A DNA stretch of 64,000 nucleotides from Candidatus Krumholzibacteriota bacterium (GTDB taxonomy: Bacteria > Krumholzibacteriota > Krumholzibacteriia > LZORAL124-64-63): assembly GCA_039714075.1 (NCBI GenBank), contig JBDLKA010000003.1, positions 1 to 64,000 on the forward strand, read 5' to 3'. Of this stretch, positions 1-64,000 are shown in pieces. The notes under the pieces were generated by a model, which was not told the origin of the DNA, did no database searches, and saw nothing but the letters and a program-made list of their open reading frames with translations. How positions within the stretch are numbered: the first letter of the stretch is position 1; the number at the start of each line of letters is the position of its first letter. Both the position numbers and the translations under genes were made by a program.

Positions 1-2873
1 CGGCCATGGTTATCCACGAAGTCGAAACGGCTTTCCACTATTCCCAGGATATTGGTGACCGAAAGGGAATAGACCGTACTGCCGGCAACATCGTCCAGTG
101 GACCGATATCACTCCAAGTCGCCAGGGAATCATAAAGAACGATGTTCGGGTCGTCGGCGCGAAGATGACCGGTGATATCATCGGCCATGCCGGCCCCGAA
201 GTTTTTCAGCCGGGCCGTGATGCGGATCCTTTCCCCCATATCGATGAGGCCGTTTCCGTTGCCGTAGGTCGTGTCTTCCCAGTTCATGGAAACGACTTCC
301 ACTTTCGGGGCTTCAACGACGACCGACCACTTGGATACGAAGGTGTCCACGCCATCGGTGACATCCAGTTGGAAAGTTACTTTGGCGGCATCCCGGATAT
401 CGGGGAGGAACTGCACCAGGAATGGGCTCTGGCCCACGGTGGTTCCGCCCGCCCCGACGGCGGGGAAGGAGGCCGTGTCGGTCAGGATGACCACCGTGGT
501 GTCGGCGGTGCTCAGCACCCCGGTCATGCCCGCCAACCCGGACCCGCCCGTTTCCAGGAGGGTGGCGAAAAGTTCCACGGTCTCGCCGGCCTCGACGGTC
601 AGGTTGTTGTTGCCGACGGTTCCGCCGGTCCCGTCATCGTTTACCGTCATCTCGGAAAGAGCCACATAGCCGCCGCCGGCGGTCACGGGGATCTGCTGGA
701 CTTCCATGGCCAGGTTCTTGCCCGTCACCGACACCGTCGCGTCGCCGGTATTGGTGGGCAGGAAATCGAGATCGACCTGACCTGTGGCGTCCGTCAGGCC
801 GTAGACATGGCTTTCCCCGTCCTTGGCGATGCAGACCAGGGCGTCTTCCACCGGGGATCCGCCCTCGGTAACCGTAAAACTGACAGTCTGGGGGCCGAGG
901 CCCAACCCGGCGGGGGCACCCAAGGCGGTCGCGGCGGGGCTGCCGCTCCAGATGGGCAAGGTGGGATCGCCCAGCAGGGTGTAGTTCTCGAAAGTCCAGC
1001 GATCCACGTAATTGGCGTCCGTCAGGCCGATGTAAGGCAACCGGCTGAGGGCGATAAGCCTGCCCACCCGCATTTCACCTGTGCAATAGAGAAGGTCGAA
1101 GAATTCCTGCTGGTAGTTGTTGGCGTTGTTGGGGAAGGCCGCCCGCACCGATCCCACCGAACAGATGGAACCACCGTTGGGATTCTGAACGAACCGCTCC
1201 AGGAGACAGGAATTGTCAAAGGCGGCCGAGGCGCAGTTCAGGGCGTAGATCATGAAAAGGTTGTCGCCGTTGGTAAGCTGGTCGGCATCCGTGGTCATGA
1301 AGTTGGCGTCGGCGACGGACATGTTGAAATAGAAGCCGTGCCCGATCTGGTTCAGGATGCCGTAACGCCCGGAATTGAGGGTGTCGATCAGGGCCGACCG
1401 GGAAAGCTGGGTATCCCAGGGATACAGCGTGTCGGTCTGGTACATCCTCATGTATTCCATATCGGTGCATGGGATGATGGAATCGTTGACCTGCTGATCG
1501 GCGTACTGGGCGCCGTCGAGAATGATGTAATCCCCTTCGGGGTAGTCCTCGGGGAACAGGACTTCAGCCGCAAACAGGGCGCGATTCGCCCAATCGGCCG
1601 TTACATCAGCGGATTCATAGGATATGACCTTGTTCACGAACACAGTGGCGGCGGCCGGTGTGCTGACGGTGGCTCGACCGACATACACTTCCTCGGCGAA
1701 ATCGACCAGGTCGCCCGGGAAGCCGGTGGCGGCGGGTTGACCGTAATCCGAATCCCCGTCGTCGTTCCAGTTGCCGTCAAGACAGGCAAAATAGAGATCA
1801 CACGGAATGGAAGTGTAACCATTGGTGGGATAGAAGGAGTTGTCGATGTACCGGGGAGGCAGGATATCGGAGTCCCCCCCCAAAAGGACGTACTCCACCC
1901 CCCACTTCTGGTAGGCATCCAGGATATACATGCGCATGGTTTCCTGGATGTCGGCCCCGTTCCGGTAGTTGGCCGCGATGAATTCCTTCGTGGTCACGAT
2001 CGTGGGCAAACCCAGGGAGGTCTTGAAATCGGCCAGGGCCTGGAACTCGGCCTTCATGTCGTCATTGGTGATGATGAGGTAGGTTACGCCGCTACCCTTG
2101 AGAGTGGGCGTCTGGCCGGGTTCGAAAGCAGCGGACTTTTCCTCGATCTCGATGCCGTTGTCCCGATCGTAGCCGGAGATGACTTCCGGGTTGGCCACGA
2201 GATCGGCCAGCACCCTGGCGTTTTCCTCGGCTTCGCCCGGAACCAGCCTCTGCCGGACGGCCATGGTTCGCGGATCGATGGTCCGGCCGGTATCCAGCCG
2301 CACGGCAAAACGGTCCAGGAATTCCAGTTCCACACCGTCGGAGGTCTTGATTTCACGAACGGGATAGACGCTCACGGTGACCAGCCGGTACCCGCGCCAG
2401 AGGTGGTTTCCCGTGTAGTCGCCCCAGGACGAGGGAAAGGCATCACCTTCGCGATTCATGGTGGTATAGGTGACCATGTCGCCTGTATCGGAAAAATGCG
2501 GCGGGGCCACCGCGGTCGGGTTCTTGAGGGATTCCCGGTGCGTTTCCAGGGGCTCGATCCACAACTGGTCCACCTTCGTGTCGGCGGGCACCAAAAGGAC
2601 CAGGTCACGGACCGGCAACTGCGGCAGGCCCGGCTCGGTCAGGGAACGGGTCCCGTCCAGAACGGGAAACCGGACACCCTGGGAATCAGCGTCCCAGCCG
2701 AGGTCTTCAACCCGGAAGCCGCCTTCATGGATGACCTGGCCACCGGAGGCCGTGGCCGCACCCGGAGCCCACAAAATGGATCCGGCGAGGAAAACGGAAA
2801 AAACCAGAACAAGGGGAACAATTCGGAATAAACGATAGGTCGGACGAAGAGGGCGAACTCCGAAAACTGACAT
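1..2873 (-). CDS. Peptidase C25 (gingipain-like cysteine protease) with signal peptide and propeptide; 3' end runs off the window
   Basis: Read manually on the minus strand, in register with the antisense ORF 6..2831. ATG at 2873 after a GGAGG RBS. Hydrophobic N-terminus, propeptide-like EPGLPQLPV, and C25 motifs YLIIT, YVLLGGD, CDLYFACLDG, VYVGR, catalytic-like NQIGHG and ALNC, and YTLLGDP. Confidence 0.88.
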   Translation of the reverse strand, partial: MSVFGVRPLRPTYRLFRIVPLVLVFSVFLAGSILWAPGAATASGGQVIHEGGFRVEDLGWDADSQGVRFPVLDGTRSLTEPGLPQLPVRDLVLLVPADTKVDQLWIEPLETHRESLKNPTAVAPPHFSDTGDMVTYTTMNREGDAFPSSWGDYTGNHLWRGYRLVTVSVYPVREIKTSDGVELEFLDRFAVRLDTGRTIDPRTMAVRQRLVPGEAEENARVLADLVANPEVISGYDRDNGIEIEEKSAAFEPGQTPTLKGSGVTYLIITNDDMKAEFQALADFKTSLGLPTIVTTKEFIAANYRNGADIQETMRMYILDAYQKWGVEYVLLGGDSDILPPRYIDNSFYPTNGYTSIPCDLYFACLDGNWNDDGDSDYGQPAATGFPGDLVDFAEEVYVGRATVSTPAAATVFVNKVISYESADVTADWANRALFAAEVLFPEDYPEGDYIILDGAQYADQQVNDSIIPCTDMEYMRMYQTDTLYPWDTQLSRSALIDTLNSGRYGILNQIGHGFYFNMSVADANFMTTDADQLTNGDNLFMIYALNCASAAFDNSCLLERFVQNPNGGSICSVGSVRAAFPNNANNYQQEFFDLLYCTGEMRVGRLIALSRLPYIGLTDANYVDRWTFENYTLLGDPTLPIWSGSPAATALGAPAGLGLGPQTVSFTVTEGGSPVEDALVCIAKDGESHVYGLTDATGQVDLDFLPTNTGDATVSVTGKNLAMEVQQIPVTAGGGYVALSEMTVNDDGTGGTVGNNNLTVEAGETVELFATLLETGGSGLAGMTGVLSTADTTVVILTDTASFPAVGAGGTTVGQSPFLVQFLPDIRDAAKVTFQLDVTDGVDTFVSKWSVVVEAPKVEVVSMNWEDTTYGNGNGLIDMGERIRITARLKNFGAGMADDITGHLRADDPNIVLYDSLATWSDIGPLDDVAGSTVYSLSVTNILGIVESRFDFVDNHG

Positions 2874-3215
2874 GCGGGGCCTCCAGATCGGGCGATAGGT
2901 GCTTTGGGGGCCTCAGTTGTGGGCGAGTCCCAGCGCTACCGGCGATGACACGGATGTTGGCGAGGATCTGAACAGCTCTCAATCTTTTGAACCATCTGAA
3001 CCTCAGGGTCATGAACTACGATGCCAAATCTTTCCCCGGGTCCGTGGAATCCCGCAGGACGGTGACCGAGGGAATTGTTGCGCGTTAGCCTTGGCTGTCC
3101 GAGAGACCTCCCAAAAGCTCCTGTTGTGACCCTGAATACTGTAAAACGCGCCGGAAAACGCGCTTATGAATAGGACAGGAAAAGCCGCATATACTTACGG
3201 CATCAAGCGGAAATA

Positions 3216-3244
3216 ACTATACCACAAACGTAGCAATTGGTCAA
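3216..3244 (-). promoter_or_regulatory. sigma70-type promoter for the C25 gene
   Basis: Minus strand TTGACC-N17-TATAGT with an extended -10 TG. Confidence 0.6.
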
Positions 3245-3356
3245 TGCCGCAAAACCAATCCCTATTGGCATTAAATTGATTTAATCTTGCCAATTTCCCA
3301 GTGTTTGGACAAACAGGAAATATTGCGCTTTTGATTTCATAAAATATAAGAGGTTG

Positions 3357-4676
3357 TCACGGAACAAGATCATAGGTGACCCCAGCCGGCAGCGATACCA
3401 GCAGACCCTCCTCGAAAGTGCGTTGGTCACCCCGTGCTGCGGCGGCACGGGTGAGGGCGGCCCCGGGAACCTCCAGAACCCGCAGGCTGCGGGTGGCGTT
3501 GCGCAGGATCACCACACCGCCTTTGACCCTCCAACTGGTCCCGGAACCATTGAGTTGGGCTATTTCATGATCCGTCAGGAATACCGGGGCCTCGGATTGG
3601 TTGCCCGCCACGAGGTCCAGATACCGGTCCAGGGCGGCGAGTCCCGTTTCAACGAGGGCGGCATCGGTATGGGCGAAATTTATCCGGTGGCTTTCCACGA
3701 TGGCCGGCTGGCCCGCCGCCCAGGCACTTCGTGTTTCGGCAACACACTGCAGGACCACCGCCCCCGGGTCCGGGGCCTGAACCGGTTCCAGGCGGCAATT
3801 CCTTTCCAGGTATGTCCGTTCGGGATGGGCAAACCGGTCCCAGTGACGCTCGAGGTATTTCCGCAGACGACCGGATTTACCCACTCCCCAGGCGGCATTT
3901 ATCTGTTCCCGTTTCCCTTGGATCACCCGCAGATTGCGGCTGCTCCACATATCCTCCATCCGGGCATCCCAATGGTAGTCAGGGGCGATGACGGAATTTA
4001 CCGGACGGCCGAACAAGACCTGGAAACAAGCCAGGGAACCATCCAGATCCTCGGCCAGGTCCGGGTTGTGGCGCCAGGCTCCCAGTTCCCAGGCGCGATC
4101 GCTGCCCGGAAACAGCATGATGCCCCTGCCGGTCACCGTGCGGGCGAAATCCCCGGCCAGGGCCTCCTGCATCCTGAGGTCGGGATCATAGTGCCAGGTG
4201 CCGTGGTATTCGGGGTACCAGGTACCACCTTCGATCCCCGCGGCCACGGCTTCCCAGAGACCGGGACGCCGATAGGCAGGAGGCAGATCCGGCAGGTCAC
4301 GGCGGACCCACCCGTCCTGCTCATGGGAAAGGGAAGACATGATGTAATTGGGCTGCAGCACGGCCGGATGCCCATCACGGCCGACGTGGGACGCGAGAAC
4401 CCGGTTCAAGCGGCCCACCATGCTGCTGTCCTCGAGAGTCGACAGCCAATAGGCCTCGGGAATAGCTCCATACTTCAGCAGCTTTCGGTCCAGGCCAGCC
4501 CAGGAATCCTGATCGGGCACGAAACCCGCCAGCCCCCAATCGTCACTTTCGATGGCGATGGCCCGGAGCGATTGCCAGCAAACGGCGCTGCGCGTTCCCC
4601 CGAAGAGAAAGGAAGCGGCGACCAATCCACCCACCAGGAAAACCAACGGGAGGACGATTTTGAAGGCTTGCCTCAA
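3357..4676 (-). CDS. Putative polysaccharide deacetylase-like protein with N-terminal membrane anchor
   Basis: IESDDWG and EYHGTWH motifs resemble NodB-type metal-binding motifs. TTG start overlaps the upstream stop. Last gene of a glycan operon. Confidence 0.55.
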   Translation of the reverse strand: MRQAFKIVLPLVFLVGGLVAASFLFGGTRSAVCWQSLRAIAIESDDWGLAGFVPDQDSWAGLDRKLLKYGAIPEAYWLSTLEDSSMVGRLNRVLASHVGRDGHPAVLQPNYIMSSLSHEQDGWVRRDLPDLPPAYRRPGLWEAVAAGIEGGTWYPEYHGTWHYDPDLRMQEALAGDFARTVTGRGIMLFPGSDRAWELGAWRHNPDLAEDLDGSLACFQVLFGRPVNSVIAPDYHWDARMEDMWSSRNLRVIQGKREQINAAWGVGKSGRLRKYLERHWDRFAHPERTYLERNCRLEPVQAPDPGAVVLQCVAETRSAWAAGQPAIVESHRINFAHTDAALVETGLAALDRYLDLVAGNQSEAPVFLTDHEIAQLNGSGTSWRVKGGVVILRNATRSLRVLEVPGAALTRAAAARGDQRTFEEGLLVSLPAGVTYDLVP

Positions 4677-5350
4677 TGTCCCGTTCCTTTCGCCTCGGCC
4701 GTGGCCCGAGCCCACCAGTAATGCCCGGGATCAAGACCGTACTGACCGATGTTCCGGGCCAAACGTGCGGGTTCTCCCCCGGATTGCCGGCCGGGCCCCA
4801 GCATTTCCAACACGGGCCCGGTCGCGATGGCCTGCCGATTGCGGACCAGCCCGAATTCCCACCCGTCCCGTGTCCGGAAAGCCGAACTGCGACCCTGGAA
4901 TTCCTCCAGGGAGATCAAGGCCCCCCGGGATTCGGGAAGCAGCCGGGCCAGGAAAACCTGAAGGTCGCGGTAATTGACTTTCCCCGGGGAATCGGTCCCC
5001 GGTTCATCCTCGAATATGAAAAGGGAACCGCCCGGTTTCAACAATTCCAGCCACCGGTCCAAAAAGGAAAAATCGGCCGGCGCCGGCAGCATGTGCCGCA
5101 GGAGGTTCGGGACCACCAGGAGATCCAGAGACCCGGACGCCACCGGGGGTGATCCAGCTTCCCCGACGACTTCAGCGACCGTACCGCCACCGGGGCCGAT
5201 CCGATCCAGGCCCCAGCAGGCGATGCCGAGGCCGGACAGGACATCGCGAAAACGACCGTCACCGCAGCCGAATTCCATGATCTGGGATGTGGGGGAATCC
5301 AGGCTGCGGCAAATATCAGTGAATATCCTTGGCAGGGGAGTGAATGACAT
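4673..5350 (-). CDS. Class I SAM-dependent methyltransferase
   Basis: MEFGCGDG motif I, SLDLLV, LLKPGGSLFI. ATG at 5350 with GGAGG RBS. Confidence 0.8.
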   Translation of the reverse strand: MSFTPLPRIFTDICRSLDSPTSQIMEFGCGDGRFRDVLSGLGIACWGLDRIGPGGGTVAEVVGEAGSPPVASGSLDLLVVPNLLRHMLPAPADFSFLDRWLELLKPGGSLFIFEDEPGTDSPGKVNYRDLQVFLARLLPESRGALISLEEFQGRSSAFRTRDGWEFGLVRNRQAIATGPVLEMLGPGRQSGGEPARLARNIGQYGLDPGHYWWARATAEAKGTGH

Positions 5351-6593
5351 CCGGACCTTCCTCCACCACCGTTTCGTTGCCCGAGGTCCCCTCCAGCAGG
5401 ATGCCTTTGGCCTGAGCCACCTTGGCCCTTTCGGCCTGGAGGTCGATAATGTCGGCGACGTCCTGGCCGACCTGGCCGGCCAACTTGTCCAGACGGTCAT
5501 CAAACCCCAGGGCATAGAAAAGTTCGGTGAACAGGTCGAGACCGTGCTTGCGGTTCTGCAGATGCCGCAGGGCGCCCAACTGGCCGGCCCACATCCACAG
5601 GCCCATGGCGGGCAGCCCCAGCCAGGCCAGACCCAAAAAATCGCTCAGGGCGAACAGGGTGGTCCCCACGGTCACCAGCAGAAGGCAGGAAACAGCGCCC
5701 GCGGGCGAGAAACCCAGGCGCAGCAACCGGTGGTGCAGGTGGAAATCATCGGCCAGGAAGATGGATGAGCGCCGGCGGTAGCGGCGGACGATGGTGGTTC
5801 CGGTGTCCCAGATGGGGACGATCATCGGCGCAATCATCACCGGCAGGCTGATGGGAACCTTCTGGCTCAGATTCAGCAGCAGGCTGGCCAGAACCAGGCC
5901 CATCCACATGCTGCCCGAATCCCCCAGGAAGATCTTCCGCTTGCTGATGTTCCAATAGAAGAAGGCCACCGTGGCGCCACACAAGGTGGCGGCGAAAAGG
6001 GTGGAGAACATTTCCCCGACAGCCAGGGAGATGACCATCAGGGCGATGGCCGCCACGATACTGATGCCGCTGGCCAGACCGTCCAGGCCATCGATGAGAT
6101 TCATGGAATTGATGAATCCCAGATACCAGAACAGGGTGAAGGGCCAGGCCCAGCCCCCCAGTTCGATGGAGCCTATGAGCGGCAGGACCACCGTGTCCAG
6201 GCGTTGCCCGAACAGCATCAGCCCGACGATGACGATGAGCTGCCCGTAGAGCTTTTTCTCGGCGTGGATGCCGAAGCGGTCATCCCCGACACCCAGGGCG
6301 AGAATGCAGACCCCGGCGCCGATCAGGATGCCCAACCACGACCAAGGCAACGCCGTGCGTAAAATGACGTTTTCCAGGAAGAAAAGGGCGCAGAAGAAGG
6401 AAATGAAGATGGCCATGCCGCCGGTGCGGGGCACGGGTTCACGATGAGGACGCCGGTAACCGGGGTGATCAACGATTTCCGTCAAAAAACCCAGGTTCCT
6501 GAAATGGGGCTGGACCAACCACGACATCAGAAACGCCGCGGTAAAACCAAGTGCAGCTACAATCCCCAGGTCCACGATTCCTCCTTGAAGCAT
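5316..6593 (-). CDS. MraY/WecA-family (Glycos_transf_4) undecaprenyl-phosphate sugar-1-phosphate transferase
   Basis: Motifs H-x-x-PVPRTGG, GVGDD, NSMNLIDGLDGL, IFLGDSGS, DDFHLHH; multiple TM helices. Confidence 0.9.
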   Translation of the reverse strand: MLQGGIVDLGIVAALGFTAAFLMSWLVQPHFRNLGFLTEIVDHPGYRRPHREPVPRTGGMAIFISFFCALFFLENVILRTALPWSWLGILIGAGVCILALGVGDDRFGIHAEKKLYGQLIVIVGLMLFGQRLDTVVLPLIGSIELGGWAWPFTLFWYLGFINSMNLIDGLDGLASGISIVAAIALMVISLAVGEMFSTLFAATLCGATVAFFYWNISKRKIFLGDSGSMWMGLVLASLLLNLSQKVPISLPVMIAPMIVPIWDTGTTIVRRYRRRSSIFLADDFHLHHRLLRLGFSPAGAVSCLLLVTVGTTLFALSDFLGLAWLGLPAMGLWMWAGQLGALRHLQNRKHGLDLFTELFYALGFDDRLDKLAGQVGQDVADIIDLQAERAKVAQAKGILLEGTSGNETVVEEGPDVIHSPAKDIH

Positions 6594-6647
6594 CCCTGTT
6601 TCCCGATAGTCACTGTTTATTTTATTCAACAGGAGCAAATTACAGTA

Positions 6648-7832
6648 TCAGCCCCCGGCGGGCAATCCTTTTTTATCTTGATAAATATCAAGCATTTCAT
6701 GGTAAACAGCAACTGTTTGTTCGGCCGTCCGGCTCCAGGTCAGTTCCCGGGCCCGGGTCCGCCCCCCGGTGGCCAGCTTCCGGCGCAAGTCCTCGTCAAA
6801 GGCCAAATTGGCCAATCCCGCGGCAATTTCGGCCGTATTTTCCGGATTCACCAGGAGAGCCTTGCCCCCGGCGACCTCCGCGGTTCCGCTCCGGTCGGAA
6901 GTCAGGACCGGCAGGCCCGCCGCCATGGCTTCGAGAATGGGCAGGCCAAAACCCTCATCCAGCGACGGAAAGACAAGCGCCCGCGCCCGGCAATAGAAGT
7001 TCCACAGCTCGTCGAGGCCACAATAGGCAACCACCGTCAACCTGCCGCCGGCCTCCAGTTGGGCTATTTTTGTCCGCAACCGGGATTCCTTCCACCCGCG
7101 GCCGCCGACAAGCACCAGATCGGGCACCGAGTCCGGCGGCTGGGCCCGAACCTCGTCACTGGACAAAAAGGATTCGTAGGCATCCAGCAGGCGGGACAGG
7201 TTCTTGCGTGGTTCCAGCGTGCCGACAAAGAGAAAATAAGGGCGACCGGCTGCCTGGTCGGGGATCTTCTCCGCGCACGAACGCTCCCGGACCCAACGCG
7301 GGGTGCCGTGCAGGGTCACGTGGATCTTGGCGCCCACCTGCGGGAAAAAGTCCACCGTGCGCGAAGCGGTGGCCCGGCTGTTGGCCACAACCGCGTCCGC
7401 CTTGGCCAGGCTGCGCGGCACAAGCCACCTGTAGTAGCTGAGGCGCGGTTCCTCGATGGTCTCGGGAAAAAACCGCCAGGCAAGATCGTGCACCGTTGCC
7501 ACCAAGGGAACGGGACACCGCAACGGCACCAGGAACTGCAGGCAGTGCAGAAGGTCTCCCCCGAGCCTTTTGACCAGGCCGGGCAGCATGAACTGGGTGA
7601 ACACCGCCTTCCGGAAAGCCCCCCCACGCGCCCGGGGACATTCCACGACACGCCAGCCGGGGCGGCCATCCAGATCATGAAACAATTCCCGCCTGGTGGT
7701 CAGGACCGAAAAATCGAGACCACGATCCTGTTCCGCAAGAGCTGCGCAGAGGTCCAGGATCCCGCGGCCGGTCCCGGTGGGGTTGGGTCGGACCTGAAGG
7801 GCTTCCAGGATGACGCGGGGCCGACGATTCAT
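6648..7832 (-). CDS. GT4 glycosyltransferase (MtfB-like)
   Basis: TVHDL, FVGTLEPRKN, EGFGLPILEAMAAG. Confidence 0.92.
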   Translation of the reverse strand: MNRRPRVILEALQVRPNPTGTGRGILDLCAALAEQDRGLDFSVLTTRRELFHDLDGRPGWRVVECPRARGGAFRKAVFTQFMLPGLVKRLGGDLLHCLQFLVPLRCPVPLVATVHDLAWRFFPETIEEPRLSYYRWLVPRSLAKADAVVANSRATASRTVDFFPQVGAKIHVTLHGTPRWVRERSCAEKIPDQAAGRPYFLFVGTLEPRKNLSRLLDAYESFLSSDEVRAQPPDSVPDLVLVGGRGWKESRLRTKIAQLEAGGRLTVVAYCGLDELWNFYCRARALVFPSLDEGFGLPILEAMAAGLPVLTSDRSGTAEVAGGKALLVNPENTAEIAAGLANLAFDEDLRRKLATGGRTRARELTWSRTAEQTVAVYHEMLDIYQDKKGLPAGG

Positions 7833-9304
7833 GATTCCGTTTCTCCCGGGCCGGGCGGATTCGGCGGGTCAGCCTGGAGTTCCGGATCGGCCAGCAGGGC
7901 CATCATCAATCCCAACGAAACCCAGATGTGCGGCAGGTTGTACTGGGAAAATGTCAGAAGTTGCAACCAGACCCCCGCCCCGCAAACGGCGACCGCCAAA
8001 ACCAGGCGTCCCTTCCGCCGCGGGTCACTTCCGCTGTTTGTTTCCGGGTCGGGAAGAGCAATCCAGCGCTGCCGGATCCCCCGGACCAGCCCGGCTACCC
8101 AGCCGCAGAATACGAGGAATCCCACCAGGCCGGTTTCGCACAGGACAAGGAGGGGGAAATTGTTGACCACCGGCCAGGTGAACTGGCTTTGCAGGCCCAT
8201 CGGATCCACCAGGGCCGGAAAATGCCAACCGAATTGGCCCCACCCGATCCCTACGACGGGACTCAACAGGAAGGCGCGCCACGCGGCCTGCATGCTGTAC
8301 AGGCGGGTCAGATTGGACCAGTCCTGCTGACTGAAGGTCTGAATCAGCCGGCGAAAAGGGAACAGCACGCCGTCCCAGCCCGCGGCCAGGCCCACCAGGG
8401 GAACGGCCACCAGCAGAGCCGCCAACCCGCCGACGAACATTTTGGCCTGCCGCGATTCAAATCCGAATAGTCCCCGGCGGACCTCGCCCCGGAGACTGAA
8501 CATCATCACCAGGACCAGGGCAATCTGCCCCATGAAACCCAGCCAGGCCCCGCGCGACCAGGTGCCCAGCAGCAGAAGCAGAAGGGCACCGGCCAGCCAC
8601 CTTCTGGCTTGGGACGACCAGACCGGAACAAGAGTCAGCGGCCACAGGAAAAGCAGGTAATTGCCCAGGTAAAGCGGTTCGCAGATCGTTCCGCGCAGGC
8701 GGGGAACGTGACGGAAGGAGTCCCCGAGATAAAGTTCGCCCGACCCCGAGAGGATGGACGGGTTGGAGGTAAAGATACCATCAAGCCAACCAAAACCCGG
8801 CAGGGAATGGAAATAGTGCGCACCCTGGAAAAAGCCGTAAAGAACCTGCAGCGATCCTCCGAGCAGCAGCAGTTTCATGGTCCACCGCCAACGTTCCGTG
8901 CCGCGGGTCCACACGGCCGGCCAGAGGGCGAAAAATGCCATGATGGCCAATTGCACCAACTGCTTGCCGAACCGCCCCACCGTTTCGCCGACCGGTTCGC
9001 CGACGGGAGCCGCCCACAAACCCGCCAGGGAAAGCAACACACTGAGCAGGACAGCTCCGGTTCCGAACATCCACCACCTGCGCAATGCGGGCCGCAGGGA
9101 AACCGGGCAGCAGGATCGCCAGTCACCGCAACGCAGACGATCGACCGTGGCGCACAGGACAGCGGCGGCAAGCAACGCCCATGACGGCTGCAGTCCGCCC
9201 CCCCAATCCCTGCCGGTAACAAGTTTCAGGACACCCGCACCGGACCAGGGCAGTGTCACCAGGGCAGCCCCGTAAAAAAAGGTGGCGCAGCGGGCCGGCA
9301 TCAC
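7829..9304 (-). CDS. O-antigen ligase / Wzy-like polymerase family membrane protein
   Basis: RLRGTICEP, TWSRGAWLG, SNLTR, PVVGIGWGQF, NNFPLLVLCETGLVG; many TM segments. Confidence 0.85.
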   Translation of the reverse strand: MMPARCATFFYGAALVTLPWSGAGVLKLVTGRDWGGGLQPSWALLAAAVLCATVDRLRCGDWRSCCPVSLRPALRRWWMFGTGAVLLSVLLSLAGLWAAPVGEPVGETVGRFGKQLVQLAIMAFFALWPAVWTRGTERWRWTMKLLLLGGSLQVLYGFFQGAHYFHSLPGFGWLDGIFTSNPSILSGSGELYLGDSFRHVPRLRGTICEPLYLGNYLLFLWPLTLVPVWSSQARRWLAGALLLLLLGTWSRGAWLGFMGQIALVLVMMFSLRGEVRRGLFGFESRQAKMFVGGLAALLVAVPLVGLAAGWDGVLFPFRRLIQTFSQQDWSNLTRLYSMQAAWRAFLLSPVVGIGWGQFGWHFPALVDPMGLQSQFTWPVVNNFPLLVLCETGLVGFLVFCGWVAGLVRGIRQRWIALPDPETNSGSDPRRKGRLVLAVAVCGAGVWLQLLTFSQYNLPHIWVSLGLMMALLADPELQADPPNPPGPGETES

Positions 9305-9879
9305 GAACCCCGCCTCTCGCCTGATTTCATGCGGGCACGCCGCAGCAGGACGATGATCAGGAGGGTCATGCCCGCCAAAAGGAGAAGTCCCGACTTGGAC
9401 GCCGGTAGCCCGCTCGCCGGGCGGCGATACCGGATCACGGCCCCGCGAACTTCCAGTTCACCGCCGGTCAACTGCAACTCCAGCAGGCCGTCGGTCAAAA
9501 CAACCGGTTCCGACACGGGAAAGATCCCATCCCGGATGACAAGACTGCCACTGGAACCCGATCCGGCCAAAAATTCGGTACAGGGAATCCCGAGGTCCCA
9601 CCTGCCGAAATCCTCGGCTATGACAGGATCGAAAATGGTCAGGCGCCCTTCGTCCCAGATCAATGACCTGGTCCCGGGATCCGCACCGGTATCCCACGCG
9701 AATCCGGCAGCCGAATCCCGGGCGGCTTCAATGACCAGATAACCTGGTTGCCCCAGATTGTGGGTTTGATCGGACTGGGCCGGGGAAAGACAGGGGGAAC
9801 CGACCACCAGAAAAACCAATACACAACGGCGGACGGCGGCCCGGGACACGCGACCCCTCACCTGGCTGGAAGTCAACAT
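9301..9879 (-). CDS. Hypothetical exported protein with C-terminal TM anchor and basic tail
   Basis: Signal-like N-terminus; C-terminus GLLLLAGMTLLIIVLLRRARMK; overlaps both neighbours. Confidence 0.6.
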   Translation of the reverse strand: MLTSSQVRGRVSRAAVRRCVLVFLVVGSPCLSPAQSDQTHNLGQPGYLVIEAARDSAAGFAWDTGADPGTRSLIWDEGRLTIFDPVIAEDFGRWDLGIPCTEFLAGSGSSGSLVIRDGIFPVSEPVVLTDGLLELQLTGGELEVRGAVIRYRRPASGLPASKSGLLLLAGMTLLIIVLLRRARMKSGERRGS

Positions 9880-10733
9880 TCGGCCAGACCCGACATCATG
9901 GTCACGGCCAGGCGGCGCCACAGGGAATCGGGATCATCCGCCCGGGGAAAATTGGCGACCAGGTTGTCCTGTCCGGACACCGGACTTATCCCCAGGGGGA
10001 TCCCGGCGCAGACTCTTTCCACCAGGCCCGCAATGCGAGCCAGGTTTTCGGGATCGTCCCCGGGCGAGACCGCATTGCGGATTTCATCGAGCCATCCCGG
10101 CCGGCCGGCGGATGACCAGGCATCGGGGAACAAGAGGATTTCCATCCGGCCGGGTTCGATCACTTCGGCAAGACGGCCCAGGGAATAATAGGTGCCCAAC
10201 CGCTGAGCCTCCTTTTCCTGCAGACACCAGACGAGGCCGCCGGAAAGGCTCACCGCCGGCGGACCGGCCGAGGGCGCCGCCGACAAGGCCTCCAGGTGGG
10301 AAAGTTCCACCGGCCCCATGCACCCCAGGTGATTCCAGCGGATTTCCCCAACCGTCCCTGATTGGGGCGCTGCCGTTACGGCACCGGCAGATCGGGCAGG
10401 AGATTCAGTGGAAACGGTCCAGGTGTTCCGGTGTCTTGCCGGAGGATCGGCCTGGACCCGGGACATCCCCCCATTGGATCTGAAATAGGTTCCAACCGAC
10501 CAGCGGACCTGGGGGTCTTCGCCGAGAGTGGCGGGTCCGGGAGAACCAAGAGCCAAACCGGCCGCCGCAAAGGCCGAGATGGCAGCGCCCCCCGGCGCGG
10601 CCACGGTGCAATGGAAATGATCCCGGCCGGATTTTCCGACAGCTTCAGGGCGACCTTCCTCAAGGAAAAGGTGGGCAATGGAGGAAATGTGATGGGGCCG
10701 TCGGGGATCGGCCCCGGAATCGGTTCGCGCCAT
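9873..10733 (-). CDS. Hypothetical protein, possibly a degenerate MinD/FlhG-like partner of the ParA
   Basis: ATG at 10733 with GGAG RBS; N-terminal HISSIAHLFL; no intact Walker A. Confidence 0.6.
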   Translation of the reverse strand: MARTDSGADPRRPHHISSIAHLFLEEGRPEAVGKSGRDHFHCTVAAPGGAAISAFAAAGLALGSPGPATLGEDPQVRWSVGTYFRSNGGMSRVQADPPARHRNTWTVSTESPARSAGAVTAAPQSGTVGEIRWNHLGCMGPVELSHLEALSAAPSAGPPAVSLSGGLVWCLQEKEAQRLGTYYSLGRLAEVIEPGRMEILLFPDAWSSAGRPGWLDEIRNAVSPGDDPENLARIAGLVERVCAGIPLGISPVSGQDNLVANFPRADDPDSLWRRLAVTMMSGLAEC

Positions 10734-10821
10734 GGTGAAATATTCTCCAAGCAGTCCGCAGGCGGACTGTCCTTGCCGGCTTACGCCTGAATCAGGTTCC
10801 CGCCTCCGCGGCGAAAACTTC

Positions 10822-11895
10822 TCAGGTGACGACGACCAAACTGTTGGCACCGCCGAATTCATTGGCCACCGTCCGGCTGTTGTGGGGATCCGGCAGCCAG
10901 CAGCCGTCGACGATGAATCGGTACTCGTGTTCCCCGCGCTCGAGATCGAGGTGACATTCCCACATGCCGTCCTCACGCTTGTTCAGGGGCAGACCCTTGG
11001 CGGACCAGTCACAGAAGGAACCCGTGATCCTTACGGTCCGGGCACTCGGGAAATCGGATTCGAACCGAACTCCGGCCTGGGATACGGCCGGCCCGTGCAG
11101 AAGGGCGGACCAGTGATCAAGGGCGACCACTTCCAGGGCGACTTCCTGGTCGAGCAGTTCCCGGGCCAGGTGCCGGAAGTCGAAGGCGGCCCGGCATTCC
11201 GGATCCAGTTTGGCGACCGAAACACCCAGGACGGCGGCTTCCTTGGTCTTCACGGTATGGTGAATGACCGAGTCCAGGAGTTCACTCTCGTAAAGCTCCT
11301 CCAACTCCGCCATGACCGAACGCACGAAGCGGGGCCGCGTATCGAAATCCGACATGAGGATACGCGGGACGACGTCATGCCCCTTCTTGTCCCGCAGGAC
11401 CGCGAGGGTTTCGCGCATCTTGCGCACGGCCTGCAGTCCGTAACCGCTGGGATCCACGGGAATGATGACCTCGCCGCAGGCCAGCAGGGCATTGAAGGTC
11501 AGCAGGCTCACGCTGGGGGGACAATCGATCAGCACGTAATCGTAGGGCAGGGAACTGCGGCGCAGGTTGTTCCGCAGGCGCAATTCCTTTTCCGTTTCCC
11601 GGGCCAGGGTCATTTCCACGCCGCTGAGCTCCACACCGGCCGGCACCAGATGAAAGCCGGGACCGACTTCCAGAAAGGCGTCCTCGACCAGGATGTCCGA
11701 GGTCAGATACAGATCGTAGGTGCTGAGGGTGAAATCGCGTTCGCGGAAGCCGCAGGCCAGGGTGGCGTGCCCCTGGGGATCGTTGTCGATGAGCAGGACT
11801 TTTTTCTCGAGTTGGGCCAGAGTTGAGGCAAGGTTGGTGGCGGTGGTGGTTTTGCCGCATCCGCCTTTCTGGTTGGCCAGAGCAACGACTCTCAT
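10822..11895 (-). CDS. ParA/Soj-family ATPase fused to a C-terminal CBM48/AMPK-beta-type glycogen-binding domain
   Basis: Deviant Walker A NQKGGCGKTT, IDNDPQG and IDCPPS. C-terminus V-x-ITGSFCDW...GMW...GEHEYRFIVDGCW-x-x-DP...NEFGGANS. Confidence 0.9.
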   Translation of the reverse strand: MRVVALANQKGGCGKTTTATNLASTLAQLEKKVLLIDNDPQGHATLACGFRERDFTLSTYDLYLTSDILVEDAFLEVGPGFHLVPAGVELSGVEMTLARETEKELRLRNNLRRSSLPYDYVLIDCPPSVSLLTFNALLACGEVIIPVDPSGYGLQAVRKMRETLAVLRDKKGHDVVPRILMSDFDTRPRFVRSVMAELEELYESELLDSVIHHTVKTKEAAVLGVSVAKLDPECRAAFDFRHLARELLDQEVALEVVALDHWSALLHGPAVSQAGVRFESDFPSARTVRITGSFCDWSAKGLPLNKREDGMWECHLDLERGEHEYRFIVDGCWLPDPHNSRTVANEFGGANSLVVVT

Positions 11896-12017
11896 ATCGA
11901 ATCCTTTCGATTATGAATCGTAGAGCGCAACCTCCCGGAAATGATCCGTCCGGGATATTGTGTTTTACCTCTATAGGGAAGGCCGGCGGGCCCTCCATTC
12001 CGCAGGCATCTGACCCC

Positions 12018-12045
12018 AGCATACGTCCCGGGAATGATCTGTCAA
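12018..12045 (-). promoter_or_regulatory. sigma70-type promoter for the parA-CBM48 operon
   Basis: Minus strand TTGACA-N16-TATGCT. Confidence 0.55.
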
Positions 12046-12109
12046 CATGTTTAACGGGAACAGTTTTCAGGGCGGTCCGGCAGGAGACCGGAATGGAAAC
12101 CCTCAGCGA

Positions 12110-12553
12110 CTAGGCGGCAGGCGGAATTCCCCACAACAGATAGAAGAGGACGCCGACCACCATTCCGCCGGCCACTTCGGCCCAGGTGTGGCCCACCAGT
12201 TCACGCAATCGGGAACCCGGAACCTTTTCACCGGCCAGGGCGCTGTCCATCAAATCGTTGAGAAGTTCGGCCTGCTTGCCTATTTCCTGGCGCAGGCCCG
12301 TGGCTTCGAAGATCACGAACAGGCCGAATACCAGAACCAGGCTGAACAGGGAGGAATCGAAACCCTCGGCGCGTCCGACGGCCAGGGTCAGGGTGGTCAC
12401 CGTGGAGGTGTGGGAACTCGGCATGCCGCCATTGGCGAAAAACAGACCCGGGCGGAACCTCCGCTTCAGGACCAGCTCGATGACCACCTTGGCGGCCTGG
12501 GCGGTCAGGCCGCTGATCAAGGCGAGAATACCCAGGTTGATCACGGAGGCCAC
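12110..12553 (-). CDS. Divergent PAP2 family protein (DUF212)
   Basis: AQ-x-x-K, GGMPSSH, GLRQEIGKQAELLN, LRELVGHT. Confidence 0.9.
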   Translation of the reverse strand: MASVINLGILALISGLTAQAAKVVIELVLKRRFRPGLFFANGGMPSSHTSTVTTLTLAVGRAEGFDSSLFSLVLVFGLFVIFEATGLRQEIGKQAELLNDLMDSALAGEKVPGSRLRELVGHTWAEVAGGMVVGVLFYLLWGIPPAA

Positions 12554-12816
12554 CCCCCTTTCTCAATGGCCCGCCGGGAAGGGCCGCTGGAAATCCTGGA
12601 CCATGACACCCTCCGGGGCGGTAAGGGGTGAAAACAAGGAGAATTCCTGTCTGAAGGCCCGCACAATAACAGAAAACAATTCCAAATCAACGTGCAACTT
12701 GAGAATTGCGCGATCTTCTACCATTTTAGGGCATTGTTCGGAGAAGCCGGGAACCTTCCGACCCATAAACGGGTCTGATGCCCAGCGATCCTGCCACCCA
12801 TCTAAGGAAGTCGAAA

Positions 12817-14628
12817 ATGTTCAAGTTTCTGCGTTCCCAGGCCAAGGTCTTCTACTGGGTGATTGCCGCCACCTTCATCCTTTTCCTGTTTCTCGGGGGG
12901 ATGACCGGTCGGGGCTGTCAGGCCCCCGGGTCCAAAAAATATGAAGCCGGGGTGATCGGCACAGTGAACGGAGCCGAGATCACCGCCCAGCAGTTCGACT
13001 ACACCGTAAGGCAACAGAGGGCCCAGATGAGGCAGCAGGCCCAGAACAGGGAACTCAACGCCAACCAGTTCGCCGCGGCCGACCAGCAGGCCTGGGATTC
13101 CCTGATCCAGGCCGCCATCTTCGCCGAGGCCATCGAGGAAATGGGCATCACCGTTTCCGACGAAGAGGTCCTTTCCGTCTTCGAAAACAACCCCCCGCCC
13201 GAACTGCTGGCCCAGTACCGGGATCAGAGCGGAAACGTCGACATCAACCGCTACTACGCCGACCTGCAGAATCCCGAGGTCGACTGGTCCCAGCAGGAGG
13301 CCTACATCCGGGCCATGCTCCCCTGGCAGAAACTGACCGCTGCGGTTTCGGCCTCGGCCGCGGTCAGCGAGGAAGAGATCAGGGAAGAATACATCCGCCA
13401 GACCGGCAAGGCCGTGGCGGAATACATCGGCATCCAGTTCGCGGAACTCGAAGGTGATTTCGAACCCACCGAAGAGGAAATCAACGATTGGTACCAGGCC
13501 CATCCCGACGACTTCCAGGCTCCGGCCAAGGCCAGTTGCCAGGTGGTCAAATTCGCCAAGGAACCCAGCGAGGCCGACAGCCGGGAAGTCCATGATTTCA
13601 TGATGGAGATCCGTGAGGAGATCCTCTCCGGGGCCAAGACGTTTGAAGCAGCCGCCGGCGAATACAGTGAAGATTCCGGCACTTCCACCAACGGCGGGGA
13701 TCTGGGCAACTTCGATCGCACCCGCATGGTGGCCAAGTTCACCGAAGCCGCCTTCGCTCTGCCCGTGGGAGAATTGAGCGAGCCCGTCCAGACCAAGTTC
13801 GGTTACCACCTGATCGAGGTCACCGGCCAGTCCATCGACGAGGATACGGGCGAGGTCTACGAAATATCCGCCCGGCACATCCTGATCAAGGTCTCTCCCG
13901 GGCCGGACACCCTGGATCTTCTGCGCGATGCCGCCGAGGACTTCCGCGGCCGTGTCGACGGTTCCAGTTTCGCCAGCACGGCCGAAGCCGAAGCCCATGA
14001 CCTGATGACGCCCCCGGAATTCGTCAAAGGCCGGGACATTCCCGGGCTGGCCCTGTCGGCCGCCGGTGGCAACTGGGTCTTCGCCGCCGAACCCGGCCAG
14101 GTGAGCCGCCTGTACGAAAACCGGGAAAACATCTATGTCGTCCTGGCGGGGGAAATCACTCCCGCCGGCCTGGCACCCCTGACCGAGGTCAGCAGCCGTG
14201 TGTCCCTGGCCGTGAAGAAGGACCGCCAGCTTACCGCCGCGCGGGCCAAACTCAGCCCCGCGGTCGGCGAAATCCAGATGGGCCGGACCCTGGCCGAAGT
14301 TGCCGAAGCCGGTGGATTCATCCACGCCGTCACGGACACCTTCACGGTCAACGGCAACGTCCAGGAGGTGGGTTACGGCACCGAATTCAACAAGGCGGCC
14401 ATCAACGGCAGCGTGGGAACGCTCATTCCCGAGGTGGAGACCCTGCGGGGAGTCTATGCCCTGACCCCGTTGTGGATCGCACCTTTCGACCAGGCCGATT
14501 TCGATGCGCGCAAGCCGGGCATCCAGGGCGCCCTGCTCTCGCAGGCCCAGAACGCGGCGGTCGAAGAGTGGTACACCGCCCGCCTGGAAGAAGCCGAAAT
14601 CGTGGACCTGCGCTACTACCAGCCGTAG
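12817..14628 (+). CDS. PpiD/SurA-like periplasmic chaperone / parvulin peptidyl-prolyl isomerase
   Basis: N-terminal TM, SurA_N-like region, rotamase motifs YSED...GGDLG...MVAKFTEAAF...PVQTKFGYHLI. Confidence 0.9.
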   Translation: MFKFLRSQAKVFYWVIAATFILFLFLGGMTGRGCQAPGSKKYEAGVIGTVNGAEITAQQFDYTVRQQRAQMRQQAQNRELNANQFAAADQQAWDSLIQAAIFAEAIEEMGITVSDEEVLSVFENNPPPELLAQYRDQSGNVDINRYYADLQNPEVDWSQQEAYIRAMLPWQKLTAAVSASAAVSEEEIREEYIRQTGKAVAEYIGIQFAELEGDFEPTEEEINDWYQAHPDDFQAPAKASCQVVKFAKEPSEADSREVHDFMMEIREEILSGAKTFEAAAGEYSEDSGTSTNGGDLGNFDRTRMVAKFTEAAFALPVGELSEPVQTKFGYHLIEVTGQSIDEDTGEVYEISARHILIKVSPGPDTLDLLRDAAEDFRGRVDGSSFASTAEAEAHDLMTPPEFVKGRDIPGLALSAAGGNWVFAAEPGQVSRLYENRENIYVVLAGEITPAGLAPLTEVSSRVSLAVKKDRQLTAARAKLSPAVGEIQMGRTLAEVAEAGGFIHAVTDTFTVNGNVQEVGYGTEFNKAAINGSVGTLIPEVETLRGVYALTPLWIAPFDQADFDARKPGIQGALLSQAQNAAVEEWYTARLEEAEIVDLRYYQP

Positions 14629-14663
14629 GTCTCCTGTTTTGCGCGGACCGCGCACCTGAAACC

Positions 14664-14701
14664 AAGAGCCCGGAACCAACAGGTTCCGGGCTCTTTCATT
14701 T
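14664..14701 (+). terminator. Intrinsic terminator between convergent genes
   Basis: 14-bp stem AAGAGCCCGGAACC / GGTTCCGGGCTCTT followed by a T-rich tract. Confidence 0.8.
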
Positions 14702-14723
14702 CAATCGGGCGACACCGGGTGGA

Positions 14724-15155
14724 TCAATCATCCCCAAAGGGGTTGTGGGGTTTCTTCTTCCGGAAATCCTCCAGGTCCTCCCCCATCCGGTCCATTTTCT
14801 TTTTCTGTTGCTCCTGGTGTTCACCGGAGTCGAAAAGCTTGGACATTCTTTCGGCCTCTTCGGACTTGCGGCGGTCGAATTCCTTCAAGTCCTCGGAAAT
14901 CTCGGGTCCACCTTCTTCCGGCAATTCCTCCACCACCAGATGGTCCCTGATCTCCGCATGGGTTTCAAAGGCGCTTTTCACCAGGGCGATGGCACCCTGA
15001 TCCTCCAGAAAAGCCAACTGGAGCCGGACCGCGCTGGCTGACTGCTGCAGCAGTTCGGCCAATTCCTCGGGCGTGGGCGATCTCCCGTTCAGATGACTCA
15101 GGACCCTGACCCCGGCCAGCAGCAGCTGGGCCTCGTTCCTGGTAAGATTGATCAT
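14724..15155 (-). CDS. Hypothetical protein with LexA-like winged HTH and charged coiled-coil tail
   Basis: SPTPEELAELL...SAVRLQLAFLEDQGAI resembles a wHTH; ATGA overlap with the upstream gene. Confidence 0.65.
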   Translation of the reverse strand: MINLTRNEAQLLLAGVRVLSHLNGRSPTPEELAELLQQSASAVRLQLAFLEDQGAIALVKSAFETHAEIRDHLVVEELPEEGGPEISEDLKEFDRRKSEEAERMSKLFDSGEHQEQQKKKMDRMGEDLEDFRKKKPHNPFGDD

Positions 15156-16384
15156 GATCCCATCTCCGCTTCCAGCCGGCAGGACGCTTCGGTGGCCCTG
15201 CGGTCCATCATCTTTCGCAACCGGTCCACCCGGTGAACCTCGCCCGATTTCCGGGCGTGGTCAAGAGCCTTCGGCAAATCGATCAAACGGTGTTCATACA
15301 GGATGGCTGCTTCCCGGTGAAGCCAGGCGGTATCGACGCCTGCGGCCAGACCGGCGCGGATGATCTTCTCCACCAGACCCCAATCACCCCCCCGTTTCAG
15401 GATCCGCACCGCATCGGCCACGAAGCGCGGCTCACCCAGGCCCCGGGCTTTCCCTCGTAGGGCCGCAGCCACCGCGGTTTCCAGACAGGCAAGGGACAGC
15501 TGTGTGTCACGCCGCTTTTCACAGATCCTGCCCAACGCCCATCCGTCCCGCCAATCCAGGTCCGCCGACGGTTCCGTTCCGGGAGCCACCAAACGCGCGG
15601 CCTCGACAACCCGCAGCAACAGGTGGGCCATACCCAGCATGTCCCGCTGGTTGTGGGTCATGACTTCGGGCAACTGCCCGGGTCGGCCGGAAGCCAGGAA
15701 ATCGAACCAGGCCTGGGGGATGCGGGATCCCTCCAGATCACCGGCGCCCCGCGGCAGTCCGCAGACCTCCTTCTCGAGTGTCTGTTGCCGGCAATTCTCC
15801 AGGCGGTTGCCCCACAGCCGGCGGGCGGGGAACAGAAGGTCCCACCCCGTCAGGGAAACGAAGGGATCCTCCCGGCGGTTCAACCGCGCCCGGGTTCGCA
15901 ACAGGGGCAGGTCATAGGACGCCCCGTTGAAAGTCGCCACCACCCTGAATCCGGCGGCCAAGTCGGCCAGTTCCTTCAGCAGGGCGGCCTCGTGCCCCGG
16001 GTCAGGCAGAAAATACTGGCGGGTTTCAAGCCCGTCCGCAGCCCACCAGGACACCCCCACGAGGAAAGGAATCGTCCCGGTGCCTCCCGCCAGCCCGGTG
16101 GTTTCGGTGTCCATGAAAAGGATCTCCCCGGGATCGGGGGCGGGAACCGCCTGGTTGGCAAAGAACTCCCGCAATTCGGGCAGGGGAAACGTGGGCCGGG
16201 GCAGGACATCGAACCGGGACCGCATCCAAAAGGGACCGAGGGGGCCCGTTTGCTCCTCCAGCCCGAGGTGAGTGAGGGTTTCGGCCGGATCCCCGGATAC
16301 GGCCGCACCGAAACCGGTCGGGACCGCGGCGTCGGGACGGCGGGAAAGCCGGTCCAGTTGGGCCAGTCTCTTTTTCAGGTCCAT
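15152..16384 (-). CDS. YprB/MrfB-like DEDD exonuclease (RNase_H_2) with TPR-like C-terminus
   Basis: FMDTETTGL, TFNGASYDLP, DLLFPARRLW, HNQRD, LAILYEHR-like C-terminus; adjacent to the DUF1998 helicase. Confidence 0.85.
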   Translation of the reverse strand: MDLKKRLAQLDRLSRRPDAAVPTGFGAAVSGDPAETLTHLGLEEQTGPLGPFWMRSRFDVLPRPTFPLPELREFFANQAVPAPDPGEILFMDTETTGLAGGTGTIPFLVGVSWWAADGLETRQYFLPDPGHEAALLKELADLAAGFRVVATFNGASYDLPLLRTRARLNRREDPFVSLTGWDLLFPARRLWGNRLENCRQQTLEKEVCGLPRGAGDLEGSRIPQAWFDFLASGRPGQLPEVMTHNQRDMLGMAHLLLRVVEAARLVAPGTEPSADLDWRDGWALGRICEKRRDTQLSLACLETAVAAALRGKARGLGEPRFVADAVRILKRGGDWGLVEKIIRAGLAAGVDTAWLHREAAILYEHRLIDLPKALDHARKSGEVHRVDRLRKMMDRRATEASCRLEAEMGS

Positions 16385-16386
16385 GG

Positions 16387-18669
16387 TCAAGCCTCGCCGG
16401 CGGCCTGCCCGGTCTGTCCCAGCAGCCAACGGGCGCCTTCGCGGGCCGTGGTGCCGGATTCCACGGCGGGACCGACGCAGGATGGGCAGCCCTTCTGGCA
16501 GGGACACTGCGACAGGTGTTTCCGCGCGGCCAGGCAGATGTCCTCGAACTGCTCGAAGATCCGGCGGGCGTAGCCGACGCCCCCGGGAAAGGCATCGTAC
16601 AGATAAAGGGTGGGTTTCCCCGTGAAGGGCGACCTGACCATGGCGGTGGCGTGAAGATCCGCGGAATCGGCCATGATGAACAGCGGCGCCACCCGCCCCA
16701 GCAGATGGGCCACGCCCTTGAGGGCGTCACCCAGGTCCAGCCCCTCGGCCGACATGGCGGCCCCCAGATCCTGCGGCAATTCCCACCAGAAACTGGTGGT
16801 GTGCATTTCCATCTCCGGCAGATGCACTCTTCCCGCGCCCACGTTTTCATGGGTCCCCAGTTTGATCTTCTTGAAAACCGTGACTTTGGAAACCAGCCCC
16901 ACGTCGCCCAGGGCCAGACTCCCGTAGAAGAAATCACGTTCCGACTCGGCGGTCAGGGTCTTCAGCTCACTCTTGCGCTGGGCGTCGGTATAGTAGTCCA
17001 CCGACACCGGCTGCACGTGGGCCTCCCGGCGGTCCCAGTCCAGTTTGTCCACATGGTACTGCTGGGCCCCGTGCATATAGACAGCATCGTCGTGGAGCAT
17101 TTCCTGTGCGGAGAACAGGTCCATCTCGCCGATGACACGGCCGCCGGCGAGGGCCTGGTCGATGATGACGACGTTATCGGGAGCGGCGCTGCGCAGACTG
17201 ACGTCTTCGGCCGGATAGGTGTCGCTCACCCAGTGGTAACGGTCGCCGCTGTGGTGGAGAACCTTCATGTCGGCCAGGTAATCGAGGATCTCGACCACCC
17301 GGCGCCCGCCGAAGTTTTCCTCCGCGCCGAAGGGCAGTTCGAAGGCGGCGCACTTGAGGTGGCTCATGAGGATGACCAGGTTGTCCGGATCCAGGGAAGC
17401 GTGTTCCGGGCTGCGGCCGAAGAAGTAGTCCGGATTGTTGATGATGTACTGGTCGCCGGGGCTGCTGGACGCCACGAGAACGACGGCGCTCAGGTTCTGG
17501 CGCCGGCCCGCCCGTCCGGCCTGCTGCCAGGTGCTGGCGATGGTGCCCGCGTACCCGGCCATGACACACACGTCCAGCCGGCCGATATCGATACCCAGTT
17601 CGAGGGCGTTGGTCGACACCACCGTGGTGACGCTTCCATCGCGCAAGCCCTTTTCGATCGCCCGGCGTTCCTGCGGCAGATACCCGCCCCGGTAGCCCCG
17701 CACCTCTCCGCTCTTGATGCCCACCCGGCGGCCCGCCTTTTCCAGATAGGTCAGCAACAGCTCCACCCGCATGCGGCTGCGCGCAAAAATGATGAGTTGG
17801 GAGCCGCTGGACATGAAGCGCTCGGCGATGGCGCGGGTGGTCTTGATGACCGATTGCCGGATGCCGAGTTCCCGGTTCACCACCGGTGGGTTGTAGAAGA
17901 TGAAATGCTTCAGGCCCCGGGGCGCTCCGTTGCGGGCGATGGATTCCATCTCGAGCCCGGTCAGACCGGAGGCCAACTGCCCCGGGTTGGCGATGGTGGC
18001 GGAACAGCAGATGAACTGCGGATCGCTGCCGTAGAATTCGGCCACCCGTCGCAACCTGCGGATGACGTTGCCCACGTGGCTGCCGAACACCCCGCGGTAG
18101 TTGTGCACCTCGTCCACCACCACGTATTTCAGGTTCTCGAAAAGCTTCACCCACAGGGTGTGATGCGGCAGGATCCCCTGGTGGAGCATGTCCGGATTCG
18201 TCACCACGATGTGGCCGCTGCTGCGGATGGCGCGCCGCGCGGTTTCCGGAGTGTCGCCGTCGAAGGTGAAGGTCTTGATGTCCTCGCCCAGGTCGGTGAC
18301 GATCCCGTGGACCTCGTGCATCTGGTCCTGGCTGAGGGCCTTGGTGGGGAACAGGTACAGGGCGCGGGCGCGGCGGTCCCGCAGGATCGCGTCCAGGACG
18401 GGCAGGTTGTAACAGAGGGTCTTTCCGCTGGCCGTGGGCGTGGGCACCACGAACGAATGTCCCTGGCGGGCCAGTTCTACGGCCTCGGCCTGGTGGCTGT
18501 AAAGACGATCGACGCCCCGGTTCTTCAGGACGTCGATCAGGCGTGGTTCCAGGCTGTCCGGATAATCCGCGTACCGCCCGGCTTCAGGGGGGATCACTTC
18601 CCAACGGTTGACGTTGCGCAGGAATCGATCGTCGGCCTTCAGCCGGTCAAGAAGCTGGGCAAGATTCAA
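16387..18669 (-). CDS. DEAD/DEAH-box helicase with DUF1998 (MrfA/YprA/Hrq1 family)
   Basis: TASGKT, DEVH, SAT, TNALELGIDIG, QQAGRAGRR, YDAFPGGVG, CPCQKGCPSC. Confidence 0.93.
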   Translation of the reverse strand: MNLAQLLDRLKADDRFLRNVNRWEVIPPEAGRYADYPDSLEPRLIDVLKNRGVDRLYSHQAEAVELARQGHSFVVPTPTASGKTLCYNLPVLDAILRDRRARALYLFPTKALSQDQMHEVHGIVTDLGEDIKTFTFDGDTPETARRAIRSSGHIVVTNPDMLHQGILPHHTLWVKLFENLKYVVVDEVHNYRGVFGSHVGNVIRRLRRVAEFYGSDPQFICCSATIANPGQLASGLTGLEMESIARNGAPRGLKHFIFYNPPVVNRELGIRQSVIKTTRAIAERFMSSGSQLIIFARSRMRVELLLTYLEKAGRRVGIKSGEVRGYRGGYLPQERRAIEKGLRDGSVTTVVSTNALELGIDIGRLDVCVMAGYAGTIASTWQQAGRAGRRQNLSAVVLVASSSPGDQYIINNPDYFFGRSPEHASLDPDNLVILMSHLKCAAFELPFGAEENFGGRRVVEILDYLADMKVLHHSGDRYHWVSDTYPAEDVSLRSAAPDNVVIIDQALAGGRVIGEMDLFSAQEMLHDDAVYMHGAQQYHVDKLDWDRREAHVQPVSVDYYTDAQRKSELKTLTAESERDFFYGSLALGDVGLVSKVTVFKKIKLGTHENVGAGRVHLPEMEMHTTSFWWELPQDLGAAMSAEGLDLGDALKGVAHLLGRVAPLFIMADSADLHATAMVRSPFTGKPTLYLYDAFPGGVGYARRIFEQFEDICLAARKHLSQCPCQKGCPSCVGPAVESGTTAREGARWLLGQTGQAAGEA

Positions 18670-18686
18670 AAGCGCCTCCCGGCCGA

Positions 18687-18968
18687 TCAGCTCGGCGTGT
18701 TGTCATCCGCCTTGCCGTTTTCCTTGCCGTCTTGGCGCGGGGCGTCGTTGTTCATCTCGCGTCCCACGTCGTCGATTTCACGCTTCACTTCATCAGTGGC
18801 GCTCTTGGTGGCGGACTTGAACTTGCGGATGGACTTGCCCATGGCCTCGGCGATTTCCGGCAGCCGCTTGGGGCCGAAGAGAATCAGGGCCAGGGCCAGG
18901 ACCAGCACGATTTCGGACCAGCCGGCCATGCCGGGTATGATGGCGACAAAGGAACTCATCAAGTGCAT
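18687..18968 (-). CDS. tatA: Twin-arginine translocase TatA/TatE subunit
   Basis: EIVLVLALALILFGPKRLPEIAEAMGKSIRKFK. Confidence 0.92.
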   Translation of the reverse strand: MHLMSSFVAIIPGMAGWSEIVLVLALALILFGPKRLPEIAEAMGKSIRKFKSATKSATDEVKREIDDVGREMNNDAPRQDGKENGKADDNTPS

Positions 18969-18980
18969 CCTCCGAAGTGG

Positions 18981-19244
18981 CTAACGGTACCATCTGAGCA
19001 TCTGCGAGGCAACGAACACACCGATGACGCTCATGAGGTTGAAATGGATCTCGAAGCCGAACGTCAAATCGATGATGACCAGATTCCAGTGGGTCACCTC
19101 GGGACCAAAGGAAATGTACCGGACGAACAGCTGTTCGGCCACACTTCCCTCGTTGAGGAACAAGCCGATAACCTCACTGAAGATGGCGCCGATCAGGACA
19201 CCCAGCGTCAGGGTGAGGACAATTATTCCCAAGGATTTCTGCAT
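18981..19244 (-). CDS. DUF4321-like small membrane protein
   Basis: Two hydrophobic segments; NLVIIDLTFGFEIHFNLMSVIG pattern. Confidence 0.75.
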   Translation of the reverse strand: MQKSLGIIVLTLTLGVLIGAIFSEVIGLFLNEGSVAEQLFVRYISFGPEVTHWNLVIIDLTFGFEIHFNLMSVIGVFVASQMLRWYR

Positions 19245-19357
19245 CGGTTTCGAACTTCCCGGTTTAACTCATCCCAAAACACCTTGCCCGGGACAATAAT
19301 ACGTGCCCCCGCCGTATGATAACAGCTCTTTTCGAGTCGGCGGAGCGGACCAGGCGC

Positions 19358-19834
19358 CTAGCGGTCCCCGGACGCCCGTCTGCCATCAAGAGCCGCCTCC
19401 AGGGCGGCGAAATCGCCGCCGAGGACCAGAACCGCATCCTCGCTGCCCCGCCCGTCCCATTCCCGTATCACACGGATGCCGCCCAACAGACGGGCCAGAC
19501 CGGCGGCCTTGTCGTCGGACAGTTTCCGGTTGACCAGCAGGGACTGGTCGAACCTGCGGTGCGGCGCGTTCCCGACACTTTCGGCCACGCAGCCGGTCCG
19601 GCCGAGCAACAGGCTGAACCTCCGGGCCAGCCCGGCCTTCCCGGTCCCGTTCAGCACCGACAGGTGGATGGGCGCCTCCCGCGGAGACATGGAATAGGAC
19701 GCGGCCGCGACAGTGGGCGTGTCATCCTGCCCCTGGTCCCCGTTGCCGTCGGGAACCAGATCCTTGCCCAGCCACAGGGACACCGCGCACACGGCAACCA
19801 GGAGCAGCAGCCAGGAATTCAAGCGGCCCCTCAC
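19358..19834 (-). CDS. LytR C-terminal domain protein
   Basis: N-terminal TM, VLNGTGKAGLA, VGNA, VLVLGGD. Confidence 0.85.
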   Translation of the reverse strand: MRGRLNSWLLLLVAVCAVSLWLGKDLVPDGNGDQGQDDTPTVAAASYSMSPREAPIHLSVLNGTGKAGLARRFSLLLGRTGCVAESVGNAPHRRFDQSLLVNRKLSDDKAAGLARLLGGIRVIREWDGRGSEDAVLVLGGDFAALEAALDGRRASGDR

Positions 19835-20328
19835 GAAGTTTCCCGCGCAAGCCTGGCGACGATCGGCAGGAGCATTTCGTAGCTCTTTTCGAGGGTCAGG
19901 GGCATCACCCTGGTCTGCCCGATGGTGCTCATGAAATTGGTGTCACCGGACCAGCGGGGCAGCATGTGGACATGGAGATGTTCGGGGATCCCCGCACCGG
20001 CGCTGATGCCGCCGTTGTAACCGCAATTGATGCCCCCCGGCTGGAACGCCTCCATCAGCGAGCTTTCCATGACCTTCAACAGAATCCCGAGTTCCCCCAG
20101 TTCGGCGGAGGTGCAGTCCGAAAGCATGGGCTGATGGCGGTTCAGCACACACAACATGTGCCCCCCGTTGTAGGGGTAGAGATTCATGATCAGGTACCAA
20201 TGCTCGCCGCGATGCAGAACGAAATTTTCCTGGTCATCGCACTCCAGGCGATTGCAGAAAACACACCCTTCTTCCTTTTTCCGTCCAGTCACGTATTCGA
20301 ACCTCCAGGGTGTGCAGAGCCGATCCAT
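19831..20328 (-). CDS. HIT family protein (Ap4A phosphorylase-like)
   Basis: PWR-x-x-Y, CVFC, NLYPYNGGH, AGAGIPEHLHVHMLPRWSGDTNFM. Confidence 0.9.
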   Translation of the reverse strand: MDRLCTPWRFEYVTGRKKEEGCVFCNRLECDDQENFVLHRGEHWYLIMNLYPYNGGHMLCVLNRHQPMLSDCTSAELGELGILLKVMESSLMEAFQPGGINCGYNGGISAGAGIPEHLHVHMLPRWSGDTNFMSTIGQTRVMPLTLEKSYEMLLPIVARLARETS

Positions 20329-20329
20329 G

Positions 20330-21094
20330 TCACTGCCCGCGCCGGGCCAGCAGGGATTCCGCCACGGCCAGTTCAGCGACGGTATTGATGCCGACCACCT
20401 CGTCGGGGTCGAGGGTGGCGACCGCTTCGACCGGATGCCCGGCCTCCACCAGGTAGGCCACCGTGTCGGTCAGGTAGTACTCCCCCTGCTGGTTGTCGGT
20501 CGTCAGGTTTCCCAGGGCCTCGATCAGGCGTTCGGTCTTGAAGCAGAAGACACCGGTGTTGTATTCCCCGAGGGCCAGTTCACTCTCGCTGGCGTCACGG
20601 GCTTCGACGATCTTCAGGACGCGTCCCGCGGAGTCCTTCACGATCCGGCCATAAGCCCCCGCATCATCGACCACGCAGGTCAGAACCACGGCCGCGGCTC
20701 CGCCGGAGACGGTCCCTTCCACGAGCCGTTCCAGGGTTTCGGCCCGCAGCAGGGGGACATCGCCCGCCAAAACCACGGTGTATCCCCCCGGCCGCAGATT
20801 GCCGGCGGCCACCTGGACGGCATGCCCGGTGCCCAATTGCGGTTCCTGCAGGACAAACTCGGTTCCATCACGCCGGCAACTTTCCTCCACCAGGCCCGCC
20901 TGGTGCCCCACCACCACCACCGTGTGATCGATCCCCACCTTGGCCACGGTATCCAGCACGTGATCCAGCAGCGGACGATCCGCGATCCTGTGCAGGACCT
21001 TGGGCAAATCGGATTTCATCCGCGTCCCCTTGCCCGCGGCCAGAAGCACGGCATCAACCAGGGCGTTGCGGCCCTCACCATCATTCGCGTTCAT
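20330..21094 (-). CDS. GlmU-like uridyltransferase, N-terminal domain only
   Basis: LAAGKGTRMKSDLPKVLH, QLGTGHAV, GDVPLL, YGRIV, NQQGEYYLTD, GINT; no hexapeptide acetyltransferase domain. Confidence 0.9.
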   Translation of the reverse strand: MNANDGEGRNALVDAVLLAAGKGTRMKSDLPKVLHRIADRPLLDHVLDTVAKVGIDHTVVVVGHQAGLVEESCRRDGTEFVLQEPQLGTGHAVQVAAGNLRPGGYTVVLAGDVPLLRAETLERLVEGTVSGGAAAVVLTCVVDDAGAYGRIVKDSAGRVLKIVEARDASESELALGEYNTGVFCFKTERLIEALGNLTTDNQQGEYYLTDTVAYLVEAGHPVEAVATLDPDEVVGINTVAELAVAESLLARRGQ

Positions 21095-21995
21095 CAAACC
21101 CTCCCTGGACGGTTTGCGGCCCTGCGGGATCACCCAGCAGCACACCGTCGGTCACTCCATGTTCCGACACGTTCAAGACGAAATTGTCGATCAACCGGGC
21201 GGGCCCCACGCGCGCGGCAACCGCCAGCAGGACCCGGCCGGTCAAATGTTCCTGAACCGCCAGGTCGGGAACCCGGCGCACTTCCGCGTATTCCAAATGG
21301 TCCGCCGCGGCCAGTTTCTCCCGCATGACGGCCACCACTTTTTCCCGGTTTCTTTCACCGGAGCCCAGCAGGTCACGCCCCGCGGACAGGGCGCCGTGAA
21401 GACAGAGCGCCCTGGCCCTTTCCCCGGGATCCAGATACCGGTTGCGGGAGGACATGGCCAGCCCATCGGGTTCCCGCACGGTGGGGCCGTCCACCAGGCG
21501 GACCCCCAACCTGAGATCTTCAACCATCTGCGCGATGACCAGGCATTGCTGGGCATCCTTGCGACCGAACACGGCGATGTCCGGGCGAACGGCCCCGAAG
21601 AGTTTGGCCACCACGGTCAAGACGCCGGAAAAATGGCCGGGACGATCGCCGCCGCAAAGTCCCTGGCCGCGGTTGCCGGGCAGGACGGTCACCTCGCCGG
21701 CGGCCCCGTACACCTGGCTGACCTCGGGCGCGAAAACGGCCGCCACCTCCAGCGGCTCGAGCAGGGTCAGGTCACCCTCCAGATCCCGGGGATAGGCTTT
21801 AAAATCCTCACCCTCCCCGAACTGGGTCGGGTTGACGAAAATGGAGACCACGACTGGTCCGAATTTCCGCCCCAGGCCGACCAGACTCAAATGCCCCCGG
21901 TGCAAGGCGCCCATGGTGGGAACCAACACCAGCGGCCGGCCGGCCTGCTTCAACGACAGGGCGGCCAACTCGGCTGAAGTGCGGCAAACCTTCAT
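21081..21995 (-). CDS. panC: Pantoate-beta-alanine ligase
   Basis: PTMGALHRGH, SIFVNPTQF, RPGHF, KDAQQ, GLAMSSRN, RLIDN. Alternative TTG start at 22004. Confidence 0.96.
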   Translation of the reverse strand: MKVCRTSAELAALSLKQAGRPLVLVPTMGALHRGHLSLVGLGRKFGPVVVSIFVNPTQFGEGEDFKAYPRDLEGDLTLLEPLEVAAVFAPEVSQVYGAAGEVTVLPGNRGQGLCGGDRPGHFSGVLTVVAKLFGAVRPDIAVFGRKDAQQCLVIAQMVEDLRLGVRLVDGPTVREPDGLAMSSRNRYLDPGERARALCLHGALSAGRDLLGSGERNREKVVAVMREKLAAADHLEYAEVRRVPDLAVQEHLTGRVLLAVAARVGPARLIDNFVLNVSEHGVTDGVLLGDPAGPQTVQGGFDERE

Positions 21996-22000
21996 GCCGG

Positions 22001-22948
22001 TCAATCCCCATCCGCTTCCGGATTGCTTTCGAGGTTTCCCAGATATCCGGACTGTCCGCTGACGTTGGCGCCCGAACCGTTTCCAGACCCCTTGGCCTCC
22101 GCACCGGCTGAATTCTTGGGACCGCGGGAAGGTTCCGCGCCGTATTCATGTTCGGGTCCGGGGAAAGCCCCGTCCCTGACTTCGCCGGAAAATTGCTCCA
22201 CCGCCTGGACCGCGGCTGTCCCGAGTTCGGCGTAACGCTTGACGAACTTCGGTTTGAGACCGGTGAACAGCCCCAACATGTCGTGGAACACCAGCACCTG
22301 GCCGTCGCAGCCCGGACCGGCCCCGATGCCGATGGTGGGGATGCTCAGCCGCGAAGAGATTTTTTCCGCCAAGGGGGACGGCACGCACTCCAGCACCAGG
22401 CCGAAGCATCCGATCTCCTGCAGGAACAAAGCCTCTTCGAGCAGGGCGGCGGCGGCCTTTTCGCCCCGGCCCTGGACTTTGTAGCCTCCAAAGCGGTTGA
22501 CCGACTGGGGAGTGAGGCCCAGATGGCCCATCACGGGAATCTCGGCAGCCAACAGGGCCTTGATCACCTCGGCCCGATTGCGCCCGCCCTCGATCTTGAC
22601 GGCGCTCGCCCCCCCTTCCTTTACCAGACGCAATCCGTGCCGCACCGTTTCGGCGGGTGAGACATGGAAACTGCCGTAGGGCATGTCGGCGATGACCGGC
22701 ACGCGCGGCCGGGCCCGGCTGACGGCCTGACAGTGATGCAGCAAGTCGTCCACCGTCACCGGCAGGGTGTTTTCGTATCCCAGCACGACCATGCCGACGG
22801 AATCACCGACCAGGATGGCATCCACGCCCCCGGCCGCAGCGATCAGGGCGCTGGTCAGGTCGTAGGCGGTCAACAGGACGATTTTCCGACCCTGCTGCTT
22901 GCGCCGGGCGAAAACGCTCATGGTCAGGGTCTTGCCCTTCCTCTCCAT
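22001..22948 (-). CDS. panB: 3-methyl-2-oxobutanoate hydroxymethyltransferase
   Basis: LTAYD, LVGDS, ADMP, VKIEGG, GHLGLTPQS, GIGAG, DGQVLV. Confidence 0.96.
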   Translation of the reverse strand: MERKGKTLTMSVFARRKQQGRKIVLLTAYDLTSALIAAAGGVDAILVGDSVGMVVLGYENTLPVTVDDLLHHCQAVSRARPRVPVIADMPYGSFHVSPAETVRHGLRLVKEGGASAVKIEGGRNRAEVIKALLAAEIPVMGHLGLTPQSVNRFGGYKVQGRGEKAAAALLEEALFLQEIGCFGLVLECVPSPLAEKISSRLSIPTIGIGAGPGCDGQVLVFHDMLGLFTGLKPKFVKRYAELGTAAVQAVEQFSGEVRDGAFPGPEHEYGAEPSRGPKNSAGAEAKGSGNGSGANVSGQSGYLGNLESNPEADGD

Positions 22949-22977
22949 GGTTGTGCCTTTCAGAAGGGGTCCCGCAA

Positions 22978-23622
22978 CTACTCGGGCCCCGAATCGGGAG
23001 CATAATACCTGGTGCCGTTGAACTTCTCGGTGATCTGCTCGAACAGCAGATCAAAATCGCCGGGGACGTTCACGAAATCCAGGTTGTCCGTATTGACCAC
23101 CATCAGGGGTGAATCCTTGTAGTGATGGAAAAAATAACTATAGGCGGCGTTGAGCGCATCGAGATAGCCCTCGTCCATGTCCTGTTCGAAGGCCCGGCCC
23201 CGCCACCGGATGCGTTTCATGAGCACGGACGTTCTCGCCTGCAGATATATGACGAGATCCGGCTTGAGGACCCTTTGTTCCAGAATGGTGGCGAGTTGGT
23301 TGTAGAGAACAAGTTCGTCGTCACTCAAATTCAGGTTGGCGAAAATCCGGTCCTTGGCGAACAGGTAATCCGATATGAGGGTGGAACTGAACAGGTCGTG
23401 CTGAAACAGGTTCTGCTGCTGCCGATAGCGGCTCAGCAGAAAAAAGATCTGGGTTTGAAAGGCAAAGGCCGACCGGTCCTGATAGAAATCGGACAGGAAG
23501 GGGTTTTCCTCCACCACCTCGAGATTGAGCCGCCCACTGGTCTTGGTGGCCAGGAGCTTTGTCAGGCTGGTCTTGCCGACGCCGATGACTCCTTCAACGA
23601 CTATGTACCGCCAGGGCAGCAC
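22978..23622 (-). CDS. Deoxynucleoside kinase
   Basis: EGVIGVGKTSL, ENPFL, QIFFLLSR, KDRIFA, PDLVIYL; GTG start after AAGGAGG. Confidence 0.92.
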   Translation of the reverse strand: MLPWRYIVVEGVIGVGKTSLTKLLATKTSGRLNLEVVEENPFLSDFYQDRSAFAFQTQIFFLLSRYRQQQNLFQHDLFSSTLISDYLFAKDRIFANLNLSDDELVLYNQLATILEQRVLKPDLVIYLQARTSVLMKRIRWRGRAFEQDMDEGYLDALNAAYSYFFHHYKDSPLMVVNTDNLDFVNVPGDFDLLFEQITEKFNGTRYYAPDSGPE

Positions 23623-24196
23623 GCCAACCCTCCTTGTTGTTGTCCGGCAATGCATTACTCAGGTCAAGGTCCTGCCGAACCTCGATCCAGGGTCCCGATT
23701 TACGCCTTATTTTCGCACAGGCGGAGCCTATTGTCTCCCCCGAATCCGGAAATTTTTCCCGGGCGGCCAATTCGGCCAGCGGTTCCAGAACGAAGGCCCG
23801 GTCACGGATCTGCGGGTGGGGCAGATTCAGCCCCGGTGCGGCCAGCACCTGGTCGCCGTACAGCAGAATGTCCAGGTCGATGGATCGCGGCTGCATATGG
23901 CCCCCGGGGGACCGGCCCTGCCTTTCTTCAGCACCCTTCAGCACGGCGAGCAAAACACGCGGCGCCAGGCTGGTCTCCAACTTGACGCAGGCGTTGAAGT
24001 AGGGATCCTGGGTGCCCGGCCCCACGTATTCTGTTTCATAAACCCGGCTGACGGCCTTCACTTCCATCTCCGGATGGGTGGCCAGGGCGAAAAATGCCTG
24101 CTCCAGATGCGCGGCCCGGTCCCCCAGATTGGTTCCCAGACCCAGATAGACAACTTCAGCCGGACGGGTGGCACTGCGGCCAGGGGATCTTGTCAC
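23594..24196 (-). CDS. folK: HPPK (2-amino-4-hydroxy-6-hydroxymethyldihydropteridine diphosphokinase)
   Basis: YLGLGTNLGDR, SRVYET, PRSIDLDIL, LPHP, RAFVLEPL; GTGA overlap with folB. Confidence 0.93.
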   Translation of the reverse strand: MTRSPGRSATRPAEVVYLGLGTNLGDRAAHLEQAFFALATHPEMEVKAVSRVYETEYVGPGTQDPYFNACVKLETSLAPRVLLAVLKGAEERQGRSPGGHMQPRSIDLDILLYGDQVLAAPGLNLPHPQIRDRAFVLEPLAELAAREKFPDSGETIGSACAKIRRKSGPWIEVRQDLDLSNALPDNNKEGWRAALAVHSR

Positions 24197-24585
24197 GAGT
24201 CTTTCCCCCCGACGCCATCCAGCCAGGACCGGTCGCGCTCCAGGGAAACCGCCGCGCGGCCCAGGAAGTTGGGGATGGGCGGATTGGGTTTTTGGACCGT
24301 GACCCTGACCTTTTCCACCGGAAAACTTTCCAGCAGGACCCGGCAGAGATGGCCGGCCAAAGCCTCGATCAACTGAAAGGTCGTCCCGGCGGTGGACTCG
24401 TTGATGCAGCGGTGAACCGCCGTATAATCCAGGGCCTGGACCAGGGAGTCGCTGACCGCGGCCGGGCCGCAATCCGTCCACAGATCCACGTCGATGACGA
24501 AACGCTGCCCCAGTTCCCGTTCCGCGGGATGGACCCCGTGATGGGCGTAGACGTCTATGCCGTGCAGGCTGACTTTGTCCATCAT
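24193..24585 (-). CDS. folB: Dihydroneopterin aldolase
   Basis: HHGV-x-x-x-ERELGQRF, ALDY, LIEALA, QKP. Confidence 0.95.
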   Translation of the reverse strand: MMDKVSLHGIDVYAHHGVHPAERELGQRFVIDVDLWTDCGPAAVSDSLVQALDYTAVHRCINESTAGTTFQLIEALAGHLCRVLLESFPVEKVRVTVQKPNPPIPNFLGRAAVSLERDRSWLDGVGGKDS

Positions 24586-25736
24586 CGCCAGTCCCCGATC
24601 CGGCGGGCGCCCTCGGCAATGTCTTCATCGCCGGCGGTCAAACTGATCCGGAACCAGCCCTCGCCCCCGGAACCGAATCCGTTCCCCGGGGTGACCACGA
24701 CTCCGATTTCCTCCAGGGCGCGGCTGCAGAATTCCACCGAGGACTCCCCGGCCGGCACCCGGCACCAGACATAGAAGGTGGCCGCCGTTTCGAAAACCTC
24801 GAAGCCCGCCTGGCCCAGGGCGTCGACCATGGTCCGGCGCCGCCGGGGATAGGCCTCCATGACGGATGCCAGCAGTTCGTCGAACGCCGGTCCCAGGGCG
24901 TGGGCGGCGGTCGCCTGGACAGCCGTGAAAACACCGCTGTCGATGCTCTCCTTGACCCGGGCCAGATCACCAACGACGTCCGGATGCCCCACCGCGAAGG
25001 CGATGCGCCAACCGGTCATGTTGAACATCTTGGATAGGCTGTGTAGTTCGATGACCCGGTCGGTGCCCGCATCCGCGGCCGCCAGCAGACTGGCCGGCCG
25101 GCTTCCGTCCAGAGTGACCTCCAGGTAGGCGGCGTCATTGACCAGCGTCACCTGCCGCCTGCGGCACAAGGCCACGATTTCCTTCCAGAAGGCCTGATCA
25201 AGGACGGCCCCGGTGGGATTGTTGGGATAGTTCAGAAACAAAAGCCGGGTGCGATCATCGATGAGGCGGTCCAACTCCTCCGGATCGGGCTTGAAGCCGT
25301 TGGCGGGATCCAGACTGAAAGGGCGCGGTTCCCCGCCGGCGAGAATGGTGGCCTGTCCGTATACCGGGTAGCCCAGATCCGGGACCAGTACGTTGTCCCC
25401 CTCCTGGACGCAGGTCAGGGGAAGATGCCCCAGGCCTTCCTTGCTGCCGACCAGGACCAGAATCTGGTTCGCGGGATCAACCTGTATTCCGTGCCGGCTG
25501 TCCAGCCACCGGGCGATGGCCTGCTTGAGGCCCGCATCCCCTCTTTGGGCCGGATAACAGTGGTGGGCCGGATCGGCGATGGCCCGGGCCATCACCTCGA
25601 CCAGGGCTTCCGGGGTGGGGCGGTCGGGATCCCCGACACCCAGGTCGACGACGGACACGCCGGCGGCCCGCGCCTTTTCCTTGGCGGCGTCGATGGCGGA
25701 GAACAGGTACGGCGGCAATTTGTCGAGACGGCCCAC
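24582..25736 (-). CDS. Class I/II PLP aminotransferase, LL-diaminopimelate aminotransferase-like
   Basis: LPPYLF, DLGVGDPD, GSKEG, NYPNNPTG, DAAY, SLSKMFNMTGWRI, PGNGFG. Confidence 0.85.
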   Translation of the reverse strand: MGRLDKLPPYLFSAIDAAKEKARAAGVSVVDLGVGDPDRPTPEALVEVMARAIADPAHHCYPAQRGDAGLKQAIARWLDSRHGIQVDPANQILVLVGSKEGLGHLPLTCVQEGDNVLVPDLGYPVYGQATILAGGEPRPFSLDPANGFKPDPEELDRLIDDRTRLLFLNYPNNPTGAVLDQAFWKEIVALCRRRQVTLVNDAAYLEVTLDGSRPASLLAAADAGTDRVIELHSLSKMFNMTGWRIAFAVGHPDVVGDLARVKESIDSGVFTAVQATAAHALGPAFDELLASVMEAYPRRRRTMVDALGQAGFEVFETAATFYVWCRVPAGESSVEFCSRALEEIGVVVTPGNGFGSGGEGWFRISLTAGDEDIAEGARRIGDWR

Positions 25737-25758
25737 GGACAAAGACTCCCGGTCTTGG

Positions 25759-25823
25759 ATTCAAGGACAAGATTCAGGGACCAAATTCAGGCACCAAATT
25801 CAGGGGCCAAGTTCAGGGACAAA
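25759..25823. repeat. Intergenic tandem repeat, 5 copies of 13 bp (consensus ATTCAGGGACCAA)
   Basis: Units: attcaaggacaag, attcagggaccaa, attcaggcaccaa, attcaggggccaa, gttcagggacaaa. Confidence 0.9.
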
Positions 25824-25832
25824 ATTGAGAGC

Positions 25833-25870
25833 AAAAAAATCCCGCGGATCGTCTCGGCGATCCGCGGGAC
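25833..25870 (-). terminator. Intrinsic terminator of the TPR gene
   Basis: Stem TCCCGCGGATCG / CGATCCGCGGGA followed by T7 on the minus strand. Confidence 0.85.
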
Positions 25871-25906
25871 AAATATCGCACATTGGTGGAAGATCATCCA
25901 CCCCGG

Positions 25907-27085
25907 TCAGCGCCCCTGGGCCGCTTTTTTCTTTTCAGCCTCTTCGACGGCCTTCAGGCCCTCCATGCGCTCCACCTGGCGGGCGCCGTAGGGGGCGTAG
26001 CGGGCGTGCCCGCTGGCGGCACACTGCTGGAACTTGTCCCGGGCGGCGTCATATTCGCCGGTGCACTCCAGGGCCAGGCCCCAGGAGTACATGATCGGGG
26101 CCAGGGCCTCGCGACCCTTGCCCTCGAATGCTCGGGCCGCGGAGGCGGCTTCGGTCTTGGCCAGGGAGCATTGCCCGTTTTCCACCATGACCTGGAGCAT
26201 GGCCGCGGTCGCGTTTTCATCATTGGATTTGATGGCCAGGTATTTCTTGTAGGCGTCAATGCTCGCCGAACGGTTCTTCAGCTGATCCTGGGCCCGGGCC
26301 AGGGTCAACAGCCCGCCGGTGTGATTGGGATCCTTGGCCAACATCTGGTCCAGCAGGGTGACGGCGCCCTGGTAGTCCTTCTGCTTCATCTTCTGTTTGA
26401 CCATGTCGTAGGTGGTGGACCCGCCGGCCTGCCCGCCGTACTTCTGCGCCAGTCCGGTAAAATACTGGGCGCGGTCGTTGTTACCGTTGGCCTTCTGCTG
26501 GGCAGCCGCCTTTTCCGCCGATTTGGTCAACAGCTTCAGCACCGGCTCGCTGATTTCGGGGCAGGCGTCCAGAGCGTGTTCCAGAACCTCGACGGATTGG
26601 GAATAGAACTTGGCTGCATTGTGCATGGCGCCGAGATTGTAAAGAACTCCGCAATCGTCCGGCGCCAGCTGCTGCGCCTTCATGTATTCGCCGCGCGCTT
26701 CGGTGTACATTTTCTGCTTGGCGAAGGCCTTGCCCAGATTGGCATAATCCCCGGCCTGCACGTAATCGCCCCTCAATTCGATGACCTGCTGGAAATAGGG
26801 CACCGACTCGGCAAACATGCCCTTGCCCATCATGGCGGTCCCGATTCCCCGGGTGGCGTCGACGTGCTCGGGGCAAACCTGGACAATGGACTGCAGGCGG
26901 GCGATGGCCTGGTCCCACTGGCGGTTGACCAGAAACTCCTGAGCCGATTGAAAAGCGAGATTTGCTTCCTGCATCTGTCCGGGTTGGCATTCCGCCAGAA
27001 CCGCGGGCGAGGCGAACATGCCGGCCAGGACGATGGCCAATACAATGGTTTGGAGAATTGAGCGGTTATTCCTGGTCGACAACAC
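25907..27085 (-). CDS. Exported TPR-repeat protein, Cys-rich
   Basis: Signal peptide ending AVLA-E; repeated TPR helices; GGAGG RBS. Confidence 0.85.
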   Translation of the reverse strand: MLSTRNNRSILQTIVLAIVLAGMFASPAVLAECQPGQMQEANLAFQSAQEFLVNRQWDQAIARLQSIVQVCPEHVDATRGIGTAMMGKGMFAESVPYFQQVIELRGDYVQAGDYANLGKAFAKQKMYTEARGEYMKAQQLAPDDCGVLYNLGAMHNAAKFYSQSVEVLEHALDACPEISEPVLKLLTKSAEKAAAQQKANGNNDRAQYFTGLAQKYGGQAGGSTTYDMVKQKMKQKDYQGAVTLLDQMLAKDPNHTGGLLTLARAQDQLKNRSASIDAYKKYLAIKSNDENATAAMLQVMVENGQCSLAKTEAASAARAFEGKGREALAPIMYSWGLALECTGEYDAARDKFQQCAASGHARYAPYGARQVERMEGLKAVEEAEKKKAAQGR

Positions 27086-27133
27086 GGGAGAAACCTCCGA
27101 TTGGGAGCTGCGGGAAATCTGTGGCTATTCTGA

Positions 27134-27203
27134 AACCATTCGGTAACCATTCGGCAACCATTCGGCAACGAATCGCTAACGAATCGGTAACTAGTCGGTA
27201 ACC
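27134..27203. repeat. Intergenic tandem repeat, 6 copies of 11 bp (consensus AACNANTCGGY)
   Basis: Units: aaccattcggt, aaccattcggc, aaccattcggc, aacgaatcgct, aacgaatcggt, aactagtcggt, plus aacc. Confidence 0.9.
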
Positions 27204-27245
27204 GGGGGCAGGCAAAAGCCCCGAACCTGGTCCGGGACCCGACTC

Positions 27246-27275
27246 AAGGTAATAGCCGATCCCACTGTCTGTCAA
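27246..27275 (-). promoter_or_regulatory. Possible sigma70 promoter of the TPR gene
   Basis: TTGACA-N18-TACCTT on the minus strand. Confidence 0.45.
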
Positions 27276-27313
27276 TTGCCGTCCCCGCCCGGACGGGATT
27301 CTCTTATCGCGAA

Positions 27314-28111
27314 TCACCCGGCCGGCAGGATTTTCAATCCGAGAAGGCCTTCCAGGACCCCTCCGCCCACGGCCAGGGCCTTGTCGCTGATCAGGTCCGG
27401 ATCGATCTTCAGGCCCCGTGGGTCCACATCTCCAACCTTGGTTCCCGCAGAAAGTTCCGCATCCGGGTGGACAAGTCCGCGGATCCTTCCGGCCAACCCG
27501 CTGACCACCGGAATACCGGAAACATGGCCCAGGACCATGCCTTCAGCGACCATGTCACCAATTTCGAACAAAGGCGTAAAACGGCCCGCCGCAGGCGCTT
27601 TTAGAACCCTGAGGGCCGTTTGCCCGCCCACCAGGCCGGCCACGCCCGTATTGGGCGCGGCGGCCCCCTCGGAGATGACCTCTCCCAGGCGGGCTTCCCG
27701 ATGGGTTTCCACGATCAGGTCGGCATCCCGGCCGCAACGGAATCCGGGGCCCAGGCCGATCAGCGGGATCCCCCGGGCCGGCAGGGGACCAGGCGGCAGT
27801 TTGGTCATGCGGGCGTCCACGATCGCCGCCGCGCCCAAACGCTCCAACCCGGATCCGAGCGGATCCACGATCACCGACACCCGCCCCGTGGCGTAACCGC
27901 AGTCCGCGAGATCGACCAACTCCCCGCTGATGCCTTCGATCGAAATGCTACCGGAGTACACCGCCTCACTGAAAGAAACCCGGCGCCGGACGGCCAAGGG
28001 CTTGTCGGTTTCGGCGAGCACGACCCTGAACCCGGACCGCACCAGGCGGACCGCCACGCCGGAGGCGAGTTCACCGGCTCCCTGGATCCAGATGCATCCG
28101 GCGGGGCTCAC
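27314..28111 (-). CDS. yqeB: Selenium-dependent molybdenum cofactor maturation protein YqeB
   Basis: GAGELASGVA, PLAVRRRVSFSEAV, IGLGPGF, VETHR...LG, KVGDVDPR, ISDKALAVGGGVLE. Confidence 0.9.
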   Translation of the reverse strand: MSPAGCIWIQGAGELASGVAVRLVRSGFRVVLAETDKPLAVRRRVSFSEAVYSGSISIEGISGELVDLADCGYATGRVSVIVDPLGSGLERLGAAAIVDARMTKLPPGPLPARGIPLIGLGPGFRCGRDADLIVETHREARLGEVISEGAAAPNTGVAGLVGGQTALRVLKAPAAGRFTPLFEIGDMVAEGMVLGHVSGIPVVSGLAGRIRGLVHPDAELSAGTKVGDVDPRGLKIDPDLISDKALAVGGGVLEGLLGLKILPAG

Positions 28112-28974
28112 TTTCTCCTCCGGTGCAGTCGCACGCCCAGCGGGCGGCCTTCTTCATCTTCCAACTGCGGCACTTCGCGCAGGACGGCCATGGCCTCGGC
28201 CAGAATGCTCAAGGCGATTTCTCCCGGGGTTTCCGCCCCGATATCCAGTCCGACAGGATATTGCATCCGGGCGACCCGTTCGGCGGCCCACTCCCGGTCG
28301 CCTAGTCTCTTGCGCAGAATGGCGGCCTTGGTCCGGCTGGCCAGGGCCCCCAGGAAAGCGAACTCGCGACCGGATTCGCGTTCGGCGTCCAGGACGGCCT
28401 CCAGGTAATCCCCGTCGAGTTCGTGATTGCGGCTGGCGATCAGCATGGCCCCGCGCACCGGAACTTCCAGTTGGGAAAAGAGATCCGCGGCAGCTGATTC
28501 CAGCAGACGAACACCCGACAACCCTTCCAGGCCCGAGAGCAGGCCCGGACGGTCATCGACCAGGGTGAAGCGAAAGGGAAGACTGCGTCCCAGTTCCACC
28601 ACGGCCCGGCCCACATGTCCGGCCCCGATGACGACAAAACCCAGGGCGCGGGTGACGGGCTCGAGAAAGACTTCCATGTGGCCGCCGCACACCCCCAACT
28701 CTCCGGCAAGGTTCAGGGGCAGGCAGCGGGGCCTGCCGTCCTGGAAAACCGCCTGCGCCTCTTCTATGACCCTGGCTTCGGCCGTGCCCCCGCCTATGCT
28801 GCCGAAAACCGAGCCGTCCGGCATGATGATCATCTTGCTGCCCTCGTGACGGGGCGTGGACAGGCGGGTGCGTATCACGGTGGCCAGCACCCCGCTGTGG
28901 CCCTGCTCCACCATTTCGGTCAGGCGGCGGTAGATACCGCGCTCGTCGGCGGTCAGGCGTTGGTCGTCATTCAT
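28108..28974 (-). CDS. XdhC/CoxI family Moco chaperone
   Basis: STPR-x-x-GSKM, GSIGGG, CGG, GAGHVG, PVGLDIGAETPGEIALSI. Confidence 0.92.
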   Translation of the reverse strand: MNDDQRLTADERGIYRRLTEMVEQGHSGVLATVIRTRLSTPRHEGSKMIIMPDGSVFGSIGGGTAEARVIEEAQAVFQDGRPRCLPLNLAGELGVCGGHMEVFLEPVTRALGFVVIGAGHVGRAVVELGRSLPFRFTLVDDRPGLLSGLEGLSGVRLLESAAADLFSQLEVPVRGAMLIASRNHELDGDYLEAVLDAERESGREFAFLGALASRTKAAILRKRLGDREWAAERVARMQYPVGLDIGAETPGEIALSILAEAMAVLREVPQLEDEEGRPLGVRLHRRRK

Positions 28975-29638
28975 GAAATTCACCTTTCCCGGGCCCGGGC
29001 CGGGTCGGTCCTAAATCGGCGGGCCGGTCGAAATCACGGTCGATCCCCGGATCTTCAACTTCCATTTCCACCGGTTCCGGCAGCCACCCCCGGAAAACCC
29101 CCTGGGCGATAAATTCGCGCAGCGGCCCCTGGTGGAATGATTCCCTGCGGTCCAATTCGGCCAGCACATCGTAGGGCAGGACGACAGGATGTCCAGGAAT
29201 ACCATCCCGGACGGGACGAAGGATCCGGGTGGGATGTTGGCGCGAGTTTTCCCATAGCAGATCAATGGTCCCGGCGGTGACCAGGGGCAGGTCGACAGGG
29301 TGGGCCCAGAAATGGGAACAGGGAGTCCGCGTTCGGCGGCAGGACCTCCAGGCCATCAACATGGTCAGGGCCGTGTCGCCTCCCGGAGGCGAAGGCAAAA
29401 CCCGACATTCCTCCTGCAAGGGAAGTTCCTTTTCATGGGCGACGCTGAGTTCGGCCAGGACCGGCACATCGACGGGAATCTTTTCCTTGAGATAGAGATC
29501 GGCAATGATCCGCACGAAAGCCGGGCCCGCGGAGGAAAACCGCAACAACCCCTTGGGCCCGCCCATGCGAACCCCCAGACCTCGTGCCATGATGACCGCG
29601 CGGTCGGACCGGGGCGTACTCCTGCCGGCGGCTGTCAC
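28967..29638 (-). CDS. MocA/YgfJ-like Moco nucleotidyltransferase (NTP_transf_3)
   Basis: ARGLGVRMGGPKGLL, HPVDLPLV, GHPV, DFDRPAD; lies between yqeC and xdhC. Confidence 0.8.
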   Translation of the reverse strand: MTAAGRSTPRSDRAVIMARGLGVRMGGPKGLLRFSSAGPAFVRIIADLYLKEKIPVDVPVLAELSVAHEKELPLQEECRVLPSPPGGDTALTMLMAWRSCRRTRTPCSHFWAHPVDLPLVTAGTIDLLWENSRQHPTRILRPVRDGIPGHPVVLPYDVLAELDRRESFHQGPLREFIAQGVFRGWLPEPVEMEVEDPGIDRDFDRPADLGPTRPGPGKGEFHE

Positions 29639-30414
29639 GACTGGCCGTCCTCCTTGGCATAGGCGGTCCGGATGACCGGTTGGTCCTGCGCGAGATCACA
29701 GAACATGACCAGGGGCAGCCGCTCATGCCCCATGGCCTTGCCGACAAATTCGAACAGGCCGATGCTGTCGGGCTGCTCGTCCATGCCTGTCAAGGCCAGC
29801 ACGCACGGGATGTCGGCCGGGACCCGGGACAGGTATCCCTCAGGTTCGAGCAGCAGGGCCAGGCTGTGATCCCATTCCCAGACCGTCCACGGCTGGAGAT
29901 CATCCAGGGCCGGCCCTTCCAGACGGCCGAACCGGTGTAGGACGTCTGCGGTCTTCGCACCGACGGCGGCCGTCCCCATCACGACTATTCCCAGGGAAGT
30001 CCGGCCGGGCCAGACCGGTTCTCCATCGCGGTGAAGCTTCAAGGGAAGTTTGGCCGCCCCGTCCACCTCGGCCAGAACGAGTCGGTCCGGCAGGGATCCG
30101 CCCAACCCGTCCACCTCAGCGGGCGACAGTCCGGCCCATTTCCCGTCAGGTAAAAGGCCGCCGTGAAGAAAAAATGCCTCCGGAAGATCGGCCCCGTCCA
30201 GGGAAGCCAACGTCGACAATTCCACGGCCTCCAGACCGGGCAAAGGCTCACTCCTGGTGGTTGTCGTCAGAACGACAGGCACGGAAATACCCACGTAGAA
30301 ATCCGCCAGGACACGCATGAGGGAGGTTTTGCCTCCGGAGCCCATCAGGGCGACGACATGCCCCGCTTCACGGGGAAGAAACTGATGCCAGGGATCCACG
30401 AAACCGAAGTTCAA
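29635..30414 (-). CDS. yqeC: Selenium cofactor biosynthesis protein YqeC
   Basis: GSGGKTSL, LTTTTR, EVDGAAKLPLK-x-x-x-x-x-EPV. Confidence 0.88.
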   Translation of the reverse strand: MNFGFVDPWHQFLPREAGHVVALMGSGGKTSLMRVLADFYVGISVPVVLTTTTRSEPLPGLEAVELSTLASLDGADLPEAFFLHGGLLPDGKWAGLSPAEVDGLGGSLPDRLVLAEVDGAAKLPLKLHRDGEPVWPGRTSLGIVVMGTAAVGAKTADVLHRFGRLEGPALDDLQPWTVWEWDHSLALLLEPEGYLSRVPADIPCVLALTGMDEQPDSIGLFEFVGKAMGHERLPLVMFCDLAQDQPVIRTAYAKEDGQS

Positions 30415-31556
30415 GAGGTGCCTTTCCCGTTGGCTGTCACCAGTGTTTCGTACCAGTCGAGCAACCTGTCGATCATCAGGTCGCGGGTGAATTTTTCCTG
30501 GAAGCGCAGTCGGCCGGCCGCTCCCATTTCACGGGCTCTTTCCCTGTTCTCCAGGAGACCGCCCAGGGCCCGACCCAGGGCCTGGGAATCATTCGGCGGC
30601 ACCAGCAGGCAGGTGCGGCCTGGCTCACCTACCTCCCGGACGCCGGTGGGAAGATCCGAAGCCACCACGGGTACGCCCGCGGCCATGGCTTCCAGTTGCA
30701 CCAACCCGAAGGTTTCGCTGGCGTCAACGCTGGGCAGGACCAGGGCGCGGGCCCGCGCCAGGTATTCCGCGACCTCGGCGGCATCCTTGGGCCCGACAAA
30801 GTGAACCCTGCGGTCCAGCCCGGACCTGGCCACCGTTGCCTCCAGCGGAACCTGCAAAGGTCCTTCGCCGACAATGACCAGTTCAGCGCCGGGAAGATGG
30901 GACAATGCTTCCAGCAAAACTTCGAGGCCCTTGTAGGGCACCAGCCGCCCCACGAAGAGGAAGGGACCGTCGAGAGCCGGTTCCACCGCCAGCCAAGGAG
31001 CCGACTCGATACCGAAGGGAATGACGCCGACTTTATCCTGCCAGGGCGCCAGCACCGGAGAGTTCGCGCCCAGTGTCGCCGAAGAAACCGATATCCCCGC
31101 CGCCTGTTTCAGGCAGGCATTGACGAGGGGCCGGACCAGGTAACGACCCACCCTTTGCCGGGTGATGTCGGCGTGGTACCACACCGCCAGCGGTGGCAGA
31201 TCGCAGGAGCGATCGGCGCCCAGCGCCAACCAGGACGCCGCGGCCAAAGGGTTGGGCAGATGCAGGTGGACCAGGTGCGGATCCAACCGCGCGATTTCCC
31301 GCCGGATCAGCCCCGGCAGGGTGGGCGTCAGGGGCTGGGAATTGAAGTGTCCGTAAACCGAGGCCCTCACCAGACGTCCGCCCCGGCCCGTGGCTGAACC
31401 ACCCACCTCTTCGATGACCTCCACGGGTCCGTCCCCGGCGCTCAGGACGGTCACCCGGCAGTCCCGGTCCAACAGCCCTTCGGTCAGATTCCGCAGAACG
31501 GTTTCCATCCCGCCCAGGTAGGGCGGATAGTATTTCCCGATGTGGAGAATTCTCAT
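30411..31556 (-). CDS. GT4 glycosyltransferase
   Basis: KYYPP-x-x-GGME, HLHLPNP, FVGRLVPYKG, ETFGLVQLEAMAAG. Confidence 0.92.
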   Translation of the reverse strand: MRILHIGKYYPPYLGGMETVLRNLTEGLLDRDCRVTVLSAGDGPVEVIEEVGGSATGRGGRLVRASVYGHFNSQPLTPTLPGLIRREIARLDPHLVHLHLPNPLAAASWLALGADRSCDLPPLAVWYHADITRQRVGRYLVRPLVNACLKQAAGISVSSATLGANSPVLAPWQDKVGVIPFGIESAPWLAVEPALDGPFLFVGRLVPYKGLEVLLEALSHLPGAELVIVGEGPLQVPLEATVARSGLDRRVHFVGPKDAAEVAEYLARARALVLPSVDASETFGLVQLEAMAAGVPVVASDLPTGVREVGEPGRTCLLVPPNDSQALGRALGGLLENRERAREMGAAGRLRFQEKFTRDLMIDRLLDWYETLVTANGKGTS

Positions 31557-31721
31557 GGGCGAAGTCTAGGGCATGGCACTGCGGCGGTCAAAGTTCCTTC
31601 CGCAGGCGGGTCTTGTTGAACATCACATTTCTATTTAACCTGATAGTGACAGGCGACCGTCTCCGTACCGGCCTGAATGGCTGCAAATCCGGTCGCCGGG
31701 AGGATGCGAAAGGGGATCCTC

Positions 31722-32441
31722 ATGCGGCAGAACATCACTGAAATGCTGATCCAGCGCCAGATCAACCACTGGAACCGGTTCCGTGAATTCCTCAAGGACG
31801 AGCAGGACGAGGAACCACCCAGGCCGGGCCCGGTCCTGACCGTATCGAGGATGGCCGGCAGCGGCGGGCGCACCCTGGCGGTCGGCCTGGCGGAACGTCT
31901 GAACCTCACCCTGCAGGACCAATCCCTGGTGGACCGCATCGCCCGCGACCGCAACCTGGAAAGATCGGTGGTCGCCCAGCTGGACGAAGGCGCCATCAAC
32001 CAGGCGGAACTCTGGATCAAGGGCGTTCTGAATCGGCGGATCTTCATGAAGGACGAATACCACACGTCCCTGGTCAAGATCGTGACCAACCTCGCGGCGG
32101 GCGGCGACGTGGTGTTCCTGGGCCGGGGCGCCCACCTGATCCTGGGCGACAAGGCGGCCTTGCGCATCCGGGTGGTCGCCTCCCGGGGAACGCGCCTGGC
32201 CAACATCATGAACCGGGCGGGGCTGAGCCGGCCGGAGGCCCGCGCCCTCCTGGATGAAACCGACCGCAAACGCGAGGATTTCATCCGCAAGGTTTTCAAG
32301 GTGGATCCGGACGATCCGAAAAATTTCGACCTCGTCCTCAATGCCGACCGCATCGGGCCCGAGTGCATGCTGGAAACGGTGAGCCTGGCCCTGATCGGCG
32401 CCCGCACCGGCGACCGGGCCGAAATGCCCAGCCGGGTCTAG
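31722..32441 (+). CDS. Cytidylate kinase-like family protein
   Basis: LTVSRMAGSGG, VVFLGRGAH, DRKREDF, FDLVLN. Confidence 0.85.
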   Translation: MRQNITEMLIQRQINHWNRFREFLKDEQDEEPPRPGPVLTVSRMAGSGGRTLAVGLAERLNLTLQDQSLVDRIARDRNLERSVVAQLDEGAINQAELWIKGVLNRRIFMKDEYHTSLVKIVTNLAAGGDVVFLGRGAHLILGDKAALRIRVVASRGTRLANIMNRAGLSRPEARALLDETDRKREDFIRKVFKVDPDDPKNFDLVLNADRIGPECMLETVSLALIGARTGDRAEMPSRV

Positions 32442-32461
32442 AGCGAAAGCGGCCGCCCATG

Positions 32462-32501
32462 AAAAACCCCTCCGGTCCCTGGGGACCGGAGGGGTCGTTT
32501 T
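32462..32501. terminator. Bidirectional intrinsic terminator (cmk-like / groEL)
   Basis: Stem ACCCCTCCGGTCCC / GGGACCGGAGGGGT flanked by A5 and T4. Confidence 0.85.
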
Positions 32502-32545
32502 ACCGGCGCGGATGGGAGCCGGGTCGGAACAGCAGCCTTTGACGG

Positions 32546-34246
<1,701 letters not shown>

Positions 34247-34270
34247 TCATGAATTCTTCGTTTACGCCAT

Positions 34271-34318
34271 CGGGACTTGGTCCGGGATTTGGTCCGGGAC
34301 TTGGCCCGGGACTTAGCC
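34271..34318. repeat. Tandem repeat, 4 copies of 12 bp (CGGGACTTGGYC), overlapping the groES stop codon
   Basis: Units: cgggacttggtc, cgggatttggtc, cgggacttggcc, cgggacttagcc. Confidence 0.9.
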
Positions 34319-34603
34319 CAGGATGGCCAGCACGTCGCTCTCGCGCAGGATCAGGTAGTCCTCGCCGCTCACGTTCACTTCGGTGCCGGAATACTTTCCG
34401 TACAGAACGATGTCGCCCTTCTTCACCTCGGGGGCGACCCTCTCACCGCTGTCACTGGTGGAACCGGGGCCGACGGCCATGATTTTGCCCTGCTGGGGCT
34501 TTTCCTTGGCGGTATCGGGGATGATGATCCCGCCCTTCATGGTTTCCTGCTCCATGGGAGCCACGATGACACGGTCAGCCAGGGGCTTGATATTGAGAGC
34601 CAT
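34313..34603 (-). CDS. groS: Co-chaperonin GroES
   Basis: [29 protein letters not shown]. Confidence 0.99.
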
Positions 34604-34661
34604 CCTTAATCCTCCATTCAAGCTGGTTGAGCCAGCGTTCTATGTTGCGGCCGAAAGCGCA

Positions 34662-34688
34662 TTGGCAGTCTCGGCCTTTGAGTGCTAA
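34662..34688 (-). promoter_or_regulatory. CIRCE element (HrcA operator)
   Basis: Minus strand TTAGCACTC-N9-GACTGCCAA against consensus TTAGCACTC-N9-GAGTGCTAA, upstream of groES. Confidence 0.9.
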
Positions 34689-34697
34689 TGGATGCGG

Positions 34698-34725
34698 AAT
34701 ATAGACCATCCACAAGGACCCGCAA
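34698..34725 (-). promoter_or_regulatory. sigma70-type promoter of groESL
   Basis: TTGCGG-N16-TATATT immediately upstream of CIRCE. Confidence 0.6.
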
Positions 34726-34792
34726 GGATTTTAGGAGTAAAACGTGGAGAAAATGAATTAGCCTGGCAGGCCTGCCATTTTGACAGAAAAGA

Positions 34793-35563
34793 TTATCCGG
34801 CTGACAGAATCGCCCCGCCGCGGAGAGTCCAGTGGGCATCGAAATAGCTGCCGGGAATATCAAGATAAGACCCCAGGCCGCCCGTCACGACCACCGGGAT
34901 TTCCCCGTAACGCCCTTTCAAACCGGAGACAACCACCTGCACGCCGCCGCGGCCCGCGTGCCAGGCTCCTGCGCCCATGGCGGACTCCGTGTCCCGGCCG
35001 ACATCCCAGGTTGCGGGACCGAAAGGCACGGGATCCAGCCGGGCGGCGACCTCCCCGATCTGCCGGGCGGCGAAGGCCATGCCCGGGGCGATCATTCCAC
35101 CGACAAAAACGCCGTCCAACAGGATATCGAAAGTCGTGGCCGTACCGGCATCCACGACCAGGGCGTCGGCAAGGCCGGCGGACACGGCGGCGGCCATGTT
35201 GCACAGGCGATCCGGCCCCACCCGGGAGATATCGGCGACATCATGGGTAAACGGCAGAACGCTGTTATGATCCACCACCACCAGACCCGCCTGATCCGCC
35301 AGCAATTCCACGATCCGCGGGATGACGGAGATCAGGACCACCCGGGGAGCTCCTGCCTTGCGGTGCCGTTCCTGGAACGACTCCAGAAAGGCCGCCTCGC
35401 CCCCGGGAGCGGACGGGTGGCTGAGATCGCCCAGTTCCCGCAGCGGGACCGGTGGCGCCAGTTCGGTTCCATCGCCGGCGGACAAAACGGGCAGTTGCCC
35501 GTCACCATCCCAGGCCACGCAGGCAATCCGGCTGTTTCCGGCATCAACTATCAGGGATTTCAT
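34793..35563 (-). CDS. coaX: Type III pantothenate kinase
   Basis: VDAGNS, VGPDR, VDAGTATTFD, GGMIAPG, VVTGG. Confidence 0.92.
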   Translation of the reverse strand: MKSLIVDAGNSRIACVAWDGDGQLPVLSAGDGTELAPPVPLRELGDLSHPSAPGGEAAFLESFQERHRKAGAPRVVLISVIPRIVELLADQAGLVVVDHNSVLPFTHDVADISRVGPDRLCNMAAAVSAGLADALVVDAGTATTFDILLDGVFVGGMIAPGMAFAARQIGEVAARLDPVPFGPATWDVGRDTESAMGAGAWHAGRGGVQVVVSGLKGRYGEIPVVVTGGLGSYLDIPGSYFDAHWTLRGGAILSAG

Positions 35564-36509
35564 CGCCATTCCCGTCTTCCGCGGCCACATTCTCTCCCGC
35601 GGAATGCTCCCCTTTGTCCAGGACGGCCTCCAGGTGAACGTCTCCCGCACTGAAGATCGCGGTCCGCCCCTGGTCGTCCTCCAGCAGCAGGGCACCATGG
35701 TCATCGATGCCGGCGGCCCGGCCCCAGTGGTCCCGCCCCCCGGAAACGAGATGGATCTGTTGACCCAGCAGACAGTCCAGGTAGGAAAGGGCGGGACGGT
35801 ATTTCGACCAGCCGCTTTCCTGGAACGAGTCCAGCTCGTGCTCCACCCTGGAGATGATCCGCCCCCCCACTTCGCCGGGCCGCAACAGGTGATCCGTTTC
35901 GATCAGGGTGCTGGTGGCCGCCCCCTGCAGGTCGGAAGGGAAACCGCTGCGCGGCGTGCTCAGGTTCAGACCCAGGCCCGCAACCACCATTTTCTCTTGG
36001 CCGGAGCGGGTGTTTTCCAAAAGGATTCCTCCCAGCTTTCGCCCCCCTACCATGATGTCGTTGGGCCATTTCAAGCGGGCGTCAACCAGGAAGTCCTCGC
36101 GCAGGACCAGAACCGACAGCAGCCCCAACCAGACCGAAAAGCCCTGGACGAACGAGGCCCGGTGGGGCGGCACAACCACCGACAGGTGCAGACCGCCGCA
36201 ATCCACCCAGGTGCGTCCCTGCCGTCCCTTGCCGGCGAATTGTCGCCGGGCCACCACGACGGTCCCGGGTTTGGGATCGGCGACAGGGTCCAGCAATGTC
36301 CGCTGCTGGGCCTGCCAACCCCATCGTTCCCACCGGCAAACCCGGCCCTGGGCAGGATCGCCGCGACCCCGCAGGAATTCGCTGGTGCTGCCCACTTCAT
36401 CCAGGAGATACAGCACACCGCTGTCGCGGAGAAACCGCGGCCCCACCTGGAAGGCATCCAGCCCGAACCAGTCCCTGGCCACCGGCTTGTTACGGAACAG
36501 GCGTTTCAT
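35544..36509 (-). CDS. birA: Biotin-protein ligase without HTH domain
   Basis: Q-x-AGKGRQGRTW, LKWPND, KLGGILLE, GLGLN, GIDDHGALLL, AGDV. Confidence 0.9.
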   Translation of the reverse strand: MKRLFRNKPVARDWFGLDAFQVGPRFLRDSGVLYLLDEVGSTSEFLRGRGDPAQGRVCRWERWGWQAQQRTLLDPVADPKPGTVVVARRQFAGKGRQGRTWVDCGGLHLSVVVPPHRASFVQGFSVWLGLLSVLVLREDFLVDARLKWPNDIMVGGRKLGGILLENTRSGQEKMVVAGLGLNLSTPRSGFPSDLQGAATSTLIETDHLLRPGEVGGRIISRVEHELDSFQESGWSKYRPALSYLDCLLGQQIHLVSGGRDHWGRAAGIDDHGALLLEDDQGRTAIFSAGDVHLEAVLDKGEHSAGENVAAEDGNGDEIPDS

Positions 36510-37378
36510 CGGGACTCCAGATCAAGGCCCAGGTCCAGGGCGGTGACCGAATGGGTCAGTCGTCCCACGGAAGCGGCGTCCACACCGGCCTGCGCGTATC
36601 CGGCGATCGTAGCAAGGGAAATATTGCCCGAGGACTCCAACAGGGTATCCACTCCCGATGCGTCCCTTTGCTGCACCGCCGCGGCCGTATCAGCCAGGTT
36701 GAAGTTGTCCAGCAGGACCCAATCCACCTGCAGGGGCAGGACCTGTTCCAACTGCTCCAGGGTGTCGACTTCGACCTCGACGGCCAGATGGGGGAATTCG
36801 CGCCGGGCACAGGCCACGATCCCTTCCACGTGTCCTTGGCCCGCGGCCCAGTGGTTGTCCTTGACCATGACCCTGTCGTAAAGGCCCATCCGGTGGTTGC
36901 TGCCGCCCCCACAAAGCACCGCGTATTTGGACAGGGCCCGGTAACCGGGCAGGGTTTTACGGGTGTCGAGAACCCGGCAGGACGTGCCCGCGACCGCCGC
37001 CACGTACCGGGCCGTCAAAGAGGCGATGCCGCCGAGAAACTGGAGAAAATTCAGGGCCGTGCGTTCGCCGGTCAGCAGGGAGGAAACCGGTCCTTCAAGA
37101 CGAGCCACGACCGCACCCTGTTTCACCGGTGTCCCATCGGTCACGATGCGCTCCACCCCCACCGTGGGATCCAACTCCCCGTACAACAGATCCAACAGGG
37201 GCAGGCCGGCCACCACACCCTCCTGGCGGGACACCAGGCTGCCGGCGCCGGTCTCCGTCGGGCTGACCGAAACCTGCGTGGAAACGTCCCCGGTTCCCAC
37301 ATCCTCGGCCAGGGCCTGCCGGATGAACTCCCTGAGGTTGTCGTCGGCCGGAAAAACGCTTTCCAGATCGTGTCCCAT
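36506..37378 (-). CDS. nadC: Quinolinate phosphoribosyltransferase
   Basis: ALAEDVG-x-GD, ERTALN, DTRKTLPG, HRMGL, KDNH, EVEV, LLDN. Alternative start at 37405. Confidence 0.96.
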   Translation of the reverse strand: MGHDLESVFPADDNLREFIRQALAEDVGTGDVSTQVSVSPTETGAGSLVSRQEGVVAGLPLLDLLYGELDPTVGVERIVTDGTPVKQGAVVARLEGPVSSLLTGERTALNFLQFLGGIASLTARYVAAVAGTSCRVLDTRKTLPGYRALSKYAVLCGGGSNHRMGLYDRVMVKDNHWAAGQGHVEGIVACARREFPHLAVEVEVDTLEQLEQVLPLQVDWVLLDNFNLADTAAAVQQRDASGVDTLLESSGNISLATIAGYAQAGVDAASVGRLTHSVTALDLGLDLESR

Positions 37379-37404
37379 GTCAGTCCCTCGCCGTTTGTCC
37401 GCCA

Positions 37405-39414
37405 TCACTGATCCGCACCGATGCCCCACTGGGCCTTCAAGTCTTCTATCCTGTCCCGCAACGCGGCAGCCTTCTCGAATTCCAGGTCCTTGGCCGCCGT
37501 CGCCATGGCCTCTTCCAGCATGGTCACCATCTGCCGGGGAGACAAGTCCTGATCGACCACGGCCTCCCAGGGCCGCGGATCCTCGGGAGCGGTTTCCAGG
37601 CCCCGGTCGCCGGCCGCGACGGTCGACTGGAGGATTTCCTCCCGGCTTTTCGTGATGGTCCGGGGCACCAGACCGTGCTCCTGGTTCCAGGCCAACTGCC
37701 GCCGGCGCCTCCGTTCGGTTTCATCCATCGCCAGTTTCATGGAGCGGGTGATCCGGTCCGCATACATGACAACTTCGCCGTTGACGTTCCTGGCCGCACG
37801 TCCGGAAGTCTGGATGAGGCTGCGCTCGGACCTGAGGAAACCTTCGCGATCCGCATCCAGAATGGCCACCAGCGACACCTCGGGCAGATCGAGTCCCTCG
37901 CGCAGGAGATTCACGCCGACCAGGACATCACTTTCCCCCAGGCGGAGCTTCCGCAGGATTTCGATCCGGTCCAGGGCCGAAATATCCGAATGGAGATAAG
38001 TCACCTTCACCCCGGCCTGCGCCAGATAGTCGGTGAGATCCTCCGACATCTTCTTCGTCAGGGTGGTGACCAGGACTCGTTCACCCCTGGCGGCCACGAC
38101 CCGGATCCTCTCCAGAAGATCGTCGACCTGATGGCGCACCGGCAGCACCGTCACCGGCGGATCCACCAGACCCGTGGGCCTGATCACCTGCTCCACCACC
38201 ACGCCCCCGCATTTTTCCAGTTCGTAGTCCGCCGGGGTGGCGGAAACGAAAACGGTCTGGGGCATGACCTCTTCGAACTCTTCGAATTTCAGGGGCCGGT
38301 TGTCCAGCGCGCTCGGCAGGCGGAAGCCGTGTTCCACCAAGCTCGCCTTGCGGGACCTGTCCCCGTGGTACATGGCCCCGATCTGGGGGATCGATGCATG
38401 GGATTCGTCGATGATCATAAAAAAATCTTCCGGGAAGTAGTCCAACAGGCAGGCGGGACGCTCGCCTTCCCGGCGATTGTCGAAGTACCGCGAATAGTTT
38501 TCCACGCCCGCGCAATGCCCGATCTGCTGGATCATTTCCATGTCGTAGCGGGTGCGGGAGGCCAGCCTTTGCGCCTCCAGCGGCTTGCCCAACTCGTCCA
38601 ATTCCCCCAGCCGGGTTTCCAGGTCCCTGCCGATGGCGTCCACCACCTTGCCGATGCCCCCCTTGTCGGTGACGAACTGCGTGGCCGGAGAAACGACGGC
38701 GTTGTCGGCTGCCCCGAGGGCCCGTCCGGTCAACGGTTCGATCCAGGTCAGGGCCTCGATCTCGTCACCGAAAAATTCAACCCGCAGGACCCTTTCCTCG
38801 AAAGCGGAACGGATCTCCACCGTGTCCCCGCGAACCCTGAAGGTCCCGAATCCGTATTCGTGGTCGCTGCGCCCGTAACCCATCTCCACCATGCGGCCCA
38901 GGAGTTCATCCCGGTCGATCTCCAGGCCGACCCGCAGGGCGACCATGCTGTCCTTGAAGGTTTTCGGATTGCCCACGCCGTAGATCGCCGAAACGCTGGC
39001 CACCACGATGACGTCCCGCCGGGCCAGCAGGCTGCTGGTCGCGCGCAGCCGCAGGCGCTCGATCTCGTCGTTGATGCTGGTGTCCTTCTCGATGTAGGTA
39101 TTGGTGGAAGGAATGAACGCTTCGGGCTGGTAGTAGTCGTAGTAGGAGATGAAAAACTCGACGGCGTTGTCGGGAAAGAAACTCTTGAGCTCCCCGTACA
39201 GCTGGGCCGCCAGGGTCTTGTTGTGGCTGAAGACGAGAGTCGGTTTTTCCAGCTGGGCAATGGTATTGGCCATGGTGAAGGTCTTGCCCGAGCCTGTCAC
39301 CCCCAGCAGGGTCTGGAACCGGGAACCCTTGCGGGCCTCGCGCACCAATTCGGCAATGGCCGCCGGCTGGTCACCGGTCGGCTGAAAAGGGGACACGAGG
39401 CGGAACAATCCCAT
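37405..39414 (-). CDS. uvrB: Excinuclease ABC subunit B
   Basis: PTGDQP, GVTGSGKT, YYDYYQPEA, DESH, NLLREGLD, C-terminal UVR domain. Confidence 0.98.
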   Translation of the reverse strand: MGLFRLVSPFQPTGDQPAAIAELVREARKGSRFQTLLGVTGSGKTFTMANTIAQLEKPTLVFSHNKTLAAQLYGELKSFFPDNAVEFFISYYDYYQPEAFIPSTNTYIEKDTSINDEIERLRLRATSSLLARRDVIVVASVSAIYGVGNPKTFKDSMVALRVGLEIDRDELLGRMVEMGYGRSDHEYGFGTFRVRGDTVEIRSAFEERVLRVEFFGDEIEALTWIEPLTGRALGAADNAVVSPATQFVTDKGGIGKVVDAIGRDLETRLGELDELGKPLEAQRLASRTRYDMEMIQQIGHCAGVENYSRYFDNRREGERPACLLDYFPEDFFMIIDESHASIPQIGAMYHGDRSRKASLVEHGFRLPSALDNRPLKFEEFEEVMPQTVFVSATPADYELEKCGGVVVEQVIRPTGLVDPPVTVLPVRHQVDDLLERIRVVAARGERVLVTTLTKKMSEDLTDYLAQAGVKVTYLHSDISALDRIEILRKLRLGESDVLVGVNLLREGLDLPEVSLVAILDADREGFLRSERSLIQTSGRAARNVNGEVVMYADRITRSMKLAMDETERRRRRQLAWNQEHGLVPRTITKSREEILQSTVAAGDRGLETAPEDPRPWEAVVDQDLSPRQMVTMLEEAMATAAKDLEFEKAAALRDRIEDLKAQWGIGADQ

Positions 39415-39422
39415 GGCGGCCC

Positions 39423-40751
39423 CTACCGGTCCACAGAGAAGCCGGCCGCGTGGGAATCCAGGATGAGTTCCTGGCCCGCCCTCAACTTGGAGATATCCCT
39501 GACCTGGCCGTTGACGGCCACCTCGACCCCGCGCACGCGGGCCAGAATCAGGCTGAAGTGATCCTCGGCGCCCCAGAAGACAACCAGGCGGTTCCCCTGC
39601 CGGTAGGCGCGGCCGGCCTCGAACCCGGCCGCGGGAATCTCGGGAACCGTCTCGGATTCGGCAGGCCACAGCACCTCGCTGGATTCGCGTTCGCCGTCCC
39701 GCTTGACCAGGATCCGCTGCGGAGCGTCGCAGACGACACTCAGGACCAGAGCCCAGGCGGAATCGGGAGGGTCCATCCCGGTCGACGGAACTTCCGCCTG
39801 CTCCTGGACGGTGTCTGGTGCGCTCGGGGTTTCCGCTGGGCGAATCTCAACCGAACCGGTTGTCGCTTCAGGTTCGGATTCGGGCTCGGGTTCGGGTTCA
39901 GGTTCGGATCTTGGGGTCTCGACCGGATCGATTTCAGGGGGGTCTTCCCGCGGCACATCCACGGATACGCCGGCAGCCGGCAAGCCCTCGGCCTGGCTCG
40001 CGGGGAGGGGGTTCGAAACTTCCGGCTCCATATCCGGGGCAGCCGAAACTTCCATCTCTTCCACAGGCGGGTCCGGGTTCAACTGCCAGCCCAGGGAAAG
40101 GGTGTCGGCAGGGGATTCCCTTCCTTCGGAGGCGAAATCACTTCTTTCCGGAACGGGGTCCACCACCACATCCGCCCTCTCCTTGAGTTCCGCTTCCGTC
40201 TCCGGAGGAATCAGGGATTCCCTCCGCGGGTCACCGGCGGACGCCGAATCCTGGGCGACCCCGGCCGGAAGGGTTTTCACTTCGACCGGCATTGCCGACT
40301 CACCCGCGGTCTCTTCCCTTTGCCACAGTTCATCCTCCTGGTCGCCATCGCAACCACGCATTCCGAACAGCACGGCCCCGACCAGGACCGCCACTACCCC
40401 GGCGCCCAGAAAAATTTTCACCCAGGGAAGTCCGATGCGGCTGACTTCAACTTTTTCCTCTTCCCAGACCATGTCGGCCCCGGACGCGGTCCCCTGCTGT
40501 TCCCCGGAGATCTTGTTGTACAACCCCAGAACGGATTCCGGTTCCAGGCCGAGATCCGTCGCGCAGGTCCGCAGAAAGCTCTTGATATAAAGGGGGCCGG
40601 ATATCTTGTGGTACTCGTCGAGTTCAAGGGCAGACAGGACCGGCGGCGGGATCTTGGTCCGCTCCGACAGTTGGGCGATGGTCAGATCCTGGGCCTGGCG
40701 GGCCTCGCTGATCATCTCCCCGGGCGTTTTCAGTAGGGGCTTGTCGCTCAT
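39423..40751 (-). CDS. RodZ-like protein (HTH_25, TM, long acidic Pro-rich linker, C-terminal beta domain)
   Basis: PGEMISEARQ...RTKI...LE...YIKSFLR...LGL, then a single TM. Confidence 0.8.
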   Translation of the reverse strand: MSDKPLLKTPGEMISEARQAQDLTIAQLSERTKIPPPVLSALELDEYHKISGPLYIKSFLRTCATDLGLEPESVLGLYNKISGEQQGTASGADMVWEEEKVEVSRIGLPWVKIFLGAGVVAVLVGAVLFGMRGCDGDQEDELWQREETAGESAMPVEVKTLPAGVAQDSASAGDPRRESLIPPETEAELKERADVVVDPVPERSDFASEGRESPADTLSLGWQLNPDPPVEEMEVSAAPDMEPEVSNPLPASQAEGLPAAGVSVDVPREDPPEIDPVETPRSEPEPEPEPESEPEATTGSVEIRPAETPSAPDTVQEQAEVPSTGMDPPDSAWALVLSVVCDAPQRILVKRDGERESSEVLWPAESETVPEIPAAGFEAGRAYRQGNRLVVFWGAEDHFSLILARVRGVEVAVNGQVRDISKLRAGQELILDSHAAGFSVDR

Positions 40752-40820
40752 CGGGGCCTCCTTGTGACCGGAACGACCACGGAGGTCTTCCGGATCCGCT
40801 CCCGGGCCGTCGCCACGGCG

Positions 40821-43589
40821 CTAGCCCAGGGCATCCAACATCTCTCTGAGTTTGCCCGCCTTGGTCTCGTTTTCCGCCAACAGGTCCTTTTGCTTCTGCA
40901 CCACGTGATCGGGTGCGTTGGCGGTGAACTTCTCGTTCGCCAACTTGGCGCGGCAACCCTTCATCCAATTTTCGATCCCGGCCAGTTCCTTGTTGAGCCG
41001 GGCTTTTTCCTTGTCCAGGTCGACCAGTCCCTCCATCGGCAGAAAAATTTCCACGGCACCGGCCACCGTCGCCCCCGCGGGTGACGGGTCGGGGCCTCCG
41101 ACCACTACTTCGGCGTCTTCCATCTTGGCAAGCAGGGCAATGAGCGCCAGCCCGCCGGTGAGTTCGGCCGCGACGGCGTCACCGGGCACCCGCAGGATGG
41201 CGCGCCCTCTTTTACCCGGCTGGACGCCGAGTTCATTGCGCAGGTTACGGATCGCCCCCACGATTTCCATGACCTGTTCAAACCCGGCACACTCCCTTTG
41301 GAAAGGGGTTTTCCCACGAAAGCCGGGGAAAGAGGAGTTCATCAGGAAACCACGCGACGGCGGCAGCCAACTCCACAATTCCTCGGTGATGAAGGGCATC
41401 ACCGGATGCAGCAGCTTGTAACTGACCGCCAGGCCGAGAACGGCCGTCGCCAGTACGGGACCACGTTCCTGCTCATCGCGCAGGCGCGGTTTGATGGCTT
41501 CGAGGTACCAGTCGCAGAATTCATGCCGGAAGAAGTTGAACACCCCGTAGGCCGCATCGTTGAGGCGGCGTTTCTCCATGTTGGCGCCGCATCCGGAAAC
41601 CGTGTCCAGGAGACGGCCCAGGATCCAGCGGTCCTCCAGCCTCAGATCGCCGTCCTGCAGTTCGACGGGCGGGGTGCCGCCAAACACGCCGGTCCACAAT
41701 TCGGCAAACAGGCCGGCGGGCCGTTCGGCCCAGTCGTCGGCAGAACCAAGGGATTCGATCTCCAGGATCCGGGGCGCGGTGTCGTTGGGGTTGCCGTCCG
41801 GCAGACCGGCTTCCTCCCAGGTGCCGAGCACGAGTTTGGTGGCCTGGAAGATCTTGTTGCAGAAATTCCTACCCACTTCCAGGGTCGCCTCGGAGAAAAA
41901 GATGTCCTGGCCGGTGGGCGTGAGCATGACCAGGCTGCACCGCAGGGCATCGGAACCGTATTCATCGATGAGGAGGATCGGATCCGGACTGTTCCCCAGC
42001 GACTTGCTCATCTTGCGGCCCTGGTCGTCCCGGACGATCCCGTGGAACAGGACTTCGGCGAAGGGCTTTTCCGCCTTGAATTCGTAACTGGCCATGATCA
42101 TCCGGGCGACCCAGAAGAAGATGATGTCCGGCGCCGTCACCAGGACCGACGTCGGGTGGAATTTTTCCTGGTCCGGGGTCTGGTCCGGCCAGCCCAGCGG
42201 AGAGAATGTCCACAGCCAGCTGCTGAACCAGGTGTCCAGGACATCCTCTTCCTGGGTCAATTTCCCGCCACCGCAGGCGGGGCAGGCGGCGGGTGCGGTC
42301 CGGGCGGCGATCTCCTCGTCGCAGCCGTCGCAATACCAGACGGGGATGCGGTGCCCCCACCAGAGCTGCCTGCTGATGCACCAGTCCCGGATGTTGTTCA
42401 TCCAGTTGTCGTAGACACCGACCCAGCGTTCGGGAAACAGTTTGATCTCACCCTCGGCCACGGCCTTGACCGCCGGAGCCGCCAGCTCATCCATCTTCAG
42501 GAACCATTGCCGCGACAGGTACGGCTCGATGACATGGCCGCACCGGTCATGGTGACCCACCTGGTGCACATGCTTCTCGGTCTTGTCCAGCAAACCGTCC
42601 TTGTCCAGGGCCTCGACCACCGCCTGGCGGCATTCGGACCGGCCCAGCCCGGCAAAGGCGCCGGCCTGCTCGTTCATGACCCCCGCGGGCGTCATGCAGA
42701 TGACCTGCTCCAGATCGTGGCGGCGACCCACCTCGAAGTCGTTGGGATCGTGGGCCGGGGTGATCTTCACGAACCCGGTGCCTTTTTCCGGATCTGCGTG
42801 ATGGTCGCCGATGATGGGGATTTCCCGGTCGGTCAGAGGCAGTTTGACCATCTTGCCGATCAGTTGTTTGCGCTCGGGATCGTTGGGATGGACCGCCACG
42901 GCGGTATCACCGAACATGGTTTCGGGTCGCGTGGTGGCCACCGTCACGTGCCCGCCGCCGTCGGCCAGCGGATATTTCAGATGCCAGAGGTGTCCTTCAA
43001 TCTCCTGGTACTCGACTTCATCGTCGCTGATGGCCGTCAGGTCATGGGGACACCAGTTGACCAGGTAGACGTCCCGGTAGATCAGTCCTTTTTCCTTGAG
43101 CAGGACAAAAGCCTCGGTCACCGCGCGGTTCCTGGCCTCATCCATGGTGAAGGCTTCGCGGCTCCAGTCCAGCGAGCAGCCCAGGCGCCTGATCTGCTGC
43201 GTGATCCTTCCATGGGTCTGGTCCTTCCAGTTCCAGGCACGTTCCAGAAACGCGTCCCGCCCCACTTCCCGCTTGTCTATTCCCTCGGCGGCCATCTGAC
43301 GGCTGACCACCTGTTCGGTGGCGATGCTCGCGTGATCGGTCCCGGGTATCCACAGGGCCGGCTGTCCCCGCATCCGGGCCCACCGGATCAACGTATCCTG
43401 GATGCTGTTGCCCAGACAGTGTCCCATATGAAGAATGCCGGTCACGTTCGGTGGCGGCAAGGTGATGACGAACGGGTCACCCTCGAGATCGGGATCCGGA
43501 CCGAAGAGGCCCGCCTCTTCCCACGCCGCGTACCACTTTTCCTCGATGCCGCCGGGGGCGTATTGCGACATGTTCCTGATTTCTTCCAC
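40821..43589 (-). CDS. valS: Valine-tRNA ligase
   Basis: PPPNVTGILHMGH, DWCISRQLWWGH, DVLDTWFSS, KMSKS, coiled-coil C-terminus. Confidence 0.98.
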   Translation of the reverse strand: MEEIRNMSQYAPGGIEEKWYAAWEEAGLFGPDPDLEGDPFVITLPPPNVTGILHMGHCLGNSIQDTLIRWARMRGQPALWIPGTDHASIATEQVVSRQMAAEGIDKREVGRDAFLERAWNWKDQTHGRITQQIRRLGCSLDWSREAFTMDEARNRAVTEAFVLLKEKGLIYRDVYLVNWCPHDLTAISDDEVEYQEIEGHLWHLKYPLADGGGHVTVATTRPETMFGDTAVAVHPNDPERKQLIGKMVKLPLTDREIPIIGDHHADPEKGTGFVKITPAHDPNDFEVGRRHDLEQVICMTPAGVMNEQAGAFAGLGRSECRQAVVEALDKDGLLDKTEKHVHQVGHHDRCGHVIEPYLSRQWFLKMDELAAPAVKAVAEGEIKLFPERWVGVYDNWMNNIRDWCISRQLWWGHRIPVWYCDGCDEEIAARTAPAACPACGGGKLTQEEDVLDTWFSSWLWTFSPLGWPDQTPDQEKFHPTSVLVTAPDIIFFWVARMIMASYEFKAEKPFAEVLFHGIVRDDQGRKMSKSLGNSPDPILLIDEYGSDALRCSLVMLTPTGQDIFFSEATLEVGRNFCNKIFQATKLVLGTWEEAGLPDGNPNDTAPRILEIESLGSADDWAERPAGLFAELWTGVFGGTPPVELQDGDLRLEDRWILGRLLDTVSGCGANMEKRRLNDAAYGVFNFFRHEFCDWYLEAIKPRLRDEQERGPVLATAVLGLAVSYKLLHPVMPFITEELWSWLPPSRGFLMNSSFPGFRGKTPFQRECAGFEQVMEIVGAIRNLRNELGVQPGKRGRAILRVPGDAVAAELTGGLALIALLAKMEDAEVVVGGPDPSPAGATVAGAVEIFLPMEGLVDLDKEKARLNKELAGIENWMKGCRAKLANEKFTANAPDHVVQKQKDLLAENETKAGKLREMLDALG

Positions 43590-43806
43590 GCGTCACTCCT
43601 GTCAATTCCCTGAATCTCTCGGGCCTGGCTCGCCGGGTGCAGGCAGGAGACGTAGACGGACCGTTCGCACCCGGGAATTCGGAAATCTAACATCTGGCCA
43701 CGGTCGGAGCAATGGGCGAGAAATCCAGCGCGAAATCCTGCGTCCGAACACGTGATGTGCTACTATGCCTGCGCAACCGGCGATCCTGCAACCTCGAGGC
43801 CCCTTC

Positions 43807-46362
43807 ATGCGGAACCTGACCGTATATCCCGAGAGCATTTTTGAGCGGACCACTCGTCTGGCGGGCCTGTTTCTGCTGGCCCCCGTCCTGATGATCCTGA
43901 CCCTGCCGGTCCTGTTGCACATCAATCAAAAACCCGAGTTCGGCTTTTCGGTCGTCAGGCAGGAAGTGGTCGAAATCGTCCACTCCGGTCCGGCCGACCA
44001 GGCGGGGCTGCGCAAGGGCGACACCATCATGGCCATCGACGGGCTGCCCGTCAGCGACATGCCCACCTACTTCGCGGCCCTGGCCGGCCGGTACGATTTG
44101 ACGCCTCTTCCGGTAGAGTTCCGGCGGGGAATCACCAAACGGATCCTGATCATAATTCCCACGCCGCCGACGCAAGGGGTCATGATCCGCAGTTACGGGG
44201 TCTGGGTTTCCGGACTCGCCTTTTTGATGATCGGCTTCTGGGTTCTTTTGCGCCGGCGTGATCCCGTGGCCCGCAATTTCTTCTCCCTGTGTTTCATCTT
44301 CGCCTTTTTCCTGCTGGACATACCCGACCACACCAACGTCACATACATGGTGGCCAAGGAACTGATCCGGTATCTGTTCCAGCTTTTGCTGCCGGCCTAC
44401 TTCCTGCGGTTTTTTCTCCAGTTCCCCAGCTCCCGCAGCAGGTCGGCCCGCGAAAAGATCCAGCTCCGGCTGCTTCTGGTTCCGGGTTGGGTGCTTTTCG
44501 GGATATTCGCCTGGTTGTTTTTCCTGAATCCGGTGCCCGGCGGCATCGTGGAATCCACCCTGGAAATCGTTTCCCTTATCTATCTGCTGGGCTACTTCCT
44601 GACCGGGCTGGCCATATTCGCCCGCAGGGTCATGCGCCGCGACCGTCCCATCCAGCAAACCAAGCTGAAGGTCATCCTGTGGGGCCTCATCTGCGGCCTG
44701 GCTCCTTTCATTGCAGGCATGGTCCTGGGAAACCTCGGCCCGGGGGCCTCCCTCCCCCAATTGCAGTACCTGGCCTTTTCCCTCCTGCTGGTCCCGATCA
44801 GTTTCGGCATGGCCATTTTGCGCTACGGAGCCCTGGACCGGGCCTTTGTCGTCCGCGCCAGCATCATCTACGGCCTGCTCACCGTTCTGGTGCTCCTGAT
44901 ATATTTCGTGATCGTCCTGGGCCTGGGTGAATTCCTGGGGCGGATTTTCAAGGTCGATACCTACGGGGTCCTGCTGGTGGTCATGGCCGGCAGCAGCCTG
45001 GCCATCCTGCCTTTGCGCCGCTGGATCCAGGGCACCATCGACAACGCCTTCTATCCCGCCCGCCGCGCCAACCGCCGCACCATGACAGTCCTGGCGGACC
45101 GCCTGACCGGCCTGATCGACCCCGAAGAAGTCATTCAGACCCTGCTGACAAGTCTCGACGACCTTTTCCGGCCCGACACCATTGCCCTGTTCCTTTCACC
45201 GGGCGACGGACAGGGGCCTTTCAAGGCCCGCTTGCCCGCGGAAGATACCGGGGGTCCTCACCGGAATGTCCGGACCGCCGAGACGGACCCCGCTCCCCCG
45301 GAGGACTATCCGCTCCTGGACCAGGGCAGCGGGCTGGCCATCCTGCTGAACCGGATCCGTCGGCCCGTGTTCACCGAGGAGTTTGAAGATCTCCTGTTTT
45401 CCGGGGACACGGACCTGGCCTCGCTCAAGGTTTTGACCCGCATCCGGGCCGTCCTGCTGGTGCCGATGATCGGGGGCAACCGCCTGGTGGGGTTCCTGAC
45501 TTTCGGCCCCAAGAGCAACGGCGCCCTCTACAGCCAGGAGGAGTTGGCCAACCTGAGGGCCCTGGGGATCCAGGCCGCCTCCCTGATCGAGAGCCGCCAA
45601 CTCTATCTGGAAAGCCTCGGCCGCAAACGCCTGGAAACCGAACTCGAGGTCGCGCGTGACATCCAGGGCCGCCTGCTGCCCACCGGACCGTTGGATACGG
45701 ATTTTTTCAGCATCTGCGGCCGCAACGAACCCTGCCGCATGGTGGGTGGGGATTATTTCGACTATTTCCACCTTGAAGACGGCAGTCTGGGCTTTGCCAT
45801 AGCCGACGTTTCCGGCAAGGGCATCCCCGCGGCCCTGATGATGACCTCCCTGGTTGCCGCCTTCCGCCGGGAGGCCAAGGCGGGCACGGGCCCGCGCCGC
45901 GTCATGGACCGGCTGAACCCCGTGGTGGCCTCGCTGGTGTCGGCGGGCAACTTCATCTGCCTGTTTTTCGGAATATGGAATCCGGACACGGGAGTGGTCC
46001 ACTATTGCAATGCGGGCATGGATCCCCCGATCCTGTTCCGGCCCCGGGCCTTCTACCGGCAAAAGCTCAAAAGGGGCGGTCCCGTACTCGGGGTCGAGCC
46101 CAACCGGCACTACCGGGAGGGCGCGCTGGCCCTCGAACCCGGCGACCGCCTGTTCATGTTCACCGACGGCATGACCGAAGAGCAGAATCCCCTGGGGGAT
46201 TTCTTTGACACCGAACGCCTGCTGGACCTGGTTGCCGACAACCTGGAATCTTCCCCATTGCGCCTTATCGACAAGATTTTTTCCGCCGTCAATGCGTTTG
46301 GCGGTGAAGAGAAGACGGATGACAAGACTGCAATCGTATTGGAAATAAAGAACCTACAATAA
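43807..46362 (+). CDS. Membrane sensor phosphatase: PDZ + multi-TM + GAF + SpoIIE/PP2C (RsbU-like)
   Basis: GPADQAGLRKGDTI (PDZ), TM block, LVP...LVGFL (GAF-like), VGGDYFD, ADVSGKG, NAG, FTDG, DDKT. Confidence 0.9.
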   Translation: MRNLTVYPESIFERTTRLAGLFLLAPVLMILTLPVLLHINQKPEFGFSVVRQEVVEIVHSGPADQAGLRKGDTIMAIDGLPVSDMPTYFAALAGRYDLTPLPVEFRRGITKRILIIIPTPPTQGVMIRSYGVWVSGLAFLMIGFWVLLRRRDPVARNFFSLCFIFAFFLLDIPDHTNVTYMVAKELIRYLFQLLLPAYFLRFFLQFPSSRSRSAREKIQLRLLLVPGWVLFGIFAWLFFLNPVPGGIVESTLEIVSLIYLLGYFLTGLAIFARRVMRRDRPIQQTKLKVILWGLICGLAPFIAGMVLGNLGPGASLPQLQYLAFSLLLVPISFGMAILRYGALDRAFVVRASIIYGLLTVLVLLIYFVIVLGLGEFLGRIFKVDTYGVLLVVMAGSSLAILPLRRWIQGTIDNAFYPARRANRRTMTVLADRLTGLIDPEEVIQTLLTSLDDLFRPDTIALFLSPGDGQGPFKARLPAEDTGGPHRNVRTAETDPAPPEDYPLLDQGSGLAILLNRIRRPVFTEEFEDLLFSGDTDLASLKVLTRIRAVLLVPMIGGNRLVGFLTFGPKSNGALYSQEELANLRALGIQAASLIESRQLYLESLGRKRLETELEVARDIQGRLLPTGPLDTDFFSICGRNEPCRMVGGDYFDYFHLEDGSLGFAIADVSGKGIPAALMMTSLVAAFRREAKAGTGPRRVMDRLNPVVASLVSAGNFICLFFGIWNPDTGVVHYCNAGMDPPILFRPRAFYRQKLKRGGPVLGVEPNRHYREGALALEPGDRLFMFTDGMTEEQNPLGDFFDTERLLDLVADNLESSPLRLIDKIFSAVNAFGGEEKTDDKTAIVLEIKNLQ

Positions 46363-46388
46363 TTCCCGCCCGGCGGTCCCCTTCTTGC

Positions 46389-46415
46389 TCAAGTAAGGAT
46401 GGACCCGGCCGATGA
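46389..46415 (+). promoter_or_regulatory. sigma28 (FliA/SigD)-type promoter P1
   Basis: TCAAG-N14-GCCGATGA. Confidence 0.55.
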
Positions 46416-46444
46416 TCAGGGGTTTCGCGGGTGCGAAATTTCCC

Positions 46445-46471
46445 TCAAGGCCCCAGCCTTCCGGCCGATTC
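46445..46471 (+). promoter_or_regulatory. sigma28-type promoter P2
   Basis: TCAAG-N14-GCCGATTC, same geometry as P1 and 56 bp downstream. Confidence 0.55.
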
Positions 46472-46521
46472 CCTTTTAGTCCGCATCGTTTCACATCAGT
46501 CCTGGAAAGGGGGGGATCGGC

Positions 46522-46590
46522 ATGGTGCCGGAAACTTATATCCTGGTTGGCTTGTCGTTGATCGATCTCTTTTGGTGGTTGAGAAAATGA
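46522..46590 (+). CDS. Unannotated 22-aa hydrophobic peptide MVPETYILVGLSLIDLFWWLRK (Fst/Ldr type I toxin-like)
   Basis: Strong purine-rich SD GGAAAGGGGGGGA before the ATG; hydrophobic core with WWLRK end; terminator immediately downstream. Below the ORF-track length cutoff. Confidence 0.55.
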   Translation: MVPETYILVGLSLIDLFWWLRK

Positions 46591-46603
46591 CACACGCGAT
46601 CTA

Positions 46604-46646
46604 GCCCCTGGCTGCCGGTTCTCGCCACGGTCAGGGGTATTTTTTT
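46604..46646 (+). terminator. Intrinsic terminator on the plus strand
   Basis: Stem GCCCCTGGCTG / CGGTCAGGGGT, whose G-U pairs work only on the plus strand, followed by T7. Confidence 0.75.
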
Positions 46647-46660
46647 GCCCAAAATCACGC

Positions 46661-47047
46661 TCAAACCGCCGGCCAGATCTGCCGCGCGGACATGAATCCC
46701 AACCAGACAGCCCCCAGCCCGAGAATGAGATTGGCCGAAACGTTGAGCAGGGCCAGGTGGGAAGCCCCGTCCTGCAGGTAGCGCAGGGTCTCGTAGCCGA
46801 AGGTGGAAAAGGTGGTGAAGGCCCCCAGGAAGCCCACGGCCAGCAACATGCGCAGCGGATGCGTCACCAGGGCGGTACCGCGGTCCAGTTCCAGCAGAAA
46901 GCCGAGGGCCAGACAGCCCAGCACGTTGACCATGAGGGTCCCGAAAGCAAAGTGGCTGCCCAGGGACCGTTCGGCCAGGATGCCGACTCCGTAGCGGGAC
47001 ACCGCTCCGGCGGCACCCGCGATTCCGACCAGAAACAGGGATTGCAA
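46661..47047 (-). CDS. crcB: Fluoride efflux channel CrcB/Fluc
   Basis: GAAGAVSRY, GTLMVNVLGC, GFLGAFTTFSTF. Confidence 0.95.
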   Translation of the reverse strand: MQSLFLVGIAGAAGAVSRYGVGILAERSLGSHFAFGTLMVNVLGCLALGFLLELDRGTALVTHPLRMLLAVGFLGAFTTFSTFGYETLRYLQDGASHLALLNVSANLILGLGAVWLGFMSARQIWPAV

Positions 47048-47120
47048 GGCCAGTCCTCCCTAGATCATATGAAGGCGGCCGGACACCAGGCCCGGCCACC
47101 GCGCTCATCCGGATCCGAGG

Positions 47121-47705
47121 TCAGGAACCGATAACGTTCTTGACGGCCGCTTCGTAGGTTTCCTTGCCGAAGCCCCCCACCCATTTCTCCCGGATGACGC
47201 CCTCGCGGTCGATCAGGAACGTCGTGGGGATGCTCTGGATCCCGCCGAAAGCGGTGATGAGGTTGGGATCGTTGTTGAACATGACCATTTCAAAGGTAAG
47301 CCCGTTGTTCACGGTGTAGGAGCGGACCTTGGCCTCACCTTCACGCCCCATGGCCACGCCGACAACCACCAGGTCGTCGCTGTAGGTCTCGCTGAGTTCC
47401 TGCAGATGCGGCATGGCCCTGCGGCAGGGCGGGCACCAGGTATCCCAGAAATCCAGGATGACGGCCTTGCCCTGCAGGCTGGACAGCTGGAGATTTCCGC
47501 CATTGATTTTCCTGAGGGTGAAATCCGGCGCGGGGCCCCCTTTGCGGGCCACGACCGGACGGGCGGGTTGGGTATCGGTCCCGGCATTCTCGGCGCCGGT
47601 TTCACCCTGCTCCGACCCGCAGCCGGACAGGGCCAGGGTGCCGCAGGCAAGAATGAAGATGGCGAGCACCAATCCAGGTATATTAAGAACCGTCTTTCTG
47701 CGCAC
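47121..47705 (-). CDS. TlpA/ResA-like thiol-disulfide oxidoreductase lipoprotein
   Basis: Lipobox LSGC, APDFTL, DFWDTWCPPC, IPTTFLID. Confidence 0.92.
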   Translation of the reverse strand: MRRKTVLNIPGLVLAIFILACGTLALSGCGSEQGETGAENAGTDTQPARPVVARKGGPAPDFTLRKINGGNLQLSSLQGKAVILDFWDTWCPPCRRAMPHLQELSETYSDDLVVVGVAMGREGEAKVRSYTVNNGLTFEMVMFNNDPNLITAFGGIQSIPTTFLIDREGVIREKWVGGFGKETYEAAVKNVIGS

Positions 47706-47982
47706 GGCAGATCCTCCCAGTTGGATGATGGTAGCGGGAACCTGTGTATGAAGTCGGTCTGGTAACCCACGGGCGGAATCCCAAACCCGGAGCAGAAGCG
47801 TTCGAACTCCGATAATTTGGGAAATATTTCCCCAATATGCAACTTTGGGCTATTTTTGGGCCCGCGGCGGGAACCATATCTTGTCTAACCCCGTTATCTT
47901 CGTATAGTACCTTTCGTAAGGACCATTTTCGGCCCCACGGCCGAATTCACCGCGACAACCCCGTAGCGAGGTTCGCCGGAAC

Positions 47983-49830
47983 ATGAAATCAGAACACCGA
48001 AGTCGTGCCTTGATCACCTTGGGGCTGTTTTTTGCTCTCACCTGGGCCTTGCCCCAACCGGCTTCAGCCGAAGTCCTGATCAAGGTCACGCCCGGAAGCA
48101 AGACCGCGGAAATCGGCCAGGATATGGTCCTGGGAATTGAAGTTGTTCCCCCGGCAGGCACGGCCCTTCTGGCCGAAGGCCTGGTGATCGAGGTTGCGCA
48201 GGAAGGTGGCTCCAATTTTTTCGGCACCCCCTACCCTCTGAAGACCCTGTCCGCAATTGATGAGCCAGCGAAGGCCTACCAGGGGACAGCCATTTTTGAA
48301 TGGGCCGCTCCGGTTGGGGCCGATGTCGAGCCCCTGTCCGCCGAGCTCATTGTCACGGTGCGCGCCACCACCACTTCCGGGACCGCCGAAACCGGCCGCT
48401 GGTCGGGAACCATGGAAGTGGGCTACGGGGAAGAGTGGTCCGCCGACCGGATCAGCGATTTCATCGCGCGCAAGGGCATCGGTTTTTTCCTGGTGCTGGT
48501 GTTCGGCTTCGGCCTTCTGATGAGCCTGTCCCCCTGCATCTACCCCATGATCCCCATCACCCTGGCGGTCATCGGGGCCCAGAGTCAGGAAAAGGGGGCC
48601 ATGCACGGCCTGATCATGTCCGTCACCTATGTGGTGGGCATGGCTTTCGTCTACGCCATCATGGGCGCCCTGAGCGCGACGGTTTTCAGCGGGATCACCG
48701 CCTTCATGCAAAGTCCCGTGGTGCTGGTGCCCATCGCCGTCCTGCTGCTGGTACTTTCCTTCAGCATGTTCGGCGCTTTTGAACTGCAGGCGCCCGCTTT
48801 TCTGCGGGACCGCCTACAGGGTCCCGGCGCGGGCAACCGGGGCGGACTGATCGGCGTTTTCGCCATGGGTCTGGTGGCCGGGCTGGTGGCCTCGCCCTGC
48901 GTGGGGCCCTTTCTGGCCGCTCTTCTGGTATGGGTCGCAACCACGGGCGACTGGATCCTGGGATTCCTCTCCCTGTTCACTTTCGGCATGGGCATGGGTC
49001 TGCTGCTGATCGGAGTGGGAACCTTCCCCGCGCTGCTGGGCAGCATGCCCCAAAGCGGCGGCTGGATGGACACCGTCAAGAGGGGAATGGGCCTGCTGCT
49101 GGTGGCCATGGCCTTCTATTTCGTGCGGCCCGGCAGCGTGCTCCCGGCCCACATCTTCTATCCCCTGGTCGGAGTCACCACCATCCTGACCGCGGTGTTC
49201 ATGGGGGCCTTCGATTCCCTGGCGCCGGAAGCCGGCTGGTGGCCCCGCACCCTCAAGGGTTTGGGCCTGGTGACCTTCGTGGCCGGGTTGTTTTTCCTGG
49301 GGGGATCATTCCTGCAGCACGGATTCCTGATGCCTTCCCCCCTGGCGGAAAATTTCGCACAACCCGTCAAGGAAGGGAAAGGCCCCGCGGCGACCACGGT
49401 GGTTTCCACCGGGAATGACGGCCCGGGCGAAACCGAGGCCGCCCCCCTGCCCGAAAAGGTCCAGTGGACCAAAATCCACACTGGCGAAAAAGTGGAATCC
49501 TTCATCGAGGCCAAAAGAGCGGAGGCCAAAGCCGCCGGTCGCCCGGTGATGATCGATTTCTGGGCCAAGTGGTGCGTCTATTGCAAGAAGCTCGACAAGC
49601 TGGTCTGGAATGTTCCCGAAGTGGTGGCCGAAGCCCAGCGGTTCGTGGCCATCAAGGTCGACGCCACGACGGCCGACGACGAGGAAATGACGAAGATCAA
49701 AGAGGAGTTCAAGGTGTCCGGCCTGCCCCGCGTCATTTTCATCGACAGCCGGGGCGAGGTTCTCCATGGGCGGTCCGCGGGCTGGAAACCGGCGGACGAG
49801 ATGCTGGCGGTCATGAAAAGTATCCGCTGA
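47983..49830 (+). CDS. DsbD-like transmembrane electron transporter with C-terminal thioredoxin domain
   Basis: Signal peptide, SPCIYPMIP and ASPCVGP TM cysteines, GGWM, DFWAKWCVYC. Confidence 0.9.
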   Translation: MKSEHRSRALITLGLFFALTWALPQPASAEVLIKVTPGSKTAEIGQDMVLGIEVVPPAGTALLAEGLVIEVAQEGGSNFFGTPYPLKTLSAIDEPAKAYQGTAIFEWAAPVGADVEPLSAELIVTVRATTTSGTAETGRWSGTMEVGYGEEWSADRISDFIARKGIGFFLVLVFGFGLLMSLSPCIYPMIPITLAVIGAQSQEKGAMHGLIMSVTYVVGMAFVYAIMGALSATVFSGITAFMQSPVVLVPIAVLLLVLSFSMFGAFELQAPAFLRDRLQGPGAGNRGGLIGVFAMGLVAGLVASPCVGPFLAALLVWVATTGDWILGFLSLFTFGMGMGLLLIGVGTFPALLGSMPQSGGWMDTVKRGMGLLLVAMAFYFVRPGSVLPAHIFYPLVGVTTILTAVFMGAFDSLAPEAGWWPRTLKGLGLVTFVAGLFFLGGSFLQHGFLMPSPLAENFAQPVKEGKGPAATTVVSTGNDGPGETEAAPLPEKVQWTKIHTGEKVESFIEAKRAEAKAAGRPVMIDFWAKWCVYCKKLDKLVWNVPEVVAEAQRFVAIKVDATTADDEEMTKIKEEFKVSGLPRVIFIDSRGEVLHGRSAGWKPADEMLAVMKSIR

Positions 49831-49836
49831 CCCCGG

Positions 49837-50676
49837 CTACTGGAACCGTACTTCGGATCGATAGTCCCCGTCGAAAACCTTCAGGGGGCCGTTGCCCGGG
49901 TTTTCGGTCAGGATCTCGGGCATCCCGTCCCCGTCGATGTCCAGCAATTCTATCTTGCCGAAAAACGGCTCGTCTTCCCACTCGATATCCCCGGAGACCG
50001 AATCGACCACCTGGCCGGAGTTCAGGACGATTTCCACCCGGCGGTCGCCGTCGATATCCCCGCACCGCACCTGGGTGGCCGAGTATTCGTTGATGCTGGT
50101 GAAGTCCTTGGTGAAATTGGCGCCGTCGACGTAGACGATGCGGTTGTCCGCCACCATGACGATTTCATTGGCTGCATCATCGTCCATGTTGGCGGTGGTG
50201 AAACAGGAGACGGTCTCGTATTCCCCCGGCAGCGATTCCCACAGCAGGACATACCCGTCCATGGCCCAGGCATACACCTTCCCGTTGCTGGTCCGGCAGA
50301 GAATGCCGTCCTCCAGGCCGTCACCATCCAGATCCGCTGTAATGACTTCGTCGGGAATGCCGCTGAGCTGGATGCTCTTCCAGACCCTGCTGACACCCTG
50401 GCCGTCCATCTTGGCCACCTGGACGGTGCCGAACCTCTCGCCGATGGCGAAGAACATTCCCTCTTCACCGTGGATGGGTTCGAACTTGGCGACATGGTTC
50501 ACCCGGTCGGCCGCCCAGGACAAGGTGCGGTACTGGGAGTAGGACAATTCCCCCGCGGCACGGGCCATCCCGGGTCCGGATCCCAGCAGGGCGAGGAAGG
50601 CAAACAGGACCGTCAGGAAAACCATACGGGCGGCAGGCACACGCCACGCCGGTAAAACGCCACGAAAGATCAGCAT
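49837..50676 (-). CDS. Exported FG-GAP/VCBS-repeat protein
   Basis: Signal peptide; repeats ADLDGDG, NMDDDAANEI, GDIDGDRRVEI, DIDGDGMPEI. Confidence 0.8.
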   Translation of the reverse strand: MLIFRGVLPAWRVPAARMVFLTVLFAFLALLGSGPGMARAAGELSYSQYRTLSWAADRVNHVAKFEPIHGEEGMFFAIGERFGTVQVAKMDGQGVSRVWKSIQLSGIPDEVITADLDGDGLEDGILCRTSNGKVYAWAMDGYVLLWESLPGEYETVSCFTTANMDDDAANEIVMVADNRIVYVDGANFTKDFTSINEYSATQVRCGDIDGDRRVEIVLNSGQVVDSVSGDIEWEDEPFFGKIELLDIDGDGMPEILTENPGNGPLKVFDGDYRSEVRFQ

Positions 50677-51061
50677 GAAACACCTCAGTGCGGAAAGCCG
50701 TGCGGGGTCCGGCAGACCCGGGGCGGCACGGCGGGTTCATCAGGGGGTGACCCGATCAATATAACCCACTCGGGCAGTCCGGTCATGTATTTCAGTGTTG
50801 TCGAATCGATTCGGACTACGGCCAGGCGAGTCGTCGGCCCGGGGCCGGCTGGTGTCACTGAAACCCGAACCCAGACCCTGGAACAGGTTGACCTCGGTGC
50901 GGCCGGTGCCAGACAAAGTTCTTTGTTGACCAGTCAACTTGCTGCCATTAAATAATATATAAATACTGGTGACCACCCCCGGTGCAACGGGGAAGGGAAT
51001 TCGCATGGAGGGCTGAAATGATGGCTGAAAAGCGCGCACCCGGCACCGAAGCGGACCAGAC

Positions 51062-51712
51062 GTGAAAAACCCCATTCCCGACCCCGACCTGGGCGATCCC
51101 CCCGACAGCTATCTGACCCTGGCTGAAGCCGCGGAAGTAGAGCTGAAAGTTCAACGGTCCCGCTTCGTGGCCCTGGCCGTTCCGGTCACTTCGGCGGCGG
51201 AAGCCCGCGTCCGTCTGGAGGAAACCGCCCGGCGTTACCATGACGCCCGTCATGTCTGTTACGGATACCGGCTGGGTGTGGGCCGGGACATGGCCACCCG
51301 CAAAAGTGACGACGGTGAACCTTCCGGCACGGCGGGCGAACCGATTCTGGCGGCCATCGGCAAGTTGGATCTGACGGACGTCCTGGTGATGGTGGTCCGA
51401 TATTTCGGAGGGATCAAGCTGGGCACAGGTGGTCTGGCCCGGGCCTACGGCCGGGCGGCCGCCGAGGCGCTCAGCCGCGGCACCATTCGTGAAGTCCCGC
51501 TGGGCCGGGAGTTTGTCCTGGATTTTTCCTACGCCCAGGAAAAGACCGTCCGCCGCCTCCTGGAAAGCTGGCGGGGCCGTCCCGTCGCTCAGGATTACGG
51601 GGAGAACGTCCGCTGGCGCATCTGGCTGCCCCACTCCGCCTGGCGGGGTTTTGCCGGATCCCTTACCGAACAAACCGCCGGTGCGGTTGTCCTGGAAGAA
51701 GCGGACTGCTGA
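51062..51712 (+). CDS. YigZ/IMPACT family protein
   Basis: SRFVA, DARHVCYGY, SDDGEPSGTAG, VVRYFGGIKLGTGGLARAY. Confidence 0.95.
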   Translation: MKNPIPDPDLGDPPDSYLTLAEAAEVELKVQRSRFVALAVPVTSAAEARVRLEETARRYHDARHVCYGYRLGVGRDMATRKSDDGEPSGTAGEPILAAIGKLDLTDVLVMVVRYFGGIKLGTGGLARAYGRAAAEALSRGTIREVPLGREFVLDFSYAQEKTVRRLLESWRGRPVAQDYGENVRWRIWLPHSAWRGFAGSLTEQTAGAVVLEEADC

Positions 51713-51721
51713 TTTCCCAAC

Positions 51722-51755
51722 AAAAAAAGGGCCCCGGTGCCACCGGAGCCCTTTC
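51722..51755. terminator. Terminator between convergent yigZ and sigma genes
   Basis: A7 followed by stem AAAGGGCCCCGGTG / CACCGGAGCCCTTT. Confidence 0.7.
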
Positions 51756-51813
51756 CCATTCGCCCGCATCCATTTATTTGGGCCGGTGACGGTATGCCGG
51801 CCTTGCCGTTTCG

Positions 51814-52854
51814 CTAGACGGTCGTCTCCTCGGCGTAATCCTGCATGTACCGGAAGGCCTTGCTCTGACGGATCTTCTCGAAGGCCTCTTCCTTGATCTG
51901 CCGGATCCGCTCGCGGGTCAGGCCCATGATCTGCCCGATTTCCTCGAGGGTCATTTCCTGGTCGCTGCCCAGGCCGTAATACAACCGCAGGACCTTGGCC
52001 TCGCGCTCTTTAAGATCACCCAGCATGCGGCCGATGCTCGAGTTCAGGTCATCGTCCAGAACCTTGTTGTCCGGACCGACGCTGGTGGTGTCCTCGAGGA
52101 AGTCCAGGTAGGTGCTGTCCTCGTCGTTACCCACGAAGTCATCCAGGAAGAAATTGTCCTGCATCAGGGGAAGGGTGTCCTTCACCTCGTCGATGGACAG
52201 GCCCAGAACCTTGGCGATTTCCTCGGGCTCGGGCTTGCGGCGCAGCTTCTGCTGCAGTTCGCCGCTGGCCTTCTTGATCTGGTTCAGCACGCGGGCCCGG
52301 TTCAAGGGCATGCGCACGATCTTGCTGTGGTTGGCCAGCGCGGCCAGGATCGACTGGCGGATCCACCACACGGCGTAGCTGATGAACTTGAAGCCGCGCG
52401 TCTCGTCAAACCGCTGGGCGGCCTTCAGGAGCCCCAGGTTGCCCTCGTTGATCAGATCTTCCAGGGGTACACCGTAGTGGGCGTATTCCTTGGCGATCGA
52501 GACCACGAACCGCAGGTTGGCCTTGACCAGCTTGTGCAGGCTTTCGCTGTCGTTGGAATGGATACCGCGGGCCAGTTCGCACTCCTCGGCCCTGGTCAGC
52601 AGCGAGTAGGCCTTCACTTCCTGGAAATAGAGATCCAGGGTGCTCATCAACTGGGCGGCCGGAGCCACTTGGTCGGAGCTGACCTTGGCCGCTTTGGTTT
52701 TGGCGGCTTTGGTTTTGGCGGCCTTGGTTTTGGCGGCCTTGGTTTTTGTGGCCTTACCTTTGGCCGCTACCTTGGTCTTGGCGGCAACCTTGGTCCTGGC
52801 GGCTTTATTGGTCCGGGCGGTGGTCTTCTTTTTTTCGGTCTTGCTAACAGCCAT
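51814..52854 (-). CDS. RpoD/SigA-family sigma factor with Lys/Ala-rich N-terminal tail
   Basis: LDLYFQEV (region 1.2), ANLRFVVSIAK, DLINEGNLGL, FKFISYAVWWIRQ, TLEEIG...TRERIRQI. Confidence 0.95.
   Translation of the reverse strand: MAVSKTEKKKTTARTNKAARTKVAAKTKVAAKGKATKTKAAKTKAAKTKAAKTKAAKVSSDQVAPAAQLMSTLDLYFQEVKAYSLLTRAEECELARGIHSNDSESLHKLVKANLRFVVSIAKEYAHYGVPLEDLINEGNLGLLKAAQRFDETRGFKFISYAVWWIRQSILAALANHSKIVRMPLNRARVLNQIKKASGELQQKLRRKPEPEEIAKVLGLSIDEVKDTLPLMQDNFFLDDFVGNDEDSTYLDFLEDTTSVGPDNKVLDDDLNSSIGRMLGDLKEREAKVLRLYYGLGSDQEMTLEEIGQIMGLTRERIRQIKEEAFEKIRQSKAFRYMQDYAEETTV
52685..52744 (-). repeat. Coding 15-bp repeat, about 4 copies (KTKAA) in the sigma factor N-terminus
   Basis: Tandem ttggcggcyttggtt units. 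Confidence 0.85.
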
Positions 52855-53257
52855 TTCAATTTCCTCTCCGGGTAATCCTGCATTTTTTTCCGGACGCGTT
52901 ATCCCCCGGGTCATGCTTTGTTGTCGTTTGGGGGCAAACCCGTACCCAACCAATAACAATATCTGTACCATAATTTCGAAAAATCTAAACTTCTCGACGA
53001 ATCTCTATTGTATTACACTCCAATGCTTTACAAGATGACGAAATCTGTTTTTTCGCTAACGGGGTCCAAAATTCCCTTCTTTCTTGACAATTTGTCAAGA
53101 CCGTCCCTGCCGGGGACGTCACTTTGTCAAATTTTTTTTGGAAATAATTGATATCCGGTCCGCCTCAATAGGCAGTTGGGCAGAAGCTCCTTCATGGGAT
53201 ATGATGATGATTCGTCAGGCCACCCGTCAAACCCGAACATCCCCACGGGAGCGATCC

Positions 53258-55450
53258 ATGCCGGCAAATCAAGGCCCCACCGTGACGGACTCCCAATCCG
53301 CGCCGAGGCCGTCATCCATCTGGTGGGGGGCACCCGCCCTGTTGATTCCCCTTCTAACGGGCGTTCTCCTGTCCTGGCACAGCCTCGGGGACTACGATAT
53401 CTGGTTCCACCTGCGGGCCGGACGCGATCTTCTGGAAGGTCAGGGAGTGATCGCCACCAATCTGCACTCCTTCACCGAACCGGACCACCCCTGGGTCAAT
53501 CATGAATGGATGTTCCAGGCTCTGACCGCCCTGACCGGCCCACGATCCCCGGATTCAGCCTCCAGCGCGGCGCAGCCGGATGTGCTGGGCTGGCACCTGA
53601 CAAGGTCCCTGCTGACACTCCTGCTGTTGTTGACCCTTATCGGGGGTGACGGCGGCTGGGCGAAGTTCCGCGGCCGGGCGGGGCCCGTCGTGGCGGCCTG
53701 GTCGGGAGTGCCGATCCTGGCCGCCCTGATGCTGATCTGGCCCCGATTGACAATCCGTCCGGAATTGTTCTCCTACCTGTTTTTCGTGGTCCTGGTCAGG
53801 GGCACCGAGAGGGTTTTTCGCGGATCCCAAACCCCATCCGGAAGTGGGTGGCCACCGGTGGTCCGCATTTTTCTGCTTACGGTGGTCTGGGCGCAATTCC
53901 ACGGGTTCGCCGCCCTGGTTCCCGCCGTCCTGCTGCTGGCCTGGATCCTGACCCCCATCCAATCACGCGTGGAACATCACAGAACCTTCCCTGATACCCA
54001 AGGACCACCTCGCTGGCGTGGAGCCGCCTTGATCGGGTTGAGTCTGGTGGCCCTGACCCTGACGCCCAATGGCTGGAACGGCCTGTTGATGCCCCTGCGG
54101 GCCCTGGGGCAGTTCTCCCAGGATCAGGTGGATCTGCGCGCCACGATCTCGGAGCTGGTTCCCCTGCAGGATTCCCCCAATTCGTTGGCCTTGACCATCA
54201 CCGCCTATCGCGTCTGCCTGGTCTGGGGATTGATTTGGATCATCGGCACCTGGGGGCGGGTCAGCCTGCTGCGGATCATCATCTTTGCCCTGGCCGGATG
54301 GGCCGCCTGGAACACGCAGCGCAGCAGCGGTTTTTTCGGCCTGGCCTTCATCCTGCTTCATTCGGGAGCAGGCACCCGCCCCTGGCGCTTTTCCCTGCCG
54401 GGGCGAGTGACGACCCGGCGACCCACGGCAACCGCCGTTGTGGGGCTGGCCCTCACTTTCCTGGTTGCCGGCATTTTCTGGCCCCGGATCGTCAATGACG
54501 ACTTTTATCTGCAGGAAGGCGTGGGACGCCGCTTCGGTGCGGGGTTGGCGCCGGCACACTACCAGATCGGAGCCGCCACGGCCCTGGCCTCTCACCGGAA
54601 CCCGCGGGTTTTCGCCAACCTGGACGCGGCCGGGTTTCTTTTGGCAAACACCTCCGCGCGACCGTTCATCGACGGGCGGACCGAAGCCTATTCCGCCGAC
54701 CTCTGGAACGAATACCATCGCATCAGGAAAGCCGATGACCAGTCACTGCAATTGCTGGCCCAACGCTCGGTGGAATGGGTCTGCCTGGCAACAGGTGGCG
54801 GCGCCTTCATACCGTTGGCCGAAAAGCTGCTGGTCTCTCCCGCCTGGAAGCTGGCGGTGGCGGAGGGAGCCGGGCTTTTGTTCCGCCGTACTGATGAGGC
54901 CGGCGATCCCCCGGTGACATCGGCCCGGGACCAGAGCGGTTTGCTGGTCCGGGCCGCCCGGGATATTCGTTCCCCCGACGAAAAGGAATCCCCCACCCGC
55001 AAGGCCGACCTGTGCCTGGCCGCGGGCCGCCTCTACAAATTCGCCGCGGATCCCGGACCGCGGGAGGAAGTCTATCGGCTGGGGCTGGAATTCAAAGGCA
55101 ACCACCCGAACCTGAATCACAATCTGGGCAACCTGCTGCTGAACCGGAATGGGTTCAAGGAGGCCCTCCCCCTGTTCACGACCGCCCTGGAAGTGAACCC
55201 GCGGCTGGTCGGCTCCGCCCTCAACGCCGGAGTCTGCCAGATGCGGCTGGGGCGTCCTGCGGACGCCGTGGACTCATTCCGCCGGGCGGTTTCCCTGGAC
55301 CCGGACCGGTTCGAGGGCTGGGTCAATCTTGCCGCCGCCTACCAGGGATCCGGAAATCGGCAGGGAGCGGTCTCGGCCTTGAAACGGGCCCTGGAAATCA
55401 GGCCGCGTGATTCACGGCTGCAGAAGCGATTGCGGGAATTGGGCGGGTGA
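53258..55450 (+). CDS. Multi-TM protein (GT-C-like glycosyltransferase candidate) with C-terminal TPRs
   Basis: DYDIWFHLRAGR, WVNHEWMFQ, RPELFS, WAQFHG, FIDGRTE; TPR tail. Confidence 0.7.
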   Translation: MPANQGPTVTDSQSAPRPSSIWWGAPALLIPLLTGVLLSWHSLGDYDIWFHLRAGRDLLEGQGVIATNLHSFTEPDHPWVNHEWMFQALTALTGPRSPDSASSAAQPDVLGWHLTRSLLTLLLLLTLIGGDGGWAKFRGRAGPVVAAWSGVPILAALMLIWPRLTIRPELFSYLFFVVLVRGTERVFRGSQTPSGSGWPPVVRIFLLTVVWAQFHGFAALVPAVLLLAWILTPIQSRVEHHRTFPDTQGPPRWRGAALIGLSLVALTLTPNGWNGLLMPLRALGQFSQDQVDLRATISELVPLQDSPNSLALTITAYRVCLVWGLIWIIGTWGRVSLLRIIIFALAGWAAWNTQRSSGFFGLAFILLHSGAGTRPWRFSLPGRVTTRRPTATAVVGLALTFLVAGIFWPRIVNDDFYLQEGVGRRFGAGLAPAHYQIGAATALASHRNPRVFANLDAAGFLLANTSARPFIDGRTEAYSADLWNEYHRIRKADDQSLQLLAQRSVEWVCLATGGGAFIPLAEKLLVSPAWKLAVAEGAGLLFRRTDEAGDPPVTSARDQSGLLVRAARDIRSPDEKESPTRKADLCLAAGRLYKFAADPGPREEVYRLGLEFKGNHPNLNHNLGNLLLNRNGFKEALPLFTTALEVNPRLVGSALNAGVCQMRLGRPADAVDSFRRAVSLDPDRFEGWVNLAAAYQGSGNRQGAVSALKRALEIRPRDSRLQKRLRELGG

Positions 55451-55506
55451 CATGAGGCAATGGAACCACCGGGCCCGGCCATGGACCGGACCCGGTCTCA
55501 AATCAT

Positions 55507-56928
55507 TTAGAACTTAACCTGGACCGTATATTTAAGGACCGTTTCCCCGTCGGCGGGCACCGGCACGTCAAACGCCAGTTCCTGCGCGCTCACCTTCCGG
55601 TGGGGATGGGATTCCTCGACAACTTCCCAGAACCCTCCCACCGGCTCGCTAACTTCTACAACCACTGCGTCTTGGCGATGATTCCTGATAGTGACCTCGA
55701 ACGTGGTCCGGTAAAGATTGTCGGCCAGCTTCTGACTGTCGGTCCGGACTCTTTCGGCCACGATGTCGAAAGCGTTGCCCACCGTCAAATCGATGGTCTC
55801 CTTGGTGGGCGTGTGGTCGATGCGGTCTTCGCCTAGCAGTTGCCGCGCCCCGGAGGACGACAGGCCGTAAACCCGGAACACGCCCGCGGGCAACGCCATC
55901 CCCAGCTTGTTATCCTTCGTGTTCTCGAAGCTGTAGCTGACGCTGACCTTCGATTTTTCAGCCAGGCGCCCGATGCCCCTGAAATGATGGGGCCGGGCCC
56001 GCAGCCGGTAGTGTTTCGTAACCTTCAGACCCGACACGTCGAAAAGCGAAATCTGTTTGATCTGTTTGTCCAGCAGGTCCGTCGGCCGCTGCAGGGTGTA
56101 CATGTGATAGTCGTAGAGGGTCTCTTCCTGGAAGCGCGCGCCCGCAGGGGTCGCCAGCGCCTTATCCATCGACATCATGGTGTCCATGGCGGGCCGGACC
56201 TGATTGATGTCCCCGGCCACCAGCAGCAGGTTGGCCTCCCGGTAGGAGGCCCCGGTCCGGTTTTCAACGGTGACCCAGGCCTGCAGACCGGCCTTGGCAC
56301 CCTTTTCATCCAGCTGCAGCACATAATCCGCATGCCAGGAAAATCCGCCCGTCAGGTAGGATGTCTCGACCTCCGCCGCGCCCCCCTTCGCCGCCTCGGC
56401 CAACCAGACCAGCGTGGGCCGCGCCCGCAGGTTTTCCGGCAGGTCCGACAGGGCCAGGCGACCCGGCATCTCGAAGACGATCTCCTCGTCCACCCGGTAC
56501 ACGGGACCGTTACTCATTCCCAGGAGGGTTCCGGTCCGGCGCGAACCGTCCTCCTGTATCCAGGACAACTGCCGGCCAACGTACTTCTGCAGGATCTTGT
56601 CGGGGGACATGAGATCGAATTCGTAATTCTGTTCGTGCAGTACGAGGCCCGTCTTTCCGGACGACGAGACCAGCAGGGTCACCGGATTGATGCGGGACGG
56701 CACGTCCCTGAATTCAAAGGAAAATTCACCCCGGGGAAGATCCACCCGCCTGATTTCGCGCACCAGGGCCAGGTCCCGGTTGTAGACCGTCACGTCGATG
56801 CTCGAGCGGTCACCTTGCCCCGAAGCCACCAGAGGCAACTCCCCCGCGGCCACGAAACCCGCCCCGCCCGTAAGCAGGGCACAGGTCAACAAAAGGCATC
56901 CCAATAAGTTAAACGGCTTGGCCATCAT
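55507..56928 (-). CDS. DUF4139 domain exported protein
   Basis: VTVYNRDLALVRE, EQNYEFDL, SYLTGGFSWHADY, LVAGD, KQISL, ALPAG, GEDRIDHTP. Confidence 0.85.
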   Translation of the reverse strand: MMAKPFNLLGCLLLTCALLTGGAGFVAAGELPLVASGQGDRSSIDVTVYNRDLALVREIRRVDLPRGEFSFEFRDVPSRINPVTLLVSSSGKTGLVLHEQNYEFDLMSPDKILQKYVGRQLSWIQEDGSRRTGTLLGMSNGPVYRVDEEIVFEMPGRLALSDLPENLRARPTLVWLAEAAKGGAAEVETSYLTGGFSWHADYVLQLDEKGAKAGLQAWVTVENRTGASYREANLLLVAGDINQVRPAMDTMMSMDKALATPAGARFQEETLYDYHMYTLQRPTDLLDKQIKQISLFDVSGLKVTKHYRLRARPHHFRGIGRLAEKSKVSVSYSFENTKDNKLGMALPAGVFRVYGLSSSGARQLLGEDRIDHTPTKETIDLTVGNAFDIVAERVRTDSQKLADNLYRTTFEVTIRNHRQDAVVVEVSEPVGGFWEVVEESHPHRKVSAQELAFDVPVPADGETVLKYTVQVKF

Positions 56929-57009
56929 GGCGAAAACCTCCGGTTGGGGACGAAAAAGCTGCGGCACACCGACAATTTCCCTGAAATAGGCCGTTACGGC
57001 CATTCAATC

Positions 57010-57036
57010 TAAAGTCAAAGACGGTTCGGACGATCA
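57010..57036 (+). promoter_or_regulatory. sigma28-like promoter upstream of the cheY-like gene
   Basis: TAAAG-N14-GACGATCA. Confidence 0.45.
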
Positions 57037-57134
57037 TTCTGTTGACCCGGATGTTTCGGGTAAACAGAAAAAAATCACCAGGGTGCCGGAAATTTCAACC
57101 CGGCCACGACCTGTAATGTCACTTTTGGAGGTGC

Positions 57135-57515
57135 ATGTTGGGCCACACCATCCTCATCGCGGACGACGCCGAATTCATGCGGGACATGCTCCGCCAGATC
57201 ATCGAGGACATGGGTTGGACCGTGGCTGGTGAAGCCGGTGACGGGACGGAGGCCATCACCCAATACCGGAAAATAAAACCCGACCTGCTGCTACTGGACA
57301 TCACCATGCCCAACCTGGACGGCACCCAGGCCCTGAAGACCATTCTGGCGGACGACCCCCACGCCCAGATTGTCATGATCACGGCCCTCGGTCAGAAGGA
57401 CCAGGTTCTCGACGCCATCAAGGCCGGCGCCAGGGATTTCATCATCAAGCCCTTCGATCATGACCGGGTCGCCGACACCCTCCACCGGATCCTCGCCCCC
57501 AGTCCGGTTGCCTGA
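57135..57515 (+). CDS. Single-domain response regulator, CheY-like
   Basis: IADDAEFMR, LLDITMP, MITALGQ, GARDFIIKPF. Confidence 0.92.
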   Translation: MLGHTILIADDAEFMRDMLRQIIEDMGWTVAGEAGDGTEAITQYRKIKPDLLLLDITMPNLDGTQALKTILADDPHAQIVMITALGQKDQVLDAIKAGARDFIIKPFDHDRVADTLHRILAPSPVA

Positions 57516-57523
57516 CGCCCTCT

Positions 57524-58327
57524 TTATCCGGACAGAATCACCAGCACCGCGACTCCCAGCAGCAGGCAGTAGATGCTGAATTTCCAGAAGTGGGCCTGCA
57601 CCACGGCCAGGGCGGTCCACCGAATGGCCGCCAGTCCCACGCCGAAAGCGACCAGCCCCGCCAGGACCAGCCGGACCCATTCAGCCATTCCATTTGAATT
57701 CCCGTCCATCAATTGCAGCGCCAGGGCGCCGCCCACCGCCGGGATGGAGAGCAGGAAACTGAACCGGGCGGCTTCGGCCCGTGGCAACCCCGCCCACAGA
57801 GCCGCGGCAATGGTGGTCCCGGAGCGGCTGATTCCCGGCAGAATCGCGAAAACCTGGGCGAAGCCGATGAAAAAAGCGCGCCCGACAGAGGGCGCGCGGG
57901 GTTCCCAGGGATCCGCCAGGGGGTGGTCCGCGGCGGCAAAGCGTGTGGAAAAAAGGATCCCCGCGGTGAACACCAGGCCGCCGGCGGCAAACAGGGGGCT
58001 GTGAAAAAGGTCTTCGATCTGGGATCTGAACAAAAGCCCGACCACCACGGCCGGCAGGGTTCCGGCGGCCAGGCTCATCTGGTAGCGGCGGGCCTCCCGG
58101 TCGAAGGCCAACAGGCGCCGGACCTCGCGCCGGTAGACCACCAGAATGGAACCCAGGGTTCCGACATGGAGGATGATGTCGAAAAACACATCCCCTTCCC
58201 GCGTTCCCAGGAAAGTCTGAAACAGGACCAGGTGCCCCGAACTGCTGACGGGCAGGAACTCGGTCAGCCCCTGGACGACCGCCAGCAGGATCATGTTCAG
58301 AAACTCAACCACCGTGGCAAACCTCAC
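57524..58327 (-). CDS. uppP: Undecaprenyl-diphosphatase
   Basis: QGLTEFLPVSSSGH, LHVGT, PGISRSGTT, FSFLLSIP. Confidence 0.95.
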   Translation of the reverse strand: MRFATVVEFLNMILLAVVQGLTEFLPVSSSGHLVLFQTFLGTREGDVFFDIILHVGTLGSILVVYRREVRRLLAFDREARRYQMSLAAGTLPAVVVGLLFRSQIEDLFHSPLFAAGGLVFTAGILFSTRFAAADHPLADPWEPRAPSVGRAFFIGFAQVFAILPGISRSGTTIAAALWAGLPRAEAARFSFLLSIPAVGGALALQLMDGNSNGMAEWVRLVLAGLVAFGVGLAAIRWTALAVVQAHFWKFSIYCLLLGVAVLVILSG

Positions 58328-58380
58328 TGTCGTGCGACCCGCACCAGGGCCTCAAGTTACTTGGCTGACTGCGTATCGGC

Positions 58381-59256
58381 CTAGGGATGACCGCCCGATT
58401 TGCGGGCTGCCCGGGCCTGACTGTAATGCAGTCGGGCCTCCTGAGGCATACCCAGGGCGTCACAGGTCAGGGCGATCTGGTAGTGGGTGCGGCCGTCCTC
58501 GGGGAAAAATTCCAGCGCGTTCTCGAGACTGGCCCGCGCTTCCTCGTATCGCTCCATCTTGTGGAGACAGGTCCCCCGGTAGTAGGGAATGCGCGCCAGG
58601 CGGGAATCCAGTTTCCAGGCCAGGTCGAAGCGAAGGCAGGCATCCTGGTAGATACCGCTCTTCATCAGGCAAAGGGCCGCATAGTAATGTCCCAGGGCAA
58701 AACCCGGATCACATTCAACACTCCGCTCGAAACAGTCCAGGGCCCGCACGAAATCCTCGCGGGCATAGTGGACAAGCCCCAGATTCTGGTAACCTTCGGC
58801 ATCCTGCTCGAGGGCCAGGGCGGATTCGAAGGCCCGGATGGCCTCGTCGCTGCGCCCCTCCTCCGCATAAATGGCGCCCAGGTTGTGGAAGGCCACCGGA
58901 CCGGCGCCCTCCTGATGGGTGGACTTCCGGTAGGCCCGAACGGCCTCGTCGCGGCGTCCCTGGCGGTCCAGACACACCCCGAGGTTTGTCAGGTAGGATG
59001 GGGTGCCCGGTTCGAGTTCCAGGGCCCTGCTGAAGCAATGCTCCGCCCGCTCGGGAAGGCCGAGTTTCATGAAAACGCAGCCCAGGCGGTAATGCCAGGG
59101 ATGCTGGTCCGGCGAGGAGGCAAGGGCCATCTCGTAGGCCTGCCGTGCTTTCTCAAGCTCGCCGTCCATCTCGGCCTGACGCCCGGACTTGAAAAGCCCG
59201 GCACTCGTCGGAGAAGCGTCATTGTGCGGTGTTGATTCCGGTGCTGGTTGACTCAT
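58381..59256 (-). CDS. Cytoplasmic TPR-repeat protein
   Basis: About 8 consecutive TPR motifs (NLG..., YY-x-G...); no signal peptide. Confidence 0.88.
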   Translation of the reverse strand: MSQPAPESTPHNDASPTSAGLFKSGRQAEMDGELEKARQAYEMALASSPDQHPWHYRLGCVFMKLGLPERAEHCFSRALELEPGTPSYLTNLGVCLDRQGRRDEAVRAYRKSTHQEGAGPVAFHNLGAIYAEEGRSDEAIRAFESALALEQDAEGYQNLGLVHYAREDFVRALDCFERSVECDPGFALGHYYAALCLMKSGIYQDACLRFDLAWKLDSRLARIPYYRGTCLHKMERYEEARASLENALEFFPEDGRTHYQIALTCDALGMPQEARLHYSQARAARKSGGHP

Positions 59257-59328
59257 GCGGGGAATCTACCCCAGATAACACCCGGGGTCAACTTCGGGGA
59301 TGATTCGGGGACGAGACTGAAGCCTCAC

Positions 59329-60177
59329 TCAAAAGGGGGAGTTGTCGTCGATTTCGACTTCCAGAAGGATATTGATCGGGCCTTCCCCGGTCAGCAACCG
59401 CCTGGGAATCTTGACGGGGACAACCACCGGCGGCCGCAATTCCTCGAAAATGGCGTCCGTCAAGGCCTTGGTGGACTCCCCTATTTCCGAACCGGGAATG
59501 GGTGGACCGTAGTCGATCCCCAAACCGCTCGCTTCGATCTTTTCGGCTTCAGGTGCGGATTTGCTCTCCGCCACAACGGGAGAGGGGAAACTTTTCCCCT
59601 TCGCGCCGGACCGGGGTTTCTGGTTGAGCTGATTGACCGTAAGACCCAGGATTGATTTCAGGGTTTCCCGGACGCCCTCGCCCTTGCCGGCATTGGCGGG
59701 AAAGGAAAGAAGTCCCCAGGGGTTGAGCAGGCTTTCCATGCGATCGACCGGAAGTATCTCCGCCTGGTCGCGGCCGTTGTACTGGATGACGACCGGGACC
59801 TCGGTCAGGTCCAGTTCGAAGGATTCCAGGTAGCTTTTCAGGGACTCGAAAGCCGCCAGGCTCTGGTCCAGCTGTTCCAGCTTGGAATCGATCACGAAAA
59901 CGATTCCGTCGAAGGGAGCCTCATCGGGCATACCGGCGGCGTCGTGGCTTTCTTCGCCCGCGTCCACGGCCTGCACCCGAACCTGCCAGGTGCCGTCATC
60001 GCCCTGGTTGACCCGGAAAGCTATTTGACGCTCGGGATCCCCGCAGTCCTGCATCAGGACCTGCTCGGGCGGAATGGAGTGATGGATAAAGCGCAGATTG
60101 GCCCGCTTCCCCGAACCGGCGGGACCGTAGTAGAGCAGGCGGCAGGTCTTCTGCGAAGTCATCATTTCTTCAGCCAA
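59329..60177 (-). CDS. MglA-like small GTPase homolog with degenerate catalytic motifs and C-terminal extension
   Basis: LLYYGPAGSGKRANL, DGIVFVIDS, PVVIQYNGRD, GEGVRETLK. Confidence 0.8.
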   Translation of the reverse strand: MAEEMMTSQKTCRLLYYGPAGSGKRANLRFIHHSIPPEQVLMQDCGDPERQIAFRVNQGDDGTWQVRVQAVDAGEESHDAAGMPDEAPFDGIVFVIDSKLEQLDQSLAAFESLKSYLESFELDLTEVPVVIQYNGRDQAEILPVDRMESLLNPWGLLSFPANAGKGEGVRETLKSILGLTVNQLNQKPRSGAKGKSFPSPVVAESKSAPEAEKIEASGLGIDYGPPIPGSEIGESTKALTDAIFEELRPPVVVPVKIPRRLLTGEGPINILLEVEIDDNSPF

Positions 60178-60242
60178 GGCGGTTTCCTTTGCATGTTTGC
60201 ACCATGTGCGGATCTTTCCGCAGAGAGTCCATGTCCGGAATA

Positions 60243-60258
60243 TGCAAGGCCTGTGCCA
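60243..60258 (-). promoter_or_regulatory. sigma54 (-24/-12) promoter of the mglA-like operon
   Basis: TGGCAC-aggcc-TTGCA matches the consensus. Confidence 0.7.
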
Positions 60259-60312
60259 CCAAACCCTGTCCCAAAACCCGGATTTTTGCCCAAATCCGCC
60301 ATTTGGCTAAAG

Positions 60313-60330
60313 TAGGCAAGCAAATTGCAT
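60313..60330 (+). promoter_or_regulatory. sigma54-like promoter of hypothetical gene 60426
   Basis: TAGGCAAG-caaa-TTGCAT (GG-N10-GC). Confidence 0.5.
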
Positions 60331-60425
60331 TACGATCGCGGACAGAGGGATGAATCACGCACGGTGGACCGTTTCGAGTTCCATCGGGGCATTTCAAGGA
60401 AAGATCCGCAACAGAAAGTGGCCAG

Positions 60426-60866
60426 ATGACCACCAACACCGACAAAATCCTGAAGACCATGTTCGGCCGCCTGCTTCAAATCGAGGTTGAGGAAGACATC
60501 ATCAACAAGCTTTGTGCCGTCATCGACAGCGTGACCGACAGGGTCGGGGGAAATTTCGATTTGGACACCGTCCAGGGCCAGAACACTTTTCGCGCCCTCC
60601 TGTGTTCGATGGTGGTCCACGGCTGGGGCAACGGGATGCATCCGTACCACAATCCCGGAGCCAACCAGGACGGTCAAGCCGTCGAGGTCCGGGTGAGCAA
60701 GGATATCCTGATGTCCATGGAAGACCTCCAGTCTCTCCGTTACGTCAAGAAGGACAACCAGGGCCGGGTGAAACAGGCCCTGTTCGAGCCGGACCATAAT
60801 GTGCGGGTCCGGCAGCAGATCGACGAGATCCTGGGTGAAATCAGCCGCAACAAGGGAAAAAGCTAA
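60426..60866 (+). CDS. Hypothetical protein, 146 aa
   Basis: Natural amino-acid composition and GC3-rich codons; flanked by a promoter and a terminator; no family recognised. Confidence 0.75.
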   Translation: MTTNTDKILKTMFGRLLQIEVEEDIINKLCAVIDSVTDRVGGNFDLDTVQGQNTFRALLCSMVVHGWGNGMHPYHNPGANQDGQAVEVRVSKDILMSMEDLQSLRYVKKDNQGRVKQALFEPDHNVRVRQQIDEILGEISRNKGKS

Positions 60867-60916
60867 CCCCTCTCGGAAAACGGCGACCGGGCGCTTCCCG
60901 ACCATCGGCCCATGAG

Positions 60917-60960
60917 AAAAAGCGCGGCTCCGATAATTTCGGAGCCGCGCTTTCTTTTTT
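60917..60960. terminator. Bidirectional intrinsic terminator
   Basis: Stem AAAGCGCGGCTCCGA / TCGGAGCCGCGCTTT with A and T tracts. Confidence 0.88.
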
Positions 60961-60975
60961 GGTCGACCGGGGAGA

Positions 60976-61647
60976 TCAGAAGATGTTTTCCCCATCGGCC
61001 AGGATTTCGTTCAAGGCATCCCGGAAGTGGTTGTTGCTGTTGGCCACCTCGGGAGTCACCTTCTCCTTGTACAGTTCCCAGGACTTCTTGATTTCGGCGC
61101 CCAGGGCCTCCAGGAGGTTGCCGTCCGCCTTGGCCTGGTCGTAGAGATCACGGTTGTAGACCATGATGTCGGAAACCAGGGCACGGGCCAGCATTTCTTC
61201 CTTGCTGCGCCGGCGCCGGGAAGACCTTTCCACGGGACGATCCATCACCGCAACCTCGGCGGCCGGTTCGCCGGCATGGGCCGACGGCGCGGATGAAGCA
61301 GCTTGCGGTTCCACCGTCGCGGTGGCGGGACTGGTCACGGGTTCGTCTGCCGGCGGCGTTTCGCTGGCCACGGGCTCTTCGGCGACCGGCTCCTGGGCGA
61401 CCGGGTCCTGGGCGACCGGCTCCTGGGCGACCGGGGTTTCGGCAGCGGCAGGTTGCGTGTACTCGTCATACCCCTCCTGAACCGCCAAGGGCTGGTCCTG
61501 GACTTCGGGGGTTTCTTTCTGGGCCTGGCTGCCGTCAAGGCTGAACACGCCGCCACAGGCAGGGCAACGGACCTTGATCATCCGCGGGGGAATTTTGGTA
61601 GCATCCAGCTGGTATCGAGCCTGACATTCGGTGCAGGTAGTGATCAT
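60976..61647 (-). CDS. Zinc-ribbon (MJ0042-type finger) protein with Pro/Ala/Glu linker and helical C-terminal domain
   Basis: CTEC...CPAC; PVAQE repeats; ARALVSDIMVYN...FRDALNEIL. Confidence 0.85.
   Translation of the reverse strand: MITTCTECQARYQLDATKIPPRMIKVRCPACGGVFSLDGSQAQKETPEVQDQPLAVQEGYDEYTQPAAAETPVAQEPVAQDPVAQEPVAEEPVASETPPADEPVTSPATATVEPQAASSAPSAHAGEPAAEVAVMDRPVERSSRRRRSKEEMLARALVSDIMVYNRDLYDQAKADGNLLEALGAEIKKSWELYKEKVTPEVANSNNHFRDALNEILADGENIF
61381..61435 (-). repeat. Coding 15-bp repeat (PVAQ[E/D]) in the linker
   Basis: ggcgaccggstcctg x3 plus a partial copy. Confidence 0.8.
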
Positions 61648-61759
61648 TACCCCGCTCCTCCTAGAATTCCGGGAAAAACACAAATCCAATCTGGATATTT
61701 CATCGGCAGCCGCTGCCGGCAATTTAGCACCGATTGCTGCTATTTTCCCGAATCCTGCT

Positions 61760-62716
61760 TCAGGGGTTGTAGATGAGGTCCATTACCAAACGTCCCACCT
61801 GGGCCAGACTCGCACCGGAACAGATAGCGGGCGTATCGGCGGTGGTGTGCCACTGGGGGAAGTCGAAATCGATCAGATCCACGGCCGGAATCCCCTGTTG
61901 CAGGAACGGCACGTGGTCGTCGAAGACCCCCGGCCCCCGTTCCGGCACGAAGGCCGCCAGGCCCAGTTTTTCCGCCCGCTCGAAGATGGCCGCCGTCCAC
62001 GCCGGGGCGTTCACCATGGAGAAGCCTTCCATGGGGATCTGCAGGTTTTTCTCACCGACCATGTCCAGGATGACCACCCCCCGGGGGGTCCCGCGGGCAA
62101 GGGGATTGCCGAAATCCCGGCAGGTCTCCGCTAGGCGCCGGCTGCCCAGGCAGAACCCATCCGAACTTCCCGCGAGTCCCGAATCCTCGCCGTCCAGAAA
62201 CATCAGGTCGACCCCCTGGGGCGGAGGGTTGTCGGCCAGGATTTCCATCAGGTGCAGGAGGACGGCGACCCCGCTGGCACCGTCATTGGCCCCGGCCAGC
62301 GGTGTGGACCGAAGTTCGGGATCATCATCGTGGTCGCTTATGGGCCGCGTGTCGTAGTGGGCGCCCAACCAGAGCCGCTGCCCCCCTGTCGGACCGGCGG
62401 AAACAACCACATTGCAAAGCCGGACAGCCTCACCCGACAACGGGTCGACGGCATCAAAACAGAGGGTGTTGACTTCCAGGCCGCCGCTGCGGGCCGTCTC
62501 CACGATCATTTCACGCAGCTGGCGGTTTCCCACCGACCCCGGAGTCCGGGGCCCCAGATCGCACTGGGCGATGAGCAGTTCCATGGCCCGGTCGCCGGAA
62601 AATTCCGCCGGCACCCCGCTCTCTTCACACAAGGACGCGGAATTCCCGAACAGCCCCAGCAGGCAGACGGCAACACAAAGGTGCCATCGGGATAAATTCA
62701 GCCCGCCGCCGGGCAT
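61760..62716 (-). CDS. M28 family peptidase / glutaminyl cyclase-like, exported
   Basis: GPRTPGS, GAHYDTRP, GANDGASG, DGED, LDMVG, DDHVPF, WHT. Start uncertain. Confidence 0.88.
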   Translation of the reverse strand: MPGGGLNLSRWHLCVAVCLLGLFGNSASLCEESGVPAEFSGDRAMELLIAQCDLGPRTPGSVGNRQLREMIVETARSGGLEVNTLCFDAVDPLSGEAVRLCNVVVSAGPTGGQRLWLGAHYDTRPISDHDDDPELRSTPLAGANDGASGVAVLLHLMEILADNPPPQGVDLMFLDGEDSGLAGSSDGFCLGSRRLAETCRDFGNPLARGTPRGVVILDMVGEKNLQIPMEGFSMVNAPAWTAAIFERAEKLGLAAFVPERGPGVFDDHVPFLQQGIPAVDLIDFDFPQWHTTADTPAICSGASLAQVGRLVMDLIYNP

Positions 62717-62729
62717 GTCACGCCGCAAG

Positions 62730-64000
62730 CTAGAAAACAAAGGTGGCCTCCAGTCCCAGCCCCAGGGTGGTGGTCGTCTGTCCCGAAGCGATGTTCTTGC
62801 TCTTGCTGAAAACAAACCGCACGGCTCCGCTGAGGTTCCTGGTAATCTGGTAGCTGAACCGCGGGTTCAGGCTGTACCTGTCCGTTCCGGTGGGCTTGGA
62901 AGCCCGGCCGCCCGGGTTTTCACGTTCCAGCCGGTCCTTTTGATAGGAAAGATCCACATCCATGGTAACGCTCTGACTACTGCCCGGCCGGTAGAGGCCC
63001 ATTTTCGCCAGGAAGGTCTGGGCATTGAAGGAGTGACGCAACTGCAATCCCAACCTCATTTTATTATTGAGGGAGGTAACACCGTTGTTGATGGATTCGA
63101 TGGTATTGAGATTGGCATTGAGGGTCGCCGTCATGCCGCTGTGGAAATTCAGGGTCCAGCGCGGAGTCAAGGAGCGCGTGACGTTGGGATTGTAGGTACG
63201 ATCGGTAATGTTGTTGACGGTCTTGCTGCGCTTGTAGCTGATGTTGAAGTTCGACGAACGGAACCAACCGGAATCCAGTTCATCCTTGTTGCCGCCGAAT
63301 ATCTTCCATTTTTCGATTCCCGACAGGGACAGCTGGGCATCCGGCCAGTCCTGTTTGTAGCTCCGGACCACCGACCCCACCTGGTCCCTCCGCGTGTGGC
63401 TGTCGCCGAATTTCACATCAAGGGCGATGTCCTTGGTCACCCGGGTATTGGAGGACAAGGTCAGATTCGTGCGGTGGTCCGTCGCATAGGAGGAAAAGAG
63501 CGTATCCGGAATGTCCAGTTCGTTCACCAACCCGGTTTGGTACCAGAACGGGGCCGTGTCCAGCAACCGGGCATAGGAACTCGAGTTCTGGTCCGTGTAA
63601 ACGACCTTGATCGGCGTCGTGTTGCGCAGCGTGTTCAGCAAAGGCTTGAAGATCAGCAACGGATCCAGGCCACCCCCCTCGCCGGTATCCTGGGGCTCTT
63701 CATCCTTGACCAGACCCAGATCCCTGTCCCTTTCCATCTGGGCTTCCGCCTCGGCCAACAAGCGTTCCTCATCCCGGCGCTGGATCTCCTCCGGTGTCAA
63801 ATCCTCAAGGTCCTCAGGCCGTTCTCCAGAACCCGTCGGGGGTTTCCCGGCATCCGGCTGGTCCGGTGTCTGGACGGAATCTTCCTGCCGACCGGCCGCG
63901 CGTTGGTTCTGCCTTTCCAGGCTTCTCTGTTCCGAGATCATGCGGTCCCGCTCTGCCTGGGAATACTTCTTCTCCGGAATCAACGCCGTGAATGCTTCGC
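62730..64000 (-). CDS. C-terminal part of a large outer-membrane beta-barrel, SprA (T9SS translocon)-like; 5' end outside the window
   Basis: Frame is open to the window edge; amphipathic beta strands, WPD, PRWTLNF, YSLNPRFSYQITRNLSG, terminal Phe. Confidence 0.65.
   Translation of the reverse strand, partial: EAFTALIPEKKYSQAERDRMISEQRSLERQNQRAAGRQEDSVQTPDQPDAGKPPTGSGERPEDLEDLTPEEIQRRDEERLLAEAEAQMERDRDLGLVKDEEPQDTGEGGGLDPLLIFKPLLNTLRNTTPIKVVYTDQNSSSYARLLDTAPFWYQTGLVNELDIPDTLFSSYATDHRTNLTLSSNTRVTKDIALDVKFGDSHTRRDQVGSVVRSYKQDWPDAQLSLSGIEKWKIFGGNKDELDSGWFRSSNFNISYKRSKTVNNITDRTYNPNVTRSLTPRWTLNFHSGMTATLNANLNTIESINNGVTSLNNKMRLGLQLRHSFNAQTFLAKMGLYRPGSSQSVTMDVDLSYQKDRLERENPGGRASKPTGTDRYSLNPRFSYQITRNLSGAVRFVFSKSKNIASGQTTTTLGLGLEATFVF

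Follow-up and report, generated by a model that had tools for sequence, protein, structure and literature searches.

Does the gap between two convergent genes, one for a large membrane protein ending in a phosphatase domain and the other for a crcB-like fluoride channel, hold a transcription unit of its own, and if it does, what could the product of that unit do? The question arises in the 64-kb window, by which we mean the whole stretch of DNA that was analysed, where 298 bp (46363-46660) separate a plus-strand gene (43765..46362) from a minus-strand gene (46661..47047). A preliminary description had put this gap at roughly 300 bp, in agreement with our measurement, and had read it as a hidden unit with tandem sigma28-type promoters, a strong Shine-Dalgarno (SD) sequence, a 22-codon ORF and a plus-strand terminator. 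The SD, the micro-ORF (46522-46590) and the terminator were each located where it had placed them, and the idea of a separate unit stands, since a translated-looking ORF, sigma28-type promoters and terminator are kept in relatives. Thus, a hidden transcription unit read from raw sequence could be validated by comparative genomics alone. The remaining genes of the window are housekeeping genes, and an Rfam scan of 46200-47300 at E≤10 returned nothing relevant, the fluoride riboswitch included. Among sequencing runs, this DNA was located in two DNA runs from a single marine metagenome study and in no RNA run. The features of the locus are as follows:

43765..46362, plus strand: upstream gene for an 865-aa membrane protein (Pfam: PDZ, transmembrane region, GAF, C-terminal SpoIIE)
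46374..46389, plus strand: sigma54-type promoter-like element CGGTCCCCTTCTTGCT (consensus score 17/21; inferred start at about 46400)
46389..46413, plus strand: sigma28-type promoter-like site P1, TCAAG-N14-GCCGAT (inferred start at about 46422)
46445..46469, plus strand: sigma28-type promoter-like site P2, TCAAG-N14-GCCGAT (inferred start at about 46478)
46462..46481, plus strand: 5' arm of a predicted anti-SD helix (pairs with 46505-46524 in minimum free energy folds; overlaps the -10 of P2)
46504..46515, plus strand: Shine-Dalgarno sequence GGAAAGGGGGGG (ends 6 nt 5' of the ATG at 46522)
46522..46590, plus strand: micro-ORF MVPETYILVGLSLIDLFWWLRK, 22 codons and TGA (conserved in relatives)
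46605..46646, plus strand: intrinsic terminator (stem 46605-46614 / 46628-46637, then TATTTTTTT; RNAfold)
46661..47047, minus strand: crcB-like fluoride channel gene (Pfam CRCB, 2e-26)

Comparison among genomes showed that the unit is conserved in its ORF, its SD, its promoter-like elements and its terminator, as well as in its place after a phosphatase gene. The reading that we favor, with a probability of about 0.55, is that of a small-protein gene with its own sigma54- and sigma28-type promoters, SD and terminator, the peptide of which would work together with the neighbouring receptor-type phosphatase.

Conservation and coding signal of the micro-ORF

The whole gap is 77-88% identical in the seven other genomes of the genus (7/7). 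With blastn, the core encoding IDLFWWLRK and a stop codon was found to recur in many other genera, and all 20 of the loci fetched from these matches had an SD, a start codon, about 20-22 codons with the same C-terminus, and then a hairpin. A degenerate DNA pattern for D-x-[FL]-W-W-L-R-[KR]-stop matched exactly once in each of 80 of the 91 genomes of the family (25 of 28 genera), while the reversed pattern, used as a control, gave one match in total; the ORF that had been picked out in one sequence is thus conserved in its relatives, and in single copy. Over the whole class, which here equals the phylum, the pattern was present in 100 of 208 genomes.

The groups that were missed by the pattern were inspected downstream of the phosphatase homologue or around matches to a looser pattern. 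Two genera of the family carry ..DLFWWLKK, ..DLWWWLRK and ..DLYWWLRK variants (4/4 loci). Forms of only 15 residues, MRIELVDLLWWLRKR and MLTWCLIIDLLWWLR, were found in two further families, where the first inspection located the ORF at 10 of 12 loci; the other two were resolved later, the ORF being farther downstream in one case and on the opposite strand in the other. Forms of 16-18 residues ending in ..DLFWWLRD or ..WWLKD occur in family f5 (4/4 loci), and forms of 15-17 residues in family f7 (3/3 loci); MLVIFLNLLDLFWWLKD is another conservative variant from the groups outside the pattern. Altogether, variants of 15-23 codons were found in seven of the nine families of Krumholzibacteriota, and the remaining two gave only doubtful matches of the looser pattern. 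This looser, phylum-wide DNA pattern produced many control matches, so its tallies were discarded and individually inspected matches alone were counted. The core shared by all the variants is D-x-x-W-W-L-R/K at the C-terminus.

A scan of one genome per species over bacteria and archaea gave 100 loci, 84 of which are SD-preceded micro-ORFs. Matches in other phyla occurred at about the frequency expected by chance and showed none of the features of the ORF, with one exception. In a genome of Candidatus Eiseniibacteriota (L178, L187), an SD-preceded ORF of 28 residues and a longer ORF both end in IDLLWWLRR, and the peptide family may therefore reach beyond Krumholzibacteriota. Ten versions of the peptide were checked against a collection of about 15 billion predicted proteins and none was present; six strings of 6-8 residues from the conserved C-terminus had no occurrence in the searched literature, and no NCBIfam or PDB sequence matched the peptide above threshold. 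Bacterial small-protein genes are known as a kind; what is new here is the family itself, together with its pairing to a PP2C receptor. Genes of 15-23 codons are missed by standard gene calling, and annotation missed this one, although few features of its locus are as well conserved in this uncultured phylum.

In 50 aligned sequences, M1, D15, W18, W19, L20 and R21 are invariant, an invariance that is partly fixed by the sampling pattern; position 10, by comparison, is occupied by G, T, S, V, A, L or M. At the nucleotide level the picture is one of freedom at synonymous sites. The Leu that follows the two Trp residues is encoded by six different codons across the loci, Arg by AGA, AGG, CGT, CGC, CGG or CGA, the stop codon is TGA, TAG or TAA, and synonymous variation is found at each degenerate position of the pattern. 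Column entropies for codon positions 1, 2 and 3 are 0.90, 0.39 and 1.16, respectively, with the sampling pattern partly fixing positions 1 and 2 of the last eight codons. Five codons lie outside this bias (-14 to -10), and three of them combine a low entropy at position 2 (0.31-0.45) with a high entropy at position 3 (1.26-1.58); we take these three to carry the signature of hydrophobic codons, in which position 2 is constrained and positions 1 and 3 are free. Moreover, an SD-like run (5-6 of 6 matches) precedes the start codon in all 65 parsed loci. The synonymous codon changes, together with the strong SD, argue for translation of the micro-ORF, and a real small regulatory protein, rather than a toxin, appears the most likely product.

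The last 27 nt of the ORF (46564-46590) are identical across at least seven genera, with flanks at about 75-80% identity. The same 27 nt use TTT, TTG, AGA and AAA, which are A/T-ending or A/T-rich codons, in a genome of 62% GC. This identity hints at an additional constraint at the nucleotide level. A single-sequence fold shows a hairpin in the 3' part of the ORF; RNAalifold found no consensus structure for this part, and the hairpin was not considered further.

Promoter-like elements and terminator

The preliminary description had noted two copies of TCAAG-N14-GCCGAT and had read both as sigma28-type promoters. Exactly two copies, at 46389 and 46445, are present in the 64-kb window, where 0.05 are expected, and none of 100 shuffles gave two. 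A count over all 4.06 Mb of the genome showed no enrichment of the exact motif, with seven occurrences at N14, one to six at other spacings and about 4.8 expected. Enrichment was confined to intergenic DNA, where 10 motif matches were found at N14, P1 and P2 accounting for two of them, against 0-6 at other spacings. The halves of P1 and P2 are kept, with variable spacers, in all eight genomes of the genus, and those of P1 also in L018, L021, L022 and L082. A site of the form T[ACT]AAG-N14/15-G[CT]CGA[TA] is found in 28 of 43 distinct loci of the family, nearly always 72-80 nt before the ATG, and in none of the 16 loci scored from two other families.

The sigma28 consensus is of the type TAAAG-N14-GCCGATAA. 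Upstream of flagellin genes across the family, the motif was present at 19 of 30 loci, as compared with 41 of the 3205 gene upstream regions (1.3%) of the window genome, and this difference calibrates it as the FliA promoter of the lineage. One flagellin-upstream example, from a genome of the same genus, reads CCTAAAG-N14-GCCGATGATGG, and the -10 of P1 with the bases that follow it (CCGGCCGATGAT) recurs unchanged upstream of a flagellin gene in L053, also of this genus. The genome encodes the sigma28 factor that such promoters call for: fliA (TIGR02479, 269.8 bits against a cut-off of 189.6; C1:36321-36995) adjoins flhA, flhB and fliPQR inside a flagellar cluster with fliE-J, flbD, motAB, fliPQR and flhBA, with fliW and csrA upstream. 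The conserved halves, the match upstream of flagellin and the presence of fliA bear out the sigma28-type reading of both sites. A weight matrix built from eight flagellin sites ranked P1 112th and P2 230th of 1638 matches, but only these eight of the 30 flagellin sites fit the strict layout, and the matrix, which was noisy and gave mostly intragenic top matches, was not relied on.

The genes that lie behind motif matches in the window genome code for a response regulator, a PilZ protein, a pilin-like protein, PilM and a hybrid kinase, as well as EF-Ts, a molybdopterin oxidoreductase, peptidases and others, and are mostly not flagellar. We have not retained a sigma28 regulon drawn from these matches, as most of its members are chance matches unrelated to motility. 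At 57008-57037, a sigma28-like site, TCTAAAG-N14-GACGATCAT, lies 98 nt before the gene for a single-domain response regulator (57135-57512; Response_reg, 1.8e-29), which is a possible target of FliA. Flagellin (Flagellin_N, Flagellin_C) was not found in the 92%-complete assembly from which the window comes; it is present in 39 of 41 genomes of the family, and its absence here is likely due to an assembly gap. In family f9, most genomes, among them two single-contig genomes of 3.8-4.3 Mb, keep the ORF and have no FliA match above the cut-off; the presence of the micro-ORF does not track that of fliA.

A further element, absent from the first reading of the gap, overlaps the -35 of P1. The sigma54 promoter consensus is GG-N10-GC in a TGGCAC / TTGC context, and at 46374-46389 a GG (46375-76) and a GC (46387-88) are 10 nt apart. 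We scored this element against the consensus TGGCACG-N4-TTGCW, with a maximum of 21. The copy in the window genome scores 17, which 12% of shuffles attain, and in the genus the element is weak at its -24 half. Over all the loci scored the signal is stronger: 57 of 59 loci score 17 or more (12% of shuffles) and 41 of 59 score 18 or more (2.7% of shuffles), with the element 85-182 nt before the ATG. Other families have stronger homologous elements (TGGCACGCTTTCTGCA, GGGCACGGGCCTTGCT, GGAACGCTTCTTGCT), and with its occurrence at f3, f4, f5 and f7 loci this is the promoter-like element common to all the families examined. The genome codes for RpoN (440 bits) and for sigma54 activators. The simplest history would have an ancestral sigma54 promoter to which sigma28 sites were added in the family of the window, a clean case of promoter turnover on one tiny gene.

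Downstream of the ORF lies a hairpin (46605-46637), with TATTTTTTT after it. A simple terminator scan with a loop limit of 8 missed this hairpin because its loop is longer. RNAalifold, run on 40 sequences of the family, predicted the stem, with compensatory changes on both sides in seven of its 10 pairs. The T-run is weak or absent in some relatives. In other families the hairpin is a different one, conserved in sequence (GTTCCCG...CGGGAAC), and a T-run may or may not come after it. Just 5' of the stem and 11 nt past the stop of the ORF, the triplet at 46602-46604 is TAG, TGA or TAA in the -1 frame in most members of the family, and in the window genome it ends a -1 frame ORF of 57 residues (46431..46604). 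The last base of this triplet changes in step with the one immediately 3' of the stem (GC 13, GU 12, AU 8), and may extend the stem.

SD accessibility and the toxin reading

The preliminary description had gone further and proposed that the peptide is a Fst/Ldr-like type I toxin or a motility modulator, with the choice of promoter setting its translation: a transcript from P1 would bury the SD, and one from P2 would expose it. The pairing on which this model was built, 46464-46477 with 46508-46521, is present in the minimum free energy folds of the long transcripts; in transcripts that start at 46400 or 46422, 46462-46481 pairs with 46505-46524. Folding of the long and short transcripts gave the difference that the model requires for the window genome, where the probability of the SD being unpaired is 0.16 in the long transcript and 0.36 in the short one (from 46478), and for the genus, where the SD is more open in the short transcript in seven of eight genomes. 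This difference is absent, however, across the 28 orthologues in which both starts are predicted (mean SD unpaired probability of 0.27 against 0.28; short above long in 15 of 28), and the anti-SD helix is not conserved outside the genus. Moreover, the degree to which the native leader buries the SD was matched by seven of 60 dinucleotide shuffles, and at seven other loci by 35, 10, 2, 6, 59, 33 and 11 of 60; because the SD is G-rich and the leader C-rich, the two pair easily. A switch by promoter choice is thus unsupported for the family at large, and the folds leave it as a possibility within the genus.

As for the peptide, type I toxins of the Fst, Ldr and Ibs kind are also short and hydrophobic, with a basic C-terminus, a strong SD and, as in the window genome, a leader able to pair with the SD, and Ldr toxins have two Trp residues before the basic residues as the micro-ORF peptide does. 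Nevertheless, none of the 50 aligned members matched the Fst_toxin or Ldr_toxin profiles of Pfam at E≤10, and the G-x8-W-L-basic spacing that had suggested the likeness is not conserved, as the Gly at position 10 varies. Unlike these toxins, the micro-ORF is a single-copy gene with a fixed synteny across the phylum, its peptide has an invariant Asp within the hydrophobic run, and its 15-residue forms keep the motif. A scan of 45800-47400 for promoters of the sigma70 type gave no promoter-like site on either strand, and thus no antisense promoter of this type. Single copy, fixed synteny, retention of the motif in the 15-residue forms and the lack of a profile match do not fit a type I toxin, and the model of a toxin with a promoter-choice switch, which we consider very improbable, is the least supported of the readings. 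Matches below the cut-offs were to CydS (4 of 50 members, E 0.01) and VEGFR-2_TMD (1 of 50) in Pfam, and to PEP-CTERM (3 of 50) and MYXO-CTERM (2 of 50) in NCBIfam. The PEP-CTERM-like arrangement (VPE, helix, RK) was set aside, as the matches are sub-threshold and confined to three of 50 members, and the N-terminus is not conserved.

The neighbouring phosphatase and possible roles of the peptide

The product of 43765..46362 has a SpoIIE domain at residues 672-861 (7.9e-48), together with PDZ_6 (1.3e-07) and GAF_3 (1.2e-06) matches; its membrane region is multi-pass, and the PDZ sits between the first and second hydrophobic segments. At all the loci examined, the micro-ORF comes after a gene for a protein of about 830-980 residues that ends in a SpoIIE/PP2C phosphatase domain, with the micro-ORF inverted in one genus, and the upstream gene ended in a SpoIIE domain at eight of eight further loci from four other families. 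Full-length homologues of the phosphatase are widespread in the phylum. A PDZ was detected in two of the seven full-length orthologues scanned; an eighth held the C-terminal part only.

With the preferred reading of a small-protein gene, the unit would be transcribed from promoters of its own, an older sigma54-type element found throughout the phylum and, in the family of the window, two sigma28 (FliA)-type promoters. Its transcript would be translated from the strong SD and ended by the intrinsic terminator. The functional product would then be the 22-residue hydrophobic peptide, the conserved part of which is the C-terminus: a hydrophobic run, Asp, two variable residues, Trp, Trp, Leu and Arg or Lys. 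From the conserved neighbourhood, the peptide could be a small membrane-associated subunit or a feedback regulator of the phosphatase, and in the family of the window the sigma28 sites would link its expression to that of the late flagellar genes. The notion of a membrane helix is weakened by the 15-residue versions of three families, which are too short to span the membrane. MgrB, a small membrane protein that acts on PhoQ, offers a precedent for feedback on a membrane sensor. Like MgrB, the micro-ORF codes for a very short hydrophobic peptide with few conserved residues, has its own promoter and is encoded beside a signalling system or controlled by one; in contrast, its neighbour is a PP2C-type phosphatase and not a histidine kinase, its promoters are of the sigma54 and sigma28 types, and its peptide, at 15-23 residues, is shorter than the commonly cited examples of such proteins.

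A more specific version, which we put forward tentatively, is that the peptide of 15-23 residues is a dedicated small subunit or feedback regulator of the PDZ-7TM-GAF-PP2C receptor phosphatase, and that its promoter was rewired from sigma54 to sigma54 with two sigma28 sites. In any case, the large receptor-type PP2C phosphatase gains in this peptide a concrete candidate for a partner. If the specific version is correct, no microprotein partner of such a partner-switching phosphatase would have been described before, and the rewired promoter would link signalling by the phosphatase to the assembly of flagella in one family.

Other roles for the unit are less likely than that of a small-protein gene. 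It seems unlikely that the ORF codes for a cis-acting leader or arrest peptide, the C-terminal residues of which would act from within the tunnel of a ribosome at the stop codon to govern the formation of the downstream hairpin or transcription past it. TnaC and TrpL are peptides of this kind, encoded by short ORFs that have tandem Trp codons, conservation close to the stop and a hairpin beyond it. The micro-ORF resembles them in these respects: its conservation is concentrated in the last 8-9 residues beside the stop, with an N-terminal part that varies in length (15-23 residues in all), it has tandem Trp codons, and a hairpin always follows. However, because the next gene is mostly convergent, the micro-ORF lacks a same-strand downstream gene, and a leader peptide would have nothing downstream to regulate. 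Also, the distance from stop to hairpin ranges from about 6 to 45 nt between families, and a tail of 0-2 residues after the Arg or Lys that follows W-W-L means that motif and stop are at no fixed distance.

A regulatory small RNA of the sigma54 and sigma28 regulons, for which the ORF would be secondary or part of a dual function, is in our view improbable. The predicted transcript, about 170-250 nt long and provided with promoters and a terminator of its own, would suit such a role, as would the identity of the last 27 nt of the ORF across several genera. UhpU, MotR, FliX and FlgO are sigma28-dependent small transcripts of E. coli. The existence of such RNAs in E. coli is documented (PMC10578931). 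They are likewise short, driven by the flagellar sigma factor and terminated on their own, but are UTR-derived and act by base pairing. The transcript of the micro-ORF, in contrast, encodes a peptide on which selection acts at the amino-acid level, and in lineages without FliA it occurs with promoters of the sigma54 type. Farther relatives change synonymous sites and keep the peptide, the 3' part of the ORF has no conserved structure, and Rfam gave no match at E≤10 over 46200-47300. Equally improbable is an exported peptide that serves as an autocrine ligand for the neighbouring phosphatase, at its periplasmic PDZ or its sensor part. PDZ domains bind peptide ends, and the location of the neighbour's PDZ between the first two hydrophobic segments would suit such a ligand; yet the C-terminal tail varies in length and can be basic or acidic, no exporter or processing gene was seen nearby, and most of the full-length orthologues scanned gave no PDZ match.

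A few observations concern the neighbourhood itself. The gene downstream of the micro-ORF is mostly convergent, and crcB occupies this position only at loci of the genus of the window, where it lies between the micro-ORF and a gene for a thioredoxin-like lipoprotein. In genus g37, each of the phosphatase matches crosses one in-frame stop, TAG in six genomes (G048, G070, G072, G075, G076 and G077) and TAA in one (G073); possible causes are an alignment that extends 5' beyond the real start codon and a split gene. Finally, at L265 (G147:C1:1690400-1691300) and in other genomes of its genus, which belongs to another family than that of the window, a micro-ORF, MEVITVLPILSIVLIIDLFWWLR, follows the phosphatase gene on the opposite strand, together with a sigma54-type element and a hairpin, an arrangement that we interpret as a local inversion that left the unit intact.
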